From Flavobacterium sp. (lineage in GTDB: Bacteria > Bacteroidota > Bacteroidia > Flavobacteriales > Flavobacteriaceae), in the NCBI GenBank assembly GCA_031383535.1, contig JANMZS010000175.1, positions 2,844 to 66,843 of the forward strand: a DNA stretch of 64,000 bases, given 5' to 3'. A program made the translations under genes and the position numbers. The notes under the pieces are model-generated. The model did no database searches. It had not been told where the DNA came from and saw nothing but the letters and a program-made list of their open reading frames with translations. This document shows, piece by piece, positions 1-64,000 of this stretch (its first letter is position 1; every line of letters begins with the position of its first letter).

Positions 1-86
1 AAAAAACCTTGCATTCTAATGCTTATAACATAGGCAAGACTCTAATCAAAATAGTGACTGGTCCAATACAATTTTTTAAAAAATAA
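1..86 (+). CDS. 3' end of an upstream gene (partial), probably a glycosyltransferase
   Basis: Open frame from base 3 reads KTLHSNAYNIGKTLIKIVTGPIQFFKK, stop TAA at 84-86 just before the next ATG. It resembles the tail of the GT2 at 50403 (DYKLGTAILKPL). Confidence 0.5.
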   Translation, partial: KTLHSNAYNIGKTLIKIVTGPIQFFKK

Positions 87-87
87 A

Positions 88-912
88 ATGGTTAAAGTAC
101 AGTTGCACGGGCGAATGGGGAATCAGCTGTTTCAGTATTCTTTCGCCTACTTATTAGCAAAAAGACATCGAACTTTTTTTCTATTAGATATACAAAAAAA
201 TAAATTTTATCTAGATTGTTTTGAACTTAGTTTTCCGCATAATTTTCTATTCAATAAAAAATTTCTGAGACTTTATGGTTGGTTAGTTCGGAAAGTTGAA
301 TTGAAAAACAATCAAGATTTTTTAGATTTGAAAACTAAGTTGGTTTTGCCTCAAGGAGTTGCACAAACTAATTTTAACGGCTATTTTCAAGATGCCGATT
401 TAATGGAGAGCGATAAAAAAAGTCTTGAAAGAATATTTGCCATTAAAAAATCATTTCAAAAAGTATTTCAAGAAAAGTATGGTTCTTTATTTACTCAAAA
501 CAAAATTTTAGTAATCAGTATGCGATTAGGACAAGATTACAAAGATTTTACACTACCTGACTTGAATAATGCCAGAGTGTTTTTACCTAACGAATGGTAC
601 ACTTCTATTCTTTCTAAAATAGAAAATGAGTATGATTCAGTTATAATAATTAGTGATGTAATTGAAGATGCAAAGTTAATCTTAGGTAAAAAATCCAGTT
701 ATATTTTTATCAATGAATCACCAGAAATCCAGTTTCAAATGATGATGAAAGCGAATGGATGTATCATTGGAAACAGCAGTTATTCGTGGTGGGGTGGATT
801 TTTGAATGCTAAAAAAGACAAAAAAATTTATGCTCCTAAATACTGGGCGGGTTATAATGCGAAACAAGAATATCCTGTTGGGATTATGACACAGGAATTT
901 ATTTGGGTGTAA
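88..912 (+). CDS. Alpha-1,2-fucosyltransferase (GT11)
   Basis: N-terminal GRMGNQLFQY, GYFQ, SMRLGQDY (HxRRGDY-like) and NSSYSWWG motifs typical of GT11. Confidence 0.85.
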   Translation: MVKVQLHGRMGNQLFQYSFAYLLAKRHRTFFLLDIQKNKFYLDCFELSFPHNFLFNKKFLRLYGWLVRKVELKNNQDFLDLKTKLVLPQGVAQTNFNGYFQDADLMESDKKSLERIFAIKKSFQKVFQEKYGSLFTQNKILVISMRLGQDYKDFTLPDLNNARVFLPNEWYTSILSKIENEYDSVIIISDVIEDAKLILGKKSSYIFINESPEIQFQMMMKANGCIIGNSSYSWWGGFLNAKKDKKIYAPKYWAGYNAKQEYPVGIMTQEFIWV

Positions 913-963
913 GAATTAATTATACTACTATCTATTTACATTAAAATTAAAAAAATATAGTTT

Positions 964-1698
964 ATGGCAAATACAATTTATGTGCATGACGAAGTAACTC
1001 ATAATTCAAGTGCGGCTGAACAAGTATTACCTATTTTATTTGAAACCTATAAACCAACATCGATAATTGATGTAGGTTGTGGATTAGGAAATTGGATTGA
1101 AGTTGCTAAAAGACTCACTGGTGCCGAAATAACGGGTGTTGATGGAGACTATGTCAATAGAAAATTACTGAAAATTGATGAAAATGAATTTGTTGAACGA
1201 GATTTAACCAAGCCATTTGATTTGAATAAAAAATTTGATTTGGTCATTTGTTTAGAAGTAGCCGAACATTTACCTGAAACTTCTGCAGCAGGATTTGTAC
1301 AATCGCTGACAAAACATTCGGATGTAATTATGTTTTCTGCAGCACTTCCAGGACAGGGTGGTCAAAATCATATTAATGAACAGTGGCCGACCTATTGGCA
1401 AGAGCATTTTAATAATTGTGGGTTTGAAATGGTAGATTTCTTTCGGTTTAAAATTTGGAACAATACCAAAATTGAATATTGGTACAAACAAAACTTGTTT
1501 TTAGTAGTTCGCAAAGGGCATAAATTAGCAAAAAAAGAAACTGAAATTGCTTATTCATTAGTACATCCTGAGTTATTAGAATTAATCCATGAGCAGTATC
1601 AAAATAAAATAGTACTGTTGCAAGGAACTATAAATAAGTTGAAAAAGAGAGATGTTATAGGAAGAGTTTCTCAATTTTTAAGAAACAAAAAGAAGTAA
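964..1698 (+). CDS. Class I SAM-dependent methyltransferase
   Basis: DVGCGLG motif I; FDLVICLEVAEHL; GQGGQNHINEQ. Confidence 0.85.
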   Translation: MANTIYVHDEVTHNSSAAEQVLPILFETYKPTSIIDVGCGLGNWIEVAKRLTGAEITGVDGDYVNRKLLKIDENEFVERDLTKPFDLNKKFDLVICLEVAEHLPETSAAGFVQSLTKHSDVIMFSAALPGQGGQNHINEQWPTYWQEHFNNCGFEMVDFFRFKIWNNTKIEYWYKQNLFLVVRKGHKLAKKETEIAYSLVHPELLELIHEQYQNKIVLLQGTINKLKKRDVIGRVSQFLRNKKK

Positions 1699-1703
1699 TT
1701 GCC

Positions 1704-2594
1704 ATGTATAAAATTTTTAATTGGGTTCCTTTTGAAAAAAAAGAAAATTATTATTTGGACACTCTTACTGATGTAAGTATTCTCATAAAAACCTTAGAGC
1801 GTCCAGAGCAATTAATTAATCAATTATATTCTATTCAGAAATATAAATTTAAAGGGCCTATTGTCATTGCTGATGATAGTCGTCACTCAGGTGAAAAAGA
1901 AGTTTTGCAATTATTTCCAGACCTGAATATCACATACATTAATTTGCCTTTTGATACGGGCACAGCCGAGGGTAGGAATGTCATGCTAAAACATACTTCT
2001 ACTCCTTTTTTTGTTTTGTGTGATGACGATTTTATTTTTGAACCTAGAACTAGATTGCCTTTAATGTATAAAATGTTAGTTGAAAATAATCTTGACTTGT
2101 TAGGTGGAGTTTTCAGACAATACAACCTAAAATCTAGATTAGAAAGGTTAAAATTCAAGACATCCAATTGGTTTTTAAAATTCAATATTTTAATTCCTTC
2201 GACCAGCATTTTTGAGTACTCGGCTAATTTTGAATTAGTTGGAAAGTCCTGTGTTATGAAAAAAATGGACTATCAAGATCCATTTACGCTGTGTGATATG
2301 ACCCATAATTTTTTTATAGCTCGTACCCACAAAGTAATCGCTTTTGGAGGATGGAATCCATTACTTAAAGGAGGAGAACATCAAAATTTCTTTATTCGAG
2401 CCAAATTAAACGGACTCAAAGTAGCCACTACAAGAAAATGCGGAGTAGTCCACGATAGATGGTCACCTGCTCCAGAATTGTTTAAAGAATTGAGAGAGCG
2501 TGGAGCTACTTATCAAAAAATTGCCTTAGATGAGTTTGGAATCGAAAAAGTAGAAAACTTTAAGGAAGTGATGAAAGAAAAATTCGGAGTATAA
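1704..2594 (+). CDS. Glycosyltransferase family 2
   Basis: IKTLERP, ADDS, GRN, CDDD (DxD) motifs. Confidence 0.75.
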   Translation: MYKIFNWVPFEKKENYYLDTLTDVSILIKTLERPEQLINQLYSIQKYKFKGPIVIADDSRHSGEKEVLQLFPDLNITYINLPFDTGTAEGRNVMLKHTSTPFFVLCDDDFIFEPRTRLPLMYKMLVENNLDLLGGVFRQYNLKSRLERLKFKTSNWFLKFNILIPSTSIFEYSANFELVGKSCVMKKMDYQDPFTLCDMTHNFFIARTHKVIAFGGWNPLLKGGEHQNFFIRAKLNGLKVATTRKCGVVHDRWSPAPELFKELRERGATYQKIALDEFGIEKVENFKEVMKEKFGV

Positions 2595-2610
2595 CTTTAG
2601 CTAATCTATT

Positions 2611-3744
2611 TTGAATCCCTTATTTTCTATTATAATTCCTTGTTATAACCAAGCACATTTTTTGCCACAGTGTTTGGATTCGTTATTGAAACAAGAATAC
2701 AAAAATTGGGAAGCCATAGTAGTTAATGATGGTTCATCCGATAATACAGATAAAGTTTGTCAAAAGTATGCAGCGGTTGATTCTCGAATTAAATTGGTTA
2801 AGAAAACAAATGGCGGTTTATCCTCTGCTAGAAATTTTGGAATAGCGAATGCACTTGGCAGTCGCTTTATTTTTTTAGACGCGGATGATTTTTTATACCC
2901 GAATTGTTTAGAAAAAATAACTAAAGCTTTACAGGATTCTGACGATAATGTATTAATCCAATATGGATATACTTATGTAAAAGAGGATGGGAATGAAATT
3001 TTAAGCCATACCAATGCTCAAAAAAAATCATCCTTAATTCCAGATATTTTTGAAGCAAACTTAGGACCTTGTCATTCTATTTGTATCAGTCGTTCCCTAG
3101 CTTTTGCTTCTGGTTCGTTTGATGAAAATTTAAAAAGTGTCGAAGATTGGGATTTTTGGATTAGGGCTGTAAAAGCTGGAGGTACACAAAAAATTATTTC
3201 TGAAAAACTAGTCTATTATCGATATGCCAAAAACAGCATGAGCCGAGATGGTTTTGTGATGTTTGATGCCCTAAAAAAAGTAATTGAAAGAGGTTCTAAA
3301 AAGGATTTGCGAATTACTATCGAAAGCGAATTAAATAAAGACTATAACTTTAATTCAAATAGCGTGATTCAACAGGTGTTATTGAGGTCACTTGGAGTAA
3401 GTGTTATGCAAGGCAAAATTGATGAAAGCATTCATTTTTTAAAAGAAAATTCTCCAATTGCACTAAATAAATATAAAGTTGCTGATTTTGAATACATGTG
3501 TTCTTATCTAAGTTTTAGGTATTGGTATAGTCCATCTGATATAAAAGAAGTGTTTGAATCTATTACCCCCAATTTCAAATTGTTTTTTAATCGGTTAGGA
3601 TATTCAAAAACTAAGACTAATAGAACACTCTATCATGTTTTTAAAAGACATTATTTTTACAAGAATAATTTTAGATACGGAAAATTTATGGGGGGTATAA
3701 TTAATTTTAGTACTCGTTTTTATTATGAAAAGTTTTTAGCTTAA
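2611..3744 (+). CDS. Glycosyltransferase family 2 (TTG start)
   Basis: SIIIPCYN, VNDGSSD, GLSSARN, FLDADD, EDWDFW. Confidence 0.9.
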   Translation: MNPLFSIIIPCYNQAHFLPQCLDSLLKQEYKNWEAIVVNDGSSDNTDKVCQKYAAVDSRIKLVKKTNGGLSSARNFGIANALGSRFIFLDADDFLYPNCLEKITKALQDSDDNVLIQYGYTYVKEDGNEILSHTNAQKKSSLIPDIFEANLGPCHSICISRSLAFASGSFDENLKSVEDWDFWIRAVKAGGTQKIISEKLVYYRYAKNSMSRDGFVMFDALKKVIERGSKKDLRITIESELNKDYNFNSNSVIQQVLLRSLGVSVMQGKIDESIHFLKENSPIALNKYKVADFEYMCSYLSFRYWYSPSDIKEVFESITPNFKLFFNRLGYSKTKTNRTLYHVFKRHYFYKNNFRYGKFMGGIINFSTRFYYEKFLA

Positions 3745-3750
3745 TATAAT

Positions 3751-3862
3751 GAAACGCCCACAACAGTCGTCATTTACAAATAAAAAAATAGCTATAGGCG
3801 TTCCATCTGCCTGTCGGCAGACAGGTCTTCCAATAAAAAACAAATATTATAAACAGATGAAA
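3751..3862 (+). repeat. 112-bp direct repeat, copy 1 (leader plus ATGAAA start of the GT4 gene)
   Basis: Ungapped match to 35088-35199: last 70 bp differ at 1 base, first 42 bp match at 29 positions. Contains the palindrome tctgcctgtcggcagacagg. Confidence 0.95.
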
Positions 3863-5047
3863 CCATCAATACTATTTGTTACCACTTCTTCAAATTGGCC
3901 TTTAACCGACGGTAAAAGACAACGTACCTGGTTTTTGATAGAAGCATTATCAGAAAAATTCAAGGTAGATTTACTTTTAATTGGGTATTCTAATGAAAGG
4001 GAACAAATAGAAAAGAGTACTAAATCAATAAATAAGTTATTCTTTTTTGATTTAGCAAATTCAAATTTACCAGAAGTAGGCTATCCCAATTTTTTGATTT
4101 CGAAAAAACAGAAAGGCAAAAACAATTTTATATTAATTCAAATCCAAAATCTTTTTTTAGAACTCAATACTAAGTATCAGTATTCCTTTGTATTTAGTCG
4201 CTATTTATGGCCACTTTTGATATTGCCTTTACCAAAAGAAATTAAGGTTGTTTGTGATATAGACGATGTTTATTTTGAAGCACAAAAATCTAGAATTCAA
4301 AAAGAAACAAATTTTTTGCGTAAACTAAAACTTCAAACGTTATTTATTTTAGGTTCATTAAAGGTAAAAAAACTATTGACTCGTATTGATGTTCCAATTA
4401 TAGTAAAAGAATCAGATCGTTCATTTTACGGTTTAAAAAAAGCAGTTTGTTTGCCCAACATTCCTTTTGGATATTACATTGATAAAGAAATGTCTTCTTA
4501 TAAAAATCCTATTGACAGCCCTTTAAATTCAATTAATTTTGGATTTATAGGAAAACTAAGTTATAGACCAAATCAACAGGGTTTAATTAATTTTATAAAT
4601 AGCGTATGGAATCCTTTAATGCAAAATAAATCAAATGCAAGGTTAGTTATTGCAGGAAGCGGTGAGATTTCAAAAATTTTACAAACCACCATCGATGCTT
4701 CCAAAAATATAGATTTATTAGGGTTTGTTGAAACTCCCGAATTTTTTTGGAATCAAGTCTCTGTATTAGTAGTTCCAATTGCAGAAGGAGGCGGTTCGAA
4801 CATAAAAGTGGCAGAAGCTTTTATTTATGGAAAAATGGTTATTGCACATCCGTTTGCCTCAAGAGGATATGAAAGTTTTATAGACTCGGGCTTTTTAATT
4901 TTGCCAAAAGATAATCAAGAATGGATTAGGAGTCTTACTGCTATCGAAATTCCTTCTGCACCACAAAGCCAATTTTTATCTACAAAAGCAAAGCAACTTT
5001 TTGATTTAGAGAATTGGAATCAAATTTTACTTAACACGGTCTCCTAA
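3857..5047 (+). CDS. Glycosyltransferase, GT4-like (GT-B fold)
   Basis: DGKRQRT, GFIGKLSYRPN, VVPIAEGGGSNIKVAEA motifs. Start moved from 3749 to ATG 3857 because the extra 36 codons are the repeat leader shared with rfbA. Confidence 0.8.
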   Translation: MKPSILFVTTSSNWPLTDGKRQRTWFLIEALSEKFKVDLLLIGYSNEREQIEKSTKSINKLFFFDLANSNLPEVGYPNFLISKKQKGKNNFILIQIQNLFLELNTKYQYSFVFSRYLWPLLILPLPKEIKVVCDIDDVYFEAQKSRIQKETNFLRKLKLQTLFILGSLKVKKLLTRIDVPIIVKESDRSFYGLKKAVCLPNIPFGYYIDKEMSSYKNPIDSPLNSINFGFIGKLSYRPNQQGLINFINSVWNPLMQNKSNARLVIAGSGEISKILQTTIDASKNIDLLGFVETPEFFWNQVSVLVVPIAEGGGSNIKVAEAFIYGKMVIAHPFASRGYESFIDSGFLILPKDNQEWIRSLTAIEIPSAPQSQFLSTKAKQLFDLENWNQILLNTVS

Positions 5048-5056
5048 TAACTTTTC

Positions 5057-5914
5057 ATGTCCTATTTTAGTATTATTATTCCATCCTATAACAGAGCTCA
5101 TATTATCGATAGGGCTATACAAGGAGTTTTAAATCAAACTTTTCAGGATTTTGAAATTATCATCGTTGATGATGGGTCAATTGATAATACACAAGTAATA
5201 ATTAAAAAATACTCAAACGATTTAAGAGTTAATTACATTTATCAAATTAATGCGGGAGTTTGTGTTGCTCGAAATACTGGAGCTAAACAAGCTAATGGTG
5301 AGTACTTGATTTTTTTGGATAGTGACGATATGGTTGAAACATCATGGCTTCAAGATTTTTATGATTTAGCCCAACAAAATAACGATTTGTTGTTTTGTAG
5401 TATGAAAGTAGTGAAACAAGATTTAAGTTCCTATTTTGTTTCTGCTTTGAATCCCTTTAAGAAAATTGATTTAATGGGAAATAGTGCTGCTGGCTCGTGG
5501 GCAATAAAAAAAGATGTTTTTTTGAGAGTTGGGATGTTTGATGAAAATATAAAATTCGGAGAAAATGTTGAATTAAGATTTAGATTAAATCAAGAAGAAT
5601 TAAATATAGGTGTTATTGATAAATGTAATTTTATTTATTATGAATCACTTAATGGCGGGAGTAGAAATTTGAAAAACAAAATTGATTCTAATCTCTATAT
5701 CATAAACAAACATAATATGTTGTTTAAACGACGACCTCGTTTATTGCGATTTTATTATCAAAATATTGCGGTGGCTTATGCCAAACTAGGAATTTGGGGC
5801 AATGCACGAATTTATTTTTGGAAAGCCTATAAAGTTGATGTTTCAAAAATTAAAACTTTGTTACGATTTTTAATTACTTTATTTCCATTTATGGCAAAAA
5901 AAATATGGAAATAA
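5057..5914 (+). CDS. Glycosyltransferase family 2
   Basis: SIIIPSYNRA, VDDGSID, ARNTG, FLDSDD. Confidence 0.9.
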   Translation: MSYFSIIIPSYNRAHIIDRAIQGVLNQTFQDFEIIIVDDGSIDNTQVIIKKYSNDLRVNYIYQINAGVCVARNTGAKQANGEYLIFLDSDDMVETSWLQDFYDLAQQNNDLLFCSMKVVKQDLSSYFVSALNPFKKIDLMGNSAAGSWAIKKDVFLRVGMFDENIKFGENVELRFRLNQEELNIGVIDKCNFIYYESLNGGSRNLKNKIDSNLYIINKHNMLFKRRPRLLRFYYQNIAVAYAKLGIWGNARIYFWKAYKVDVSKIKTLLRFLITLFPFMAKKIWK

Positions 5915-6831
5915 AAGAAAAAGTTATTTACGCCGCTTTTGTAATGACTTATAAAAGACCTGCGATTTTATTGGAAACGATTAATAAATTGTTTGACCAA
6001 ACATTCCCTCCAGAAGTAGTTTTGATTATTGACAATGATTCGGAAAAAAGTGCTTTAAATATTGTAAATAATTTTCCAAAAAATAAAGTTCAATATTATG
6101 CTGTGGGTTATAATTCAGGGCCTGCCGGAGGAGCTTATTTTGGAATGAAGTTGCTTTTTGAACAAAATTGGGACTGGGTGTTGTGGACTGATGATGACGA
6201 TCCGCCTGTATTTGAAGACTCAATACAAAACATTTTTGGTTTATTAAATCAATATAAAGGAAAAAAGCCAATAGGAATGATTGGTGCTGTAGGTTCCAAT
6301 TTTAATAAACTTAAGGGTTCGATTACAAGAATTAGCAGTGGTAAGATAGAGGATATTCAGATTGTCGATTACATAGGGGGAAGTATGTCGCCTATTGTAA
6401 ATAAACAAGTATTTAACAAATCGATTTTGCCAAACCCTGATTTGTTCTTTGGTTTTGAAGATTTATCATTTTGCTTACAAGTGAAAAAAGCAGGATTTGA
6501 AATTGTAATTTTAGGTAGTGAAATGTTAAGATGGAGAGAGAAGTTTAATCGTCTAAACATTTCTACAACCTCGCATAATTTACCAGATATATCCACTTTA
6601 TGGCGCCAATATTATTCGGTTAGAAGTCTTTTTACCATCTTATATAGACAAGAAAAAGTAATAATAGGATTGTTTTATTTTATTTTTAAAACAGTTTTTA
6701 AATCTTTTTTGGGATACAAAAAGGGCTTAAGTTATGGTAACAAATATGCTAAAATTCATTTATTAGGACTATATCATGGAATGATTGGGAAAAATGGATG
6801 TGTTCTTCTACCTGAGAAAAAATATAGTTAA
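5905..6831 (+). CDS. Glycosyltransferase family 2 (rhamnosyltransferase-like)
   Basis: TYKRP, IDND, NSGPAGG, WTDDDD, FFGFEDL. Confidence 0.8.
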   Translation: MEIKEKVIYAAFVMTYKRPAILLETINKLFDQTFPPEVVLIIDNDSEKSALNIVNNFPKNKVQYYAVGYNSGPAGGAYFGMKLLFEQNWDWVLWTDDDDPPVFEDSIQNIFGLLNQYKGKKPIGMIGAVGSNFNKLKGSITRISSGKIEDIQIVDYIGGSMSPIVNKQVFNKSILPNPDLFFGFEDLSFCLQVKKAGFEIVILGSEMLRWREKFNRLNISTTSHNLPDISTLWRQYYSVRSLFTILYRQEKVIIGLFYFIFKTVFKSFLGYKKGLSYGNKYAKIHLLGLYHGMIGKNGCVLLPEKKYS

Positions 6832-6901
6832 ATATTTTTTTAATTTCAAAACTCATTAAAAAGTTTAAAAAAAAAACAGATTTAAAAGTACTGATTACAA
6901 A

Positions 6902-7852
6902 ATGAGTTCTCCCATCTATTTTTATTACCCAAATGAAATACCGAGCACTTTAGATTATAAAAGTGGTTTGGATTGTTGGATTTTAAAAACCTATTTGAAA
7001 CTAAGAGAATATAAAACAGACCTGGATATTCATTTAGTAAATTATATTCCTGATGAAGGTATCATTATCTTTCATAAAGGTTTTTTTTCAAAAGACAGAA
7101 TACCTACGGATACTCAGTTATTTGTATGCGTTCAAGCAGATTATGGACGTCACAAATATGCGCAGTGTCATATTGCCCAGAATCCATTGGGTGTTAGTAA
7201 TTTTAATTTTTCAAAACGAAGTTTTCTTGAAGAAAAATTATTTTCGTTCACTAAGAGTTATTTTATAGCACACTGGAATCAAAACGATATCATTGAAAGA
7301 AATTTAGCCAGAGGAGAAAGTTTTAAAAATGTATGCTTTTATGGAATTTCCCAAAACTTCCCCCAAGATTTATTGGAACCAAGTTTTAAAGAAAAATTAA
7401 AGAATGAAGGAATTGATCTTAAGATAATTACAGATAGCGATCAATGGAATGATTATTCTGAAACTGATTGTGTATTGGCGATTCGTGATTTCGAAAACAA
7501 ACCGCATTATAACAAGCCTTTTTCTAAAATAATAAACAGTTATATTGCTGGGGTGCCTGTTATAGCAGGAAACGAAAGCAGTTCCTTATATCTTAAAAAT
7601 GTATTAGAAATAAATATTCCTATTGTTAAAAATTCAGAAGAGTGTTTTAATGCTATCAAGCAAGTAAAAGAAAATTATTCAAGTTGCTTAAAAAATGTAA
7701 AAATTGAAAAGGAAAAACTAAAAAAGTTTCAAGATGATTTTATACTATTAAGTTGGGAAAATCTTTTACAAGAAATGCAACAGAATTATCAGTTGTGGAA
7801 AGACAGTGGCAGTTTGGTCAAAAAAATATATTTAAAATATCGAAAACGGTAA
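6902..7852 (+). CDS. Hypothetical protein, possibly glycosyltransferase-like
   Basis: 316-aa ORF in the operon; C-terminal KPFSKIINSYIAGVPVI resembles a GT-B donor-binding motif. Confidence 0.5.
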   Translation: MSSPIYFYYPNEIPSTLDYKSGLDCWILKTYLKLREYKTDLDIHLVNYIPDEGIIIFHKGFFSKDRIPTDTQLFVCVQADYGRHKYAQCHIAQNPLGVSNFNFSKRSFLEEKLFSFTKSYFIAHWNQNDIIERNLARGESFKNVCFYGISQNFPQDLLEPSFKEKLKNEGIDLKIITDSDQWNDYSETDCVLAIRDFENKPHYNKPFSKIINSYIAGVPVIAGNESSSLYLKNVLEINIPIVKNSEECFNAIKQVKENYSSCLKNVKIEKEKLKKFQDDFILLSWENLLQEMQQNYQLWKDSGSLVKKIYLKYRKR

Positions 7853-7858
7853 TGATTT

Positions 7859-8731
7859 ATGGAAAACAGTAAAGTGGCTGTGGTAGTGGTTACCTATAAT
7901 AGGAGTGAAGTAATTCAAAAAACTTTGGACTGCTTGCAAGCACAAACATACCCTATTTCTAATATAATTGTGGTAGATAATAATAGTTCAGATCATACAA
8001 TTGAAGGTCTTTTAGAAAGAAAGAAAATGGATACTCGAATTTCGATTGTTACAAGTTCTGAAAACATTGGTTATGGTGCTGGATTAGCCTTAGGAATGAA
8101 TTGGGGATTAGAAAACACAGCTGTTGATTATATGTGGTTGATGGATGACGACGTATCTAATATTCCTGAAACTCTAGGATATTTAGTAGAAAACAGTAAA
8201 AAGTATCATTATGATGCTTTGGGTTTAATGGGATATAAACTCGGATTAGGAACTAAAACTAAGGTAAATCCAAAAGATCATTCAGCTGATGTTGATTTTA
8301 TGCCAGTAGATCATGCCTTATTTAGTATTGAAACAATCAAGAAAGTAGGGGTTCCAAGCAATGATTTTTTTATGATGTGTGAGGATTATGAATATTGTTT
8401 ACGAATAAAAAAAGCCGGTTTAAAATTAGGGGTGATAGGGAATCATCATGTAAACAGGCTTGCGTTGGGTGGGGGAGAAAGGTTCTCTAGATCTACCCGT
8501 TGGAGAGGTTATTATCATTCCCGTAACCATTTACTCATTCTGAAACAGTATTTTTCTTGGTTTCGATTGGCTAGTTATGTCATTGTTCAATCAAAATATT
8601 TGGTTGCTGGGTTGCAAGCTCCAGATCGATTTGAAAGAATAAAATTTCGGTTAATGGGTATTTATCATGGATTGCTATCAGTCAAAGGAAAAACATTGGA
8701 TCCAATGACATTAACATTTAATAAGAACTGA
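7859..8731 (+). CDS. Glycosyltransferase family 2 (rhamnosyltransferase-like)
   Basis: VVVTYNRS, VDNNSSD, NIGYGAG, LMDDD, EDYEYC. Confidence 0.85.
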   Translation: MENSKVAVVVVTYNRSEVIQKTLDCLQAQTYPISNIIVVDNNSSDHTIEGLLERKKMDTRISIVTSSENIGYGAGLALGMNWGLENTAVDYMWLMDDDVSNIPETLGYLVENSKKYHYDALGLMGYKLGLGTKTKVNPKDHSADVDFMPVDHALFSIETIKKVGVPSNDFFMMCEDYEYCLRIKKAGLKLGVIGNHHVNRLALGGGERFSRSTRWRGYYHSRNHLLILKQYFSWFRLASYVIVQSKYLVAGLQAPDRFERIKFRLMGIYHGLLSVKGKTLDPMTLTFNKN

Positions 8732-8737
8732 TAATTA

Positions 8738-9850
8738 ATGAAAGTTCTTTTTGCTATTGACAGCTTACAACAAGGAGGTGCAGAACAGAGTATTGCGCAT
8801 ATCATTCGTCATTTCTCAAAAGATACTCAGGTAAGTATCCTTTATTTTTATCCCAAAGCGGATTTATTGCCAATATATCAACAACTAGGTTGTTCCATTT
8901 TTTCAATGAACTTACAAGGTAAATACAACTTTGTTAAGGGGATTATTGGAATGAAAAAAATATTGGAAGAAGTCAAGCCAGATATTGTTGTAACATCTTT
9001 GTATCGCAGTAATATTATTAGTAGAATGGCTTGTCTCCTTTCAGGAATTAGACTAGTAGGAACTTTTGTTGACGATAGTTACAATATTGAACGAAGAAAA
9101 ACATTTACGGGAGTATCAGGATTTATAAAATACTATAGTACTTGGCTATTGGATCGAATGACTTCATTTATTCCGAGTTTATGGATTGCTAATAGTAAAT
9201 ATATCGGAGATAGCAATGCCAAACATTTGGGTATTCCAACTTCAAAAATTGAAGTCATTTATAGAGGTCGAAATAGTGATGATTTTAAAAAATGGGAAAA
9301 GCAAGAAAATGATAATTTTACTTTTGTTTGTATTGGACGTTTATACGAAAAGAAAGGCTATCCAGAATTGATTCAAGCTTTTGGTAATATTGCCAATAAA
9401 TATTCGAATACCCAATTGATTATTTACGGGGAAGGTTCATACAGACCACAAATGGAAAGTCAAATTGCAGCATTAAAATTAAATCATCGAATCATTTTAG
9501 CGGGCAACGTTCCTAACGCTTGGCAAAAAATGTATGAAGCACATTGTTTTGTTTTTCCATCCCGCTTCGAGGGGTTTAGTGGTGCTCTTGTTGAAGCTAT
9601 GATGACAGGAATTCCGATTATTTCGAGTGATATTCCTATGAATTTAGAAGCGGTAGAAAATAATAAAACGGCTTTGGTACACAAACTAAAAGACGTTACA
9701 GATTTAGTTAATAAAATGGACGAAATGATTTCGAATTACCCTAATATGATGGAGATGGGAAAAATCGCAAGACAAACAGCAATGAAAAAATTTGATATTA
9801 AAAATATTGCAAAGCAATATGAAACTTTATTGATTGAAACAGTTACTTAA
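8738..9850 (+). CDS. Glycosyltransferase family 4
   Basis: GGAE, GRLYEKKG, PSRFEGFSGALVEAM. Confidence 0.9.
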   Translation: MKVLFAIDSLQQGGAEQSIAHIIRHFSKDTQVSILYFYPKADLLPIYQQLGCSIFSMNLQGKYNFVKGIIGMKKILEEVKPDIVVTSLYRSNIISRMACLLSGIRLVGTFVDDSYNIERRKTFTGVSGFIKYYSTWLLDRMTSFIPSLWIANSKYIGDSNAKHLGIPTSKIEVIYRGRNSDDFKKWEKQENDNFTFVCIGRLYEKKGYPELIQAFGNIANKYSNTQLIIYGEGSYRPQMESQIAALKLNHRIILAGNVPNAWQKMYEAHCFVFPSRFEGFSGALVEAMMTGIPIISSDIPMNLEAVENNKTALVHKLKDVTDLVNKMDEMISNYPNMMEMGKIARQTAMKKFDIKNIAKQYETLLIETVT

Positions 9851-9860
9851 AAGTAATTCA

Positions 9861-10958
9861 TTGAAAATACTCCAAATCATACAAAGAAGTCAACTTCGAG
9901 GCGCAGAAATTTTTGCCTGTCAGTTGAGTGAAGAATTGCAAAAACTAGGACATCAGGTTGATGTCCTCGTTTTGTTTGGAAAAAGAACAGATGTTTTTAA
10001 GTTTGAATTGCCTTTTTATTATTTAGAAGCAAATGAAAAAAAGCGTTGGTGGGATTTAAATAATTACAAAAAACTAGCCAAACTAATAGAAATCGGAAAC
10101 TACGACATAGTCCAGGCCAATGCTGGCGATACCCTAAAATACGCATCCCTATCTAAAAAAATATATGGTTGGAAAGCGAAGTTTGTTTTTAGAAATGCTA
10201 ATAAAATAAGTGGTTTTTTAAATAGTAGTTTTAAAAAAAATCTCAATACTTGGCTGATGAAAGAAGTTGATTGTGCGGCATCGGTAAGTGAAGAATGTAC
10301 ATTGGATTTTAAGAATACATTTCCTTTTATAAAAAACAGAATTGCATGTTTACCTATTGGGGTTGACTTAAATAATCCAAAACCCTATACTTCATTAAAT
10401 GAAATTGGAATAAAAGGTGATGGACCATTTATGCTGCATGTAGGCGGTTTTATGCCCGAGAAAAACCATAAGGGATTGATTCGTATCTTTTCAAATTTGG
10501 TAAAAGAAATACCCAATGCCAAATTAGTACTGATAGGTGAAGGCAAATTAAAAGTTGAAATCGAAGCATTAGTAATACAAATGAAGCTGTCTCAAAATGT
10601 TGTTTTCTTAGGAAGAAGAACAGATATACAGCAAATCATGCCGTGTTGCCATGTTTTTGTGTTGCCAAGCTTAATTGAAGGTTTGCCAGGCGTAATACTG
10701 GAGTCTTTTTTGAATAAACTGCCTGTAGTAACCTATAATGTTGGGGGAATTAAAGAAGTTGTTATTGATAAAAAAACGGGTTGGCTAGTTGATAAAAATA
10801 ATGAAACAGCATTTCTTGAAGCAATTAAAGAATCTCTTTCTATACCAACAGAAACAATTAGAGAAAATGCGTATTCATTGGTTACCCAAAGCTATTCTAA
10901 TGTAAGTATAGCAAACCGATTTCAAGAATTTTATCAAGAAGTGATGGTAAATCGATAG
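9861..10958 (+). CDS. Glycosyltransferase family 4 (probable TTG start at 9861)
   Basis: RGAE, EKNHKG, PSLIEGLPGVILES. The start at 9861 avoids overlap with the upstream gene ending at 9850. Confidence 0.88.
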   Translation: MKILQIIQRSQLRGAEIFACQLSEELQKLGHQVDVLVLFGKRTDVFKFELPFYYLEANEKKRWWDLNNYKKLAKLIEIGNYDIVQANAGDTLKYASLSKKIYGWKAKFVFRNANKISGFLNSSFKKNLNTWLMKEVDCAASVSEECTLDFKNTFPFIKNRIACLPIGVDLNNPKPYTSLNEIGIKGDGPFMLHVGGFMPEKNHKGLIRIFSNLVKEIPNAKLVLIGEGKLKVEIEALVIQMKLSQNVVFLGRRTDIQQIMPCCHVFVLPSLIEGLPGVILESFLNKLPVVTYNVGGIKEVVIDKKTGWLVDKNNETAFLEAIKESLSIPTETIRENAYSLVTQSYSNVSIANRFQEFYQEVMVNR

Positions 10959-10982
10959 TCTTGCAGTATTTAAATAATTTTT

Positions 10983-12431
10983 ATGCTTTTTAACTCTTTA
11001 AATTTTGCTTTCTTTTTACCCATAGTTTTTATACTCTATTGGTTTATTACAGCGAAAAATTTAAAACTTCAAAATGTACTCTTACTAGTATCCAGCTATT
11101 TTTTTTATGCTTGTTGGGATTGGAGATTTTTGTTTTTACTCATTTTTTCTACATTATTAGATTATTATACAGGGATTAAAATGTCGGATGCTAAAGATCA
11201 AAACAGTAAGAAGTTTTGGTTTTGGCTCAGTATTTCGGTAAACCTTGGTTTTCTTGGGGTTTTTAAATATTATAATTTTTTTGCAGCCTCTTTTGCTGAT
11301 GCTATTGCTAACTTTGGAATCCAGGTCAATCCTTGGACTTTAAAAGTAATCCTTCCGGTGGGAATTTCTTTTTATACTTTTCATGGATTATCTTATGTCA
11401 TCGATATTTATAAAGACAGAATAAAGGCAGAAAAGAATTTTATAGACTATTCTGTTTTTGTTAGTTTTTTTCCATTATTAGTAGCTGGTCCTATAGAAAG
11501 AGCAACACATTTATTGCCACAGATTCAGAAGAAGCGAACATTTGATTACATCAAAGCGGTAGATGGATTACGTCAAATTTTGTGGGGATTATTTAAAAAA
11601 ATTGTTATTGCAGATAATTGTGCAGAATTTGCTAATATGATTTTTGATCATCATACAGACTACTCAGGAAGCACTTTGTTGCTAGGAGCAGTATTTTTTG
11701 CGTTTCAAATTTATGGTGATTTTTCAGGCTATTCAGACATAGCGTTAGGGACGGCAAAGTTATTTGGAATCGATTTGTTACGAAACTTTGCTTTTCCTTA
11801 TTTTTCCAGAGATATTGCTGAGTTTTGGCGACGTTGGCATATTTCGCTGTCTACCTGGTTTCGGGATTATTTATACATTCCGTTGGGAGGAAGTAAAGGA
11901 GGAATGTGGATGAAAATCAGAAACACTTTTATCATATTTTTAGTCAGTGGTTTTTGGCATGGCGCCAATTGGACTTTTATTATTTGGGGATTGTTGAATG
12001 CTTTATTTATTATGCCTTCTATTATTTTTAATACCCATAGAAATAATTTAGATATAGTAGCTCGAGGGAAATATTTGCCCAGTTTTAAAGATTTTTTTCA
12101 AATTGGATTGACTTTTGGTTTAACTGTTTTTGCTTGGATATTTTTCAGGTCAGAGAGCGTTTCTCAAGCGTTTGATTATATTTCAATAATTTTTTCAAAA
12201 ACTATATTTACCATTCCAGAGTTTAGATTTAGAACTAAAGCGTGTGTAATTTTAGTTCTAACTGCTGTTTTTTTTCTATTAGAATGGATTGGACGAGAAA
12301 ATGATTTTGCTATTCAAAAATTTGGTTTTAAATGGAATAGTAAAATACGGTGGGCTTTTTATTTTCTGTTAGTTTTCTCTATTTTCTATTTTGCCGGAAA
12401 AGAACAGGTATTTATCTATTTTAATTTTTAG
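10983..12431 (+). CDS. MBOAT O-acyltransferase (AlgI/DltB-like), copy 1
   Basis: LPVGISFYTF, AGPIER, YGDFSGYSD, EFWRRWHISLS, FWHGANW (catalytic His), C-terminal FIYFNF. Confidence 0.95.
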   Translation: MLFNSLNFAFFLPIVFILYWFITAKNLKLQNVLLLVSSYFFYACWDWRFLFLLIFSTLLDYYTGIKMSDAKDQNSKKFWFWLSISVNLGFLGVFKYYNFFAASFADAIANFGIQVNPWTLKVILPVGISFYTFHGLSYVIDIYKDRIKAEKNFIDYSVFVSFFPLLVAGPIERATHLLPQIQKKRTFDYIKAVDGLRQILWGLFKKIVIADNCAEFANMIFDHHTDYSGSTLLLGAVFFAFQIYGDFSGYSDIALGTAKLFGIDLLRNFAFPYFSRDIAEFWRRWHISLSTWFRDYLYIPLGGSKGGMWMKIRNTFIIFLVSGFWHGANWTFIIWGLLNALFIMPSIIFNTHRNNLDIVARGKYLPSFKDFFQIGLTFGLTVFAWIFFRSESVSQAFDYISIIFSKTIFTIPEFRFRTKACVILVLTAVFFLLEWIGRENDFAIQKFGFKWNSKIRWAFYFLLVFSIFYFAGKEQVFIYFNF

Positions 12432-12433
12432 AG

Positions 12434-13312
12434 ATGCAAAAGTTTATTCTAAGATTAATGACTTTTGTTTTGTCTATAGTTGCAGTAGTGATTGTAATTT
12501 TTAGTTTGCAAAAAAATCTTTTATTCAGAGAAAAAGATTTGAAGTTACCACAACAAAATACTGTTTTAATTTTGGGTCATTCACATCCAGTATGTGCTAT
12601 TAATACAAAATACATTCATAATACTTTTAATTTGAGCGAATCTGGGGAAGCATATATTTACACTTATTTTAAAGCTAAAAAAGTAATTGAAAGTAATCCA
12701 CAAATTAAAAAAGTTTTTATAGAGTTTACCAATAATCAAATTTATAAAAAGGATATGAATGATTGGATGTGGGCTGATGTCCATCTTCAATATAGAATTA
12801 AAAGGTATGGGGTGTTATTAGATACAGAAGCTATACAATTATTATATAAAAAAAATCCGAGCGGTTTTGTAAATGCATTTTCAAAAAGTTTATTCGATAA
12901 TTTAAAACGATTTTTTTACTCGAATAAGAATTTTGTACTTAAAGGCGGTATGGGCGGATTTAGACCTAGTAATAAAATTTTCGCAAAATCATCTTCAATT
13001 TCAAATTACAAAAAGAAGAAATCATTTAATGGTATATCAGAATATAATATTTTTTACTTGCAAAAAATCGTGAAATACTGTCAAGACAAACATATTGAAA
13101 TTTGTCTGGTTCGAAGTCCGATGCATAAAAGTTATGACGTGTCTTTTTCAGAAAATAAATTCAAAGAAATCTTACATTCAAAATTTAAAAATGTTAATTG
13201 GATAGACAATAAAGATTTTCCAATACCAGATAAAGGGTTTCAAGATGCAGAACATTTAAATTCTTATGGTGCCCGAATCTACTCGCTCTATTTTGATAAG
13301 ATAATAAATTAA
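12434..13312 (+). CDS. SGNH/DltD-like periplasmic partner of MBOAT 1
   Basis: N-terminal TM anchor, LGHSH and DAEHLN motifs, directly after MBOAT. Confidence 0.6.
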   Translation: MQKFILRLMTFVLSIVAVVIVIFSLQKNLLFREKDLKLPQQNTVLILGHSHPVCAINTKYIHNTFNLSESGEAYIYTYFKAKKVIESNPQIKKVFIEFTNNQIYKKDMNDWMWADVHLQYRIKRYGVLLDTEAIQLLYKKNPSGFVNAFSKSLFDNLKRFFYSNKNFVLKGGMGGFRPSNKIFAKSSSISNYKKKKSFNGISEYNIFYLQKIVKYCQDKHIEICLVRSPMHKSYDVSFSENKFKEILHSKFKNVNWIDNKDFPIPDKGFQDAEHLNSYGARIYSLYFDKIIN

Positions 13313-13369
13313 TTTCTCCACATTTAAATATTTCATTCGATAAACAACGAGCTTTTAATTACTCAAAAT

Positions 13370-14824
13370 ATGCTTTTTAACTCTTTAAATTTTGCTATTT
13401 TCTTACCCATAATTTTTATACTCTATTGGTTTTTAAACAACAAAAGTCTAAAATTTCAAAACATTCTCTTGCTGATTTCAAGCTATTTTTTTTATGCTTG
13501 TTGGGATTGGCGATTTTTGTTTCTTTTAATTTTTTCTACTTTATTGGATTATTATACGGGTATTAAAATGTCGGATGCTAAAGATCAAAACAGTAAGAAA
13601 TTTTGGTTTTGGTTGAGTATTTCCGTAAACCTTGGTTTTCTTGGGGTTTTTAAATATTACAATTTTTTTGCGGCCTCCTTTGCTGATGCCGTTGCCAATT
13701 TTGGATTTCAAGTAAATCCTTGGACTTTAAAAGTAATCCTTCCAGTGGGAATTTCATTTTATACCTTTCACGGTTTGTCCTATGTGATTGATATTTATAA
13801 AGACAGAATCAAAGCAGAGAAAAATTTTATAGACTACTCCGTTTTCGTTAGTTTTTTTCCATTACTAGTAGCTGGACCAATAGAAAGAGCAACGCATTTG
13901 TTGCCACAGATTCAGAAAAAAAGAATTTTCAATTATGAAAATGCTGTTGATGGACTGAAGCAAATTTTATGGGGTTTATTCAAAAAAGTAGTGATAGCAG
14001 ACCAATGCGCAGAAATAGCAAATATGACTTTTAATAACTCAGGAGGTTATTCAGGAAGTACCTTAGTTTTAGGAGCTGTGTTTTTTGCCTTCCAAATTTA
14101 TGGAGATTTTTCAGGCTATTCCGATATAGCGTTAGGAACGGCAAGGTTATTTAGAATCGATTTGTTACGAAATTTTGCTTTTCCTTATTTCTCTAGAGAT
14201 ATTGCTGAATTTTGGCGACGTTGGCATATTTCGCTGTCTACCTGGTTTCGGGATTATTTATACATTCCGTTGGGCGGAAGTAAAGGAGGAATGTGGATGA
14301 AAATCAGAAACACTTTTATTATTTTCTTAGTTAGTGGTTTTTGGCACGGCGCCAATTGGACTTTTATTGTTTGGGGATTACTAAATGCTTTATTCATCAT
14401 GCCTTCTATTATTTTTAATACCCATAGAAATAACTTAGATATGGTAGCTCAGGGGAAATACTTGCCCAGTTTTAAAGAGTTTTTTCAAATGGGGTTGACT
14501 TTTAGTTTAACGGTTTTTGCTTGGATATTTTTCAGGGCAGAAAATGTAGCGCATGCACTTGATTATATTTCTCAAATAGCTTCAAGCTCTTTGTTGTCAA
14601 AACCAAACCTTTTGATAAAAAACTCTCCTTTGACTAATTATTTATATTTGTTTATTTTTATTTTTATTATAATCGAATGGTTAGGCAGACAGCAACAATA
14701 TGCCATCGCAGTACTAACGAATTCATGGCCAAAAGCAATTAGATACGCATTTTACTATTTGATTATTATTGGAATTTTATGGTTTTCAGGTAAAGAACAA
14801 CAGTTTATTTATTTTCAGTTTTGA
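13370..14824 (+). CDS. MBOAT O-acyltransferase, copy 2
   Basis: Same motifs as copy 1; near-identical protein core. Confidence 0.95.
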   Translation: MLFNSLNFAIFLPIIFILYWFLNNKSLKFQNILLLISSYFFYACWDWRFLFLLIFSTLLDYYTGIKMSDAKDQNSKKFWFWLSISVNLGFLGVFKYYNFFAASFADAVANFGFQVNPWTLKVILPVGISFYTFHGLSYVIDIYKDRIKAEKNFIDYSVFVSFFPLLVAGPIERATHLLPQIQKKRIFNYENAVDGLKQILWGLFKKVVIADQCAEIANMTFNNSGGYSGSTLVLGAVFFAFQIYGDFSGYSDIALGTARLFRIDLLRNFAFPYFSRDIAEFWRRWHISLSTWFRDYLYIPLGGSKGGMWMKIRNTFIIFLVSGFWHGANWTFIVWGLLNALFIMPSIIFNTHRNNLDMVAQGKYLPSFKEFFQMGLTFSLTVFAWIFFRAENVAHALDYISQIASSSLLSKPNLLIKNSPLTNYLYLFIFIFIIIEWLGRQQQYAIAVLTNSWPKAIRYAFYYLIIIGILWFSGKEQQFIYFQF

Positions 14825-14825
14825 T

Positions 14826-15875
14826 ATGAAAAAGTTACTTATAAAATCATTACTATTTAGTTTCCCCGTAGTTCTTCTTTATCTTTTCACCTTGTTTTTT
14901 TATTCAATGGATAAAGGGGATTTGATAAGAGTGGGTTATATCATGGATTCTGGCGATTATAGAAGTATTTTTAATAAAGATTTTAAACAAAAACATTATT
15001 ATACTCCAATAGCTGAGGTTAATTTAGATGCTCCAAAAAAATTCACGATACTAACTATAGGAGATTCTTTTACGGGGCAAAAAGGATTGGGTTATAAAAA
15101 TTATTTAGCTCAAAAACCAAATATCTCGGTTTTGAATTTAGATTATTATTTATGCAAAAACCCAATACAAACCGCCTATGGAATTGCAAATGGAGACTTG
15201 CTAAACACTATAAAAGTAGACTACATTGTTGTTCAATCGGTAGAAAGAGAAATTGTTAATAGATTAAAAAATCTAGATGTTAATGAAAAAGTAAATATTG
15301 AATCCATCAAGAAATTGATAAAAAAATATAAATATAAAAATATCGATTCGACCAAAATCAATAAATTTTCAGCCAATAGAATGATTAAATTTCCGATTAG
15401 AAATATCTGTTATTTTTTTGACGACAATGCTTTTTATTCAGAAACCTTTCAGGTTAAAACCAGTAAAAAGTTATTTTCAAAAGATAAGCACAACTTGTTA
15501 TTTTCGAATGAAGATTTGAAAAATCTAAAAATGAATAATGATGTAAAGGCTGCTTCAAAATTAAATGATGTTTTTAATGATTTGTCAAAAAGACTTAGTT
15601 TGCGAGGTATTAAATTAATAGTGTTGCCAAGTGCAGATAAATTTGATTTTTATTATGATTATATTGCCGAAAATAAAAAATATAATAAACCTTTATTTTT
15701 TAATCATTTTGATACATTACCCAAAAACTATTTTTATATCAATTCCAAAAAAATTCTAACACCCTATTTGAAAAACAAAAAAGATCTCTATTTTTATGAC
15801 GATACCCATTGGTCACCCATTTCAGATAAAATCTTCGCCAATGAATTGTATAGCGTAATGAGCCAAAAGCATTAG
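14826..15875 (+). CDS. SGNH AlgX/AlgJ-like periplasmic partner of MBOAT 2
   Basis: IGDSF and DDTHWS motifs, TM anchor. ATG 14826 follows the MBOAT stop; the longer ORF from 14769 overlaps it. Confidence 0.65.
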   Translation: MKKLLIKSLLFSFPVVLLYLFTLFFYSMDKGDLIRVGYIMDSGDYRSIFNKDFKQKHYYTPIAEVNLDAPKKFTILTIGDSFTGQKGLGYKNYLAQKPNISVLNLDYYLCKNPIQTAYGIANGDLLNTIKVDYIVVQSVEREIVNRLKNLDVNEKVNIESIKKLIKKYKYKNIDSTKINKFSANRMIKFPIRNICYFFDDNAFYSETFQVKTSKKLFSKDKHNLLFSNEDLKNLKMNNDVKAASKLNDVFNDLSKRLSLRGIKLIVLPSADKFDFYYDYIAENKKYNKPLFFNHFDTLPKNYFYINSKKILTPYLKNKKDLYFYDDTHWSPISDKIFANELYSVMSQKH

Positions 15876-15930
15876 CCTTAGCGATTAAAATTTAAAAAGC
15901 TTTTAGTATCTTGTTCAAAAAAAATCACAA

Positions 15931-16941
15931 ATGAAAATACTTATCACAGGAGCCGCAGGTTTTATAGGAATGCACACTGTTCGAAAAATAGCTGAATTAG
16001 GACATCAAGTTGTTGGGCTAGATAATGTGAATGCCTATTATGAAACTGATTTAAAATACGCTCGTTTAGCTGAATTAGGAATCAATAGAGAAGATTTAGT
16101 ATACAATAAAATGGTGAATGGCAAACAGAATTTTCAATTTGTGCTTTTAGACATTCAAGATGCGGGAAATTTAAACTCCTTATTTGCCACACAAAAATTT
16201 GATATTGTAATTCATCTTGCTGCACAAGCTGGCGTACGATATTCTATCACTAATCCTAGAGATTATATCGATAGTAATATTATTGGGTTTTACAATATTT
16301 TAGAAGCGTGTAGAAATTTTCCGTTGCAACATCTTGTTTTTGCATCGAGTTCGTCCGTATATGGTAATACCGATGTAGTTCCATTTTCTGAAAAACAAAA
16401 CACAGATTTTCCAGTTAGTTTTTATGCAGCAACCAAAAAGAGTAATGAAGTCATGGCACATTCCTATTCCGAATTGTATAAAATGAAAATTACAGGATTG
16501 CGATTTTTTACGGTTTATGGCCCTTGGGGCAGACCAGATATGGCACCAACTCTGTTCGCCAAAGCAGGGATTGAAGGCAAACCAATTAAGGTGTTTAATG
16601 AAGGAAATCAAAGCCGTGATTTTACTTTTATTGATGATATTGTTCAAGGAATTCAAATCGTGGCACAAAATCCATCACCGAAAACGAATTTCAGAATGCT
16701 TAATATTGGAAACGGAAATCCAGTAAATCTGATGGAGTTTATTAAATTATTAGAATTGAATATAGGAAGACCTTTTCAATATCAGATGATGCCAGCACAA
16801 AATGGGGATGTTCAATCTACTTATGCTAATGTTACCGAAATTGAAAAGTTAGGGTATAGCGCCACAACACCTTTAGAATTAGGTATTCCAAAATTTATAA
16901 ATTGGTTTTTGAATTATTATACTACTAACGAAATCAAGTAA
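15931..16941 (+). CDS. NAD-dependent epimerase, UDP-glucuronate 4-epimerase-like
   Basis: TGAAGFIG, HLAAQAGVRYS, SSSSVYG, YAATK, RFFTVYGPWGRPDMA. Confidence 0.9.
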   Translation: MKILITGAAGFIGMHTVRKIAELGHQVVGLDNVNAYYETDLKYARLAELGINREDLVYNKMVNGKQNFQFVLLDIQDAGNLNSLFATQKFDIVIHLAAQAGVRYSITNPRDYIDSNIIGFYNILEACRNFPLQHLVFASSSSVYGNTDVVPFSEKQNTDFPVSFYAATKKSNEVMAHSYSELYKMKITGLRFFTVYGPWGRPDMAPTLFAKAGIEGKPIKVFNEGNQSRDFTFIDDIVQGIQIVAQNPSPKTNFRMLNIGNGNPVNLMEFIKLLELNIGRPFQYQMMPAQNGDVQSTYANVTEIEKLGYSATTPLELGIPKFINWFLNYYTTNEIK

Positions 16942-16967
16942 ATGATTGCTTTTTTATTTAAAAATCA

Positions 16968-17951
16968 TTGATGAAAAAATTTACTGTAGCGCTTTTATTA
17001 TTTTCTATTCCACTTGTATTTTTGGGGGGCTTGGGAGATTATTTTATTACTAAAGCTCTTAGAAAGTCAAATCATAAATATTATGTGGTTTGGAATGATT
17101 TGGTTTCTGGAAATATAAATTCTGAAATAGTGGTTTATGGTACTTCTAGAGCTAGAGCTCATATTAATTCAAAGATACTAGAAGATACATTGAATTTATC
17201 TACTTATAATTTAGGAATAGACGGCTATACATTTGACATGGAATATTGTCGACATGAGTTGGTTTTTGAAAAAAACAAGAAACCATCCTATATTATTCAG
17301 ACCTTGGACTACCACATGTTGGGTAAAATAAAAGATTTATATCAATACGAGCAGTTTTACCCTTATTTTGATAATAAAATAATTCTTAAAACAATCAAGA
17401 GATATAATGGTCTTAATTGGTGGGATTATCATCTTCCTTTGGTCAGATATTATGGAAGTAAAGAAGAAATATTCAGTGCTTTGAATATTTTGTTGAGACC
17501 TTCTCATAATAAAGGAAATCGATATAAAGGGTTTTATAATTTTGATCAAAATTGGACTAATGATTTTGAAAAAGCGAAGAAGTCCAAAAAAACCATAAAA
17601 CAAAAAATAGACAAAGAATCAGTAATTCTTTTTGAAAAGCTTATAACAGACACAAAAAAAAGGGGCATTCCTATGATTTTTGTATATACACCTGAGCACA
17701 TCGAGGGTCAAAATTTTGTTTCAAATAGAAAAGAAATTATGGATTTTTATGCTAAGATTGCAGTTAAATATCAAATTCCATTCCTCGACTACAGTAAAGA
17801 TTCGATGTGTTATAACAAAGATTATTTTTATAATTCAGAACATTTAAACTTAAAAGGGGCTAATTATTTTTCGAAAAAACTAGCGTCAGATTTAAAGAAA
17901 ATCATAAAATCACCAATAAAATCAGACTTAACTAATTCAAATTTTAAATAA
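16968..17951 (+). CDS. SGNH/DltD-like protein
   Basis: TM anchor, YGTSRA, YNLGIDG, NSEHLN; related to 19418 and 24798. Confidence 0.6.
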   Translation: MMKKFTVALLLFSIPLVFLGGLGDYFITKALRKSNHKYYVVWNDLVSGNINSEIVVYGTSRARAHINSKILEDTLNLSTYNLGIDGYTFDMEYCRHELVFEKNKKPSYIIQTLDYHMLGKIKDLYQYEQFYPYFDNKIILKTIKRYNGLNWWDYHLPLVRYYGSKEEIFSALNILLRPSHNKGNRYKGFYNFDQNWTNDFEKAKKSKKTIKQKIDKESVILFEKLITDTKKRGIPMIFVYTPEHIEGQNFVSNRKEIMDFYAKIAVKYQIPFLDYSKDSMCYNKDYFYNSEHLNLKGANYFSKKLASDLKKIIKSPIKSDLTNSNFK

Positions 17952-17966
17952 ATTAATCAAATATAA

Positions 17967-19415
17967 ATGTTTTTCAACTCCATAAACTTCGCTATTTTTT
18001 TGCCTATAGTTTTTATACTGTATTGGTTTATATCCAACAAAAGCTTAAAACTTCAAAATATTCTATTGTTAATTTCGAGCTATTTCTTCTATGCTTGTTG
18101 GGATTGGCGGTTCTTGTTTCTTTTAATTTTCTCAACCCTATTAGATTATTATACGGGAATCAAAATGTCGGATGCAAAAAATCAAGCGTCGAAAAAATTT
18201 TGGTTTTGGCTAAGCATATCAGTAAACCTTGGTTTTCTAGGTGTTTTTAAATATTATAACTTTTTTGCGGCCTCCTTTGCTGATGCTATTGCTAACTTTG
18301 GGATGCAAGTCAACCCTTGGACTTTAAAAGTAATCCTTCCTGTTGGGATTTCATTTTATACTTTTCACGGATTGTCTTATGTGATTGATATATATAAAGA
18401 CCGTATCAAGGCGGAAAAGAATTTTATAGATTACTCCGTTTTTGTTAGCTTTTTCCCTTTGCTTGTAGCTGGTCCAATTGAACGTGCCACGCATTTATTA
18501 CCTCAGATTCAGAAAAAAAGAGAATTTGATTTTGCAAATGCTGTCGATGGTTTGAAACAAATTTTGTGGGGATTGTTTAAAAAAGTTGTTATTGCTGATA
18601 ATTGTGCCAAATTTGCCAACATCATTTTTGATAATTATACGGACTATTCTGGAAGTACATTAGCCTTAGGTGCGGTATTTTTTGCTTTTCAAATATACGG
18701 AGATTTTTCGGGCTATTCTGATATTGCATTGGGAACGGCAAGGCTTTTTGGAATCGATTTATTACGAAATTTTGCCTTTCCTTATTTTTCTCGTGATATA
18801 GCAGAATTTTGGAGACGTTGGCATATTTCGCTTTCTACCTGGTTTCGGGATTATTTATACATTCCGTTGGGAGGTAGTAAAGGAGGAATGTGGATGAAAA
18901 TTAGAAACACTTTTATTATATTTTTAGTCAGTGGTTTTTGGCATGGTGCCAATTGGACTTTTATTGTGTGGGGTTTTCTGAATGCTTTATACATTATGCC
19001 TTCGATTATTTTTAATACCCATAGAAATAATTTAGATAGTGTAGCACAAGGGAAGATGTTCCCTACCTTAAAAGAATTATTTTCAATAATTGTTACTTTT
19101 TCATTAACGGTTTTAGCTTGGATATTTTTTAGGTCTAATACTATTGATCAGGCAGTACATTATATTGCTAGAATTTTTTCGAAATCTTTTTTTAGTTTTC
19201 CTGCTATTAAAATAGACATGTATGACAAGCCTATTTTTCTGCTAGTTTTTTTATTTATTTTTATAGAGTGGCTAGGAAGAGAACAACAATATGCTATTGC
19301 TAATTTATTTTCAAAAAAGCCTAAAGTTTTTCGCTGGGCGTTTTATTATTTGGTAATCATCCTTATTTTTATTTTTGCGGGTTCTAATCAGCAGTTTATC
19401 TATTTTCAGTTTTAA
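17967..19415 (+). CDS. MBOAT O-acyltransferase, copy 3
   Basis: Same motifs; core near-identical to copies 1 and 2, tail similar to copy 4. Confidence 0.95.
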   Translation: MFFNSINFAIFLPIVFILYWFISNKSLKLQNILLLISSYFFYACWDWRFLFLLIFSTLLDYYTGIKMSDAKNQASKKFWFWLSISVNLGFLGVFKYYNFFAASFADAIANFGMQVNPWTLKVILPVGISFYTFHGLSYVIDIYKDRIKAEKNFIDYSVFVSFFPLLVAGPIERATHLLPQIQKKREFDFANAVDGLKQILWGLFKKVVIADNCAKFANIIFDNYTDYSGSTLALGAVFFAFQIYGDFSGYSDIALGTARLFGIDLLRNFAFPYFSRDIAEFWRRWHISLSTWFRDYLYIPLGGSKGGMWMKIRNTFIIFLVSGFWHGANWTFIVWGFLNALYIMPSIIFNTHRNNLDSVAQGKMFPTLKELFSIIVTFSLTVLAWIFFRSNTIDQAVHYIARIFSKSFFSFPAIKIDMYDKPIFLLVFLFIFIEWLGREQQYAIANLFSKKPKVFRWAFYYLVIILIFIFAGSNQQFIYFQF

Positions 19416-20389
19416 GATTGAAAACATTCATCAAAAAAATATTATTTTTTTTATTCCCAATAGTTTTATTATCCTATTTTCTCGATGTTTTTATTTCAAA
19501 TAATCTTAAAAAATCGAATCAATTTGCAAAAAAAGAATTTAGTACTTGGAATGCTATTTTTGAAGGTAAAATCAATTCAGACTTTTTGATTTATGGTAAC
19601 TCCAGAGCTTGGGTGCATTTCAATGCTACTATGATGACTGATAGTTTGTTTGTGCCAACGTATAATTTAGGAATAAACGGACATGGATTTTGGTTGCAAT
19701 ATTTTAGACACTCTTTGTTATTGATAAAAAATCCTAAGCCTAAAATAATTATTGTTGCAATTGATGAGTTTTGTTTAGAAAAGAGAAAAGATTTATATAA
19801 TTCCGAACAGTTTTTACCTTATATGCTGTGGAATGCAGCAATTAAAAAGACGACAAACAGCTATGAAGGGTTTGTTTCTATGGATTTTGAACTACCGTTA
19901 ATTAGGTATTATGGAAAAACAGAAGCCTTAGAAACAGCATTTTGTTCTTTTTTTGGAAATTTAAATAATCCAGTCCAGAGAGTTAGGGGATATCAAGGTC
20001 AAATAAGAATCTGGAATAAAGACCTAAAAAAAGCTAAATCAACTATTAAGAAGTACGAAGTTAAAGTAGATTTACCAACTTTAGTTTTATTTGAAAAATT
20101 CATTGTTGAATGTAAATCTCAGAATATTAAATTGATTTTTGTCAATGCACCTGAATATATTGAGGGGCAAAAATTTGTAAGAAACAGAGCCGAAGTTCTA
20201 GCTATTTATACTAAGTTGAGTAAGCAATATCGTATTCCACTTTATGATTATTCGAATGATACCATTTCTTTTCAAAAAAAATATTTTTATAATTCTGTTC
20301 ACATGAACAAAACGGGAGCAGACTTATTTACAACTAAACTTATTGATACAATTAAGCATGATAAAGTCATGCAAAGTATTTTGAACTAA
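19263..20389 (+). repeat. 1.13-kb diverged direct repeat, copy 1 (MBOAT tail plus SGNH gene)
   Basis: Colinear and equal in length to 24643-25769; both SGNH ORFs are 972 nt. Confidence 0.8.
19418..20389 (+). CDS. SGNH/DltD-like partner of MBOAT 3 (TTG start)
   Basis: YGNSRAW, YNLGING, NSVHMN; paralog of 24798. Confidence 0.65.
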   Translation: MKTFIKKILFFLFPIVLLSYFLDVFISNNLKKSNQFAKKEFSTWNAIFEGKINSDFLIYGNSRAWVHFNATMMTDSLFVPTYNLGINGHGFWLQYFRHSLLLIKNPKPKIIIVAIDEFCLEKRKDLYNSEQFLPYMLWNAAIKKTTNSYEGFVSMDFELPLIRYYGKTEALETAFCSFFGNLNNPVQRVRGYQGQIRIWNKDLKKAKSTIKKYEVKVDLPTLVLFEKFIVECKSQNIKLIFVNAPEYIEGQKFVRNRAEVLAIYTKLSKQYRIPLYDYSNDTISFQKKYFYNSVHMNKTGADLFTTKLIDTIKHDKVMQSILN

Positions 20390-20420
20390 AAACTTTATTT
20401 ATTTTGATAAAAATAACATA

Positions 20421-22142
20421 ATGAAAGATTTTTCGAAACTAAAGAAGAATTTAAAAAAAGATTTTTCAGGTTTAAAAACAATTAAAGTTGCCGTTTTGGG
20501 CGATACAGCCACCCAATTTTTAACCCAAGCTTTGCGTGGATTGGGTTATGATTATGGGTTTAATCTCGAAATGTGGGAAGCCGATTTTAATCAAATAGAA
20601 AGACAAGTATATGATCTTTCTTCTGAATTGTATGAGTACAATCCTGAAATAGTAATTGTATTTCAATCCTCCCATAAATTATTAGGGAAATACAATAAAA
20701 TCAAGCGAGAACAACATATTCTGTTCGCTACAAATGAACTAGAAACGATTGAAAATATTTATTCCAATTTAACAAACAATCTCAATGCAAAGGTTATTTA
20801 TTATAATTATACAGAGATTGACGACTCCGTTTTTGGGAATTATGCTACTAAAACGGAATCTTCGTTTTTATTTCAATTGCGAAAACTCAATTATGAGTTA
20901 ATGGTATTGGCCGCAAAAAATCCAAATCTATTTTTGTGTGATCTTTCGTCGATTCAAAACCAAGTTGGGAAAGTGAATTTTTTCCATACATCGGTTTATA
21001 TTAATACCGAAATGGTTTTAAGTATTGATGTTTTGCCTAATGTTGCCTCTAAAACTATAGATATCATTAACACCTTTAACGGCAAGTTTAAGAAATGTGT
21101 CATTTTAGATTTAGACAATACCACATGGGGCGGCATCATTGGTGATGATGGCATTGAAAACATACAAATAGGCAGTTTGGGTATTGGAAAAGCATTTTCA
21201 GAATTTCAATATTGGATAAAAAAATTAAAAAATAGAGGAATTATTATCGCTGTTTGTAGTAAGAATACTGAATCGGTTGCCAAAGAACCCTTTGAAAAAC
21301 ATCCTGACATGGTTTTACGATTGGATGATATTTCGGTTTTCATCGCCAATTGGGACAATAAAGCAGATAATATCCGTCAAATACAAACTATTCTGAATAT
21401 TGGATTTGATTCGATGGTGTTTTTAGACGATAATCCTTTTGAGAGAAATATAGTCCGAGAAAATATTCCCGAAATTTGTGTTCCCGAATTGCCCGAAGAT
21501 CCTGCGGATTACTTAGAATATTTATATACACTAAACCTTTTTGAAACAGTTTCGTTTTCTAATGAAGATGCTGAACGAACAAAATTATATCAAATTGAAG
21601 CACAAAGAGCTACAATTCAACAAAAATTCACCAATGAAGATGATTTCTTAAAAAATCTAAATATGCTTTCATTGGTTGAGTCATTTAACAAATTTAATAG
21701 ACCAAGAGTAGCTCAGCTTTCTCAACGTTCTAATCAATTTAATTTAAGAACCGTTCGGTATACGGATACTGATATCGAAAAGCTTTCCTTGTCTTCGGAT
21801 TATTTTACATTTGCTTTCACACTCGAAGATAAATTTGGGGATAACGGATTAATTTGCGTCATTATTTTGAAAAAAGAAGCTGCTGAAACGGTCTTTATTG
21901 AAACCTGGTTTATGAGTTGTAGGGTTTTAAAACGTACTATGGAAAATTTTGTTTTGAATACAATAGTTAATTTTTGCAAAGAAAACGGATTTGAAATTTT
22001 GAAAGGAGAATATATTCCAACAACCAAAAACGAAATGGTGAAAGACCATTATCTGAATTTAGGATTTAAAGAAAATGATACCTTTTGGACTTTAAATACA
22101 TCAGACTATCAAGAAAAGCTAACCTATATTGCTATAAAATAA
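20421..22142 (+). CDS. FkbH-like HAD-IIIC protein (glyceryl-ACP loading enzyme family)
   Basis: LDLDNTTWGG (DxDxT), CSKN, NWDNKA, FLDDNPFER, RSNQFNL, DKFGDNG, MSCRVL. Confidence 0.9.
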   Translation: MKDFSKLKKNLKKDFSGLKTIKVAVLGDTATQFLTQALRGLGYDYGFNLEMWEADFNQIERQVYDLSSELYEYNPEIVIVFQSSHKLLGKYNKIKREQHILFATNELETIENIYSNLTNNLNAKVIYYNYTEIDDSVFGNYATKTESSFLFQLRKLNYELMVLAAKNPNLFLCDLSSIQNQVGKVNFFHTSVYINTEMVLSIDVLPNVASKTIDIINTFNGKFKKCVILDLDNTTWGGIIGDDGIENIQIGSLGIGKAFSEFQYWIKKLKNRGIIIAVCSKNTESVAKEPFEKHPDMVLRLDDISVFIANWDNKADNIRQIQTILNIGFDSMVFLDDNPFERNIVRENIPEICVPELPEDPADYLEYLYTLNLFETVSFSNEDAERTKLYQIEAQRATIQQKFTNEDDFLKNLNMLSLVESFNKFNRPRVAQLSQRSNQFNLRTVRYTDTDIEKLSLSSDYFTFAFTLEDKFGDNGLICVIILKKEAAETVFIETWFMSCRVLKRTMENFVLNTIVNFCKENGFEILKGEYIPTTKNEMVKDHYLNLGFKENDTFWTLNTSDYQEKLTYIAIK

Positions 22143-22149
22143 AATATAA

Positions 22150-23055
22150 ATGACATCACTTGAAATAATACTTCAAAAAATAAGAGTTAGCAATCCAGTT
22201 CATGCTGATAAATTAGAATCAAATTGCAGTGATTTAGGCGAAAAATATAGAAATTCAGCCAATGTTTTTTTTGATAAATATCGAGTTTATTTAGAAAAAA
22301 ACAATATGACTTTAGATTTTGGAGTCAATTGTTATTTGCACATGATTGAAGACATGCTTGAAGAACGATTTAAATTCATTCGTTCTGGAAATTATTCTAA
22401 TACTTCCTTTGAAGATGTAGAAAAGAGGATTTATGGAAATTCGGAAATTATGAATTACCACATGCACGGTTTAGTTTTAGCTCAATTTCTATGGTTTGAT
22501 CAATACGAGAGAATCTTATTTTTTAAAGAAAATATTAAAAAACATATTGTCAATAAAAATAATTATTTAGAAATTGGTGGTGGTCACGGATTGTATATTT
22601 TTGAAGCTTTGAATACCTTACCAGAAATTAAGCAATTTGATTTAGTAGATATCAGCCAAAGTTCTTTAAATCTCGCAAAAGGAATTATAGACGACGATAG
22701 AATCAATTATTATTTGAAAAATATTTTTGATTTTTCAGAAGATGAAAAGTATGATTTTGTAACCATGGGCGAAGTTTTAGAACACGTAGAACAGCCGTTA
22801 GATTTATTGAAAAAAGCCAGTGACTTACTTTCTGAAAACGGAATTTTTTATATTACCACTCCTATAAATGCGCCCATGATTGATCATATTTATTTATTCA
22901 ATAACGAAGAAGAAATTAGAGAAATGATACGTCAAGTTGGTTTTAAGATTTTAGAAGAAAAAATTGTAATTTCCGAAAAAATTTCACCTGAGAAAGCTAT
23001 AAAACATAAAGTTCCTGTTATGTATGCGGCATTTTTAAAAAAAATAAATAGTTAA
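22150..23055 (+). CDS. Class I SAM-dependent methyltransferase
   Basis: LEIGGGHG, VDISQSS, YDFVTMGEVLEHV. Confidence 0.85.
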   Translation: MTSLEIILQKIRVSNPVHADKLESNCSDLGEKYRNSANVFFDKYRVYLEKNNMTLDFGVNCYLHMIEDMLEERFKFIRSGNYSNTSFEDVEKRIYGNSEIMNYHMHGLVLAQFLWFDQYERILFFKENIKKHIVNKNNYLEIGGGHGLYIFEALNTLPEIKQFDLVDISQSSLNLAKGIIDDDRINYYLKNIFDFSEDEKYDFVTMGEVLEHVEQPLDLLKKASDLLSENGIFYITTPINAPMIDHIYLFNNEEEIREMIRQVGFKILEEKIVISEKISPEKAIKHKVPVMYAAFLKKINS

Positions 23056-23066
23056 AAATAATAATA

Positions 23067-23309
23067 ATGGAAAGAAAAGAACTGTTCAAAAAAGTGAATG
23101 AGATTTTTATTGATGTATTAGATATCGAAGAAGATATTGTCTTAGAAGACGCGACAAAGGCTACGGATGTTGATGAGTGGGATTCCTTAAATCACATACA
23201 ATTAGTGGTAGCTATTGAAAAAGAATTTAAAATACGATTTACTTCAAAAGAAATACAATCGTGGAATAATGTTGGCGAAATGATAGACTCAATAGCCCAA
23301 AAAATTTAA
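23067..23309 (+). CDS. Acyl carrier protein
   Basis: 80 aa, acidic, WDSLNHIQLV phosphopantetheine-Ser motif. Confidence 0.92.
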   Translation: MERKELFKKVNEIFIDVLDIEEDIVLEDATKATDVDEWDSLNHIQLVVAIEKEFKIRFTSKEIQSWNNVGEMIDSIAQKI

Positions 23310-23340
23310 TATTTGCCATAAATACCCAACTAATTCCAAC

Positions 23341-24795
23341 ATGATATTTAACTCATTTTCTTTTTTAGTATTTTTTAGTATTTTTTTTATTGTTTATTGG
23401 TTTATATGCAATAGAAATTTAAAACTTCAAAACGGATTACTTCTTGTTGGTAGTTATGTCTTTTATGCTTGGGCTGATTGGCGATTTTTATTTTTTCTAA
23501 TAGGCGTTTCGGCGTTAAATTATTTTTTAGGAATAGCTATTGAAAATCAAACCTCAGAAAAAACCAAAAAACTATTGCTTTATATAGGTTTGTTACAAGG
23601 AATAGGTTGTTTAGCCTTTTTTAAATATTATAACTTCTTTATTGTTTCAATTAATGATGTTTTTCATTCTTTGAATGTGAATTTAAATTTAAAAACGCTT
23701 AGTATCATTGTTCCATTAGGAATTAGTTTTTTTACCTTTAGAACGATAAGTTATATTTTAGATGTTGATAAAGGAAAAATTGAGGCAACCAAGGATTGGA
23801 TTGTTTTTTTTAATTATGTTTCCTTTTTTCCTTCGGTATTATCAGGTCCTATCGATAAAGCAAAAACTTTTGTTCCTCAGTTAGAAAAGAAAAGGGTTTA
23901 TGATTTTAATCAATCTGCTGATGGATTTCGCCAGATATTGTGGGGATTATTCAAGAAAGTGGTCGTTGCCGATAATTGTGCTATACTAACCAATTCGATA
24001 TTTGAAGACTATCATAGCTTGCCAGCGAGCTCTTTATTATTAGGAGCATTTTTATATGCGATTCAGATTTATGCTGATTTTTCAGGTTATTCTGATATGG
24101 CAATTGGATTTTCACGCCTTCTAGGTTTTACTATTACTAAGAATTTTGATTTTCCTTTTTTTAGCCAAAACATTGCCGAATTTTGGAGAAAGTGGCATAT
24201 TTCCTTAACTTCTTGGCTTACGGAATATGTATTTACTCCCTTGAGTATTTTTTTTAGAGATTATGTCAAATTGGGATTAATTGGAGCAATTGTAATCAAT
24301 TTTACAATTTGTGGAATTTGGCATGGAGCGAATTGGACGTATGTACTTTTCGGGTTTTTACACGGAATTTATTTTATACCTCTTATACTCAAAGGAACGA
24401 TGAATAAGAAGAAGAAAATAGCAAAAAACCAAGTGCTTCCTTCCTTTAAAGAATTTATAAATATAGTAAGCACTTTCACATTAGTCATGTTGACTATGGT
24501 TATTTTTAGAAGTGAATCTATCGAAAAGGCTTTTGAGTATTATCAAGGCTTATTTTCGACTTCACTTTTTTCGATTCCAATGGTGCATCTAAAGAATAAC
24601 TTTTTGGGAATCACTTTGCTTTTCATATTTATACTGTTTTGCATTGAATGGTTAGGGCGTGATGAGCAATATGGAATTGCCAATTTGTTTGCCCAAAAAC
24701 CACGAGTTTACAGATGGATTTTCTATTATTTAATTGTATTAGTCATATTTGTTTTTGCAGCTTCAAACCAACAATTTATTTATTTTCAGTTTTAG
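23341..24795 (+). CDS. MBOAT O-acyltransferase, copy 4 (divergent)
   Basis: PLGISFFTF, SGPI, YADFSGYSD, EFWRKWHISL, IWHGANW. Confidence 0.95.
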   Translation: MIFNSFSFLVFFSIFFIVYWFICNRNLKLQNGLLLVGSYVFYAWADWRFLFFLIGVSALNYFLGIAIENQTSEKTKKLLLYIGLLQGIGCLAFFKYYNFFIVSINDVFHSLNVNLNLKTLSIIVPLGISFFTFRTISYILDVDKGKIEATKDWIVFFNYVSFFPSVLSGPIDKAKTFVPQLEKKRVYDFNQSADGFRQILWGLFKKVVVADNCAILTNSIFEDYHSLPASSLLLGAFLYAIQIYADFSGYSDMAIGFSRLLGFTITKNFDFPFFSQNIAEFWRKWHISLTSWLTEYVFTPLSIFFRDYVKLGLIGAIVINFTICGIWHGANWTYVLFGFLHGIYFIPLILKGTMNKKKKIAKNQVLPSFKEFINIVSTFTLVMLTMVIFRSESIEKAFEYYQGLFSTSLFSIPMVHLKNNFLGITLLFIFILFCIEWLGRDEQYGIANLFAQKPRVYRWIFYYLIVLVIFVFAASNQQFIYFQF

Positions 24796-25769
24796 TTATG
24801 AGAAAAGATGTGAAATATTTTTTGTTTTTTTTGGTGCCAATTATGCTCTTTTCGTATGGTCTTGATGTGCTAATTTCAACTAATCTTAAAAAATCAAATC
24901 AATTTGCCGAAAAAGAATACAGTACTTGGAATGCTATTTTTGAAGGAAAAATAAATTCAGATTTGCTAATTTATGGAGCTTCAAGAGCTTGGGTGCAATT
25001 CAATTCAACTATGATTACCGATAGTTTGCATATTCCTACTTATAATCTAGGGATTGATGGACATTATTTTCAGTTGCAATATTTTAGACATAAAATGTTG
25101 ATGAAAAAAAACAAAAAGCCTAAAGTTATTATTATAGCTATCGATATGTTTTCATTAGAAAAAAGAAAGGATTTATACAATTTAGAGCAATTTTTACCCT
25201 ATATGCTTTGGAATAAAGATATTAAGACGGCAACTAGCGGTTATAAAGGCTTCACTTCCATTGATTATGAAATACCATTAATTCGATATTATGGAAGAAC
25301 AAAAGCTATAGAGACGGCATTTCGCTTTGTTTCTGGTCATTTGAGTAATCCTGTTTGCAGGGTTAAGGGGTATCAAGCACGAGATGAATCTTGGAATTCA
25401 GATTTTGATAAAGCTAAGCTTACTATGAAAGAACAAGAGATTAAACCAGATAAATCAATTATTATGCTCTTTGAAAGATTTATTACCGAATGTAACTCTC
25501 AAAATATAAAATTGATTTTTGTGAATGCACCTGAGTATAGTGAGGGTCAAAAATTCATAAAAAATAGAGGCGAAGTTTTAGCTATTTATACTAAGTTTAG
25601 TAAGCAATATCATATTCCGTTTTATGATTATTCAAATGATGCTATTTCGTATAAAAAAAAATATTTTTATAACTCAATACACATGAACAAAATGGGAGCT
25701 GAGTTATTTACGGCTAAACTGATTGACACGCTAAAACAATCTAAGATAATAAAAGAGTTGAGTCATTAA
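24643..25769 (+). repeat. 1.13-kb diverged direct repeat, copy 2
   Basis: Colinear with 19263-20389. Confidence 0.8.
24798..25769 (+). CDS. SGNH/DltD-like partner of MBOAT 4
   Basis: YGASRAW, NSIHMN. Start at ATG 24798 gives the same length as paralog 19418. Confidence 0.65.
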   Translation: MRKDVKYFLFFLVPIMLFSYGLDVLISTNLKKSNQFAEKEYSTWNAIFEGKINSDLLIYGASRAWVQFNSTMITDSLHIPTYNLGIDGHYFQLQYFRHKMLMKKNKKPKVIIIAIDMFSLEKRKDLYNLEQFLPYMLWNKDIKTATSGYKGFTSIDYEIPLIRYYGRTKAIETAFRFVSGHLSNPVCRVKGYQARDESWNSDFDKAKLTMKEQEIKPDKSIIMLFERFITECNSQNIKLIFVNAPEYSEGQKFIKNRGEVLAIYTKFSKQYHIPFYDYSNDAISYKKKYFYNSIHMNKMGAELFTAKLIDTLKQSKIIKELSH

Positions 25770-25796
25770 TTCAAATAAAAACGCTTATAATCCGAT

Positions 25797-26732
25797 ATGA
25801 AAATGAATAAATTTATTAAAAACACTCTTATATTTGGCACTCCAGTACTTGTTTTCATAGTAATGATGGAGCTGCTTTTACAAAGAATTCCAAATGATTA
25901 TTCATTTAAAAGAAATTATTTAGACAAGAATTCCAATAAAATTGAAACTTTGTTTTTAGGAAGTTCACATGCGTTTTATTCTGTAAATCCGAAGTATATT
26001 CATTCTAATAGTTTCAATGCGGCACATATTGCTCAATCTTTGGATTATGATATTGAAATACTCAAAAAATATGAAAATAAAACTACGAAACTTCAATACA
26101 TTGTTGTTCCTATAGATTATTTTTCTTTGTATAATAGATTGGAAACAGGGGTGGAAAGTTGGAGGATAAAAAATTATACAATTTACTATGGATTTAATAA
26201 GAGTTATGAATTCAAAGATAATTTCGAAATTTTAAATGGAAAATTAATCGAAAATATCAAAAGAATAGTTCAGTTTTATGTGCGTCATAAGTCAGAAGTA
26301 AGTTGTAATACCTTAGGTTGGGGAACCAAACATAATTCTAAAAACAATAAAGATTTAATTGCAACAGGAAAAGCAGCAGCCAAAAGACATGCCGCCAAAA
26401 GCAAATCTTTTTTTAATGAAAATGTAGCAATCGTCAATGAAATAATCGCCATAGCAAAAACCAAAAAAGCAAAAGTAATTTTTTATACCAACCCTGCATA
26501 CAAAACCTATACTTCACAATTAAATCAAGAACAATTGCAAAAAACATACGCCACGATAAGAAGCATCACAAATTCAAATCCTAATGTGCGGTATTATGAT
26601 TTTTTGACAGATTCATCATTTTTAAAAGAAGATTTTTTTGATGCAGATCATTTAAATGAAATTGGAACCGAAAAATTCTCCAAAAAAATGGATAGTATCA
26701 TTACAAGTTACAATACTAATGTCCAAAATTAA
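25797..26732 (+). CDS. SGNH/DltD-like protein
   Basis: TM anchor, LGSSH, DADHLN; same subtype as 12434. Confidence 0.6.
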   Translation: MKMNKFIKNTLIFGTPVLVFIVMMELLLQRIPNDYSFKRNYLDKNSNKIETLFLGSSHAFYSVNPKYIHSNSFNAAHIAQSLDYDIEILKKYENKTTKLQYIVVPIDYFSLYNRLETGVESWRIKNYTIYYGFNKSYEFKDNFEILNGKLIENIKRIVQFYVRHKSEVSCNTLGWGTKHNSKNNKDLIATGKAAAKRHAAKSKSFFNENVAIVNEIIAIAKTKKAKVIFYTNPAYKTYTSQLNQEQLQKTYATIRSITNSNPNVRYYDFLTDSSFLKEDFFDADHLNEIGTEKFSKKMDSIITSYNTNVQN

Positions 26733-27834
26733 AGTACTTCATATTATCAAGTCTTTGGGGCGTGGTGGAGCTGAGATGCTATTGCCAGAAACCTTAAAAG
26801 AGCATCATCAAGATCAATTTGAGTTTCATTATATTTATTTTCTGCCTTGGAAAAATCAAATGGTAGAAGCAATTGAATTTGCGGGTGGTAAAGTCAGCTG
26901 TTTTTCAGCAAAAAACAATTTGCAATTGCTGTTGCAATATTCTAGAATTATAGATTATTGTAAAAAAAATGAAATACAACTTATTCATGCTCATCTGCCT
27001 TGGGCAGGATTTGTAAGTAGGTTGGTGCATTTTAAAATAGCTATTCCAGTAATTTATACAGAACATAATTTACAGGAGCGTTATCATTTTCTTACCAAGG
27101 TTTTAAATAAATGGAGTTTTAATTTTCAAACTGCAGCTATCGGAGTTTCTGAAGATGTAACACAATCGATACATAAAAATATCCATCCTAGTATTTCTTG
27201 TAAAACCCTGCTAAATGGGGTTAATATTCAAAGTTTTCAACGAAATAATCCAGAGCAAAGAACTACCATTAGAAAACAATATGGTATTCCAAAAGACGCT
27301 ATTTTAGTGGGAACTGTAGCTGTTTTTAGGTTTCAAAAACGATTGGATATATGGTTGGAAATAATAAGCGAAGCCATAAGTAAAAACCCTAATATCTATG
27401 GAGTCATTGTTGGAGCAGGAATTTTAGAACCTGAAATTTATGCCAAACACACGGCATTAAACCTAGAAGGAAAAGTCTTTTTTGCGGGTTTGCAAACCAA
27501 TGTAAAACCCTATTATGAAGCGATGGATATTTTTATGATGAGTTCTTCTTTTGAAGGTCTTCCTATTGCTTTGCTCGAAGCAATGAGTATGGGTTGTGCC
27601 ATTGTTTCTACCAATGCAGGAGGAATAAAAGAGGTTATACAAAATAATGAAAACGGAATTTTGGTAGAAGTTGATGATTGGAAATATTTATCAACTTCTC
27701 TGTGTACTCTGGCTGAAAACCCTGAAAAACTCACTTTTTTTCAAATAGAAGCTCGGAAAAGAGTAGTCGGAAATTTTAGTATAGACAATATGGTAGCCAA
27801 ATTAGAATCTTTGTACATTAATTGTCTAAAATGA
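26719..27834 (+). CDS. Glycosyltransferase family 4
   Basis: GRGGAE, FQKRLD, SSFEGLPIALLEAM; start moved to ATG 26719. Confidence 0.9.
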   Translation: MSKIKVLHIIKSLGRGGAEMLLPETLKEHHQDQFEFHYIYFLPWKNQMVEAIEFAGGKVSCFSAKNNLQLLLQYSRIIDYCKKNEIQLIHAHLPWAGFVSRLVHFKIAIPVIYTEHNLQERYHFLTKVLNKWSFNFQTAAIGVSEDVTQSIHKNIHPSISCKTLLNGVNIQSFQRNNPEQRTTIRKQYGIPKDAILVGTVAVFRFQKRLDIWLEIISEAISKNPNIYGVIVGAGILEPEIYAKHTALNLEGKVFFAGLQTNVKPYYEAMDIFMMSSSFEGLPIALLEAMSMGCAIVSTNAGGIKEVIQNNENGILVEVDDWKYLSTSLCTLAENPEKLTFFQIEARKRVVGNFSIDNMVAKLESLYINCLK

Positions 27835-28772
27835 TTATTAGAAATGCAACCTCAGATGATGTTCCAGCTATTGTTGCTTTATTGAAACTTAGTTTGGGAG
27901 AAGGATTAATTAAAAAAACCTCCGAAATATGGAATTTCAAACATATTGATAATCCATTCGGGGAATCCTATGTGTCTTTGGCTTTTGAGAAAGATATTTT
28001 AGTAGGTGTTAGAGCCTTTATGAAATGGCAATGGCAATTAGGGGATGATGTTTGGTATTCTTACAGAGCTGTTGATACAGCCACACATCCTGATTTTCAA
28101 GGAAAGGGAATCTTTAAAACGTTAACTTTAAAAGCTTTGGATGATGTTCAAAATAATGAAGGAGACACCTTTGTTTTTAATACACCTAATCAATACAGTC
28201 GACCAGGTTATTTAAAAATGGGATGGAAGATTGTTGATACTATTGAATTAGCAGTTGTTCCCACAATTTTGTATGCTATTCCGTATTTTTTTTCAAAACC
28301 AAAGTCTGAAAAGGCTATTAATATAGCCCAACTAAATCAACTTTGTTTGAACTACAACCTTGATTTATCGAAAAAAAATGTCATCTTCTCTCCTAAATCT
28401 GCAGCGTATTTAAAGTGGCGTTATGAAGTAAACCCTTTGCAAGAATATATTATTTCCTCTTCGGATGATTTTTATATAGCGTTTTATATCAAAAAGCATC
28501 GATTTTTTAATGAACTGAGGGTGGTTGAAACCATTAGTTTAAATCAGGAAGTTCATTTGAGCCAAATCCGAAAAATTATACTAAATTTTGCATTTCAAAA
28601 AAGATGTTCGTTAATCACTACTGCGAATAAAGATTTATTTCGATTTAAAATATATGGTAAATTTGGACCTAAGCTCACCATTAAAACACTTACCAAAGAT
28701 TCCTTTTTTATTAATACAGTCTTTACTATCAAAAAATGGAAGTATAGTATAGGCGATTTAGAATTATTTTAA
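27831..28772 (+). CDS. GNAT-family N-acetyltransferase
   Basis: VDTATHPDFQGKGIF acyl-CoA binding motif; FNTPN. Confidence 0.8.
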   Translation: MIIRNATSDDVPAIVALLKLSLGEGLIKKTSEIWNFKHIDNPFGESYVSLAFEKDILVGVRAFMKWQWQLGDDVWYSYRAVDTATHPDFQGKGIFKTLTLKALDDVQNNEGDTFVFNTPNQYSRPGYLKMGWKIVDTIELAVVPTILYAIPYFFSKPKSEKAINIAQLNQLCLNYNLDLSKKNVIFSPKSAAYLKWRYEVNPLQEYIISSSDDFYIAFYIKKHRFFNELRVVETISLNQEVHLSQIRKIILNFAFQKRCSLITTANKDLFRFKIYGKFGPKLTIKTLTKDSFFINTVFTIKKWKYSIGDLELF

Positions 28773-28775
28773 TAG

Positions 28776-29957
28776 ATGATTGATTTTGTGATTGTTTTTA
28801 TTTTATTATTTGTAATAAATCAAATTTTACTTACTAGTTTGTCTAATAAGTTTTCTTTTTTTGACAAGAAATTGATGAATAGGCTCTATTGGTATCATTT
28901 GCTTTTTTTTGCAATCTATTTTACTTATGCCACATTCAATCCATCGGATTCAAAAGCATATTATTTTGATGCGAGTATTCCTAGGGATGATTTGATGGAA
29001 CTTTTTTTTACGGGCACAAAATTTATTGTATTTGTAGCTACTCCCTTTGTTCGATTAGGATTTTCATACATTACCTTAATGCTTATTTTCTCTTGGGTAG
29101 GTTATGTAGGGTTTGTATATGCTTATCTTTTTTTTAAGGAAAACATAACAATAAATGTAACTGTATTCAAAAAATATGATTTATTAAAACTGTTACTTTT
29201 TTTACCTAATATGCATTTTTGGACAGCTTCTCTTGGTAAAGGAAGTTTAATATTTATGGGGCTGATGCTTTTTATTTATGCTTTACATTTTCCTCAAAAA
29301 AGAATATTTTCGTTACTTTTAGGGGGATTTCTAGTGTACATGATTCGTCCGCATGTTCTGCTTTTTGTTTTAGTTGGTGTTATGGTAGGCATACTCACAG
29401 GAAGAAGTAAAATGGGTTTTGGAATTAAATTTTTAGTTTTAATCATTTCGGTTGTGTTTTTGTATGTCGCGCAAAATTCTATTCTGAAAGTAGCCAATTT
29501 GGAGGGTTCTGAAAATGTAATTGAAGATTTTGATCAATTTGCCGCTGATCAATCAGGAAGACTAGTAACCTCTAATTCGGGAGTAAATATGAGTAATTAC
29601 CCTTTGCCATTAAAATTTTTTACTTTTTGGTTCAGGCCTTTATTTATCGATTCTCCTAGTGCATTAGGTATTTTTAGTTCCATAGAAAATTTAATTTATT
29701 TACTTTTATTTGCTAAAATTTGCAATAGGCGTTTTTTACGTTTTATTTTTAAAGCCCCTTATCTAGTCAAAACGTCTCTTATTATTTTTGTTTTAAGTTC
29801 TTTTGCTTTGACTTTTGTCATGTCCAATTTAGGTATTATCATGCGTCAAAAATCAATGGTAATGTATTTTGGTTTTTTTGTTATTTATTATTTTTTAGCA
29901 ACTGAGAAATTTGAAATTATGCAAAGAAACAAACCCAATCCTATTATTTTAGAATAG
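28776..29957 (+). CDS. Polytopic membrane protein, Wzy polymerase-like
   Basis: About 10 hydrophobic segments, IRPH motif, periplasmic loop, located inside the GT cluster. Confidence 0.55.
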   Translation: MIDFVIVFILLFVINQILLTSLSNKFSFFDKKLMNRLYWYHLLFFAIYFTYATFNPSDSKAYYFDASIPRDDLMELFFTGTKFIVFVATPFVRLGFSYITLMLIFSWVGYVGFVYAYLFFKENITINVTVFKKYDLLKLLLFLPNMHFWTASLGKGSLIFMGLMLFIYALHFPQKRIFSLLLGGFLVYMIRPHVLLFVLVGVMVGILTGRSKMGFGIKFLVLIISVVFLYVAQNSILKVANLEGSENVIEDFDQFAADQSGRLVTSNSGVNMSNYPLPLKFFTFWFRPLFIDSPSALGIFSSIENLIYLLLFAKICNRRFLRFIFKAPYLVKTSLIIFVLSSFALTFVMSNLGIIMRQKSMVMYFGFFVIYYFLATEKFEIMQRNKPNPIILE

Positions 29958-30052
29958 ACTTTTCGATAGTAAAATAGAAACAATAATTTCAAGACTTTAA
30001 AAAGTCACAAATACGTAAATTAATTTTTGGCAAGGAGTTAAAAGATAGTACA

Positions 30053-31024
30053 ATGAAAAATGGAGCTTTAATTATTTCACTTGATTTCGAATTAGTATGG
30101 GGACTTTTTGACCATATTGAAATTAAAGATAAGCTTACTTACTTTAACAATACTCTCGAAGCAATTCCACAAATTCTAAGTGTTTTTGAAAAGAATACCA
30201 TCCACGTAACTTGGGCTACCGTCGGGATGTTATTTAACGAAAACTGGGAGGAATGGTATTCGAATATTCCCGAAATCATACCTACTTATGCTCAAAAGGA
30301 ATTAGATGCCTATCAATATGGAAAGAAGCATCAAAAATCTGGATTAGAAAAATTCTTTTTTGCTCCAGATTTGATTAAAACCATTCAAAGTGTCAAAGGG
30401 CAAGAAATTGGCACCCATACGTATTCCCATTACTATTGTTTACAAAAAGGGCAAACCAAAGAGCAATTCGAAGCCGATATTAATCAGGCTGTTAAAATTG
30501 CGAGGAATTTTAAAATAGAATTGAAATCCCTTGTTTTTCCTCGAAACCAATTCAATCAAGACTATTTAGAAATATGTGCTCAAAAAGATATTGAAACTGT
30601 TCGTTCTAATCCTGATTTTTGGTATTGGGATACTGCTAAAAGAGAAACCCTAGCCGTAAAAATCGCACGCACGGGAGACGCCTATTTGCCTTTAGGTAAA
30701 AAATCGTATTCGGTTGAAAGTTTAGCACCAAAAAAAGTACTTTGTCAGCCCTCTAGTCGATTTCTAAGACCACAACATTCGATGACATTATTCAATAATG
30801 CTAGGCTTAATCGGATTAAGACTGAAATGATTCATGCGGCTAAAAATGGCGAAGTGTATCATTTGTGGTGGCATCCTCATAATTTTGGTGTAGATGTTAC
30901 TAATGCTATCAAAACGCTACAAGCTATTGTCGAAACATATTCGTATTGTAGTGAAACTTATGGAATGGAAAGTCTTACGATGAAGGAATTGAGAGATGAT
31001 TTTTGCACCAAAAATAATATCTAA
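30053..31024 (+). CDS. Polysaccharide deacetylase family protein
   Basis: SLDFELVWG, EIGTHTYSH, VFPRNQ, HLWWHPHNFG. Confidence 0.85.
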   Translation: MKNGALIISLDFELVWGLFDHIEIKDKLTYFNNTLEAIPQILSVFEKNTIHVTWATVGMLFNENWEEWYSNIPEIIPTYAQKELDAYQYGKKHQKSGLEKFFFAPDLIKTIQSVKGQEIGTHTYSHYYCLQKGQTKEQFEADINQAVKIARNFKIELKSLVFPRNQFNQDYLEICAQKDIETVRSNPDFWYWDTAKRETLAVKIARTGDAYLPLGKKSYSVESLAPKKVLCQPSSRFLRPQHSMTLFNNARLNRIKTEMIHAAKNGEVYHLWWHPHNFGVDVTNAIKTLQAIVETYSYCSETYGMESLTMKELRDDFCTKNNI

Positions 31025-31025
31025 G

Positions 31026-32198
31026 ATGTCAAAACAAACCTTAATTCGCATTACTACTGTTCCGCTGTCTTTAGAAAAATTACTGACTGGGCAATTGCAT
31101 TTTATGAGTTCGTTTTACAATGTAATTGCTATTTCATCAGATAAAGAAAGGTTAGAAAAATATGGACAACTCGAAAAAGTTTCTGTCTTTCCGCTCGAAA
31201 TGACACGGAAAATCACTCCGCTTCAAGACTTAATAACGGTTGTTAAGTTGTATTTTTTCTTAAAAAAAACGAAGCCATTTATTGTTCATACTCATACTCC
31301 AAAAGCAGGAATTGTCGGAATGCTAGCTTCAAAATTAGCGGGCGTACCTCACCGATTGCATACCGTTGCTGGAATGCCTTTATTAGAACAATCGGGTTTG
31401 AAAAGAGTAGTATTAGATTTTGTAGAAAAACTCACTTATTCTTGTGCCACAAAAGTGTATCCCAATTCATTTAAATTGAAGGAGATTATAATTCAAAATG
31501 AGTATTGTCATCCAGTGAAATTAAAAGTCTTAGCCAATGGTAGCTCCAACGGAATTGACACTACTTATTTTGATACTTCTCATTTTTCTGAAGAATTAAA
31601 AAATAATTTAAAAAAAGAATTAGGAATTCAATCCTCTGATTTTGTTTTTATATTCGTGGGTCGCATAGTCACCGACAAAGGAATAAATGAATTAATTGCC
31701 GCTTTTTCAGCAATTCAAAAAAACAGAAATAATATAAAACTACTATTAGTGGGGCCCTATGAGCAAGAATTAGACCCTTTGAATGAGGATACTTTGCATC
31801 AAATAGGCACTAATGAATCCATATTTTCATTGGGGTATCAACTAGATGTAAGGCCTTATTTTGCTATTGCTGACGGATTGGTTTTTCCTAGTTATAGAGA
31901 GGGTTTTCCTAATGTAGTGATGCAGGCGGGCGCCATGGGGTTGCCGAGTATAGTGACGGATATCAACGGTTGTAATGAGATTATTGAACACCAAAAAAAC
32001 GGTTGTGTCATTCCTGTAAAAAATCAAAATGCGATTCAAGAATCGATGTTACATTTTATAGAAAATAAAGAGCAATATTCTAAAATGCAAGAAAATTCAA
32101 GACAAATGATTGTATCCCGTTTTGATCAAAAAATAATGTGGAAATCAATTTTGCAGGAATATCGTAGTTTTGAATCTAAATTAATGGATGATGTATAA
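31026..32198 (+). CDS. Glycosyltransferase family 4 (PglA/CapM-like)
   Basis: HTHTPKAG, GRIVTDKG, PSYREGFPNVVMQA; start at ATG 31026. Confidence 0.9.
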   Translation: MSKQTLIRITTVPLSLEKLLTGQLHFMSSFYNVIAISSDKERLEKYGQLEKVSVFPLEMTRKITPLQDLITVVKLYFFLKKTKPFIVHTHTPKAGIVGMLASKLAGVPHRLHTVAGMPLLEQSGLKRVVLDFVEKLTYSCATKVYPNSFKLKEIIIQNEYCHPVKLKVLANGSSNGIDTTYFDTSHFSEELKNNLKKELGIQSSDFVFIFVGRIVTDKGINELIAAFSAIQKNRNNIKLLLVGPYEQELDPLNEDTLHQIGTNESIFSLGYQLDVRPYFAIADGLVFPSYREGFPNVVMQAGAMGLPSIVTDINGCNEIIEHQKNGCVIPVKNQNAIQESMLHFIENKEQYSKMQENSRQMIVSRFDQKIMWKSILQEYRSFESKLMDDV

Positions 32199-32799
32199 AA
32201 AATACTTCAAGCAAATCATCGACTTTTTTATTGCTATTATTGCATTAGTGGTTTTATCACCTTTGTTTCTGGTAATTGTTATATTTCTATTTATTGCAAA
32301 CGACGGAAGTCCTTTTTTCTTTCAAAATCGTCCCGGAAGAGACGGTGTCGTTTTTAAAATTGTAAAATTTAAAACGATGAATGACAAGAGAGATACAGAC
32401 GGAAATTTATGTTCGGATGAAATACGATTAACTAAAATAGGGAGTTTTGTCAGAAAAACTTCTCTGGATGAACTACCTCAATTGATTAATGTTGTAAAAG
32501 GTGATATGAGTTTGATAGGCCCTAGACCATTACTAACCCAATATTTACATTTGTATTCCGACTATCAAAATAGAAGACATGAGGTAAAACCAGGGATTAC
32601 AGGATTAGCTCAAGTAAACGGAAGAAACGCCATTTCATGGGGTGAAAAATTTGATTATGATGTTTCGTATGTAGACAACATATCTTTTTTATTAGATATA
32701 AAAATACTTTTTTTAACCATAAAAAAAGTATTTTTAAAAGAAGGAATTAATTCAGAAAATGCTGCCACTATTGAACCTTTCAACGGATATAATTTATGA
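32188..32799 (+). CDS. Initiating phosphoglycosyltransferase (PglC/Bac_transf family)
   Basis: KFKTM, RKTSLDELPQL, GPRP, PGITGLAQVNGRN. Confidence 0.93.
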   Translation: MMYKKYFKQIIDFFIAIIALVVLSPLFLVIVIFLFIANDGSPFFFQNRPGRDGVVFKIVKFKTMNDKRDTDGNLCSDEIRLTKIGSFVRKTSLDELPQLINVVKGDMSLIGPRPLLTQYLHLYSDYQNRRHEVKPGITGLAQVNGRNAISWGEKFDYDVSYVDNISFLLDIKILFLTIKKVFLKEGINSENAATIEPFNGYNL

Positions 32800-33125
32800 A
32801 CATTGAAAAAAAAATCGTCAGATCCATTCATAGATCTTCAACTGCTTTTGAACTTTATAAAGAGGATAAAATGTACTATCAAGCTTTGAGAATTTTTAAA
32901 GCTAATAAAAAGATATATAAATTACTTATCGAATATTCTTATTCTTGCGAAGAGACAAGTTTAAAAGAGGTGCATCATTATATTTTTCATTTAGAAGATT
33001 GGTTTGAACAATTTAATAAATTTGCTACCGAAACTATTCAGTTAGAAGATGTTTTTGTTTTTGAACGACTCAAAAATTCAATTCCTTTTCCTTCAGATTT
33101 TATCAATAAACTCAATTCCTTATGA
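32796..33125 (+). CDS. Hypothetical protein (109 aa)
   Basis: Start and stop overlap both neighbours (ATGA coupling); no motif recognised. Confidence 0.65.
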   Translation: MNIEKKIVRSIHRSSTAFELYKEDKMYYQALRIFKANKKIYKLLIEYSYSCEETSLKEVHHYIFHLEDWFEQFNKFATETIQLEDVFVFERLKNSIPFPSDFINKLNSL

Positions 33126-33880
33126 AATTTGCATTTGCTGGTGACAGAAAAATTAGTTGTACCATATTAAAATTTATAATTAGTAGAGGTTTCAAACCAT
33201 CTGCACTTTTAATTAGTGATTTTGATAAAGCTTCTCATGATGAGGATTTAATTCAAATTTCGGGATTAGAAAAGGCATTAATTTTTAGGGGAAATGAATT
33301 TAAAAACCCTGAAGTAATTCAATTTTTGTCTAGTTTAGAATTGGATTATATTTTTGGAATTCATTTTCCTTACATCATTCCTACCGAAATTTTAGCTATT
33401 CCAAAAATTGGGGTTGTTAATTTGCATCCGGCTTATTTGCCTTATAATAAAGGTTGGCACACCCCTTCTTGGGCAATAATTGAGGGTTGTCCTTATGGGG
33501 CAACACTTCATTTTATGGAAGAGGCATTAGATGAGGGCGATATCATTCATCAAAAAGCAATAGACGTTTACCCAACAGATACTGCGAACTCATTATATAA
33601 AAGAGTATTAAAGTTAGAAGAAGAAGTTTTTTTTGAGGCATTTGATTCTCTTTCAGAACTAAATCCAAAACGGATAAAGCAATTAGACAAAGGAACTTCA
33701 CACCAAAAAAAGGAATTAAAAGCATTACAAGAAATTAATATTTCAGAAAATGGCAGTGCAATTGATTTAATTAATAAAATTAGAGCCCTTACAACCAATG
33801 ACCATAATGAATCGGCTTATTTTATTTTAGATAATAAAAAAATTGGGGTTCAAATTAACTTATTTTACCAAAATGAATAA
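33122..33880 (+). CDS. Sugar N-formyltransferase (formyl_trans_N family)
   Basis: NLHPAYLPYNKG, GATLHFM, LDEGDII. Confidence 0.8.
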   Translation: MKFAFAGDRKISCTILKFIISRGFKPSALLISDFDKASHDEDLIQISGLEKALIFRGNEFKNPEVIQFLSSLELDYIFGIHFPYIIPTEILAIPKIGVVNLHPAYLPYNKGWHTPSWAIIEGCPYGATLHFMEEALDEGDIIHQKAIDVYPTDTANSLYKRVLKLEEEVFFEAFDSLSELNPKRIKQLDKGTSHQKKELKALQEINISENGSAIDLINKIRALTTNDHNESAYFILDNKKIGVQINLFYQNE

Positions 33881-35018
33881 TTCCAAAATATGGCTTTCGT
33901 CCCCACACATGGGGGGCAATGAACAAAAGTTTGTTCAGGATGCTTTTGATACCAATTGGGTGGCACCACTCGGACCTAATGTCAACGGTTTAGAAAAAGA
34001 CTTGGAGGACTATTTAGGTAATGATTCACATATTGGGGCACTAAGTTCAGGAACTGCCGCTATTCATTTAGGCTTAGTTTTGCTGGGAGTAAAGGCTGGT
34101 GATGAGGTGATTTGCCAAAGCATGACTTTTTCGGCATCGGCGAATCCTATTTTATATCAAGGCGCAATACCTGTTTTTGTTGATAGTGAGTGGGACACTT
34201 GGAATATTTGCCCTACGGCTTTAGAAGAAGCAATAAAAGATAGAATCGCAAAGGGTAAAACGCCAAAAGCCATTATTGCCGTTCATTTATATGGAGTCCC
34301 TTATAACGTACAAGCCATTAGGGAAATTGCTGACAGCTATGAAATTCCAATTTTGGAAGATAGTGCCGAGGCTTTAGGGAGTAGTTATAAAGGGCAAAAA
34401 TGCGGTACTTTTGGCGATATTGGAGTATTGTCATTTAATGGAAATAAAATTATCACCACTTCGGGAGGAGGAGCCATTGTAACTAAAACGAAAGCGTTGA
34501 AAGATAAAGCCGTTTTTTTTGCCACCCAATCAAGGGATGAAGCACCCCATTATCAGCACAGCGAAATAGGATATAATTACAGAATGAGTAATATTTGTGC
34601 CGGAATAGGTCGGGGTCAAATGGAAGTTTTAGACAATCATGTTGCATTGCGAAGAGCCATGCATGATTTTTATGTTGATTTATTTAAGAAAATTAAAGGC
34701 GTTAAAGTTTTTGAAGTTCCTAATTCAGATTATTTTTCAAATTATTGGTTGAGTGCCATCACAATAGATTATGAATTGACAAATGGAATAGACAGAGAAA
34801 CAATGCGTTTGGCTTTAGAAGCGGATCATATAGAAAGTCGACCGCTATGGAAACCAATGCACCTTCAACCAATTTTCGAGCAATATCCTTATTATGGCAC
34901 AAACGTAGCAGCAACTTTATTTGAAAATGGACTTTGTCTTCCTTCGGGTTCAAATCTCACTGACGACGAAAGAACTAGAATTAAGACAGTAGTGAACCGT
35001 TTATTTAAAAGTGAGTAA
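33873..35018 (+). CDS. DegT/DnrJ/PglE PLP-dependent sugar aminotransferase
   Basis: SSGTAAIHL, EDSAEA, SFNGNKIITT (PLP Lys), GYNYRM; start at ATG 33873. Confidence 0.93.
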   Translation: MNNSKIWLSSPHMGGNEQKFVQDAFDTNWVAPLGPNVNGLEKDLEDYLGNDSHIGALSSGTAAIHLGLVLLGVKAGDEVICQSMTFSASANPILYQGAIPVFVDSEWDTWNICPTALEEAIKDRIAKGKTPKAIIAVHLYGVPYNVQAIREIADSYEIPILEDSAEALGSSYKGQKCGTFGDIGVLSFNGNKIITTSGGGAIVTKTKALKDKAVFFATQSRDEAPHYQHSEIGYNYRMSNICAGIGRGQMEVLDNHVALRRAMHDFYVDLFKKIKGVKVFEVPNSDYFSNYWLSAITIDYELTNGIDRETMRLALEADHIESRPLWKPMHLQPIFEQYPYYGTNVAATLFENGLCLPSGSNLTDDERTRIKTVVNRLFKSE

Positions 35019-35087
35019 TGTTTAGTAAGAAAGTAACAATTCAAACAATATCATTAATTTAGTCACCCATAACTCATAACCCAATAG

Positions 35088-35199
35088 GAAACGCCCAAGA
35101 CAATTATCATTAACACACAAGAATATGATTATAGGCGTTCCATCTGCCTGTCGGCAGACAGGTCTTCCAATAAATAACAAATATTATAAACAGATGAAA
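35088..35199 (+). repeat. 112-bp direct repeat, copy 2 (leader plus ATGAAA of rfbA)
   Basis: Matches 3751-3862 at an offset of 31,337 bp. Confidence 0.95.
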
Positions 35200-36066
35200 G
35201 GAATAATTCTAGCAGGAGGATCGGGTACAAGATTACACCCCTTAACCTTAGCAATAAGTAAGCAAATGATGCCTGTGTATGACAAACCGATGATTTATTA
35301 TCCACTTTCAACATTAATGATGGCGGGAATAAACGAAATACTAATTATTTCAACGACACACGATTTGCCTAATTTCATAAAATTATTAGGAGATGGTTCT
35401 AGTTTAGGATGTAAATTCAGTTATGCTGAACAAGCTGTTCCAAATGGTTTGGCACAAGCTTTTGTAATAGGAGAAAAATTTATAGGCGATGATTCTGTAG
35501 CATTAGTTTTAGGAGATAATATTTTCTTTGGTGACAATTTGCCACAGTTATTACAATCTAATATAAACCCAAAAGGAGGTGTTGTGTTTGCGTATCATGT
35601 AGCTGACCCTGAGCGATATGGTGTGGTTGAGTTTGATAAAGAAAATAAAGTATTATCAATAGAAGAAAAACCCCAAAACCCTAAATCTAATTATGCTGTT
35701 CCTGGTCTTTATTTTTATGACAATAGTGTGGTTGAAATTGCCAAGCATATTGAACCAAGTGCCAGAGGCGAATATGAAATTACCGATATTAACAAAGTCT
35801 ATTTAGAAAAAGGATTGTTAAAAGTAGGGATTTTAGGAAGAGGAAATGCTTGGTTGGATACTGGGACTTTTGCCAGTTTAATGCAAGCAGGACAATTTGT
35901 TCAAGTGATAGAAGAAAGACAAGGATTAAAAGTAGGGTGTATTGAAGAAATTGCTTGGCGCCAAAATTATATTAATGACGACCAATTAAAAGCGTTGGCA
36001 CATCCATTATTAAAGTCTGGTTATGGTACTTATTTACTTCAATTAATAAAATATAAAAAACAGTAA
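35194..36066 (+). CDS. rfbA: Glucose-1-phosphate thymidylyltransferase
   Basis: [58 protein letters not shown]. True start is ATG 35194. Confidence 0.97.
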
Positions 36067-36244
36067 ATCAATGATATTTTATAAGTTTAGTGCTAACAAA
36101 ATATTATAAAAATGTAATTTAATTGCTTTTATTTGGTTTTTCCATTTTAAATTGTTTATTTTATTGCATATTTAATTTAAAATTCAATTTCCAATTTTAA
36201 ATAGCAAAATAAGTGAATTTAATTTTTCCGCAAAAGAATAAGTT

Positions 36245-38197
36245 TTGAATAATAAATACAATAAAGAGAGTGTCTCTTTTTCAACATTTTTTTCAAGAAA
36301 GAATTTAACTTTTAAAATAAATAATCTAAATTATTTGCCTCGGTGGATAATAGTATTGATTGATTGTTCTGTTTTAGTAGCTTCTTTTATATTAACCTAT
36401 CTTTTATTTGAGGGTACGGGATTGGATTATATTATTAGAACACATGCTACTAGATTTATCGTACTGTTTTTTGGGGTTAATGTTTTTTTCTTTTGGTTAT
36501 TTAGGACTTATGCGGGTATCATAAGACATTCTTCCTATATAGATGCAGTTAAGATTTTCTTTTCTCAGTCGGCTGTTTTGCTTTTTTTTATTTTTTTAAA
36601 TGTTTTTTTTGAATTTACCTATCATCAAAAAGCGTATTCAAACACAGCTCTATTTATAAATGTTATATTAACCTTTTGTGGATTGTTTTTATATCGTGTG
36701 ATTGTAAAGCAAACTTTCGATTTTTATACTTCCAAAAAAAACAATCAAAATTTAACTAAAATAATTATTTATGGGACGGATGCCAATGCAATTTATGTGG
36801 CAAAGGCTTTGAAATTTGAAACTCCTTCCCGTTTTAAGATTCTTGGATTTGTTGACAAAAATAATCAGAATGCTACAAAGCGAATGTTAGACTTGCCTAT
36901 TTTTATCCAAGGAAAAAAATTACCCAACTTAATGCGCACAGTGGGTGCAAAGGGTATTATACTTGCCGATAGAAGTTTATCAAAAGAGGAACAGTTGGTA
37001 CTTGTGGATCAATGTTTAGAATTTGACTATAAAATATTTACTGCGCCATCAATTTCTAATTGGGAGAATCAAAAGGAGATTTCTAAAAATGTAAAGGAAA
37101 TACAGATAGAAGATTTGCTTGAAAGACAACCTATTGTCTTGGATAGTTTATCAATTTCAAAACAATTAGAAGGAAAAAAAATATTGATTTCTGGGGGAGC
37201 AGGTTCTATTGGAAGTGAAATAGTTCGACAAGTAATTATGTTTAATCCAGGAGAAATAATTATTTTGGATCAGGCAGAAACACCCTTGCATAATTTGACT
37301 CTTGAATTAGAAAGTATAAAACCTAATTTTAAGGTTCATACTATTATTGGCGACATTAGAAATAAAGAAGCCATGAATAAAGTTTTTAATCAATTTAAAC
37401 CACAAATTGTTTTTCATGCTGCTGCCTACAAACATGTTCCATTAATGGAAGATAATCCTTCACAAGCCATCCAAACAAATGTCGAAGGGACTAAGAATAT
37501 GGCTGATTTATCTTGCGAATTCAAAGTCGAAAAGTTTGTTATGATATCGACTGATAAAGCGGTAAATCCGAGTAGTATAATGGGTGCTAGTAAAAGAATC
37601 GCCGAAATATATGTTCAGTCCTTACAATTCAAAAAGAAATGTGCTTATACTAAATTTATCACCACTCGTTTTGGTAATGTTCTTGGTTCAAACGGTTCTG
37701 TTGTGCCTTTATTTACAAAACAAATTGCCGAAGGAGGGCCTATAACAGTAACGCATCCTGATATCATTCGATATTTCATGACCATACCTGAGGCTTGTCA
37801 ATTAGTGTTAGAAGCAGCTACAATGGGTCGAGGAGGTGAAATATATATATTTGATATGGGTAAGCCAATTAAAATTATAGATTTAGCCAATAAAATGATT
37901 AAACTAGCTGGATTTTCTCCTGATAAAGAAATCAAAATACAATTTACAGGATTACGACCAGGTGAAAAATTGTATGAAGAACTACTCAATCATACTTCAA
38001 AAACGCTAAATACGCACCATCCCAAAATAATGATTGAGCAAGTTGTTGATGAACAAGATGAATTTATTCATTCAGAGATTGATGAACTTATAGGGATGTC
38101 AAAATATTTTGACAATGAAGATATAGTGTCAAAAATGAAAAAAATAGTTCCTGAATTTAAAAGTATGAACTCGTGCTTTCAAATATTAGATAACTAA
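36245..38197 (+). CDS. CapD/PglF/WbpM-like nucleotide-sugar 4,6-dehydratase with N-terminal TM region
   Basis: GGAGSIGSE, HAAAYKHVPLME, STDKAV, RFGNVLGSNGSV, RYFMTIPEA, RPGEKLYEE. Confidence 0.93.
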   Translation: MNNKYNKESVSFSTFFSRKNLTFKINNLNYLPRWIIVLIDCSVLVASFILTYLLFEGTGLDYIIRTHATRFIVLFFGVNVFFFWLFRTYAGIIRHSSYIDAVKIFFSQSAVLLFFIFLNVFFEFTYHQKAYSNTALFINVILTFCGLFLYRVIVKQTFDFYTSKKNNQNLTKIIIYGTDANAIYVAKALKFETPSRFKILGFVDKNNQNATKRMLDLPIFIQGKKLPNLMRTVGAKGIILADRSLSKEEQLVLVDQCLEFDYKIFTAPSISNWENQKEISKNVKEIQIEDLLERQPIVLDSLSISKQLEGKKILISGGAGSIGSEIVRQVIMFNPGEIIILDQAETPLHNLTLELESIKPNFKVHTIIGDIRNKEAMNKVFNQFKPQIVFHAAAYKHVPLMEDNPSQAIQTNVEGTKNMADLSCEFKVEKFVMISTDKAVNPSSIMGASKRIAEIYVQSLQFKKKCAYTKFITTRFGNVLGSNGSVVPLFTKQIAEGGPITVTHPDIIRYFMTIPEACQLVLEAATMGRGGEIYIFDMGKPIKIIDLANKMIKLAGFSPDKEIKIQFTGLRPGEKLYEELLNHTSKTLNTHHPKIMIEQVVDEQDEFIHSEIDELIGMSKYFDNEDIVSKMKKIVPEFKSMNSCFQILDN

Positions 38198-38339
38198 CTT
38201 ATTTTTGCCTAATAAAATTTTAAGCGTCAATACAAATAGGCTTAATTTTTTTTTCTTTCTCTTTATATAAATTCTTTCACTTCTTTTATTTCATAGATTT
38301 TATTTTGTTTTTTATAAATTTTAATCAAATAGGAATGGT

Positions 38340-38347
38340 TATATTTG
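38340..38347 (+). promoter_or_regulatory. Putative Bacteroidota -7 promoter box for wza
   Basis: TATATTTG (TAnnTTTG) 22 bp upstream of the ATG. Confidence 0.5.
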
Positions 38348-38369
38348 CTCCTTTAAAAACATAAAATCA

Positions 38370-39155
38370 ATGAAAAATTTTTTTTTATTTAAAAAGTTTG
38401 TCCTTTTAGTATTAGTTTCCATTTTCTTTTTTTCATGTGTCTCTAAAAAAACCATGATTTATTACAGCAATGTAAAAAAAATTCAAAATAAAGAATTAAC
38501 AAATTCATACGAAATTAGAATTCAACCTGATGATTTACTTATGATTAATGTCACTTGTGAAGATTCAGAAATTTCAAAACCTTTTAATATAAATAACAAT
38601 AATTTACAATCGAATAGTGGTGGTCAGAATCAACAAAATGGCTCTATTTATCTAGTTGATGTCAATGGTTTTGTTAACTTACCCATTTTAGGAAGTTTAA
38701 AGGTTGGTGGGCTAACCCGAACAGAATTAATGAAAATGTTGACTGATAAAGTTTCCCAATACATAAAAAATCCTTTAATTATTGTCACAATTCGTAATTA
38801 TAAAGTCACAGTTCAAGGCGAGGTAGCTGCGCCAGGAATCTATAATTTTGACACAGAGCGGTTTACTTTGGTTGATGCATTGTTAAAAGCGGGTGATTTA
38901 AAAATACAAGCCAAAAGGGATAATATATTAATTATAAGACAAGTTGATGGAGTTGTATCCTATAATAGAGTCGATATTACGAAAACTGATTTTATTAACT
39001 CACCTTTCTATTATTTAAGACAAAATGACATGGTGTATGTTGAGCCAAACCGAGTGGCAATTCAAGCTAATGCTAAGGGACCTTTGACTAATATTCTATA
39101 TACTTTAGTGGGGTCAATAATCACTTATTTTGTTCTTCAAAGTGTTATCAAATAA
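38370..39155 (+). CDS. wza: Polysaccharide export outer-membrane lipoprotein
   Basis: Lipobox FFSC, IQPDDLLMI, GFVNLPILG, GEVAAPG, YLRQNDMVYVEPN. Confidence 0.9.
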   Translation: MKNFFLFKKFVLLVLVSIFFFSCVSKKTMIYYSNVKKIQNKELTNSYEIRIQPDDLLMINVTCEDSEISKPFNINNNNLQSNSGGQNQQNGSIYLVDVNGFVNLPILGSLKVGGLTRTELMKMLTDKVSQYIKNPLIIVTIRNYKVTVQGEVAAPGIYNFDTERFTLVDALLKAGDLKIQAKRDNILIIRQVDGVVSYNRVDITKTDFINSPFYYLRQNDMVYVEPNRVAIQANAKGPLTNILYTLVGSIITYFVLQSVIK

Positions 39156-39167
39156 AAGTAAGTTTTA

Positions 39168-41567
39168 ATGGAAAATACTATTTCAAGCGAAAAAATCGAA
39201 CAAGAATTTAATATAAACGCACTTATTAATTGTTACGTATTTCAATGGAAATGGTTTTTATTGAGTGTGTTTATTTGTTTGTCGCTAGCATTTATTTATA
39301 TAAGGTATTATACTGCTCCAAGTTTTCAGGCATCTACAACAATTATGTTGAAAGATGATCAAGGAACACTTAATCCTGAATTAAGTTCTTTATCTGATAT
39401 TGGTTTGTTAGGAAAAATAAATAATAATGTCAGTAGCGAAATTGAAATTCTTAAATCAAGAACTTTATTTGAAAAAACAGTAAAAAGCTTAAATTTAAAC
39501 ATAGCTTTATTAGTAAAGGGTAAAATTCTTGATACAGAATTGTTTGCAAATCCACCAATAATTGTTGATTTCAGTAACGTTACGCAATCATTTTATAATT
39601 CAAGTTTTGAAATTAATTTTTTAGAACTAAGTACTGATACTTTTATTTTAGAAAAAGAATTCAATAGCGGAGGGGTAAATATTCTGTTAAATAACAAAAA
39701 AAGGTTTAGATACGGAGAATTGATTAAAACAAAATACGGCTATTTAACTATTAATAAATCGAAAGAACGTCAAAATTCTTACAGCAAAGAAAAAAGAACC
39801 ATATCGATAGTAGTTTCTCCTTTGGATCAAGTGGTGAGTAGTTTTAGAAATCGAATTAAAATCACACCTTCAATTACTGCAGGGGGATTTGTCAATATTT
39901 CTATAGTAGACCCGAGTATTACAAAAGCTGAAACTTTTTTAGATAATTACATTAAAATTTACAACCAAGATGCTGTAAATCAAAAAAATATAATTATTGA
40001 AAAATCTTCTGATTTTATTTCAAAGCGTCTTAAACTAGTAACACAAGAACTAGATGGTGTCGAGCAAAATGTCGAGAGCTTTAAGAGATCAAATAATGTA
40101 TTGGATGTTGAATCTGAATCAAGTCGTTTAAGTCAAGAGTCTAGCGAGTTTGACAAAAAAATAGATGAGTTAGATATACAATTAGAATTAATTCCTTCTA
40201 TCATTGATTATGTTAAGAAGAGTACCAATGCAGATTTGATGCCCAATAATATTATTTCGGGTCAAAGCGATATTTCAACCCTAATTAATTCGTATAATCA
40301 ATTGATTAACGATAGAAATAGAATTTTAAAATCTGCAACGGTAACGAATCCATCGGTTATTAAGCTTGAACAACAAATCAATTCGGTTAAGCAAAATTTG
40401 ACATCAAGTTTAACAAGATTTCAAACGAGTTTGCAAAATCAAAAATCTAATTTAAAAACAGGCGAAAATAATTTGGATGAAAAAATTATTAAGATTCCTG
40501 TTATGGAACGTCAGTTTAAAGCAATTTCAAGACAACAAAAAGTAAAAGAAGGTCTTTATTTGTATTTGTTACAAAAAAGAGAAGAATCAGCAGTTTACTT
40601 ATCGGCTACTATATCAAATGCAAGAATTATAGACAAGCCTAAGGCACTATTAGTACCTGTTTTGCCAAATAAAGACACCATATATTTAGTAGCTCTTTTA
40701 TTTGGGCTTTTCTTTCCACTTTCTATTTTTTATCTGATTGATTTATTGGATAATAAGATTAAAAGTCGTTTTGATATTCAAGAAAAAACCAAAATACCTT
40801 TTGTTGGAGATTTGCCAAAATCAGATACGCCTAATGAGATTATGAGATCTGACAGTAGATCTAGTTCTGCCGAAGCGCTAAGAATTATAAGTACTAATCT
40901 ACAGTTTATGCTTAGTAATGTGATTGATGGACAAGCTAAAACTATATTTTTAACGTCTACTTTTCCTAAAGAAGGTAAAACATTCGTATCCTTAAACCTT
41001 GCTGCAACATTTGCATTAACGGGTAAAAGAGTTTTACTGATGAGTATGGATATTAGAAATCCTAAATTAGAAGAATATATTTTATTACCAGATGATAGGG
41101 GTGTTACTAATTACTTGTCTTCAAAAGATTTAAAAATTGAGGACTTAATTCTTAAACAAGATGGATTTAAAAATTTTGATATATTGCCTCCAGGAATAAT
41201 TCCACCCAATCCAGCAGAATTGCTTATGGGTGAAAAAGTGGAGAATCTTTTTAAATATTTAAAATCGCAATATGATTATATTATTGTTGATACATCTCCT
41301 GTAAGTTTAGTAACAGATACTTTATTGTTAGCTAAGTATGCAGATTGTTTTGTTTATTTAGTGCGGGCTAATTTCCTCGAAAAAGGGATGTTACATATTC
41401 CAAATACACTTTATAATGAAAAAAAATTACCTAATATGTGTATGCTCCTTAATGATACTAATCCTTCAAAAGCCAGTTATGGGTATTATGGGTATTATGG
41501 CTATGGGTATGGCTATGGAAATATACCTCAAAAAAAATCTTGGTTTAAAAAAGTATTCAAAATATAA
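39168..41567 (+). CDS. wzc: Polysaccharide co-polymerase / BY-kinase
   Basis: Two TMs, coiled-coil periplasmic region, Walker A STFPKEGKT, PPNPAELL, VDTSP, C-terminal tyrosine cluster YGYYGYYGYGYGYG. Confidence 0.93.
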   Translation: MENTISSEKIEQEFNINALINCYVFQWKWFLLSVFICLSLAFIYIRYYTAPSFQASTTIMLKDDQGTLNPELSSLSDIGLLGKINNNVSSEIEILKSRTLFEKTVKSLNLNIALLVKGKILDTELFANPPIIVDFSNVTQSFYNSSFEINFLELSTDTFILEKEFNSGGVNILLNNKKRFRYGELIKTKYGYLTINKSKERQNSYSKEKRTISIVVSPLDQVVSSFRNRIKITPSITAGGFVNISIVDPSITKAETFLDNYIKIYNQDAVNQKNIIIEKSSDFISKRLKLVTQELDGVEQNVESFKRSNNVLDVESESSRLSQESSEFDKKIDELDIQLELIPSIIDYVKKSTNADLMPNNIISGQSDISTLINSYNQLINDRNRILKSATVTNPSVIKLEQQINSVKQNLTSSLTRFQTSLQNQKSNLKTGENNLDEKIIKIPVMERQFKAISRQQKVKEGLYLYLLQKREESAVYLSATISNARIIDKPKALLVPVLPNKDTIYLVALLFGLFFPLSIFYLIDLLDNKIKSRFDIQEKTKIPFVGDLPKSDTPNEIMRSDSRSSSAEALRIISTNLQFMLSNVIDGQAKTIFLTSTFPKEGKTFVSLNLAATFALTGKRVLLMSMDIRNPKLEEYILLPDDRGVTNYLSSKDLKIEDLILKQDGFKNFDILPPGIIPPNPAELLMGEKVENLFKYLKSQYDYIIVDTSPVSLVTDTLLLAKYADCFVYLVRANFLEKGMLHIPNTLYNEKKLPNMCMLLNDTNPSKASYGYYGYYGYGYGYGNIPQKKSWFKKVFKI

Positions 41568-41569
41568 TT

Positions 41570-41610
41570 TAACATAACAGCCAGCTATTTTTTTTCTGGC
41601 TGTTATGTTA
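41570..41610. terminator. Bidirectional hairpin terminator
   Basis: Perfect 15-bp stem taacataacagccag / ctggctgttatgtta between the convergent stops of wzc and the phosphatase. Confidence 0.8.
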
Positions 41611-42348
41611 TTATTTTGCAAAAAAACTGTTATTAGAAATTACTTCTTTTAGAGCAACTAGATCTTTTAATTTTACTTTTTCGTTAAATGTTGAAAGATG
41701 ATTGTAGTGATGTATATCTGAACCTACAAAATCATATAACCCTTTTTTCAAAAGTTTTTCAGCAATTTTTGTAATCCCTACCCCATAATAATCAACTACC
41801 GACAGCAAGTTTAATTGAAAAAGACATCCTGCTTTTTTCAATTTAGCATATTCATTGAAATTGTAATGATAAAAAACATAGCGTTCAGGATGTGCTAAAA
41901 CAGGAATATAACCTGCTATGCGCAAGTCAAAAATAATAGAATACAATTGAATAGGCGGATTGGTATATGAGATTTCAACTAATACATAATTGCCTTTTAA
42001 AGTAAGCAACTCACCAGATTGAAAAAGACGAATAAACTGTTCGTCCATAAGGTATTCAGCAGCAGCTTTAAAAGGAACTGAAATATTATTTTTTTTTAAC
42101 TCCTCGATTGTGTTTTTTTCAAGTATCTGTATTTGGTCTTTTGTATTGTTCCATACATTTTCAATAATATGTGGAGTAGTTATAAATTGAGAAAATCCAA
42201 TTTTCAACATACCTTGACATAACAATAAAGTTTCGGCAAATGACGTAGACCCATCATCAATTCCTGGCAAAAGATGCGAATGTATATCTACATAATTATC
42301 CGGAATTAAATCTTTGAGTACAGGTTTTGATTTAAAAAATGATATCAT
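41611..42348 (-). CDS. PHP-family tyrosine phosphatase (CpsB/CapC type)
   Basis: DIHSHLLPGIDDGS, TPH, AAEY, LAHPERY, FVGSDIH. Confidence 0.92.
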   Translation of the reverse strand: MISFFKSKPVLKDLIPDNYVDIHSHLLPGIDDGSTSFAETLLLCQGMLKIGFSQFITTPHIIENVWNNTKDQIQILEKNTIEELKKNNISVPFKAAAEYLMDEQFIRLFQSGELLTLKGNYVLVEISYTNPPIQLYSIIFDLRIAGYIPVLAHPERYVFYHYNFNEYAKLKKAGCLFQLNLLSVVDYYGVGITKIAEKLLKKGLYDFVGSDIHHYNHLSTFNEKVKLKDLVALKEVISNNSFFAK

Positions 42349-42352
42349 AAAG

Positions 42353-42360
42353 CAAAGGTA
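42353..42360 (-). promoter_or_regulatory. Putative -7 promoter box for the phosphatase
   Basis: Reverse complement TACCTTTG just upstream of the start. Confidence 0.4.
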
Positions 42361-42543
42361 AACAATTTCATACTTTATTGAAAGGTGGTTTATTTAATAG
42401 AAGTGAATTTTTTTCAAGACTGTTTTTAAATAAAAAATAGTAATTGATATAAAAGATGAATTTTCAAATTTTCAATGATTTACTTCCATTTTCAAAGGGG
42501 TTCTATTCAAATTTTTTTGATCTATTTCTTATTTTTAAATTAT

Positions 42544-42551
42544 TATATTTG
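42544..42551 (+). promoter_or_regulatory. Putative -7 promoter box for wzm
   Basis: TATATTTG 60 bp upstream of the ATG. Confidence 0.5.
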
Positions 42552-42611
42552 CCAATAAAGGATTGATTTCAACCCCTTTTTATATTAATCAAATAGATTT
42601 TTGAATTAAAA

Positions 42612-43472
42612 ATGAATACTACCGAAAATGACTGGTTGTTTGAAATAACGCCAAAAAATAAATTCTTCACACTCAACTTAAAAGAAGTTTGGCAATACAG
42701 AGATTTGTTATTCCTTTTTGTAAAAAGAGATGTTGTAACGGTTTATAAACAAACTATTTTAGGCCCATTGTGGTACTTAATACAACCCTTGTTTACGGCT
42801 TTTACTTTTACAATTATTTTTAATAATGTTGCAGGAATAAAAACAGGTGTCGTTCCTTCTTTTTTGTTTAATTTAGCAGGAATAACGGTTTGGAATTATT
42901 TTACGGCTTGTCTTACAGGTACTTCAAATACCTTTGGAAGTAATGCAGGAATCTTTGGAAAAGTATATTTTCCCAGGTTAATAGTGCCAATATCAATTGT
43001 GATTTCTAATTTATTAAAATTTGGAATTCAATTTTTTATTTTTATTGTATTTTATGTTTATTATTTTCTTCATGGAGCTACCATTAGTCTCAATTTTACT
43101 ACACTTTTTTTTCCTTTAATTGTTGTTTTAATGGGAGTACTCGGACTCGGATTAGGAATGATTATTTCTTCTTTAGTTACTAAATACAGAGATTTTAGTT
43201 ATCTCATCGGTTTTGGGGTACAGTTGTTAATGTATTTATCTGCTGTGATGTATCCTATGGCACTATTACAAACTAAAATGCCTCAATATGCTTGGTTGGT
43301 TCAATACAATCCATTGGCATATATTATTGAATTAACGCGGTATATGCTATTGGGAATAGGCCATTTTTCAGTTTTAGGGCTTTTATATACAATTGTAATA
43401 ACAATAGCTGTTTTTTTATCAGGTTTGTTAATCTTTAATAAAACAGAGAAAAATTTTATCGATACCGTTTAG
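42612..43472 (+). CDS. wzm: ABC-2 polysaccharide exporter permease
   Basis: RDLLFLFVKRD, YKQTILG, KVYFPR, YRD, NPL. Confidence 0.93.
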   Translation: MNTTENDWLFEITPKNKFFTLNLKEVWQYRDLLFLFVKRDVVTVYKQTILGPLWYLIQPLFTAFTFTIIFNNVAGIKTGVVPSFLFNLAGITVWNYFTACLTGTSNTFGSNAGIFGKVYFPRLIVPISIVISNLLKFGIQFFIFIVFYVYYFLHGATISLNFTTLFFPLIVVLMGVLGLGLGMIISSLVTKYRDFSYLIGFGVQLLMYLSAVMYPMALLQTKMPQYAWLVQYNPLAYIIELTRYMLLGIGHFSVLGLLYTIVITIAVFLSGLLIFNKTEKNFIDTV

Positions 43473-43541
43473 AGGATAATAAATAGTCTATTTGTTAGGT
43501 TGTCTTCACATAATTTATTCAAAAAAATAGCAATTAAGTAA

Positions 43542-44633
43542 ATGAAAGTAGCATTAATTACAGGGGTAACAGGACAAGATGGTGCTTATTTAGCTGAACT
43601 TTTATTGTCAAAAAAATATAAAGTTCACGGTATAAAACGAAGAAGTTCTTTGTTTAACACTCAAAGGGTAGATCACCTATATGAAGATCCTCATATTGAC
43701 AATCAGAATTTTATTTTGCATTATGGAGATTTGACCGATGCAACTAATTTAATTCGAATAATACAAGAAACTCAGCCTGACGAAATATATAATTTAGGCG
43801 CCATGAGCCATGTCAAAGTGAGTTTTGATATTCCTGAATATACCGCTGATACTGACGGAATAGGGACACTTCGAATTTTGGATGCCGTTCGTTTATTAGG
43901 ATTAACCAAAAAAACACGAATTTATCAAGCTTCAACATCCGAATTATATGGACTAGTTCAAGAAGTGCCACAATCTGAAACAACCCCTTTTTATCCCCGT
44001 TCGCCTTATGCTGTAGCTAAAATGTATGCTTTTTGGATCACGGTAAACTATCGCGAAGCTTATGGTATGTATGCCTGTAATGGTATTTTATTTAATCATG
44101 AAAGCCCTTTAAGAGGAGAGACTTTTGTAACCCGAAAAATTACTCGTGGAATTGCTCAAATGGCAATGGGTTTACAAGATACGCTGTATATGGGAAATAT
44201 TGATTCGCAACGGGATTGGGGTCATGCTAGAGATTATGTTGAGGCTATGTGGTTGATGTTGCAACAAGACCAAGCCGAAGATTTTGTAATATCCACCGGC
44301 GTAACAACTTCTGTTCGTGAATTTATAAAAATGGCATTTAATGAAGTTGGTGTCGAACTAGAATTCAAAGGAGAAGGAGTAAATGAAATCGGAATAGTAA
44401 AGACAACAGTCAATGATGATTATGAATTTCAAATAGGACAAGTGGTGATTCAAATTGACTCTAATTACTTTCGTCCCACCGAAGTCGATTTACTTATAGG
44501 AGATAATACCAAAGCCAAAACAAAATTAGGTTGGAAACCTAGATACACACTCCCAATGCTTATAAAAGAGATGATGCAGGCAGATGTTGAATTGTTTAAA
44601 AAAGAAAAATACCTTCAAAATTATAATAAATAG
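43542..44633 (+). CDS. gmd: GDP-mannose 4,6-dehydratase
   Basis: [52 protein letters not shown]. Confidence 0.97.
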
Positions 44634-44638
44634 TTGCC

Positions 44639-45568
44639 ATGGTTTTAGATTCCAAAATATATGTGGCGGGTCATCGAGGAATGGTGGGAAGTGCTATTGT
44701 GAAAAACCTGAAACAAAAAGGGTTTACTACTATTATTACAAGAACCTCCTCGGAATTGAATTTGATTAATCAACAAGATGTGGCTGATTTTTTTGCTACC
44801 GAAAAACCAGAATATGTTTTTTTGGCTGCCGCCAAAGTAGGCGGAATAGTAGCTAATGCAACCTATAAAGCTGATTTTATTTATGAGAACATCCTCATTC
44901 AATCTAATGTGATTCATGAAAGTTACAAGAATAATGTGAGTAAATTACTTTTTTTAGGTTCAACTTGTATTTATCCAAAAATGGCACCACAGCCTATGAA
45001 AGAAGACTATCTTTTAACAGGTTTGTTAGAAGAATCTAACGATGCCTATGCTATAGCAAAAATAGCAGGAATCAAAATGTGTGATGCCTATCGGGCGCAA
45101 TATGATTGTAATTTTATATCCGTAATGCCCACTAACTTATATGGGTTGAATGATAATTATGATTTGCAAAATTCTCATGTATTACCTGCTTTATTGCGAA
45201 AATTTCACGAGGCTAAAACAAATAATCATTCAGAAGTAACCGTATGGGGCAGCGGATTACCATTAAGAGAATTTTTGCATGCTACAGATATGGCAGACGC
45301 CTGTGTGTATTTGATGCAAAATTATAATGAAAAAGGTTTTGTAAATATTGGCACTGGCGAAGAAATTTCTATCAATGATCTGGCTATTTTAATAAATGAT
45401 ATAGTTGGTTTTCAAGGAAAAATTATTTTTGATACCACAAAACCCGACGGAACACCTAGAAAATTAACTGATACAACTAAATTACATGCTTTGGGCTGGA
45501 AACATTCAATACATTTGAGAGAGGGAATACAACAAGTGTATGTTGAAAAGTTTAGTGTTAAAAAATGA
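44639..45568 (+). CDS. fcl: GDP-L-fucose synthase
   Basis: [50 protein letters not shown]. Confidence 0.96.
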
Positions 45569-45572
45569 AATT

Positions 45573-46457
45573 ATGAAAAAGCTAATACATTCGTTATTAA
45601 AAAGCTTAGGTTTTAAAATAGTAAATACAGGAATAAAGGAAAAACAGTATCAAAATTTTGTAAAAAGTTTTGCGCTAGAAAATGACCCTAATAATTTGGT
45701 TTATAAATCTGCTGCTGATTTGATTGTAATTAAAAAATATTTCCCAGACTTAGCTTTAGAGAATCATAAAGAAGGAGTTTTAGTTAGGTTTAATGATTTG
45801 AAATTATACATCGAAACTTCCGAAGAGTTTTTTATACTCAAAGAAGTTTTTGTCGAAAAAGACTATAATCTTTTGTCCAATGAAGACTTGGTCGTTTTTG
45901 ATATCGGAATGAATATCGGCATTAGTTCTTTATTTTTTGGATTAAAAAAAAATGTAGAAAAAATATATTCTTTTGAACCTGTTGTAAACACATATCAACA
46001 AGCAATATACAATGTAGCATTGAATAAAGAGTTGTCAACCAAAATTGAAGCTTTTAATATTGGTTTAGGAGCGACTACCCGAGTGGAGAAAGTGCTTTAC
46101 AACCCTCAAGCCAAAGGCAATTGTGGTATTCGATTGGAGTCAAGTCTTGTAATCGATAAAAATAATTCAAAAGAAATAGAAATTAAGATTAAGGATATAA
46201 ACGACATACTTCCTGATTTGTTTGTAAAGCACAAAGGACTGAAAAAGGTTTTGAAAATAGATTGTGAAGGTGCCGAATATGAAATACTTAAAAGATTGAA
46301 TGATAGTGCTATCTTGACCGAAATAGATGTATTGCTCATCGAGTGGCATGATAAAGGTGCCGAGAGTCTTGAAAATGTATTGATTGAAAATAATTTCAGA
46401 GTGGTTTCAAGGTATTTGACTTCCATCTCTGGGATGATTTATGCTTTTAAACACTAA
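45573..46457 (+). CDS. FkbM-family methyltransferase
   Basis: DIGMNIG, SFEP, LKIDCEGAEYEI; start at ATG 45573. Confidence 0.88.
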   Translation: MKKLIHSLLKSLGFKIVNTGIKEKQYQNFVKSFALENDPNNLVYKSAADLIVIKKYFPDLALENHKEGVLVRFNDLKLYIETSEEFFILKEVFVEKDYNLLSNEDLVVFDIGMNIGISSLFFGLKKNVEKIYSFEPVVNTYQQAIYNVALNKELSTKIEAFNIGLGATTRVEKVLYNPQAKGNCGIRLESSLVIDKNNSKEIEIKIKDINDILPDLFVKHKGLKKVLKIDCEGAEYEILKRLNDSAILTEIDVLLIEWHDKGAESLENVLIENNFRVVSRYLTSISGMIYAFKH

Positions 46458-46474
46458 TTAGTAGTTCAAATAGT

Positions 46475-46550
46475 ATGACAAATCCTAAAGTATCCATTGT
46501 TATCCCCCTGTTACAAACTTGCTAAATACTTAGATGAAGTATTACAGTAA
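46475..46550 (+). pseudogene. GT2 5' stub 1
   Basis: Reads MTNPKVSIVIP, then after a +1 frameshift in a C5 run CYKLAKYLDEVLQ*. Homologous to the start of the GT2 at 50403. Confidence 0.85.
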
Positions 46551-46578
46551 ATTGTAGGCGAAAATAAATTAACAAAAA

Positions 46579-46631
46579 AACATCAACACATTGATGTTAA
46601 TTTATTAAAAAAACATCAATACGTTGACGTT
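46579..46631. promoter_or_regulatory. Two tandem 20-bp palindromic operator-like sites
   Basis: aacatcaa-caca-ttgatgtt (46579-46598) and aacatcaa-tacg-ttgacgtt (46612-46631), 33 bp apart, just upstream of TATATTTG at 46638-46645. Confidence 0.7.
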
Positions 46632-46660
46632 TTTAGTTATATTTGTAAAAAAATAGAGAC

Positions 46661-47851
46661 GTGCAAAAATTAGTCGCCCAATTTTATGAAAAATACGCTC
46701 TGGTACAAACCCAGCAAGTGCGAGATTTTATCCATACTATAGATTGGAATAACCGATTTATTGGAATAAAAGGAAGTCGTGGCGTAGGCAAAACTACGCT
46801 ATTGTTGCAGTACATTCGTTTGAATTTTGAGCCTAATAAAAGTGTTTTGTATGTTAGTTTGGATCATTTGTATTTTCTCGAAAACACGCTTTATGATTTA
46901 GTAAACGATTTTTATAAAAAAGGAGGGTTGTTTATTGCCATCGATGAGGTTCATAAATATCCTAATTGGGCTATCGAAATTAAAAATATTTATGACGATA
47001 TGCCTCATCTGAGGTTGGTTTTTACCAGTTCGTCCTTACTGCATATCCAACAAGCAAAAGCTGATTTGAGTAGGCGTGTAGTGATGTATACTATGCCAGG
47101 CTTGTCTTTTAGAGAATTTATTCAGTTTGAAACCCAAATCAAATTAGATAGTTATTCGCTCAAAGATATTATCGACAATCACATCGCTATCAGCATGGCT
47201 ATTACACAAAAAATAAAACCTTTGCAGTATTTTGAGGATTACTTGGATTATGGCTATTATCCCTTTTACATCGAAAACAAAAAATCATTTCATCAAAAAT
47301 TGAGCGAAGTGATTCTCACGGTTTTAGAAGTTGATATTCCACAATATGCTTCCATTCCAGTTTCGAATAGTGTTTTGTTAAAAAAATTATTGGCGGTAAT
47401 TAGTAATTCAGTTCCTTTTAAGCCTAATATGAACGCTATTAGTGAGCGAACCGGGATAAGTCTCAACACCATGAAAAATTATTTAAAATTGTTGAATGAC
47501 GCTCAGCTTCTGCAACTTTTGTTTGTAGAAGACAAAGGGATTAATAGTTTAGGAAAACCAGAAAAAATTTATTTAAACAACTCTAATTTGATGTATAACT
47601 TGGGTAACGATGCAAATAAGGGGAACATAAGAGAAACCTTTTTTTTGAACCAAGTACGGTACAAGTATGCAGTTTTTGCCTCTAAAACAGTAGATTTTAA
47701 AGTCGATGGAATGCATGAATTTGAATTAGGAGGCAGAAACAAAAAACAGGAACAAATTGCAGCATTGCAAAATGCTTTTATAGTAAAAGACGATGTTGAA
47801 ATAGGATCCGATGTAACGATTCCTTTATGGTTGTTTGGGTTTTTATATTAA
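46661..47851 (+). CDS. AAA+ ATPase, COG1373/AAA_14-DUF4143 type (GTG start)
   Basis: Walker A GSRGVGKT, Walker B IDEVHK, GYYP, C-terminal DF..FELGG. Confidence 0.85.
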   Translation: MQKLVAQFYEKYALVQTQQVRDFIHTIDWNNRFIGIKGSRGVGKTTLLLQYIRLNFEPNKSVLYVSLDHLYFLENTLYDLVNDFYKKGGLFIAIDEVHKYPNWAIEIKNIYDDMPHLRLVFTSSSLLHIQQAKADLSRRVVMYTMPGLSFREFIQFETQIKLDSYSLKDIIDNHIAISMAITQKIKPLQYFEDYLDYGYYPFYIENKKSFHQKLSEVILTVLEVDIPQYASIPVSNSVLLKKLLAVISNSVPFKPNMNAISERTGISLNTMKNYLKLLNDAQLLQLLFVEDKGINSLGKPEKIYLNNSNLMYNLGNDANKGNIRETFFLNQVRYKYAVFASKTVDFKVDGMHEFELGGRNKKQEQIAALQNAFIVKDDVEIGSDVTIPLWLFGFLY

Positions 47852-47896
47852 ATAAACAAAAAAATGAGCATAATAAAAATTAGAGATTAATATAAA

Positions 47897-47929
47897 ATGA
47901 CAAATCCTTCAGTCTCTATCATCGTTCCA
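47897..47929 (+). pseudogene. GT2 5' stub 2
   Basis: atgacaaatccttcagtctctatcatcgttcca = MTNPSVSIIVP, homologous to stub 1 and to 50403; similarity stops abruptly. Confidence 0.75.
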
Positions 47930-48067
47930 TTTGTGAGGACATATTAAATACTATCTAAAAGGAATATTTGTAAAACTATCAATGTGTTACTATTTCAAAT
48001 AGTTTTAAATATGTTTAAAAAATATTGTTTATTAATGTTAAATTTAAAGTATGTTTAAAATTTTTTA

Positions 48068-48075
48068 TATATTTG
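48068..48075 (+). promoter_or_regulatory. Putative -7 box for the second ATPase
   Basis: TATATTTG followed by TAAAA, the same context as the first ATPase promoter; tatgtttaaaa occurs twice upstream (48010, 48050). Confidence 0.55.
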
Positions 48076-48102
48076 TAAAAATTTTAAATGTAAATTAAAC
48101 TA

Positions 48103-49320
48103 ATGTCTTTTAAAATACCTAATCCTATTGTAAAAAGAGAAGACTACCTCAAGCGGGTTATTCCTTTTATAGGTAAGAACTTGATTAAGGTTTTTACGGG
48201 GCAACGCCGTGTAGGCAAAAGTTATTTATTATTTCAAATTATGGATTATTTGTTGGAGCAAGAGCGTCAAACTGCTATTGTTTATATCAATAAAGAGGAT
48301 ATTGCTTTCTCGGCAATTCAAACAGCACAAGATTTGCACGATTATGTTCTACAACAAAAGTCAAACACTACCAAAACCTACGTTTTTATAGATGAAATTC
48401 AAGACATAGAAAATTTTGAAACAGCACTGCGTTCTTTGTTACTTCATGAGGATATAGATTTGTATTGCACGGGGAGCAATGCCAAATTGTTGTCGGGTGA
48501 TATTGCGGGTTATTTGAGTGGGCGAGCCATCGAAATTGTGATTTATAGTTTGTCTTATCCCGAGTTTTTAGTTTTTCATTCCTTAGAAGATAGTGTCCAA
48601 ACGCTGGAGCTCTATCTCCAATACGGAGGACTTCCTTATTTGAAAAATCTTGTATTAGAAGAAGTTGTTGTCTATGAATATCTAAAAAATATTTACAATA
48701 CCATTGTGTATCGAGACATTATCAATCGGTTTTCAATTCGCAATGTTTCGTTTTTAGAACAACTGGTTTTATTTTTGGCCAGCAACATTGGCAGTCTTTT
48801 TTCGGCCAAAAAAATTAGTGATTTTTTAAAGTCACAACGTATCAATATCGCTTCAAATCAGGTGCAAACGTACAGCGACCATTTGGTCAATGCTTTTTTG
48901 ATACACCGAGTTAGCAGATACGATTTGGTGGGAAAACGTATTTTTGAAACAGGAGAAAAATATTATTTTGAGAATCTAGGCATTCGAAATGCATTGTGGG
49001 GTTATCGTCTAGAAGATCGGGGGAAAATTATGGAGAATGTGGTGTATAATCATTTGCTTTTTAGAGGCTATCAAGTACATGTGGGTAATTTAGGGTCTCT
49101 AGAAATTGATTTTGTTGCCCAGCGTGCTGGCGAAAAGGTATATGTGCAAGTAGCATTGTCTATCAATGAGGCAAAAACAATGGAACGAGAATTTGGAAAT
49201 TTAAAGAAGATTAAAGATAATTTTCCGAAAATGGTTATCACTCTTGATGCCTTTCAAGGCAATACCAATGAGGGAATATTAGCAATAGATTTAAGAAGTT
49301 TTCTTTTATCTAAAATATAG
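48103..49320 (+). CDS. AAA+ ATPase, COG1373/AAA_14-DUF4143 type
   Basis: Walker A GQRRVGKS, Walker B IDEIQ, TGSNA, GGLP, KYYFENLG, EIDFVA...YVQV (PD-(D/E)xK-like). Confidence 0.9.
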   Translation: MSFKIPNPIVKREDYLKRVIPFIGKNLIKVFTGQRRVGKSYLLFQIMDYLLEQERQTAIVYINKEDIAFSAIQTAQDLHDYVLQQKSNTTKTYVFIDEIQDIENFETALRSLLLHEDIDLYCTGSNAKLLSGDIAGYLSGRAIEIVIYSLSYPEFLVFHSLEDSVQTLELYLQYGGLPYLKNLVLEEVVVYEYLKNIYNTIVYRDIINRFSIRNVSFLEQLVLFLASNIGSLFSAKKISDFLKSQRINIASNQVQTYSDHLVNAFLIHRVSRYDLVGKRIFETGEKYYFENLGIRNALWGYRLEDRGKIMENVVYNHLLFRGYQVHVGNLGSLEIDFVAQRAGEKVYVQVALSINEAKTMEREFGNLKKIKDNFPKMVITLDAFQGNTNEGILAIDLRSFLLSKI

Positions 49321-49348
49321 AAAAAGTAGCACAATAATAGTTTTAAAC

Positions 49349-49471
49349 ATGAATAATACGCCAGTCTCCATTATCGTTCCCTGCTACAACCTCGCTCAAT
49401 ACTTGGACGAAGCTTTGTAGTCTATTTATAACCAAGCCTACACCGATTGGGAATGTATTATTGTGGATGAT
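49349..49471 (+). pseudogene. GT2 5' stub 3
   Basis: MNNTPVSIIVPCYNLAQYLDEAL*SIYNQAYTDWECIIVDD. 41 codons colinear with 50403-50525; TAG replaces CAG. Confidence 0.9.
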
Positions 49472-49554
49472 GTAAATTATAAATCAAGTAGCTCAAAGTA
49501 TTTATATCAAAAATAGAGCTGAAAATGACGGCAATAAATTAAAAACCATACTAA

Positions 49555-50391
49555 ATGACAAATTTAAAACTATTTGAAAACCAACAAATTCGTTCCGATT
49601 GGAACGAAGAGGAGCAAGAGTGGTATTTTGCGGTGGTAGATGTTGTAGCCGTTTTAACAGGCAGTAGTGATCCAAAAGACTATTGGTACAGGATGAAAAA
49701 GCGTGAAAAAGTTTCAGGGTTTGAGTTATCGACAATTTGTCGACAACTGAAATTAGAGTCAAGCGATGGTAAAAAGTATGCAACCGATTGTGCTACAAAA
49801 CAAGGATTGTTGCGAATTATCCAATCTATTCCTTCACCAAAAGCAGAACCTTTCAAACAATGGTTAGCACACGTTGGAGCGGAAAGAATAGCCGAAATAG
49901 AAAACCCAGAGTTAGCACAAGAACGCATTAGAGCTACCTATAAGGCTAAAGGTTACAGTGATGAATGGATAGAAAAACGAATTCGTGGGATTTTAGTTCG
50001 TGATGAACTGACTAATGAATGGAAAAAAAGAGGAGTAAAAGAAGGAAAAGAGTATTCTATTTTAACCGCAGAAATAAGCAAAGCAACATTTGGAATTATT
50101 CCTAGTGATTATAAAAAACTAAAAGGATTAACAAAATCATCTGACAATCTTCGAGATCATATGACTGACTTGGAACTTATCTTTACTATGCTTGGAGAAG
50201 CATCAACAACTGAAATAGCTAAAAACAAAAATGCAAAAGGTTTTATAGAGAATCATAAAGCTGCCAAAGCTGGCGGAGGCGTTGCGGGTAAAGCACGTAA
50301 GGACTTAGAGCAAAAGTCGGGTAATAAAATTGTAAGTAATCAAAATTTTAAGGAACTTTCTGAAAATTTAAACAAGAAAAAATTAGAATAA
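49555..50391 (+). CDS. BRO-N domain protein (phage antirepressor-like family)
   Basis: WYFAVVDVV, LKLESSDGK, IIQSIPSPKAEPFKQWLA, KGYSDEWI, NLRDHMT. Confidence 0.8.
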   Translation: MTNLKLFENQQIRSDWNEEEQEWYFAVVDVVAVLTGSSDPKDYWYRMKKREKVSGFELSTICRQLKLESSDGKKYATDCATKQGLLRIIQSIPSPKAEPFKQWLAHVGAERIAEIENPELAQERIRATYKAKGYSDEWIEKRIRGILVRDELTNEWKKRGVKEGKEYSILTAEISKATFGIIPSDYKKLKGLTKSSDNLRDHMTDLELIFTMLGEASTTEIAKNKNAKGFIENHKAAKAGGGVAGKARKDLEQKSGNKIVSNQNFKELSENLNKKKLE

Positions 50392-50402
50392 TACTTTATA
50401 AA

Positions 50403-51287
50403 ATGAATCATCCTAAAGCCTCCATTATCGTTCCCTGCTACAACCTCGCTCTATACTTGAACGAAGCCTTGCAGTCTATTGATGACCAAACCTACCCCCA
50501 TTGGGAATGTATCATTGTGGATGATGGAAGTCAGGATAATACTGCGGAAGTTTCTAAAAAATGGGAAGCCAAAGATTCTCGGTTTATCTATTTGTATAAA
50601 GAAAACGGAGGTGTAAGTAATGCTCGAAATGTAGGGATTGACAAAGCTAAATATGAATTTATCTTGACATTAGATGCCGATGATAAATACGAAGCTACCT
50701 TTCTTGAAAAAGCAATGAAGGTCTTGTTAGCCCATGACGAATTGGGTATCGTGAGCAGTTGGGGGCAGTATTTTGTAGCCGATAAATTATTTCAGATTTA
50801 TAGAATGACAGGAAAGTCAACAGTAGATTTTTTATTTTATAATGATGCAGTTGGCACTTCGTTATTCCGAAAAAAATGTTGGGAGCAAGTGGGTGGTTAT
50901 GACGAAAATTCAAAAAACGGCTATGAAGACTGGGAGTTTTACCTGAGAGTGTGTGCGGTAGGTTGGAAGGTACATATTATCGAAGAAGTTCTCTTTTATT
51001 ACCGACAGCATGTTGTTTCTAGGCGCAAAGAAATGAATCAGAAGGAAAATGAAAATAAAAAGTATATTTTTATGAAAAATAAACAAATATATTTTGAACA
51101 TTATGAAACCTTCGTCGATCGTTATTTGTTAAGTTGTAATAAAGAAAAAGAAGAAAACAATAAATATGCAAACACGATTGATTATAAATTAGGCACTGCG
51201 ATTTTGAAACCATTACGAAGTGTAAAATGGTTTTTTTTGAATTTATTAACGAATAAGAAAACCAAAAATTACAACCTTTTTTCATGA
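50403..51287 (+). CDS. Glycosyltransferase family 2 (intact)
   Basis: SIIVPCYN, VDDGSQD, NARNVG, LDADD, EDWEFY. Confidence 0.92.
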   Translation: MNHPKASIIVPCYNLALYLNEALQSIDDQTYPHWECIIVDDGSQDNTAEVSKKWEAKDSRFIYLYKENGGVSNARNVGIDKAKYEFILTLDADDKYEATFLEKAMKVLLAHDELGIVSSWGQYFVADKLFQIYRMTGKSTVDFLFYNDAVGTSLFRKKCWEQVGGYDENSKNGYEDWEFYLRVCAVGWKVHIIEEVLFYYRQHVVSRRKEMNQKENENKKYIFMKNKQIYFEHYETFVDRYLLSCNKEKEENNKYANTIDYKLGTAILKPLRSVKWFFLNLLTNKKTKNYNLFS

Positions 51288-52251
51288 AAGAAATTAAGAT
51301 AAATTTTGTGGACTTTTGGCCAGGTTTCGATAAAACAAACAATTATTTCTATAATTTGTTGGTTCAAAAATACGATGTGATTATTGATGAAAATCCAGAG
51401 GTACTATTTTATTCTTGTTATGACAACAAATATTTAAAGTACAATTGTATTCGTATTTTTTACACTGCCGAAAATGTTAGACCCGATTTCACGGCTTGTG
51501 ATTTTTCCTTTTCGTTTGATTATAATGACAGAGTGAATCATTATAGATTGCGTTATACTCCATGTATGTTGACCTACTTAACATGAACGATAAATTGCAC
51601 TTCATACCAACAAGAGCAGAAGCAATAAAAAAATGGGAAACTAAAACTAAATTTTGTTGTATGGTAGTGTCCAATGCAAGAGCTAAAGAAAGACTCTGGT
51701 TTTTTAATACACTTTCTAAAGTAAAGCAGGTTGATTCTGGCGGTTCACTACTCAATAATGTAGGAGGAAAAGTAGCTGATAAATTAGAATTCATTAAGGA
51801 TTATAAGTTTGTCATTTCTTTTGAAAACAGTGTTTATGATGGATACACTACTGAGAAAATTTTAGAACCCATTTTTAAAGATTGTATACCCATTTATTGG
51901 GGGAATAAATTAGTAGGTCAAGATTTTAATTCCAATAGATTTATCGATTATAATTCATTCGAATCCGAAGAAGAACTGATTACTAAATTGCTCGAAATAG
52001 ACCAAAACGATGATTTGGCTATTGATATGTTGATGCAACCTACTTTTAATGAGCATAAATTATCACATAATGAAGAACGCATTCAAGTACTTCAAATTTT
52101 AAGTGAAATAATAGAAAATCCAAAGAAGCCTATTGCTACTAAATTTTGGAAACACTTGCACAATGTTAAAATAAAGTTTAAAAAAAATAAAAAAAAGAGT
52201 ATCAGCAAGACTTCAAATTGTATTTTTGAAAATAAATGTGACAGAAAATGA
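51284..52251 (+). pseudogene. Alpha-1,3/1,4-fucosyltransferase (GT10), split by a 1-bp deletion near 51551
   Basis: The two ORFs join as ...NHYRL[P]LYSMYVDL if ttg cg tta is restored to ttg ccg tta. GT10 motifs: ENVRPDF, KFCCMVVSN, YKFVISFENS, GYTTEKI, PIYWG. Confidence 0.85.
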
Positions 52252-52299
52252 GTAAATTCATTCGTTTTTCGGACTACAAAGAATTACAATAATAGTTCT

Positions 52300-52307
52300 T
52301 ATCTTTG
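52300..52307 (+). promoter_or_regulatory. Putative -7 box for the TA-like pair
   Basis: TATCTTTG 20 bp upstream of the ATG. Confidence 0.5.
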
Positions 52308-52327
52308 TTTGAATAAATTATTCAGCT

Positions 52328-52630
52328 ATGCCAAAACTATATGAATATCTAGGAATAATTTTGTTTTTCTATTCCAACGAACACGAACCTATTCACGTTC
52401 ACGCTAAAAAAGGTGAGTTTGAAAGTAAAGCAACATTTTGTATTGAAAATGGAGTAATTACAGAAATCAACATAGTAAATGTTAGAGGCAGAAAACCATT
52501 AGTAAACAAAGAATTAAAAGATTTTGAATCATTTTTAGCAGTCTATTCAGAAAAAATTGTTGAAAAATGGATAGCCTATTTTATATATCACAAGGAAATT
52601 GAATTTGAAAAAATAACTAAAAAAATATAA
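52328..52630 (+). CDS. DUF4160-like protein (putative TA component)
   Basis: MPKLYEYLGI.LFFYSNEHEPIHVH N-terminus. Confidence 0.75.
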   Translation: MPKLYEYLGIILFFYSNEHEPIHVHAKKGEFESKATFCIENGVITEINIVNVRGRKPLVNKELKDFESFLAVYSEKIVEKWIAYFIYHKEIEFEKITKKI

Positions 52631-52634
52631 TCAG

Positions 52635-52916
52635 ATGAGAATTACAGTCAAAACCACAAATAGTTATTTAGATAAAACAATATCTATAATTAGCGCCAAA
52701 AATCTTGGGAATTATACTATTTTAGTTCAGTTTAATGATGGTGTAGAAAAATTTGTTAATTTTTCGGATTTTTTATCAAAATCACAACATCAATCCATAA
52801 AAAAATATTTAGACGAAACTCTTTTTGATACATTTAAGATTGTAGACGGTAATCTAAACTGGAATGATTATGATTTAATTTTTCCAATTGCGGCTTTGTA
52901 CGACGGAAAAATTTAG
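52635..52916 (+). CDS. DUF2442-like protein (putative TA component)
   Basis: Y.ILVQFNDG, F..FKIVDGNLNWNDYD; paired with DUF4160. Confidence 0.7.
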   Translation: MRITVKTTNSYLDKTISIISAKNLGNYTILVQFNDGVEKFVNFSDFLSKSQHQSIKKYLDETLFDTFKIVDGNLNWNDYDLIFPIAALYDGKI

Positions 52917-52977
52917 TTTGCCAATAAATAGCCTCTTAAAAAAAATAAAATTCACACTGTTTAAACGATTAACCCAA

Positions 52978-53012
52978 AACCTCCAACTCCCAACCTCCAA
53001 CTTCTAACTTCT
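52978..53012 (+). repeat. Degenerate heptamer tandem repeat (5 units)
   Basis: aacctcc aactccc aacctcc aacttct aacttct, ending 4 bp before the wzt start. Confidence 0.8.
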
Positions 53013-53016
53013 CCCC

Positions 53017-54261
53017 TTGAAAGACATTATCCTCAAAGCCGAAAACATATCCAAACAATACCGCCTCGGACAGGTAGGAACAGGCACGTTGAGCCACGAC
53101 TTTAATCGTTTGTGGCACGAAATACGCGGTAAAGAAAATCCCTATCTTAAAATTGGCGATACTAATGACCGAAGTACTAAAGGTACTAGCGACTATGTCT
53201 GGGCATTACAAGATATCAATTTTGAGGTGGAAAGAGGCGAAGTACTTGGGATTATAGGTAAAAACGGTGCGGGAAAATCGACACTCTTAAAGATATTGTC
53301 TAAAGTTGCCGCTCCCACAACAGGAATTATAAAATCGCGTGGTCGCATATCTTCTTTACTCGAAGTAGGTACCGGTTTTAATGGTGAAATGACTGGGCGT
53401 GAAAATATTTATTTAAACGGAGCCATTCTAGGCATGACCAAAAAAGAAATTACTTCTAAGCTAGACGAAATAATCGATTTTTCAGGTTGTGAGCGTTATA
53501 TAGACACACCCGTAAAACGCTACAGCAGCGGAATGTATGTGCGTTTGGCTTTTGCAGTAGCCGCATTTCTGGAACCCGATATTTTAATTATCGATGAAGT
53601 TCTCGCTGTGGGCGATGCCGAGTTTCAGAAAAAAGCCATTGGCAAAATGCAGGATATTTCTCGTGAAGGAGGAAGAACGGTTTTGTTTGTGAGCCATAAC
53701 CTTACTGCAATACAAAAATTATGTAACACAGGAATTCTTTTGGAAAAGGGGAAAATAGTGACATCCGGAAAAATAGATAATGTTATTGAAACTTATTGTC
53801 AAAATGATTTTGAAAGTTTTGAAATCTTTCCAAATGATGAAAATGAAATGTACTTAAAAAATATAAAAGCATATTCTAGTGACATAAACACATCTGTTAT
53901 TACTGGAAAAAATGCTTTTTTTGAATTCCAAATTGAATCAAAAATAAATGCATCAAATGTAGTTTTAGGATTTGGTTTTAATGATAATCTTGAGAATAGA
54001 ATTGCAACACCATTTTCATTACATATTGATAAAAAATATGAAATAAAAACTGGAGAGAACAAAATAATTTGTGAAATCCCTAATTTTCCTTTAAAACCTG
54101 GTGCATACATGATTGAAGTATATATTGGCTCTAAAGAAAAAGACTATGATTATTATGATAAGGGATTGAAATTTTTAATTGAAGCGATTGATATACAAAA
54201 TATAAAATTTATACCAGACTCATCACAAGGTCACCTAATCCTAAATCAAATTTGGAAATAA
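53017..54261 (+). CDS. wzt: ABC polysaccharide exporter ATPase with C-terminal Wzt_C-like domain (TTG start)
   Basis: GKNGAGKST, YSSGMYVRLAF, IIDEVLAVGD, FVSH. Confidence 0.93.
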   Translation: MKDIILKAENISKQYRLGQVGTGTLSHDFNRLWHEIRGKENPYLKIGDTNDRSTKGTSDYVWALQDINFEVERGEVLGIIGKNGAGKSTLLKILSKVAAPTTGIIKSRGRISSLLEVGTGFNGEMTGRENIYLNGAILGMTKKEITSKLDEIIDFSGCERYIDTPVKRYSSGMYVRLAFAVAAFLEPDILIIDEVLAVGDAEFQKKAIGKMQDISREGGRTVLFVSHNLTAIQKLCNTGILLEKGKIVTSGKIDNVIETYCQNDFESFEIFPNDENEMYLKNIKAYSSDINTSVITGKNAFFEFQIESKINASNVVLGFGFNDNLENRIATPFSLHIDKKYEIKTGENKIICEIPNFPLKPGAYMIEVYIGSKEKDYDYYDKGLKFLIEAIDIQNIKFIPDSSQGHLILNQIWK

Positions 54262-55046
54262 TGGAAACTAACTCTCTAATGGAAGATATATTTTGCTTAA
54301 ATTATGAAATAAAAGCTCTTTCTGACATTACTTTAAGAAAAGAATCCGAAAGATGGATTCCAGGTTTTTTATACAAAGTCACAGAAGAAGAACATTTGGA
54401 TAGATATAATTACATTATAAATTTAACTAAGGATAAAAATATTCTTGATATCGCATGTGGCTCAGGTTTTGGGTCATATATTATTGCAACAGAAGGAAAT
54501 GCTAAACAAGTAATTGGCGTTGATATTGACAATGATGCAATAAGATATGCAAACCATAAGTTTCAACATGATAAAATTAAAAGATTTGTTGGGGATGCCG
54601 TAAAATTTAAATATAAAGAAAAATTTGATATCATAATAAGTTTTGAAACTATTGAACATATTCCTGACTATAAAGGATTTATTAATAATTTACACGACAA
54701 CTTAAATGAAAATGGTAAATTAGTAATCTCTACTCCAATAATGCCTTTCACTACTAAAAAACCTATAAACCCCTATCATGTTATTGAATGGTCATATCAA
54801 GATTTTACCAAATTATTGAGTGAACGTTTTAATATTGAAGAAATTATTATGCAAAATATTTGCTTAAATACAAATAATTTTGAAAAAAAGAGTATAATAA
54901 AAAAGATAAAAAACAAAATTAGAAGAATTTTCATTAATACCAAAAGTGGAATAGAATATCACAATGGTCTAATTTATGATTTTAAAAATATAGATTTATC
55001 AAAAATAGCTTCAGGTTATGTTATCTGTATATGTAATAAAAAATAA
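54261..55046 (+). CDS. Class I SAM-dependent methyltransferase
   Basis: EHLDRY, LDIACGSGFG, GVDID, SFETIEH, STP, NPYHV. Confidence 0.88.
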   Translation: METNSLMEDIFCLNYEIKALSDITLRKESERWIPGFLYKVTEEEHLDRYNYIINLTKDKNILDIACGSGFGSYIIATEGNAKQVIGVDIDNDAIRYANHKFQHDKIKRFVGDAVKFKYKEKFDIIISFETIEHIPDYKGFINNLHDNLNENGKLVISTPIMPFTTKKPINPYHVIEWSYQDFTKLLSERFNIEEIIMQNICLNTNNFEKKSIIKKIKNKIRRIFINTKSGIEYHNGLIYDFKNIDLSKIASGYVICICNKK

Positions 55047-55967
55047 ATGAAACAGCTTGCAATTATAATACCTGCATTTAAAAGTAAATTTTTAAGACAA
55101 ACTTTAGATTCTTTAGTGAATCAAACTAATCAAAATTTCAATTTATATATTGGTGATGACAATAGCCCGTTTAATTTAAAAGAAATTGTTGCTGAATATA
55201 ATGAAAAATTAGCTATAAAATATCACAAGTTTTCAAACAACATTGGTGGCAAAAATATTGTAAATCAATGGAATAGATGTATTGCATTAACAAAAGATGA
55301 AAAATGGATTTGGTTATTTTCCGATGATGACATCGCAGACGCTAACTGTGTTGAAACATTTTATGAAACTATTAAAATGGATTCTGAAAAATATGATGTT
55401 TATAGATTTAACACAAGAGTCATTGATGACTACAATAAAATAATTTGTGATAATGAAAGCCCTTTTGAAGAAAATTCTTTTGAAATGTGTCTTGATATTC
55501 TCCAACTAAAAAGAGGACATTGCATGCCTGATCACATTTTCAGTAAAAGAAAATATAATATATTAGGCGGTTTTGTATTTACAAATTATGCACAAGCTGC
55601 TGATTGGGCTACTTCTATAAATTTTGCAACTGAAAAAGGAATTTGCAGTATGAAAAATGCTAAGATAAACTGGAGATATGGTACTAGTAATATCAGCGGT
55701 AATGCTCATAAAGATAACCACGAAAAAGTTTTAGGTCATATTCAGTTTATAAATTGGGTGTTATCTCATTTTAAAAACAAGGTTGGTAAGAAGGATTTTG
55801 AAAAATTAAAACTTTATTCTAACACTAATTTAATTAAAATAATAAACATACACTATAAAGGTATTAGACTAAAAACAAGCTATCATGTTTTAAAAACTCT
55901 TATTAAGACAGATAATAATTTATTTAAAAATATTATTAATACATTTAGATTAATTAAATTAAAATAA
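55047..55967 (+). CDS. Glycosyltransferase family 2
   Basis: IIIPAFK, IGDDNS, WNRCI, FSDDD. Confidence 0.85.
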   Translation: MKQLAIIIPAFKSKFLRQTLDSLVNQTNQNFNLYIGDDNSPFNLKEIVAEYNEKLAIKYHKFSNNIGGKNIVNQWNRCIALTKDEKWIWLFSDDDIADANCVETFYETIKMDSEKYDVYRFNTRVIDDYNKIICDNESPFEENSFEMCLDILQLKRGHCMPDHIFSKRKYNILGGFVFTNYAQAADWATSINFATEKGICSMKNAKINWRYGTSNISGNAHKDNHEKVLGHIQFINWVLSHFKNKVGKKDFEKLKLYSNTNLIKIINIHYKGIRLKTSYHVLKTLIKTDNNLFKNIINTFRLIKLK

Positions 55968-56302
55968 TGTACCCCAAAATATCAATAGTAACTCCATCTT
56001 ATAATCAGGGTCAATATCTTGAGGATACTATTTTGTCTGTTTTGGGACAAGGGTATCCCAATTTAGAATACTTGATTTATGATGCTGCTAGTACGGATAA
56101 TTCAGTTGAGATATTAAAAACCATCGATTTCAAGAATAATTCTCCGAAAGTAATTTGTGTAGAAGCTGCAGAATATTCGCCCATTGGTACTGGTGAACGT
56201 AGAAACGAACTCATAGATTTTCTAGTAAAGAACAGTTATTACGAGTATGCTAACACTAATTTGAATGTTATAATGGTTAGAAAAGATTTTTGGTTTAAAT
56301 AA
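55967..56302 (+). pseudogene. In-frame chimera of a GT2 N-terminus (about 51 aa) and an FkbM-methyltransferase C-terminus
   Basis: KISIVTPSYNQGQYLEDTILSV...DAASTDNSVEILK followed by TIDFKNNSPKVICVE...NTNLNVI, which resembles an FkbM tail. Confidence 0.7.
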
Positions 56303-56304
56303 AT

Positions 56305-57111
56305 ATGACTGAAATATCAATTATAATCCCAACATTTAATTCTGCCAAAACCCTTGCAGTGTGTTTGGATAGTATTTTGAAACAAAGTTTTACAGACTTT
56401 GAGGTATTAATAATGGATGGGCTATCAACAGACAACACTTTAGAAATAGCCAAAAGTTATGATGACGTAAGATTAATAATATCTTCAGAAAAAGATAATG
56501 GAATTTATGATGCAATGAACAAAGGCATCACTCAATCAAAAGGAGAATGGATATATTTTATGGGAAGTGATGACTCTTTATACGAACCAACTACGATAGA
56601 ACAGGTTTTAAATAATGAGGCGTTAAAAAATAATGATGTAGTATATGGCAATGTGTTTTCAACTCGCTATGGTGAAAAGTATGATGGTTTATTTACATAT
56701 TTAAAATTGAGACATATGAATATTTGTCATCAATCCATTTTTTTTAGAAAAGTCGTATTCGATAAAATTGGTAATTTCAATCTAAAATACAAATCCCTCG
56801 CCGATTGGGATCATAATATTAAATGGTTTTTTTCAGATAAGATAGCAAAAGAATATATAGATCAAATCATTGCTAATTATGTTGATGGAGGTTATAGTTC
56901 AACCTATTTTGATAATGCTTTTAAAGTAGATAAAAATTTCTTGTTGTTAACTAAAGGGTTGGGTAAACTACCTATTTCTGAATTAATAAGTTGTAGTTCA
57001 TATTCTGTTACTGAAGCAAAACAAGAAAAAAAATATTTAAAACAAGTCTTTGCTCAGTTTCTGAGATTTGGCTTAAGAGTATGTAAGAAATTAGGGTTTA
57101 GTAAAAAATAG
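56305..57111 (+). CDS. Glycosyltransferase family 2 (WcaE-like)
   Basis: DGLSTD, SEKDNGIYDAMNKG, FMGSDD, CHQ, ADWD. Confidence 0.9.
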   Translation: MTEISIIIPTFNSAKTLAVCLDSILKQSFTDFEVLIMDGLSTDNTLEIAKSYDDVRLIISSEKDNGIYDAMNKGITQSKGEWIYFMGSDDSLYEPTTIEQVLNNEALKNNDVVYGNVFSTRYGEKYDGLFTYLKLRHMNICHQSIFFRKVVFDKIGNFNLKYKSLADWDHNIKWFFSDKIAKEYIDQIIANYVDGGYSSTYFDNAFKVDKNFLLLTKGLGKLPISELISCSSYSVTEAKQEKKYLKQVFAQFLRFGLRVCKKLGFSKK

Positions 57112-57129
57112 AATTTTAAAATCAAATTT

Positions 57130-58245
57130 ATGCCTAACAAAATAAAACCCATAGCCATTTATCTACCACAATTCCATCCTATTCCTGAGAATGATCAATG
57201 GTGGGGAAAAGGCTTCACAGAGTGGACTAATGTAACGAAAGCAAAACCTTGTTTTAAAGGGCATTACCAACCTCATTTACCTGCAGATTTAGGGTTTTAT
57301 GATTTGAGATTGGAAGAAGCAAGACTTGCTCAGGAGGCAATGGCTAGAGAATATGGTATTCATGGTTTTTGCTATTATCATTATTGGTTTAATGGTAAGC
57401 GAATGTTGCATGAGCCTTTAAACCGAAAAATGCAAAATTCAAAAGAAGATTTACCATTTATGTTATGTTGGGCAAACGAAAATTGGACTAGAACTTGGGA
57501 TGGATTAGATAAAGAGGTGTTGCTGTATCAGGATTATAATGATACAGACGATATTGCTCACATGAAATATCTATGTCAAACTTATTTCGCGGATTTTAGA
57601 TATATTCGACATGAAGGAAAACCTGTTTTTATGGTATACAGACCACATCTTTTTAAAGATATAAAAAAAACAATAAGAGTTTGGCGTGATGTCGCTAGAC
57701 AAAATGGAATTGGAGAGTTACATATTGGCTATATGCAAAGCTGGGGCGTAAATGATAATCCAATTGATTTAGGATTTGATTTTGCATCAGAATTTCAACC
57801 CAATTTCGGAAATGTACCTTTAGAAAAAGAAAGTTTAAGGGGTAGAATAATAAATAAAATTCAAAATAAGCTTAAATTAAAAACATTAAAAATAGAAACA
57901 AAGCCTAAGGATAGAATTTTCGAATATGAGGATTTTGTTAATAAGCAAAAAATGATAGCTTATAAAAATAATGTTTCTCCTTGCATAACTCCAATGTGGG
58001 ATAATAGTTCTAGAAGAAAAAATAATGCAATAATTTTTACTAATTCAACTCCTGAAATTTATGGAAGTTGGTTACAACATATTATAAAAAAATACCCATG
58101 GCATAAAAATGCCGAAAAATACTTATTTATTAACGCTTGGAATGAATGGGCAGAAGGAAATCATCTCGAGCCTTGCCAAAAATGGGGTAAATCTTATTTA
58201 GAAATGACTAAAAGTGTTTTAAAAATAAATGAAAATGAAAAATAG
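57130..58245 (+). CDS. WbsX-like glycosyltransferase (GH99-like fold), copy 1
   Basis: YLPQFHPIPENDQWWGKGFTEWTNV, LGFYDLR, WANENW, INAWNEWAEGNHLEP. Confidence 0.88.
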   Translation: MPNKIKPIAIYLPQFHPIPENDQWWGKGFTEWTNVTKAKPCFKGHYQPHLPADLGFYDLRLEEARLAQEAMAREYGIHGFCYYHYWFNGKRMLHEPLNRKMQNSKEDLPFMLCWANENWTRTWDGLDKEVLLYQDYNDTDDIAHMKYLCQTYFADFRYIRHEGKPVFMVYRPHLFKDIKKTIRVWRDVARQNGIGELHIGYMQSWGVNDNPIDLGFDFASEFQPNFGNVPLEKESLRGRIINKIQNKLKLKTLKIETKPKDRIFEYEDFVNKQKMIAYKNNVSPCITPMWDNSSRRKNNAIIFTNSTPEIYGSWLQHIIKKYPWHKNAEKYLFINAWNEWAEGNHLEPCQKWGKSYLEMTKSVLKINENEK

Positions 58246-59344
58246 CTCTGTTCAATTCTTAGCGTATTATCTTCCTCAATTTCATCCTATTCCTGAAAAT
58301 GATATGTGGTGGGGAAAAGGCTTTACAGAATGGACTAATGTAACCAAAGCCGAACCTTTGTTCAAAGGACATTACCAGCCAATATTACCAGGAGAACTCG
58401 GTTTTTACGATTTGCGCGTTTCAGAAATACAAGAGCAACAGGCTAATTTGGCAAAAGAGTATGGTGTTAATGGTTTTATTTATTATCAATATTGGTTTGG
58501 CAATGGAAAGATGCTTTTAGAAAAACCCGCCGAAGCAATGTTAGTAAATAAAAATATAGAATTACCATTTTGTTTTTGTTGGGCAAATGAAACATGGAAA
58601 GGAATTGCGCATGGTTTGGATAATTCTAACGTTTTGATCGAACAAACCTATCAAGGAGAGGTTGGATATAAAACATATTTCAATTATTTACTGCCTTTTT
58701 TTAAGGACAAAAGATACATTAGGATCGATAACAAACCAATGTTTCATATTTATAAACTAAATGATATTCCAGATTTAGAAATTTTTTTAGGGGTTTTTAA
58801 TCAACTAGCAATAGAGAATGGGTTTGATGGTGTTTGGTTTGTTGGAACTCATGCTAATTCTAATACTGTAACGACAAATCCTCAAATATACGGTCAAGTT
58901 GGAATTGATGTTTTTAGTTCTATGCGTTATGAACAAGCTTTTAGATTTCGTTCAGGAACATTTTTAAGAAAAGTGGAACTAAAATTATTTAAAAAGTTTG
59001 GTTTATCATTCGTTAAATCCAACTTAATTGTTTTAGATTATAAAATTGCTGTTGAAAAATTGCGAGTAAATTTTATCAATAAAAAATATATTGCTTGTGT
59101 TTTTCCTAACTGGGATAATTCGGCTAGATCAGGAAATAATGCCATGATTTTTAAAAATGCGACACCCGAGTACTGGAAACAACATCTTAAAATAGCTTTA
59201 GAAGAATTAGAAAAAAATAAAGAAAACCCTCGTTTTATAATCATTAAATCATGGAACGAGTGGGCAGAAGGAAATTATTTGGAACCAGATGCTAAATTTG
59301 GAAGACGATGGTTAGAAGTCGTAAAAGAGATTAAAGCTGTTTGA
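58229..59344 (+). CDS. WbsX-like glycosyltransferase, copy 2
   Basis: YLPQFHPIPENDMWWGKGFTEWTNV, WANETW, WDNSAR, SWNEWAEGNYLEP. Confidence 0.88.
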   Translation: MKMKNSSVQFLAYYLPQFHPIPENDMWWGKGFTEWTNVTKAEPLFKGHYQPILPGELGFYDLRVSEIQEQQANLAKEYGVNGFIYYQYWFGNGKMLLEKPAEAMLVNKNIELPFCFCWANETWKGIAHGLDNSNVLIEQTYQGEVGYKTYFNYLLPFFKDKRYIRIDNKPMFHIYKLNDIPDLEIFLGVFNQLAIENGFDGVWFVGTHANSNTVTTNPQIYGQVGIDVFSSMRYEQAFRFRSGTFLRKVELKLFKKFGLSFVKSNLIVLDYKIAVEKLRVNFINKKYIACVFPNWDNSARSGNNAMIFKNATPEYWKQHLKIALEELEKNKENPRFIIIKSWNEWAEGNYLEPDAKFGRRWLEVVKEIKAV

Positions 59345-59380
59345 GTTATAAAGCGACCCTGTTAAATTTCTAACAAAACT

Positions 59381-60355
59381 ATGAATTCATTAGTTTCTAT
59401 TATCATTCCTTGCTACAATAAAGCAGCCTTTTTGACGGAAACACTTCAGTCGGTTTTGAATCAAACCTACACTGAATGGGAATGTATTCTTGTTGATGAC
59501 GGAAGTACAGACGATACTCCGGCAGTTGCCAAAGCCTATTTTGAAAAAGACAGTAGATTTCGGTATTTTCTAAAAAAAAATGAAGGAGTAAGCCCTGCTA
59601 GAAACTATGGGCTTGAAAAAGCTCAGGGTGATTTTATCATTTTTTTGGATGCCGACGATATTTTAGCCGACTTTTCTTTACTTAAACGGCTGGAGTATTT
59701 TAATCAGTATCCAGAACAGGATGGTTTGGTGTTTTCAACCCATTTTTTTGAAGATAATATCCAAGATTATGGGAATTTATTTAATTGTGACCCCCAAATA
59801 GAATCAGAAAAAAATTATCTTGAACTCTTTTTGAATTACCGATTTGCATTTGCTGTTATGAGTTCAATTTGGAGAAGAAGCGTGCTCGATAAAGTACAGT
59901 TTCGAGCTGATTTGAGACTTTTAGAAGATGTTGTTTTTCATATTGAAATTTTATTTTTGGAACATATAAAAATCAAAAGAATTCACTTGTTAGATAATTA
60001 TTACCGGGTATTGCCCACAAAAAAGTATTCTTTTCCAGGTCAGGCCGAAGAAATGTCCAAAAGTGTATTATATCTTTTAAAAACCTATCAAGACAAATTA
60101 GTCCAAGATCATGTACTACAACAAAAATTCAGTCGTTTTGTGAAGATTGTGTGTCGAATTATGGTAATGGATAACGAGCAAACGACTATTCAAAAAGAGT
60201 TATACCAAAAAGCATTGAAATTTAATTATATCAAACCCAAAGAACAATTTTTGTTTTGGATGTTGTCTTTTATTTATAAAACGAAACTCGATTCCAAAAG
60301 AAATATAGGTATGTATCGAATCATTAGTAGTATTGACAAACAACTTTTAAGCTAA
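59381..60355 (+). CDS. Glycosyltransferase family 2
   Basis: SIIIPCYN, VDDGSTD, ARNYG, FLDADD. Confidence 0.9.
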   Translation: MNSLVSIIIPCYNKAAFLTETLQSVLNQTYTEWECILVDDGSTDDTPAVAKAYFEKDSRFRYFLKKNEGVSPARNYGLEKAQGDFIIFLDADDILADFSLLKRLEYFNQYPEQDGLVFSTHFFEDNIQDYGNLFNCDPQIESEKNYLELFLNYRFAFAVMSSIWRRSVLDKVQFRADLRLLEDVVFHIEILFLEHIKIKRIHLLDNYYRVLPTKKYSFPGQAEEMSKSVLYLLKTYQDKLVQDHVLQQKFSRFVKIVCRIMVMDNEQTTIQKELYQKALKFNYIKPKEQFLFWMLSFIYKTKLDSKRNIGMYRIISSIDKQLLS

Positions 60356-61285
60356 ATGAACCCGAAAGTAACTATCATTATGGCGACCTACAATAGGGAG
60401 CAATTTATAGCCGAAACCCTTTTGTCTATCCAAAATCAAACGTATAAAGATTGGGAATGTCTGATTATTGATGATGGTGGTACCGATAATACAAACGAAG
60501 TTATAGCCCCTTTTTTAAAACAAGACCATCGTTTTCAGTTTGTGAAACGTACGGATGACTACCAAAAAGGATTGTCGGGTTGTCGCAATTACGGCTTGGA
60601 TTTGGCTAAGGGAGAATACATTATCTTTTTTGATGATGACGATATTCCGCATCCGCAAAATTTGGAGTTGTGTGTGAAGGAGTTGCAGGATAGTGCCATT
60701 TCTTTTTGTCGTTATGAACGGAACACCTTTACGGGTAACTTTCACTACCAATTTGATTTTTCAAAAGAGTACACCTCATTTTATATTGATAAAAACGATA
60801 TTTTAAAAGTGGTAAACAATGAACTTCAGTTTAATTCAACCTCCATCATGTGGAAGAAAATTTGTTTTGAAGAACATCGATTTGACGAGAACATTCTTTA
60901 TGCTGAGGATTGGGAGCTGTATACTAGAATAGTGTCTTCGGGTTTTAGAGGAATCTCTATCGATAAATGTTTGTTTTATGCAAGGAAGCATACCAATTCT
61001 ATGACTGGGGAGTATTACAGTAATGACCCGATTAGAAGAAAATCGTTTGTAGATTGCTTTATATTAGTAGTTCAGAATCTTAAAAACAAACAATTACTTT
61101 CTACTTCATTAAAGCGCTATTTTATTGCATACTCGATAGAATTTAAGGAATATAATTTGTTTGACACCCTTTTGGATATCATGAAATTGTCTACATTTGA
61201 AAAACTAAAATGGCAGATTTTCTATACAGTTCTTCCTTTTAGATTACGGTTGTATAAGATGAAAAAGGGAATGAAAAATAAATAA
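60356..61285 (+). CDS. Glycosyltransferase family 2
   Basis: MATYNR, IDDGGTD, CRNYG, FFDDDD, EDWELY. Confidence 0.9.
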   Translation: MNPKVTIIMATYNREQFIAETLLSIQNQTYKDWECLIIDDGGTDNTNEVIAPFLKQDHRFQFVKRTDDYQKGLSGCRNYGLDLAKGEYIIFFDDDDIPHPQNLELCVKELQDSAISFCRYERNTFTGNFHYQFDFSKEYTSFYIDKNDILKVVNNELQFNSTSIMWKKICFEEHRFDENILYAEDWELYTRIVSSGFRGISIDKCLFYARKHTNSMTGEYYSNDPIRRKSFVDCFILVVQNLKNKQLLSTSLKRYFIAYSIEFKEYNLFDTLLDIMKLSTFEKLKWQIFYTVLPFRLRLYKMKKGMKNK

Positions 61286-61316
61286 AAAGTTAAGGTACTT
61301 TATTGACTCATCTTGG

Positions 61317-61407
61317 TTGTCACATCCGAATTGTCACATCGAGCGCAGTCGAGATGCGCTCAAGACAGGCTAAGTCGAGATGCGATATATCCCTCGACTG
61401 CGCTCGG
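61317..61407. repeat. REP/BIME-like palindromic element
   Basis: 14-bp inverted repeat cgagcgcagtcgag (61340-61353) / ctcgactgcgctcg (61393-61406), with internal direct repeats ttgtcacatc x2 and agtcgagatgcg x2; GC-rich island in AT-rich DNA. Confidence 0.8.
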
Positions 61408-61502
61408 GAAGACAAAGTAGAACTGATAATAAAATTAATTTTTGTCTAACCGTATAACCTTTTTTGTGGAATTAAAAAGATAAAAAAAGCAATAAAAAAA
61501 GC

Positions 61503-62708
61503 ATGAAATTTTTAATAATTGAGCAAGATTTACGAATTTCGGGAACCAGTCAAGGAATTATCTCCCGCTCATTTTTGGCAAAATTAAGAACAGCTTATCC
61601 TGACTCCATCATTGATGTTCATTATCTTAAACAATCCTCTAGTGAAGATCAATTAGGCTTATTGCCTGTAAATTTGATACAAGAGTATGTTTTGGATTTA
61701 AAAATTCCTTTTTTTACCAAATGGTTCAATACAATTTACTGGAGATTATTTCACGTGTCCTTAGCTAGTAATCATGTATATCAAGTTTACAGAGATTGTA
61801 TAGCTAAAATTGACTATCATCAATACGATCATATCTTTATACGAAGTGCAGGGTTGAATTGTGAAACTATTATAGGCGCCAAAGATTTGCCTGTCCTCAA
61901 GAAATCCATAATTACCTTCAATGAGCCTTATCCTTTGTTTTGGTGTACTGGTTCGTTAAGCCCTCTGACCTCTCTTGAACTCTTTAAACTGAAAGAAATG
62001 TTTGAAGTGATTTCTCAAGCTAAATCGTGTATGGCAACCGCATTATTAGCCCAAGATCTAGAATATGTTTATGGTTCTAGAAAAAAAATCTATCCAATGC
62101 CTCATCAATACGACCCAAGTGTTTTTGATTTGTCGGATGTAAGTGAATTGGTCAAAAAGAAGAAGAAAATCTTGATTTCTTACCATGGAGCGCTACAGTT
62201 TGGCAGAAACATAGAAATAGTTTTGGATACATATCTTGAATTGGTCGAAAGCAATTTGAAGTACAAAGAAAACACAGAATTTGTGATTCGAGTAAAAGGT
62301 GCCGATTTTAAAAAAATAGAATCAAAGTATGCTGATACGTCTAATATTACCGTTTTGTTCATTTCCAATTTTTCTAATTCTTGTAATGAACAAATGAACG
62401 AAGCCGATATCAATATCATTTTAGAAAACGGACCATTATATTGTAATATTTTGGTGGGTAAAGCCCCATTTTTAGCATCCATACCCAAACCGATTCTTAG
62501 TATTTCGCCCGAACGAAGCGAAATGCGAAACATTATACAAGACCCACAATACATCGCTAGTTGTACTGATAAAGCCGAAATTAAACAAAAACTCGAAAAT
62601 CTAATTGTCAATAGAATGAACTCGGACGAAGCAGTTTATCCTTTTGGGGATTATTTTAGTGATGCGAATTTTAAACTGAGATTAGATAAGATTTTGTTGG
62701 AAAAATGA
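61503..62708 (+). CDS. Probable GT-B fold glycosyltransferase
   Basis: 401-aa ORF in the GT cluster; ISYHGALQFGRN, DINIILEN, GKAPFL. Family is uncertain. Confidence 0.55.
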   Translation: MKFLIIEQDLRISGTSQGIISRSFLAKLRTAYPDSIIDVHYLKQSSSEDQLGLLPVNLIQEYVLDLKIPFFTKWFNTIYWRLFHVSLASNHVYQVYRDCIAKIDYHQYDHIFIRSAGLNCETIIGAKDLPVLKKSIITFNEPYPLFWCTGSLSPLTSLELFKLKEMFEVISQAKSCMATALLAQDLEYVYGSRKKIYPMPHQYDPSVFDLSDVSELVKKKKKILISYHGALQFGRNIEIVLDTYLELVESNLKYKENTEFVIRVKGADFKKIESKYADTSNITVLFISNFSNSCNEQMNEADINIILENGPLYCNILVGKAPFLASIPKPILSISPERSEMRNIIQDPQYIASCTDKAEIKQKLENLIVNRMNSDEAVYPFGDYFSDANFKLRLDKILLEK

Positions 62709-62782
62709 AAATTTAAAATTGAATTCAAATAATACAACTTTTGAAAAACGAGTTGCAAGTTAGATTCTTTGCTTACTTTTGT

Positions 62783-63217
62783 ATGAGAACGGTTAGTCAT
62801 AGAAAATTTATTGTCTAATAATTATACATCACAAGCCCGAAACAAGCTAATTGCCAGAGCGTTCAAGGAAGTGGGTATGATTGAACGATATGGTTCAGGG
62901 ATTCGAAGAATACTAAATATATGTGAACAATATGGGATTATTCAACCCAAAATCGAAGAAGTATTCAACTGTTTTCGAATTTTACTGTTCAAAGAAAAAC
63001 GCAACAGCACCGATGTCGTAGATAATGTCGTAGCTAATCGATTAGAAATAATATTGGACTTAATCAATAAAAAAAATACAATTTCTGCAAACCAAATAGC
63101 AAAACGATTGAATATAACGCACCGAACCGCACAAAGAGACCTCGGAAATTAAAAAAAATAAACAAACTAAAACGAATAGGTACTGAAAAAACGGGTTATT
63201 GGCAAATTTTGAAGTAA
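62783..63217 (+). pseudogene. Relic of an ATP-binding/RecG-C (HATPase_c_4) plus HTH transcriptional regulator
   Basis: Only the C-terminal part is left (RNKLIA..F...GMIERYGSGI, then HTH SANQIAKRLNITHRTAQRD). A 1-bp frameshift near 63145 precedes KLKKINKLKRIGTEKTGYWQILK*. A -7 box TACTTTTG lies at 62774-62781. Confidence 0.75.
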
Positions 63218-63223
63218 TTTAAA

Positions 63224-63367
63224 TACTGATAAAAAAAACAAAAATTCGCAATTTTAATCCCCAATAGAATGAGTTCTAATGAGCCAGTTTATCCGTTTGG
63301 AGATTATTTTAGTGATGCCAATTTTAAAGTGATGTTGGCTGAGGTGTTGGTTCAGTCTAAAAAGTAA
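63224..63367 (+). pseudogene. Second, diverged copy of the 3' end of the 61503 gene
   Basis: NRMSSNEPVYPFGDYFSDANFKVMLAEVLVQSKK* versus NRMNSDEAVYPFGDYFSDANFKLRLDKILLEK* at 62564-62708. Confidence 0.88.
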
Positions 63368-63400
63368 TTATTTGAAAACAACAACAATTATATAATCTAG

Positions 63401-64000
63401 ATGAAAAATAAAATATATCATTTAAGAAGAAAATTCTCAAGAATGTATACCCGTTTTTTAAACGATTTTTTAAAAAAGAATAAACTTTATAATAGATATG
63501 TATTCTCTAAAATTTATAAAAATGATCTTTTTAATTCATTTGTTGCTAGCAAAGAATCTAAATCAGGACCAGGTTCAAATCTTGAGCAAACAGCACAAAT
63601 TACAGTTGAAATTCCAGAATTAATTAAAAAATACAATATTAAAAGTATTCTTGATGTACCGTGCGGTGATTTTCATTGGATGAATAGAGTGGATTTGTCT
63701 GATGTACAATATACAGGTGGTGATATTGTATCAGGAATAATTAGAAGTAACAGTGCTAAATTCACTAAAAAAAATATTACTTTCAAAGAAATAGATATAA
63801 TTAACGATCTTTTGCCTAGGGTTGATATGATTCTTTGCCGAGATTTATTCGTACATCTAAAGAACGATCAAATTTTAATGGCTATAAAAAACATTAAAAA
63901 TAGTGGTTCGAAGTATTTATTAACTACGAGTTTTAAAATGACTAATAAGAATATCGATATTAATAAGATTGGAACTTGGAGACCAATAAATTTAGAGATA
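63401..64000 (+). CDS. Class I SAM-dependent methyltransferase (partial, runs off the window; absent from the ORF track)
   Basis: Open from ATG 63401 to the window end: SGPGS, ILDVPCGDFHWM, GGDIV, DMILCRD, WRPINL. Confidence 0.85.
   Translation, partial: MKNKIYHLRRKFSRMYTRFLNDFLKKNKLYNRYVFSKIYKNDLFNSFVASKESKSGPGSNLEQTAQITVEIPELIKKYNIKSILDVPCGDFHWMNRVDLSDVQYTGGDIVSGIIRSNSAKFTKKNITFKEIDIINDLLPRVDMILCRDLFVHLKNDQILMAIKNIKNSGSKYLLTTSFKMTNKNIDINKIGTWRPINLEI

Follow-up and report, generated by a model that had tools for sequence, protein, structure and literature searches.

The locus described here lies within the window, by which we mean the whole stretch of 64,000 nucleotides of Flavobacterium DNA that was analysed. 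It consists of an intact gene for a family-2 glycosyltransferase (GT2) preceded by three unrelated cargo genes, each of which is in turn preceded by a short remnant (stub) of the GT2 5' end. The features of this region are as follows:

45540–46457, forward strand: FkbM-type methyltransferase (Pfam PF05050), a conserved gene flanking the array on the left
46475–46550, forward strand: stub1, the GT2 5' remnant of greatest age (about 25 codons), in which an additional C causes a +1 frameshift
46571–47851, forward strand: AAA1 cassette, with the AAA_14-DUF4143 open reading frame at 46661–47851; the end is that of the stop codon
47897–47929, forward strand: stub2, 11 demonstrable codons of the GT2 start
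47990–49320, forward strand: AAA2 cassette, a promoter region plus the AAA_14-DUF4143 open reading frame at 48103–49320; the left boundary is approximate
49321–49475, forward strand: left copy of the youngest duplication, a 28-nt spacer followed by stub3 (41 codons, the 24th being TAG)
49476–50391, forward strand: BRO cassette, a leader of about 80 nt plus the Bro-N open reading frame at 49555–50391
50378–50529, forward strand: right copy of the youngest duplication, comprising the spacer and codons 1–41 of the intact GT2
50403–51287, forward strand: intact GT2 (Pfam PF00535, E=2e-32)

The order of the stubs, cargo genes and GT2, together with their coordinates and sequences, had been given in a preliminary description of this DNA, and all of these hold, as do the variation in stub length (about 25, 11, and 41 codons) and the decay of two stubs, by the +1 frameshift in stub1 and by the TAG in stub3. 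Stub1 encodes MTNPKVSIVIP, after which one extra C shifts the frame and the reading continues with CYKLAKYLDEVLQ up to a stop codon. Stub2 encodes MTNPSVSIIVP followed by unrelated sequence; its 33-nt match to the GT2 start was equalled in 1 of 2000 shuffles, and only 11 codons are demonstrable in this genome. An extension of stub2 beyond these codons was rejected here, as the tail was not significant (496 of 2000 shuffles), and a longer stub2 is suggested solely by the related species G290, where the orthologous stub at the matching position has about 30 codons. Stub3 (49349–49471) shares 87% identity with the GT2 start and is part of a direct repeat of 155/152 nt that flanks the BRO gene (49321–49475 vs. 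50378–50529; 84–87% identical) and takes in about 28 nt of the upstream spacer. The first 14 nt of the right copy overlap the 3' end of the BRO gene and constitute the junction microhomology considered below. Stub1 (76 nt) and stub2 (33 nt) are without a partner repeat detectable by blastn.

When the complete genome (2.97 Mb) was translated in all six frames, the motif M-x(3-6)-[VI]-S-[IV][IV][IV]-P was found four times, and because three of these occurrences are the stubs, their presence is not due to chance. They are also not an assembly artefact, since orthologous stubs are present at matching places in two other species. The repeats at the array are 73–87% identical, so that none of the three events has been caught fresh. 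The pN/pS value for the three stubs compared with GT2 was 0.50, and about 0.55 is expected if one copy drifts while the other is constrained.

Based upon their matches to family HMMs, the three cargo genes are candidate anti-phage or defence genes. AAA1 and AAA2 encode AAA_14-DUF4143 ATPase/nucleases that match the PADLOC family PDC-S01 (AAA2, E=2.8e-145; AAA1, 1.5e-28), whereas the BRO gene (Pfam Bro-N) matches PDC-S13 (E=1.4e-124). Our literature search found no functional study of DUF4143 or PDC-S01; we take DUF4143 to belong to the PD-(D/E)XK class. The promoter boxes noted previously are present before both ATPase genes, with the sequence TATATTTG located at 46638 and 48068, 15–27 nt upstream of the two starts. 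The AAA1 cassette also contains two palindromes of the form ACATCAAnnnnTTGAyGT (46580–46597 and 46613–46630). Such palindromes are confined to the region before the AAA genes, and because they are paralogue-specific and present at one end only they are read as putative operators.

The homology of AAA1 to its orthologues (73–90% amino acid identity, six species) begins at 46571–46590 and stops at 47850–47858, with unrelated sequence on both sides, and this unit thus has identical boundaries and different flanks in seven genomes. In G088 it sits between a 164-nt repeat of the 5' end of another GT2 gene and in G288 between a 78-nt repeat of the 3' end of wzm. The boundaries of the AAA2 cassette were set by alignment with its 89% orthologue in G290, and the homology of the BRO gene to its paralogue on C159 extends from about 49478 to the stop codon. 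No shared termini or att-like motif was found at the junctions of nine cassettes or at the AAA1 ends in the seven genomes. Because the cassettes have no common att-like ends, the term integron-like, which had been applied to this array, is only an analogy.

No transposase, integrase or other mobile gene was detected by Pfam in or beside the inserts (open reading frames between 42612 and 52916). The earlier statement that the array lacks an integrase is also upheld by the distribution of the tyrosine-recombinase family PF00589, which has no match on the 70-kb contig and only four in the whole genome. Around the neighbouring DUF4160/DUF2442 pair (52328–52916), a search for repeats gave only a 15-nt A-rich match, which is not meaningful.

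Among 60 relatives, the best GT2 orthologue was only 53% identical and without stubs, and the informative loci were found by searching with the left neighbour FkbM. Its orthologues in G290 (86% identity) and G241 (70%) are both followed by the same spacer and a stub; the GT2 protein itself is 80% identical to the start present in G290 and 77% to residues 62–283 in G241. The gene order in G290 is FkbM-stub-(toxin-antitoxin pair)-stub-AAA2-GT2, the toxin-antitoxin pair occupying the slot held by AAA1 in this genome (G000), and that in G241 is FkbM-stub-(deleted AAA1). Hence, G000 contains three units (AAA1, AAA2, and BRO), G290 two, each with a stub before it, and G241 at least one, the counts in the latter two being minimum numbers as the GT2 remainder is unassembled in G290 and begins from residue 62 on another contig in G241. 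Strains with different cargo, each behind a stub, had been anticipated, and these are provided by G290 (toxin-antitoxin pair and AAA2) and G241 (deleted AAA1); the contrary possibility of the three cargo genes forming one fixed block is contradicted by the content of both species, which shows the array to be a growing one.

Both G290 and G241 have an orthologue of stub1 that shares its spacer and its ...AGTAAAT end. Stub1 and stub2 were matched by orthologues in these two species, which was not the case for stub3, and the age of the stubs rises with their distance from the intact GT2. These results are best explained if AAA1 with stub1 is older than the split of the three species, AAA2 with stub2 older than the split of G000 and G290, and BRO with stub3 specific to this genome. 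In G290 the AAA2-spacer-GT2 region is uninterrupted where G000 has stub3 and BRO, and it thus provides an empty site for the BRO insert; such an empty-site genome was found for this event only, the two older events being without one.

The observation of co-oriented, promoter-bearing cassettes stacked beside one gene could also be accounted for by integron-like capture through a recombinase encoded elsewhere or by the simple decay of an old tandem GT2 array, and tandem GT2 genes are indeed present in some relatives. However, besides the rarity of integrase genes noted above, the junction positions and repeat lengths vary with no common end motif, GT2 3' remnants were not found at the array, where the gaps between stubs and their own cargo are only 84–173 nt, and GT2 is uninterrupted at the empty site of G290. 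We therefore give hardly any credence to either of these possibilities.

The BRO event permits both repeat copies to be compared with their empty-site counterpart. The G290 region is collinear with the AAA2-spacer-stub3 region of G000 up to GATGATG, and its single copy aligns with both copies in G000 (stub3, 85%; GT2 start, 87%). A three-way site pattern was examined for stub3, the present GT2 start and G290 as the outgroup, covering 123 nt with 25 variable sites. Nine derived sites, seven of them at third codon positions, unite stub3 and the present GT2 start in contrast to G290, whereas nine sites are private to stub3 and seven, all of them non-synonymous, to the intact copy, which has no private synonymous change. 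It follows from these numbers that stub3 and the GT2 start are sister copies. The junction microhomology, whose mapping had been suggested in the preliminary description, amounts to 14/15 nt at the right junction, where the native spacer (as read from G290) meets the native 3' end of BRO (which is identical in the C159 paralogue), and to 5/6 nt at the left junction. The common synonymous states, the lack of private synonymous changes and the microhomology together argue that the recipient's own target was duplicated and not an imported allele acquired, and the BRO event thus appears to fit an insertion with a long, variable target duplication better than the import of a foreign GT2 start. The earlier view that incoming DNA had brought a fresh GT2 5' end is accordingly not upheld for this event. 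The presence of seven non-synonymous vs. zero synonymous private changes is odd for a constrained gene, and it could be due to an allele imported from a very close strain or to relaxed or diversifying selection.

Import of a GT2 start would involve homology-facilitated illegitimate recombination, in which linear DNA carrying the cargo and a foreign GT2 5' end enters by a homologous crossover inside GT2 and by an illegitimate join a few codons into the resident gene, the stub being native and the live start foreign. In such a process the anchor side should carry the donor allele and the stranded piece the recipient allele, and this is not the case for the BRO event, where the intact start has the synonymous states of stub3 and the BRO end meets the native spacer; genome-wide, the evidence in this regard is mixed (see below). 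Microhomology at the illegitimate joint is present for BRO, and it is equally compatible with other illegitimate mechanisms.

In our view, the array probably arose when single-gene cassettes entered the 5' end of GT2 on three successive occasions, with a long target segment of variable length being duplicated each time. Each cassette, consisting of its own promoter and one candidate defence gene (the inserts are 0.9–1.3 kb each), would have entered the GT2 that was intact at that time, duplicating a short upstream spacer and the first 11–41 codons. One duplicate would stay joined to the remainder of GT2, thus keeping the gene whole, while the other would be stranded upstream of the cargo and decay; the oldest stub would be furthest from GT2 because new insertions always strike the live copy. 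The joints would be illegitimate, formed via short homology with no site-specific recombinase involved, and later homologous recombination through the flanks and stubs may swap or delete cassettes, as in the cases of the toxin-antitoxin pair of G290 and the deleted AAA1 of G241. The earlier proposal of three separate insertions at the GT2 start, each stranding the old start, is thus retained, and it is favoured by the finding that there is no intrinsic terminator between the cassettes. The anatomy, the separateness of the events, their order of age, the empty site, the microhomology and the recurrence across the genome (see below) are demonstrated here, and it is the physical mechanism of the duplication that we infer; staggered breaks followed by fill-in, a switch of template with a back-jump, and a pair of illegitimate joins on sister chromosomes are all candidates. 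We know of no mechanism that has been experimentally demonstrated for duplications of 30–290 nt, and this counts against the target-duplication explanation.

A genome-wide repeat scan identified 75 repeat pairs defining about 45 cassettes, which are flanked by 28–290 bp repeats made of a 5' or 3' gene end. Their cargo includes toxin-antitoxin pairs, PIN, HepT, Abi, GIY-YIG, and YhcG genes, six more AAA_14 genes, a second BRO, a DUF559 nuclease, Fic, and lipoproteins. The N-terminal pieces are located upstream of their own gene in 22 cases vs. 6 downstream, and the C-terminal pieces downstream in 15 cases vs. 3 upstream. As 5' and 3' gene ends alike bear a matching footprint, in about 45 cases across the genome, the GT2 start does not constitute the special landing pad that it had been suggested to be. 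A mirror-image case is present in the same window:

62583–63332, forward strand: 3' end of the gene at 61503–62708 duplicated around a truncated RecG-C/HTH gene

In this case, 62583–62679 is repeated at 63236–63332 (97 nt, 81% identical), and the truncated cargo gene (62811–63152) matches Pfam HATPase_c_4 and HTH. In related genomes, young and near-perfect long duplications flank orthologous cargo: a BRO orthologue lies between the copies of an 87-nt repeat (97.7%) of the 3' end of an HTH gene (G062), another between those of a 34-nt repeat (100%; G189) and an AAA gene between those of a 185-nt repeat (95.7%; G279).

For all scored repeat pairs, the mismatches at the three codon positions numbered 107/88/223, and pN/pS was 0.21 for clear cassettes without the GT2 stubs and 0.24 when pooled (95% CI 0.18–0.32). 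As this third-position bias is not predicted by simple in-situ decay, it calls for later allelic exchange or for a homology-anchored origin of many cassettes. In a native-copy test of eight sites against four relatives (nine sites searched), the results were mixed and do not decide the mechanism: the stub was closer to relatives than the intact end at C164a (87.9 vs. 84.8%), C178 (89.6 vs. 84.3%), and murQ (96 vs. 87.5%), whereas the intact copy was the native-looking one at C7 (93 vs. 78%) and C80 (93 vs. 88%). The resemblance of the repeat copies to diverged alleles and the three former sites speak for import of a foreign gene end, a mechanism proposed earlier for T6SS and Rhs displacement arrays (PMC5361080). 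However, C7 and C80, the near-perfect long repeats in relatives and the possibility that allele-like divergence arises later, by homologous exchange of the gene or of a cassette with its stub, weigh against it, and in conjunction with the BRO event they make such an origin unlikely.

Allele-like divergence, with either copy looking foreign, would also result if RecA looped a cassette out into a circle (one repeat plus cargo) that re-entered elsewhere by a Campbell-type single crossover, regenerating the repeats. Such spread would account for different cargo behind one stub (AAA1 vs. the toxin-antitoxin pair), and repeats of 28–290 nt reach or exceed the usual minimum for RecA exchange. It could not, however, account for how a gene acquires its first stub, AAA1 orthologues are found at three targets with different repeats, and the BRO event resembles an in-situ duplication; we regard this as a quite improbable origin. 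Even less probable, in our judgement, is that insertion is catalysed by the cargo proteins themselves, with an AAA+ / PD-(D/E)XK nuclease making widely staggered nicks as a one-gene mobile element. The eight AAA_14-DUF4143 copies located between stubs or repeats in this genome (six from the repeat scan and two in the array), the sharp, conserved boundaries of the AAA1 unit and the nuclease cargo (the PD-(D/E)XK class of DUF4143, and also YhcG, GIY-YIG, and DUF559) are suggestive in this regard. However, in many cassettes the cargo is limited to toxin-antitoxin pairs, Fic, Abi or lipoproteins, none of which has a DNA nuclease, terminal repeats and a conserved target motif were not found, and the palindromes are operator-like and at one end only.

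Returning to insertion with target duplication, how defence genes enter chromosomal sites without mobile-element genes is an open question that this locus addresses, as it provides a dated series of one, two, and three cassettes in three species together with an empty site and mapped junctions. With about 45 further cases in the genome, the question becomes testable in a tractable genus. The locus also shows that defence genes gather at glycan loci, which are themselves under phage pressure, and for annotation it cautions that decayed short remnants of a gene start or end next to small accessory genes are insertion scars and not random pseudogenes. Tentatively, and with considerable doubt, one may envisage that flavobacteria, and perhaps many bacteria, acquire defence or addiction cassettes of one or two genes, each with its promoter, at gene ends of their chromosomes by a general route without a recombinase. 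The duplication of 30–290 nt would keep the host gene alive, the stranded ends would serve as portable homology for stacking, swapping, and interspecies passage, and nuclease cargo (AAA_14-DUF4143, YhcG, GIY-YIG) may catalyse entry.

Of the known systems, integron and CALIN arrays likewise consist of co-oriented single-gene cassettes, the newest beside a fixed point, whose content varies between relatives. In contrast to these, the present array has no IntI-type tyrosine recombinase beside it, no attI and no attC-like imperfect inverted repeats at the cassette ends; each cassette has its own promoter, and the separators are copies of the target gene start of differing length. In tRNA-gene islands and phage 21/e14 in icd, a gene-end copy also flanks the insert, the target remains intact and tandem arrays are possible, but such elements, many kilobases in length, depend on an integrase and a fixed crossover site. 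Displacement ('orphan') arrays at Rhs/CDI loci were reportedly described by Jackson in 2009 and Poole in 2011. For T6SS effector-immunity clusters of Vibrio cholerae, homology-anchored illegitimate recombination has been proposed (Kirchberger, 2017; PMC5361080). As in these Rhs/T6SS arrays, serial modules beside one gene push older pieces along, leaving fragments with cargo, no integrase is involved and the content differs between close relatives (three units in G000, two in G290, and at least one in G241). There, however, displacement affects variable 3' toxin ends together with their immunity genes and growth is downstream, whereas here it is an enzyme gene whose conserved 5' start is displaced, the cargo is unrelated to glycosyl transfer and the youngest event resembles target duplication and not allele displacement.

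For restriction-modification units, criteria for insertion with long target duplication have been put forward (Furuta, Abe and Kobayashi, 2010; PMC2853133). Similar to these units, a small selfish or defence unit without transposase or integrase genes is present here, the inserts are far below 20 kb, and the direct repeats, of event-specific length, exceed 30 bp (155/152 nt at BRO), with both copies, in the BRO event only, aligning to a single empty-site copy. Unlike them, the cargo at the array consists of single-gene defence candidates (PDC-S01 and PDC-S13), with toxin-antitoxin pairs and others genome-wide; the repeats are old (73–87% identical, sister copies for BRO, compared with 95.7–100% around orthologous cargo in relatives and with the near-identity expected of a true duplication), a single gene start bears three stacked events, and about 45 units are present in one genome, that of a member of the Bacteroidota, in which natural competence is not known to be established. 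Thus, the kind of event is known from restriction-modification units and Rhs/T6SS displacement arrays, and what is new here is its scale, its cargo, and its stacking at the 5' end of a gene.

The array lies on contig C109 (window C109:2844-66843) of the 2.97-Mb draft genome of Flavobacterium sp. (G000), within a glycan locus of the Wzm/Wzt type, where inspection of the sequence revealed three stubs (dead 5' fragments of the GT2 gene) ahead of the intact GT2, exactly as the preliminary description had claimed. The features of this locus, by position in the window, are as follows.

42612: wzm, followed by gmd and fcl
45540-46457: FkbM methyltransferase gene
46475-46550: stub1, reading MTNPKVSIVIP, an extra C, then CYKLAKYLDEVLQ and a stop
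46661-47851: AAA1, an AAA_14-DUF4143 gene
47897-47929: stub2, reading MTNPSVSIIVP
48103-49320: AAA2, an AAA_14-DUF4143 gene
49349-49471: stub3, 41 codons with TAG at codon 24
49476-50391: BRO unit, ending at the stop codon of the BRO gene (49555-50391)
50403-51287: intact GT2
51284-51586: FucT_N fragment of a frameshifted GT10 fucosyltransferase gene
51562-52251: Glyco_transf_10 fragment of the same gene
52328-52916: DUF4160/DUF2442 pair
53017: wzt

The reported decay of two stubs is borne out by the extra C in stub1 and the TAG in stub3. The latter stub belongs to a 155-nt direct repeat (49321-49475 versus 50378-50529, 84-87% identical), which also takes in the 28-nt spacer ahead of the ATG. 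A search for the N-terminal motif of GT2 in all six translated frames of the genome gave four occurrences, the stubs accounting for three of them, and no GT2 3' remnants were detected in the stub-to-cargo gaps (84-173 nt each) of this array. The GT10 alpha-1,3-fucosyltransferase gene directly after GT2 (51284-52251) is split into two overlapping frames, which may reflect either a frameshift that made it a pseudogene or an error in sequencing. The DUF4160/DUF2442 pair is located between this gene and wzt, with wzm and wzt about 10 kb apart; no meaningful repeat was found around it, and a second copy of the pair, on contig C235, sits between the two copies of a 55-nt repeat.

Both of the ATPases contain AAA_14 and DUF4143 domains, the latter reportedly grouped with the PD-(D/E)XK nucleases, and the third cargo gene contains a Bro-N domain. 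PADLOC assigned the ATPases to PDC-S01 (E = 2.8e-145 for AAA2 and 1.5e-28 for AAA1) and the BRO gene to PDC-S13 (1.4e-124), families that it files as single-gene defence candidates. As noted earlier, both ATPase genes have their own TAnnTTTG box (46638 and 48068), the -7 promoter element of Bacteroidota. Because no terminator-like site separates the cassettes in the array, it is plausible that their transcription reads through into GT2. One or two palindromes were also observed just 5' of the TAnnTTTG box of every AAA_14-DUF4143 gene (46580-46630 in the window; contigs C112, C231, C237, and C80); they are kept among orthologues, vary in sequence between paralogues, and are probably autoregulatory operators.

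The AAA1 cassette is a discrete unit. Its orthologues (73-90% aa identity) occur in six further species of the genus, and the homology begins roughly 85 nt before the start codon, takes in an upstream part that contains two palindromes (ACATCAAnnnnTTGAyGT) and the promoter, and ends at the stop codon, with nothing beyond. The surroundings of the unit vary: in the related genome G088 a 164-nt repeat derived from codons 1-54 of another GT2 borders it on both sides, in G288 the repeats on either side measure 78 nt and come from the 3' end of wzm, and in G126 and G222 it is found within AAA1/AAA2/AAA3 arrays of varying order that adjoin gmd and are without stubs. In several relatives the borders of the cassette are made not of gene-end repeats but of 7/14-nt units in long tandem array (GGTTGTT..., AGTGAGG...; L062:2101-2223 and 3575-3711, L067:6267-6854, L065:5030-5064 and 6497-6593).

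Syntenic loci in the genus were located by a search with the left neighbour, FkbM, and two of them, both ending at a contig end, are informative.

G290 (FkbM 86% and gmd 95% identical to G000): FkbM; stub (MTNLSVSIVHCEKFAQYFEE and a stop); 90+98-aa pair; stub (MTPLVSIIVPC, a stop, then NLAQYLDEALQSIFGQT); AAA2 (89%); uninterrupted GT2 start
G241 (FkbM 70% identical to G000): FkbM; stub (MTLVSIIVPCYNQAQYLDVVLL and a stop); AAA1 remnant; GT2 start

The 90+98-aa pair looks like a toxin-antitoxin (TA) pair. The AAA1 remnant (L097, reverse strand, about 130-330) retains the two palindromes and the final 11 codons, and this cassette was lost through an internal deletion, not by recombination between stubs. 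The comparison of related loci called for in the preliminary description shows one, two or three units at the GT2 start depending upon the species, with differing cargo and a stub before each unit, and the other combinations held by G290 and G241 contradict a fixed block of cargo genes. Stub1 shares its spacer and its end among G000, G290, and G241, the stub before AAA2 is common to G000 and G290, and stub3 with BRO is limited to G000; the age of the units thus rises with distance from the live GT2, as expected if each insertion hit the intact copy.

For the youngest event, that of BRO, G290 provides the empty site. Its AAA2-spacer-GT2 region is collinear with AAA2-spacer-stub3 of G000 as far as GATGATG, beyond which G000 has the BRO unit, homologous to a paralogue on contig C159, and G290 has GT2. 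Mapping of the junctions for microhomology, as had been suggested, revealed GAT(G/A)AT in common on the left, and on the right a match at 14/15 positions between the native 3' end of the unit (AAAAAATTAGAATAA) and the native spacer of G290 (AAAAAATAGAATAA). Stub3, the present GT2 start and G290 were then compared over the 123-nt repeat, which has 25 variable sites. Nine of these, seven at third codon positions, unite stub3 and the present GT2 start against G290, nine (TAG included) are private to stub3, and seven, all non-synonymous, are private to the intact GT2 start. At neutral sites stub3 and the present GT2 start are therefore sisters, a relationship that points to a duplicated resident target rather than to a foreign 5' end, such as the fresh GT2 start that had been proposed. 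The private changes of the intact start (50403-50525; K5, A6, L17, N20, D27, D28, and P32) may reflect relaxed or diversifying selection acting on the N-terminus.

The same footprint is seen throughout the genome. When 50 residues from each terminus of every ORF were compared with its own neighbourhood, 22 N-terminal pieces were found upstream of the gene to which they belong, as against 6 downstream, and for C-terminal pieces the counts were 15 downstream and 3 upstream. Comparison of the G000 DNA with itself gave 75 direct-repeat pairs defining about 45 cassettes, whose repeats (28-290 nt, 70-100% identical, bracketing 0.4-4 kb) correspond to the 5' or 3' end of the neighbouring gene (e.g., C180:2528-4342, C112:24538-26024, C164:44520-45869, C243:17638-18971, and C66:6401-8369). 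Their cargo includes six further AAA_14-DUF4143 genes, a second BRO, HigB/HTH, four PIN genes, DUF4160/DUF2442, MNT/HepT, YoeB, Gp49/HTH, DUF559, Fic, GIY-YIG, Abi_2, and an IS200 transposase; a YhcG/DUF1016 cassette lies inside the start of a murQ-like gene, and a few genes that look ordinary are also among the cargo. C80:319-2884 mirrors the array at a 3' end: the gene at 50-460 has its final ~150 nt present three times (319-468, 1304-1456, and 2748-2884) around two cassettes, one with a 136-aa ORF and the other with an AAA_14-DUF4143 gene. Another case of gene-end repeats is present in the window at 62583-63332. Among other species, orthologous cargo in some cases has young repeats around it, as with BRO in G062 (87 nt, 97.7% identical, 3' end of an HTH gene) and G189 (34 nt, 100%), and, at 185 nt and 95.7%, with an AAA gene in G279. 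At G290:C106:2746-3473 (L137/L129), where G000 has the AAA_14 cassette on C112, a gene end is accompanied by a 44-nt second copy about 60 nt away, which looks like a stub left after cargo loss.

Mismatches in all scored repeat pairs numbered 107/88/223 by codon position, and the pooled pN/pS for clear cassettes was 0.24 (95% CI 0.18-0.32), or 0.21 minus the GT2 stubs. For the three stubs versus GT2 the value was 0.50, near the 0.55 or so expected where drift acts on one copy and constraint on the other. Outside the GT2 array most differences between repeat copies fall at third positions, and many copies thus behave as diverged alleles. The native-looking copy, relative to relatives, is the stub at C164a, C178, and murQ, and the intact end at C7 and C80. 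Homology-facilitated illegitimate recombination (HFIR), or a Campbell-type origin in which a circle re-enters by a single crossover in a gene end, may have produced part of the cassettes. The preliminary interpretation is supported in part: separate insertions with differing cargo across relatives hold, and an imported GT2 start is not supported for the BRO event, where duplication of the resident target is favoured. We read the pattern as having two layers, in the later of which cassettes would be spread and swapped by homologous recombination through flanks and stubs, which would account for a TA pair and AAA1 in one slot behind one stub.

None of the four tyrosine-recombinase genes of the genome is on the contig of the array, in agreement with the earlier failure to see an integrase, and the array, although described as integron-like, is not an integron. 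In the stacking of units it resembles the Rhs/CDI orphan arrays and the T6SS effector-immunity arrays of V. cholerae, for which HFIR has been proposed (PMC5361080). Several points are new here: the cargo consists of single-gene defence candidates and TA pairs, the units are stacked upon an enzyme gene at its 5' end, the series over three species is dated, and the cassettes are dense within one genome.
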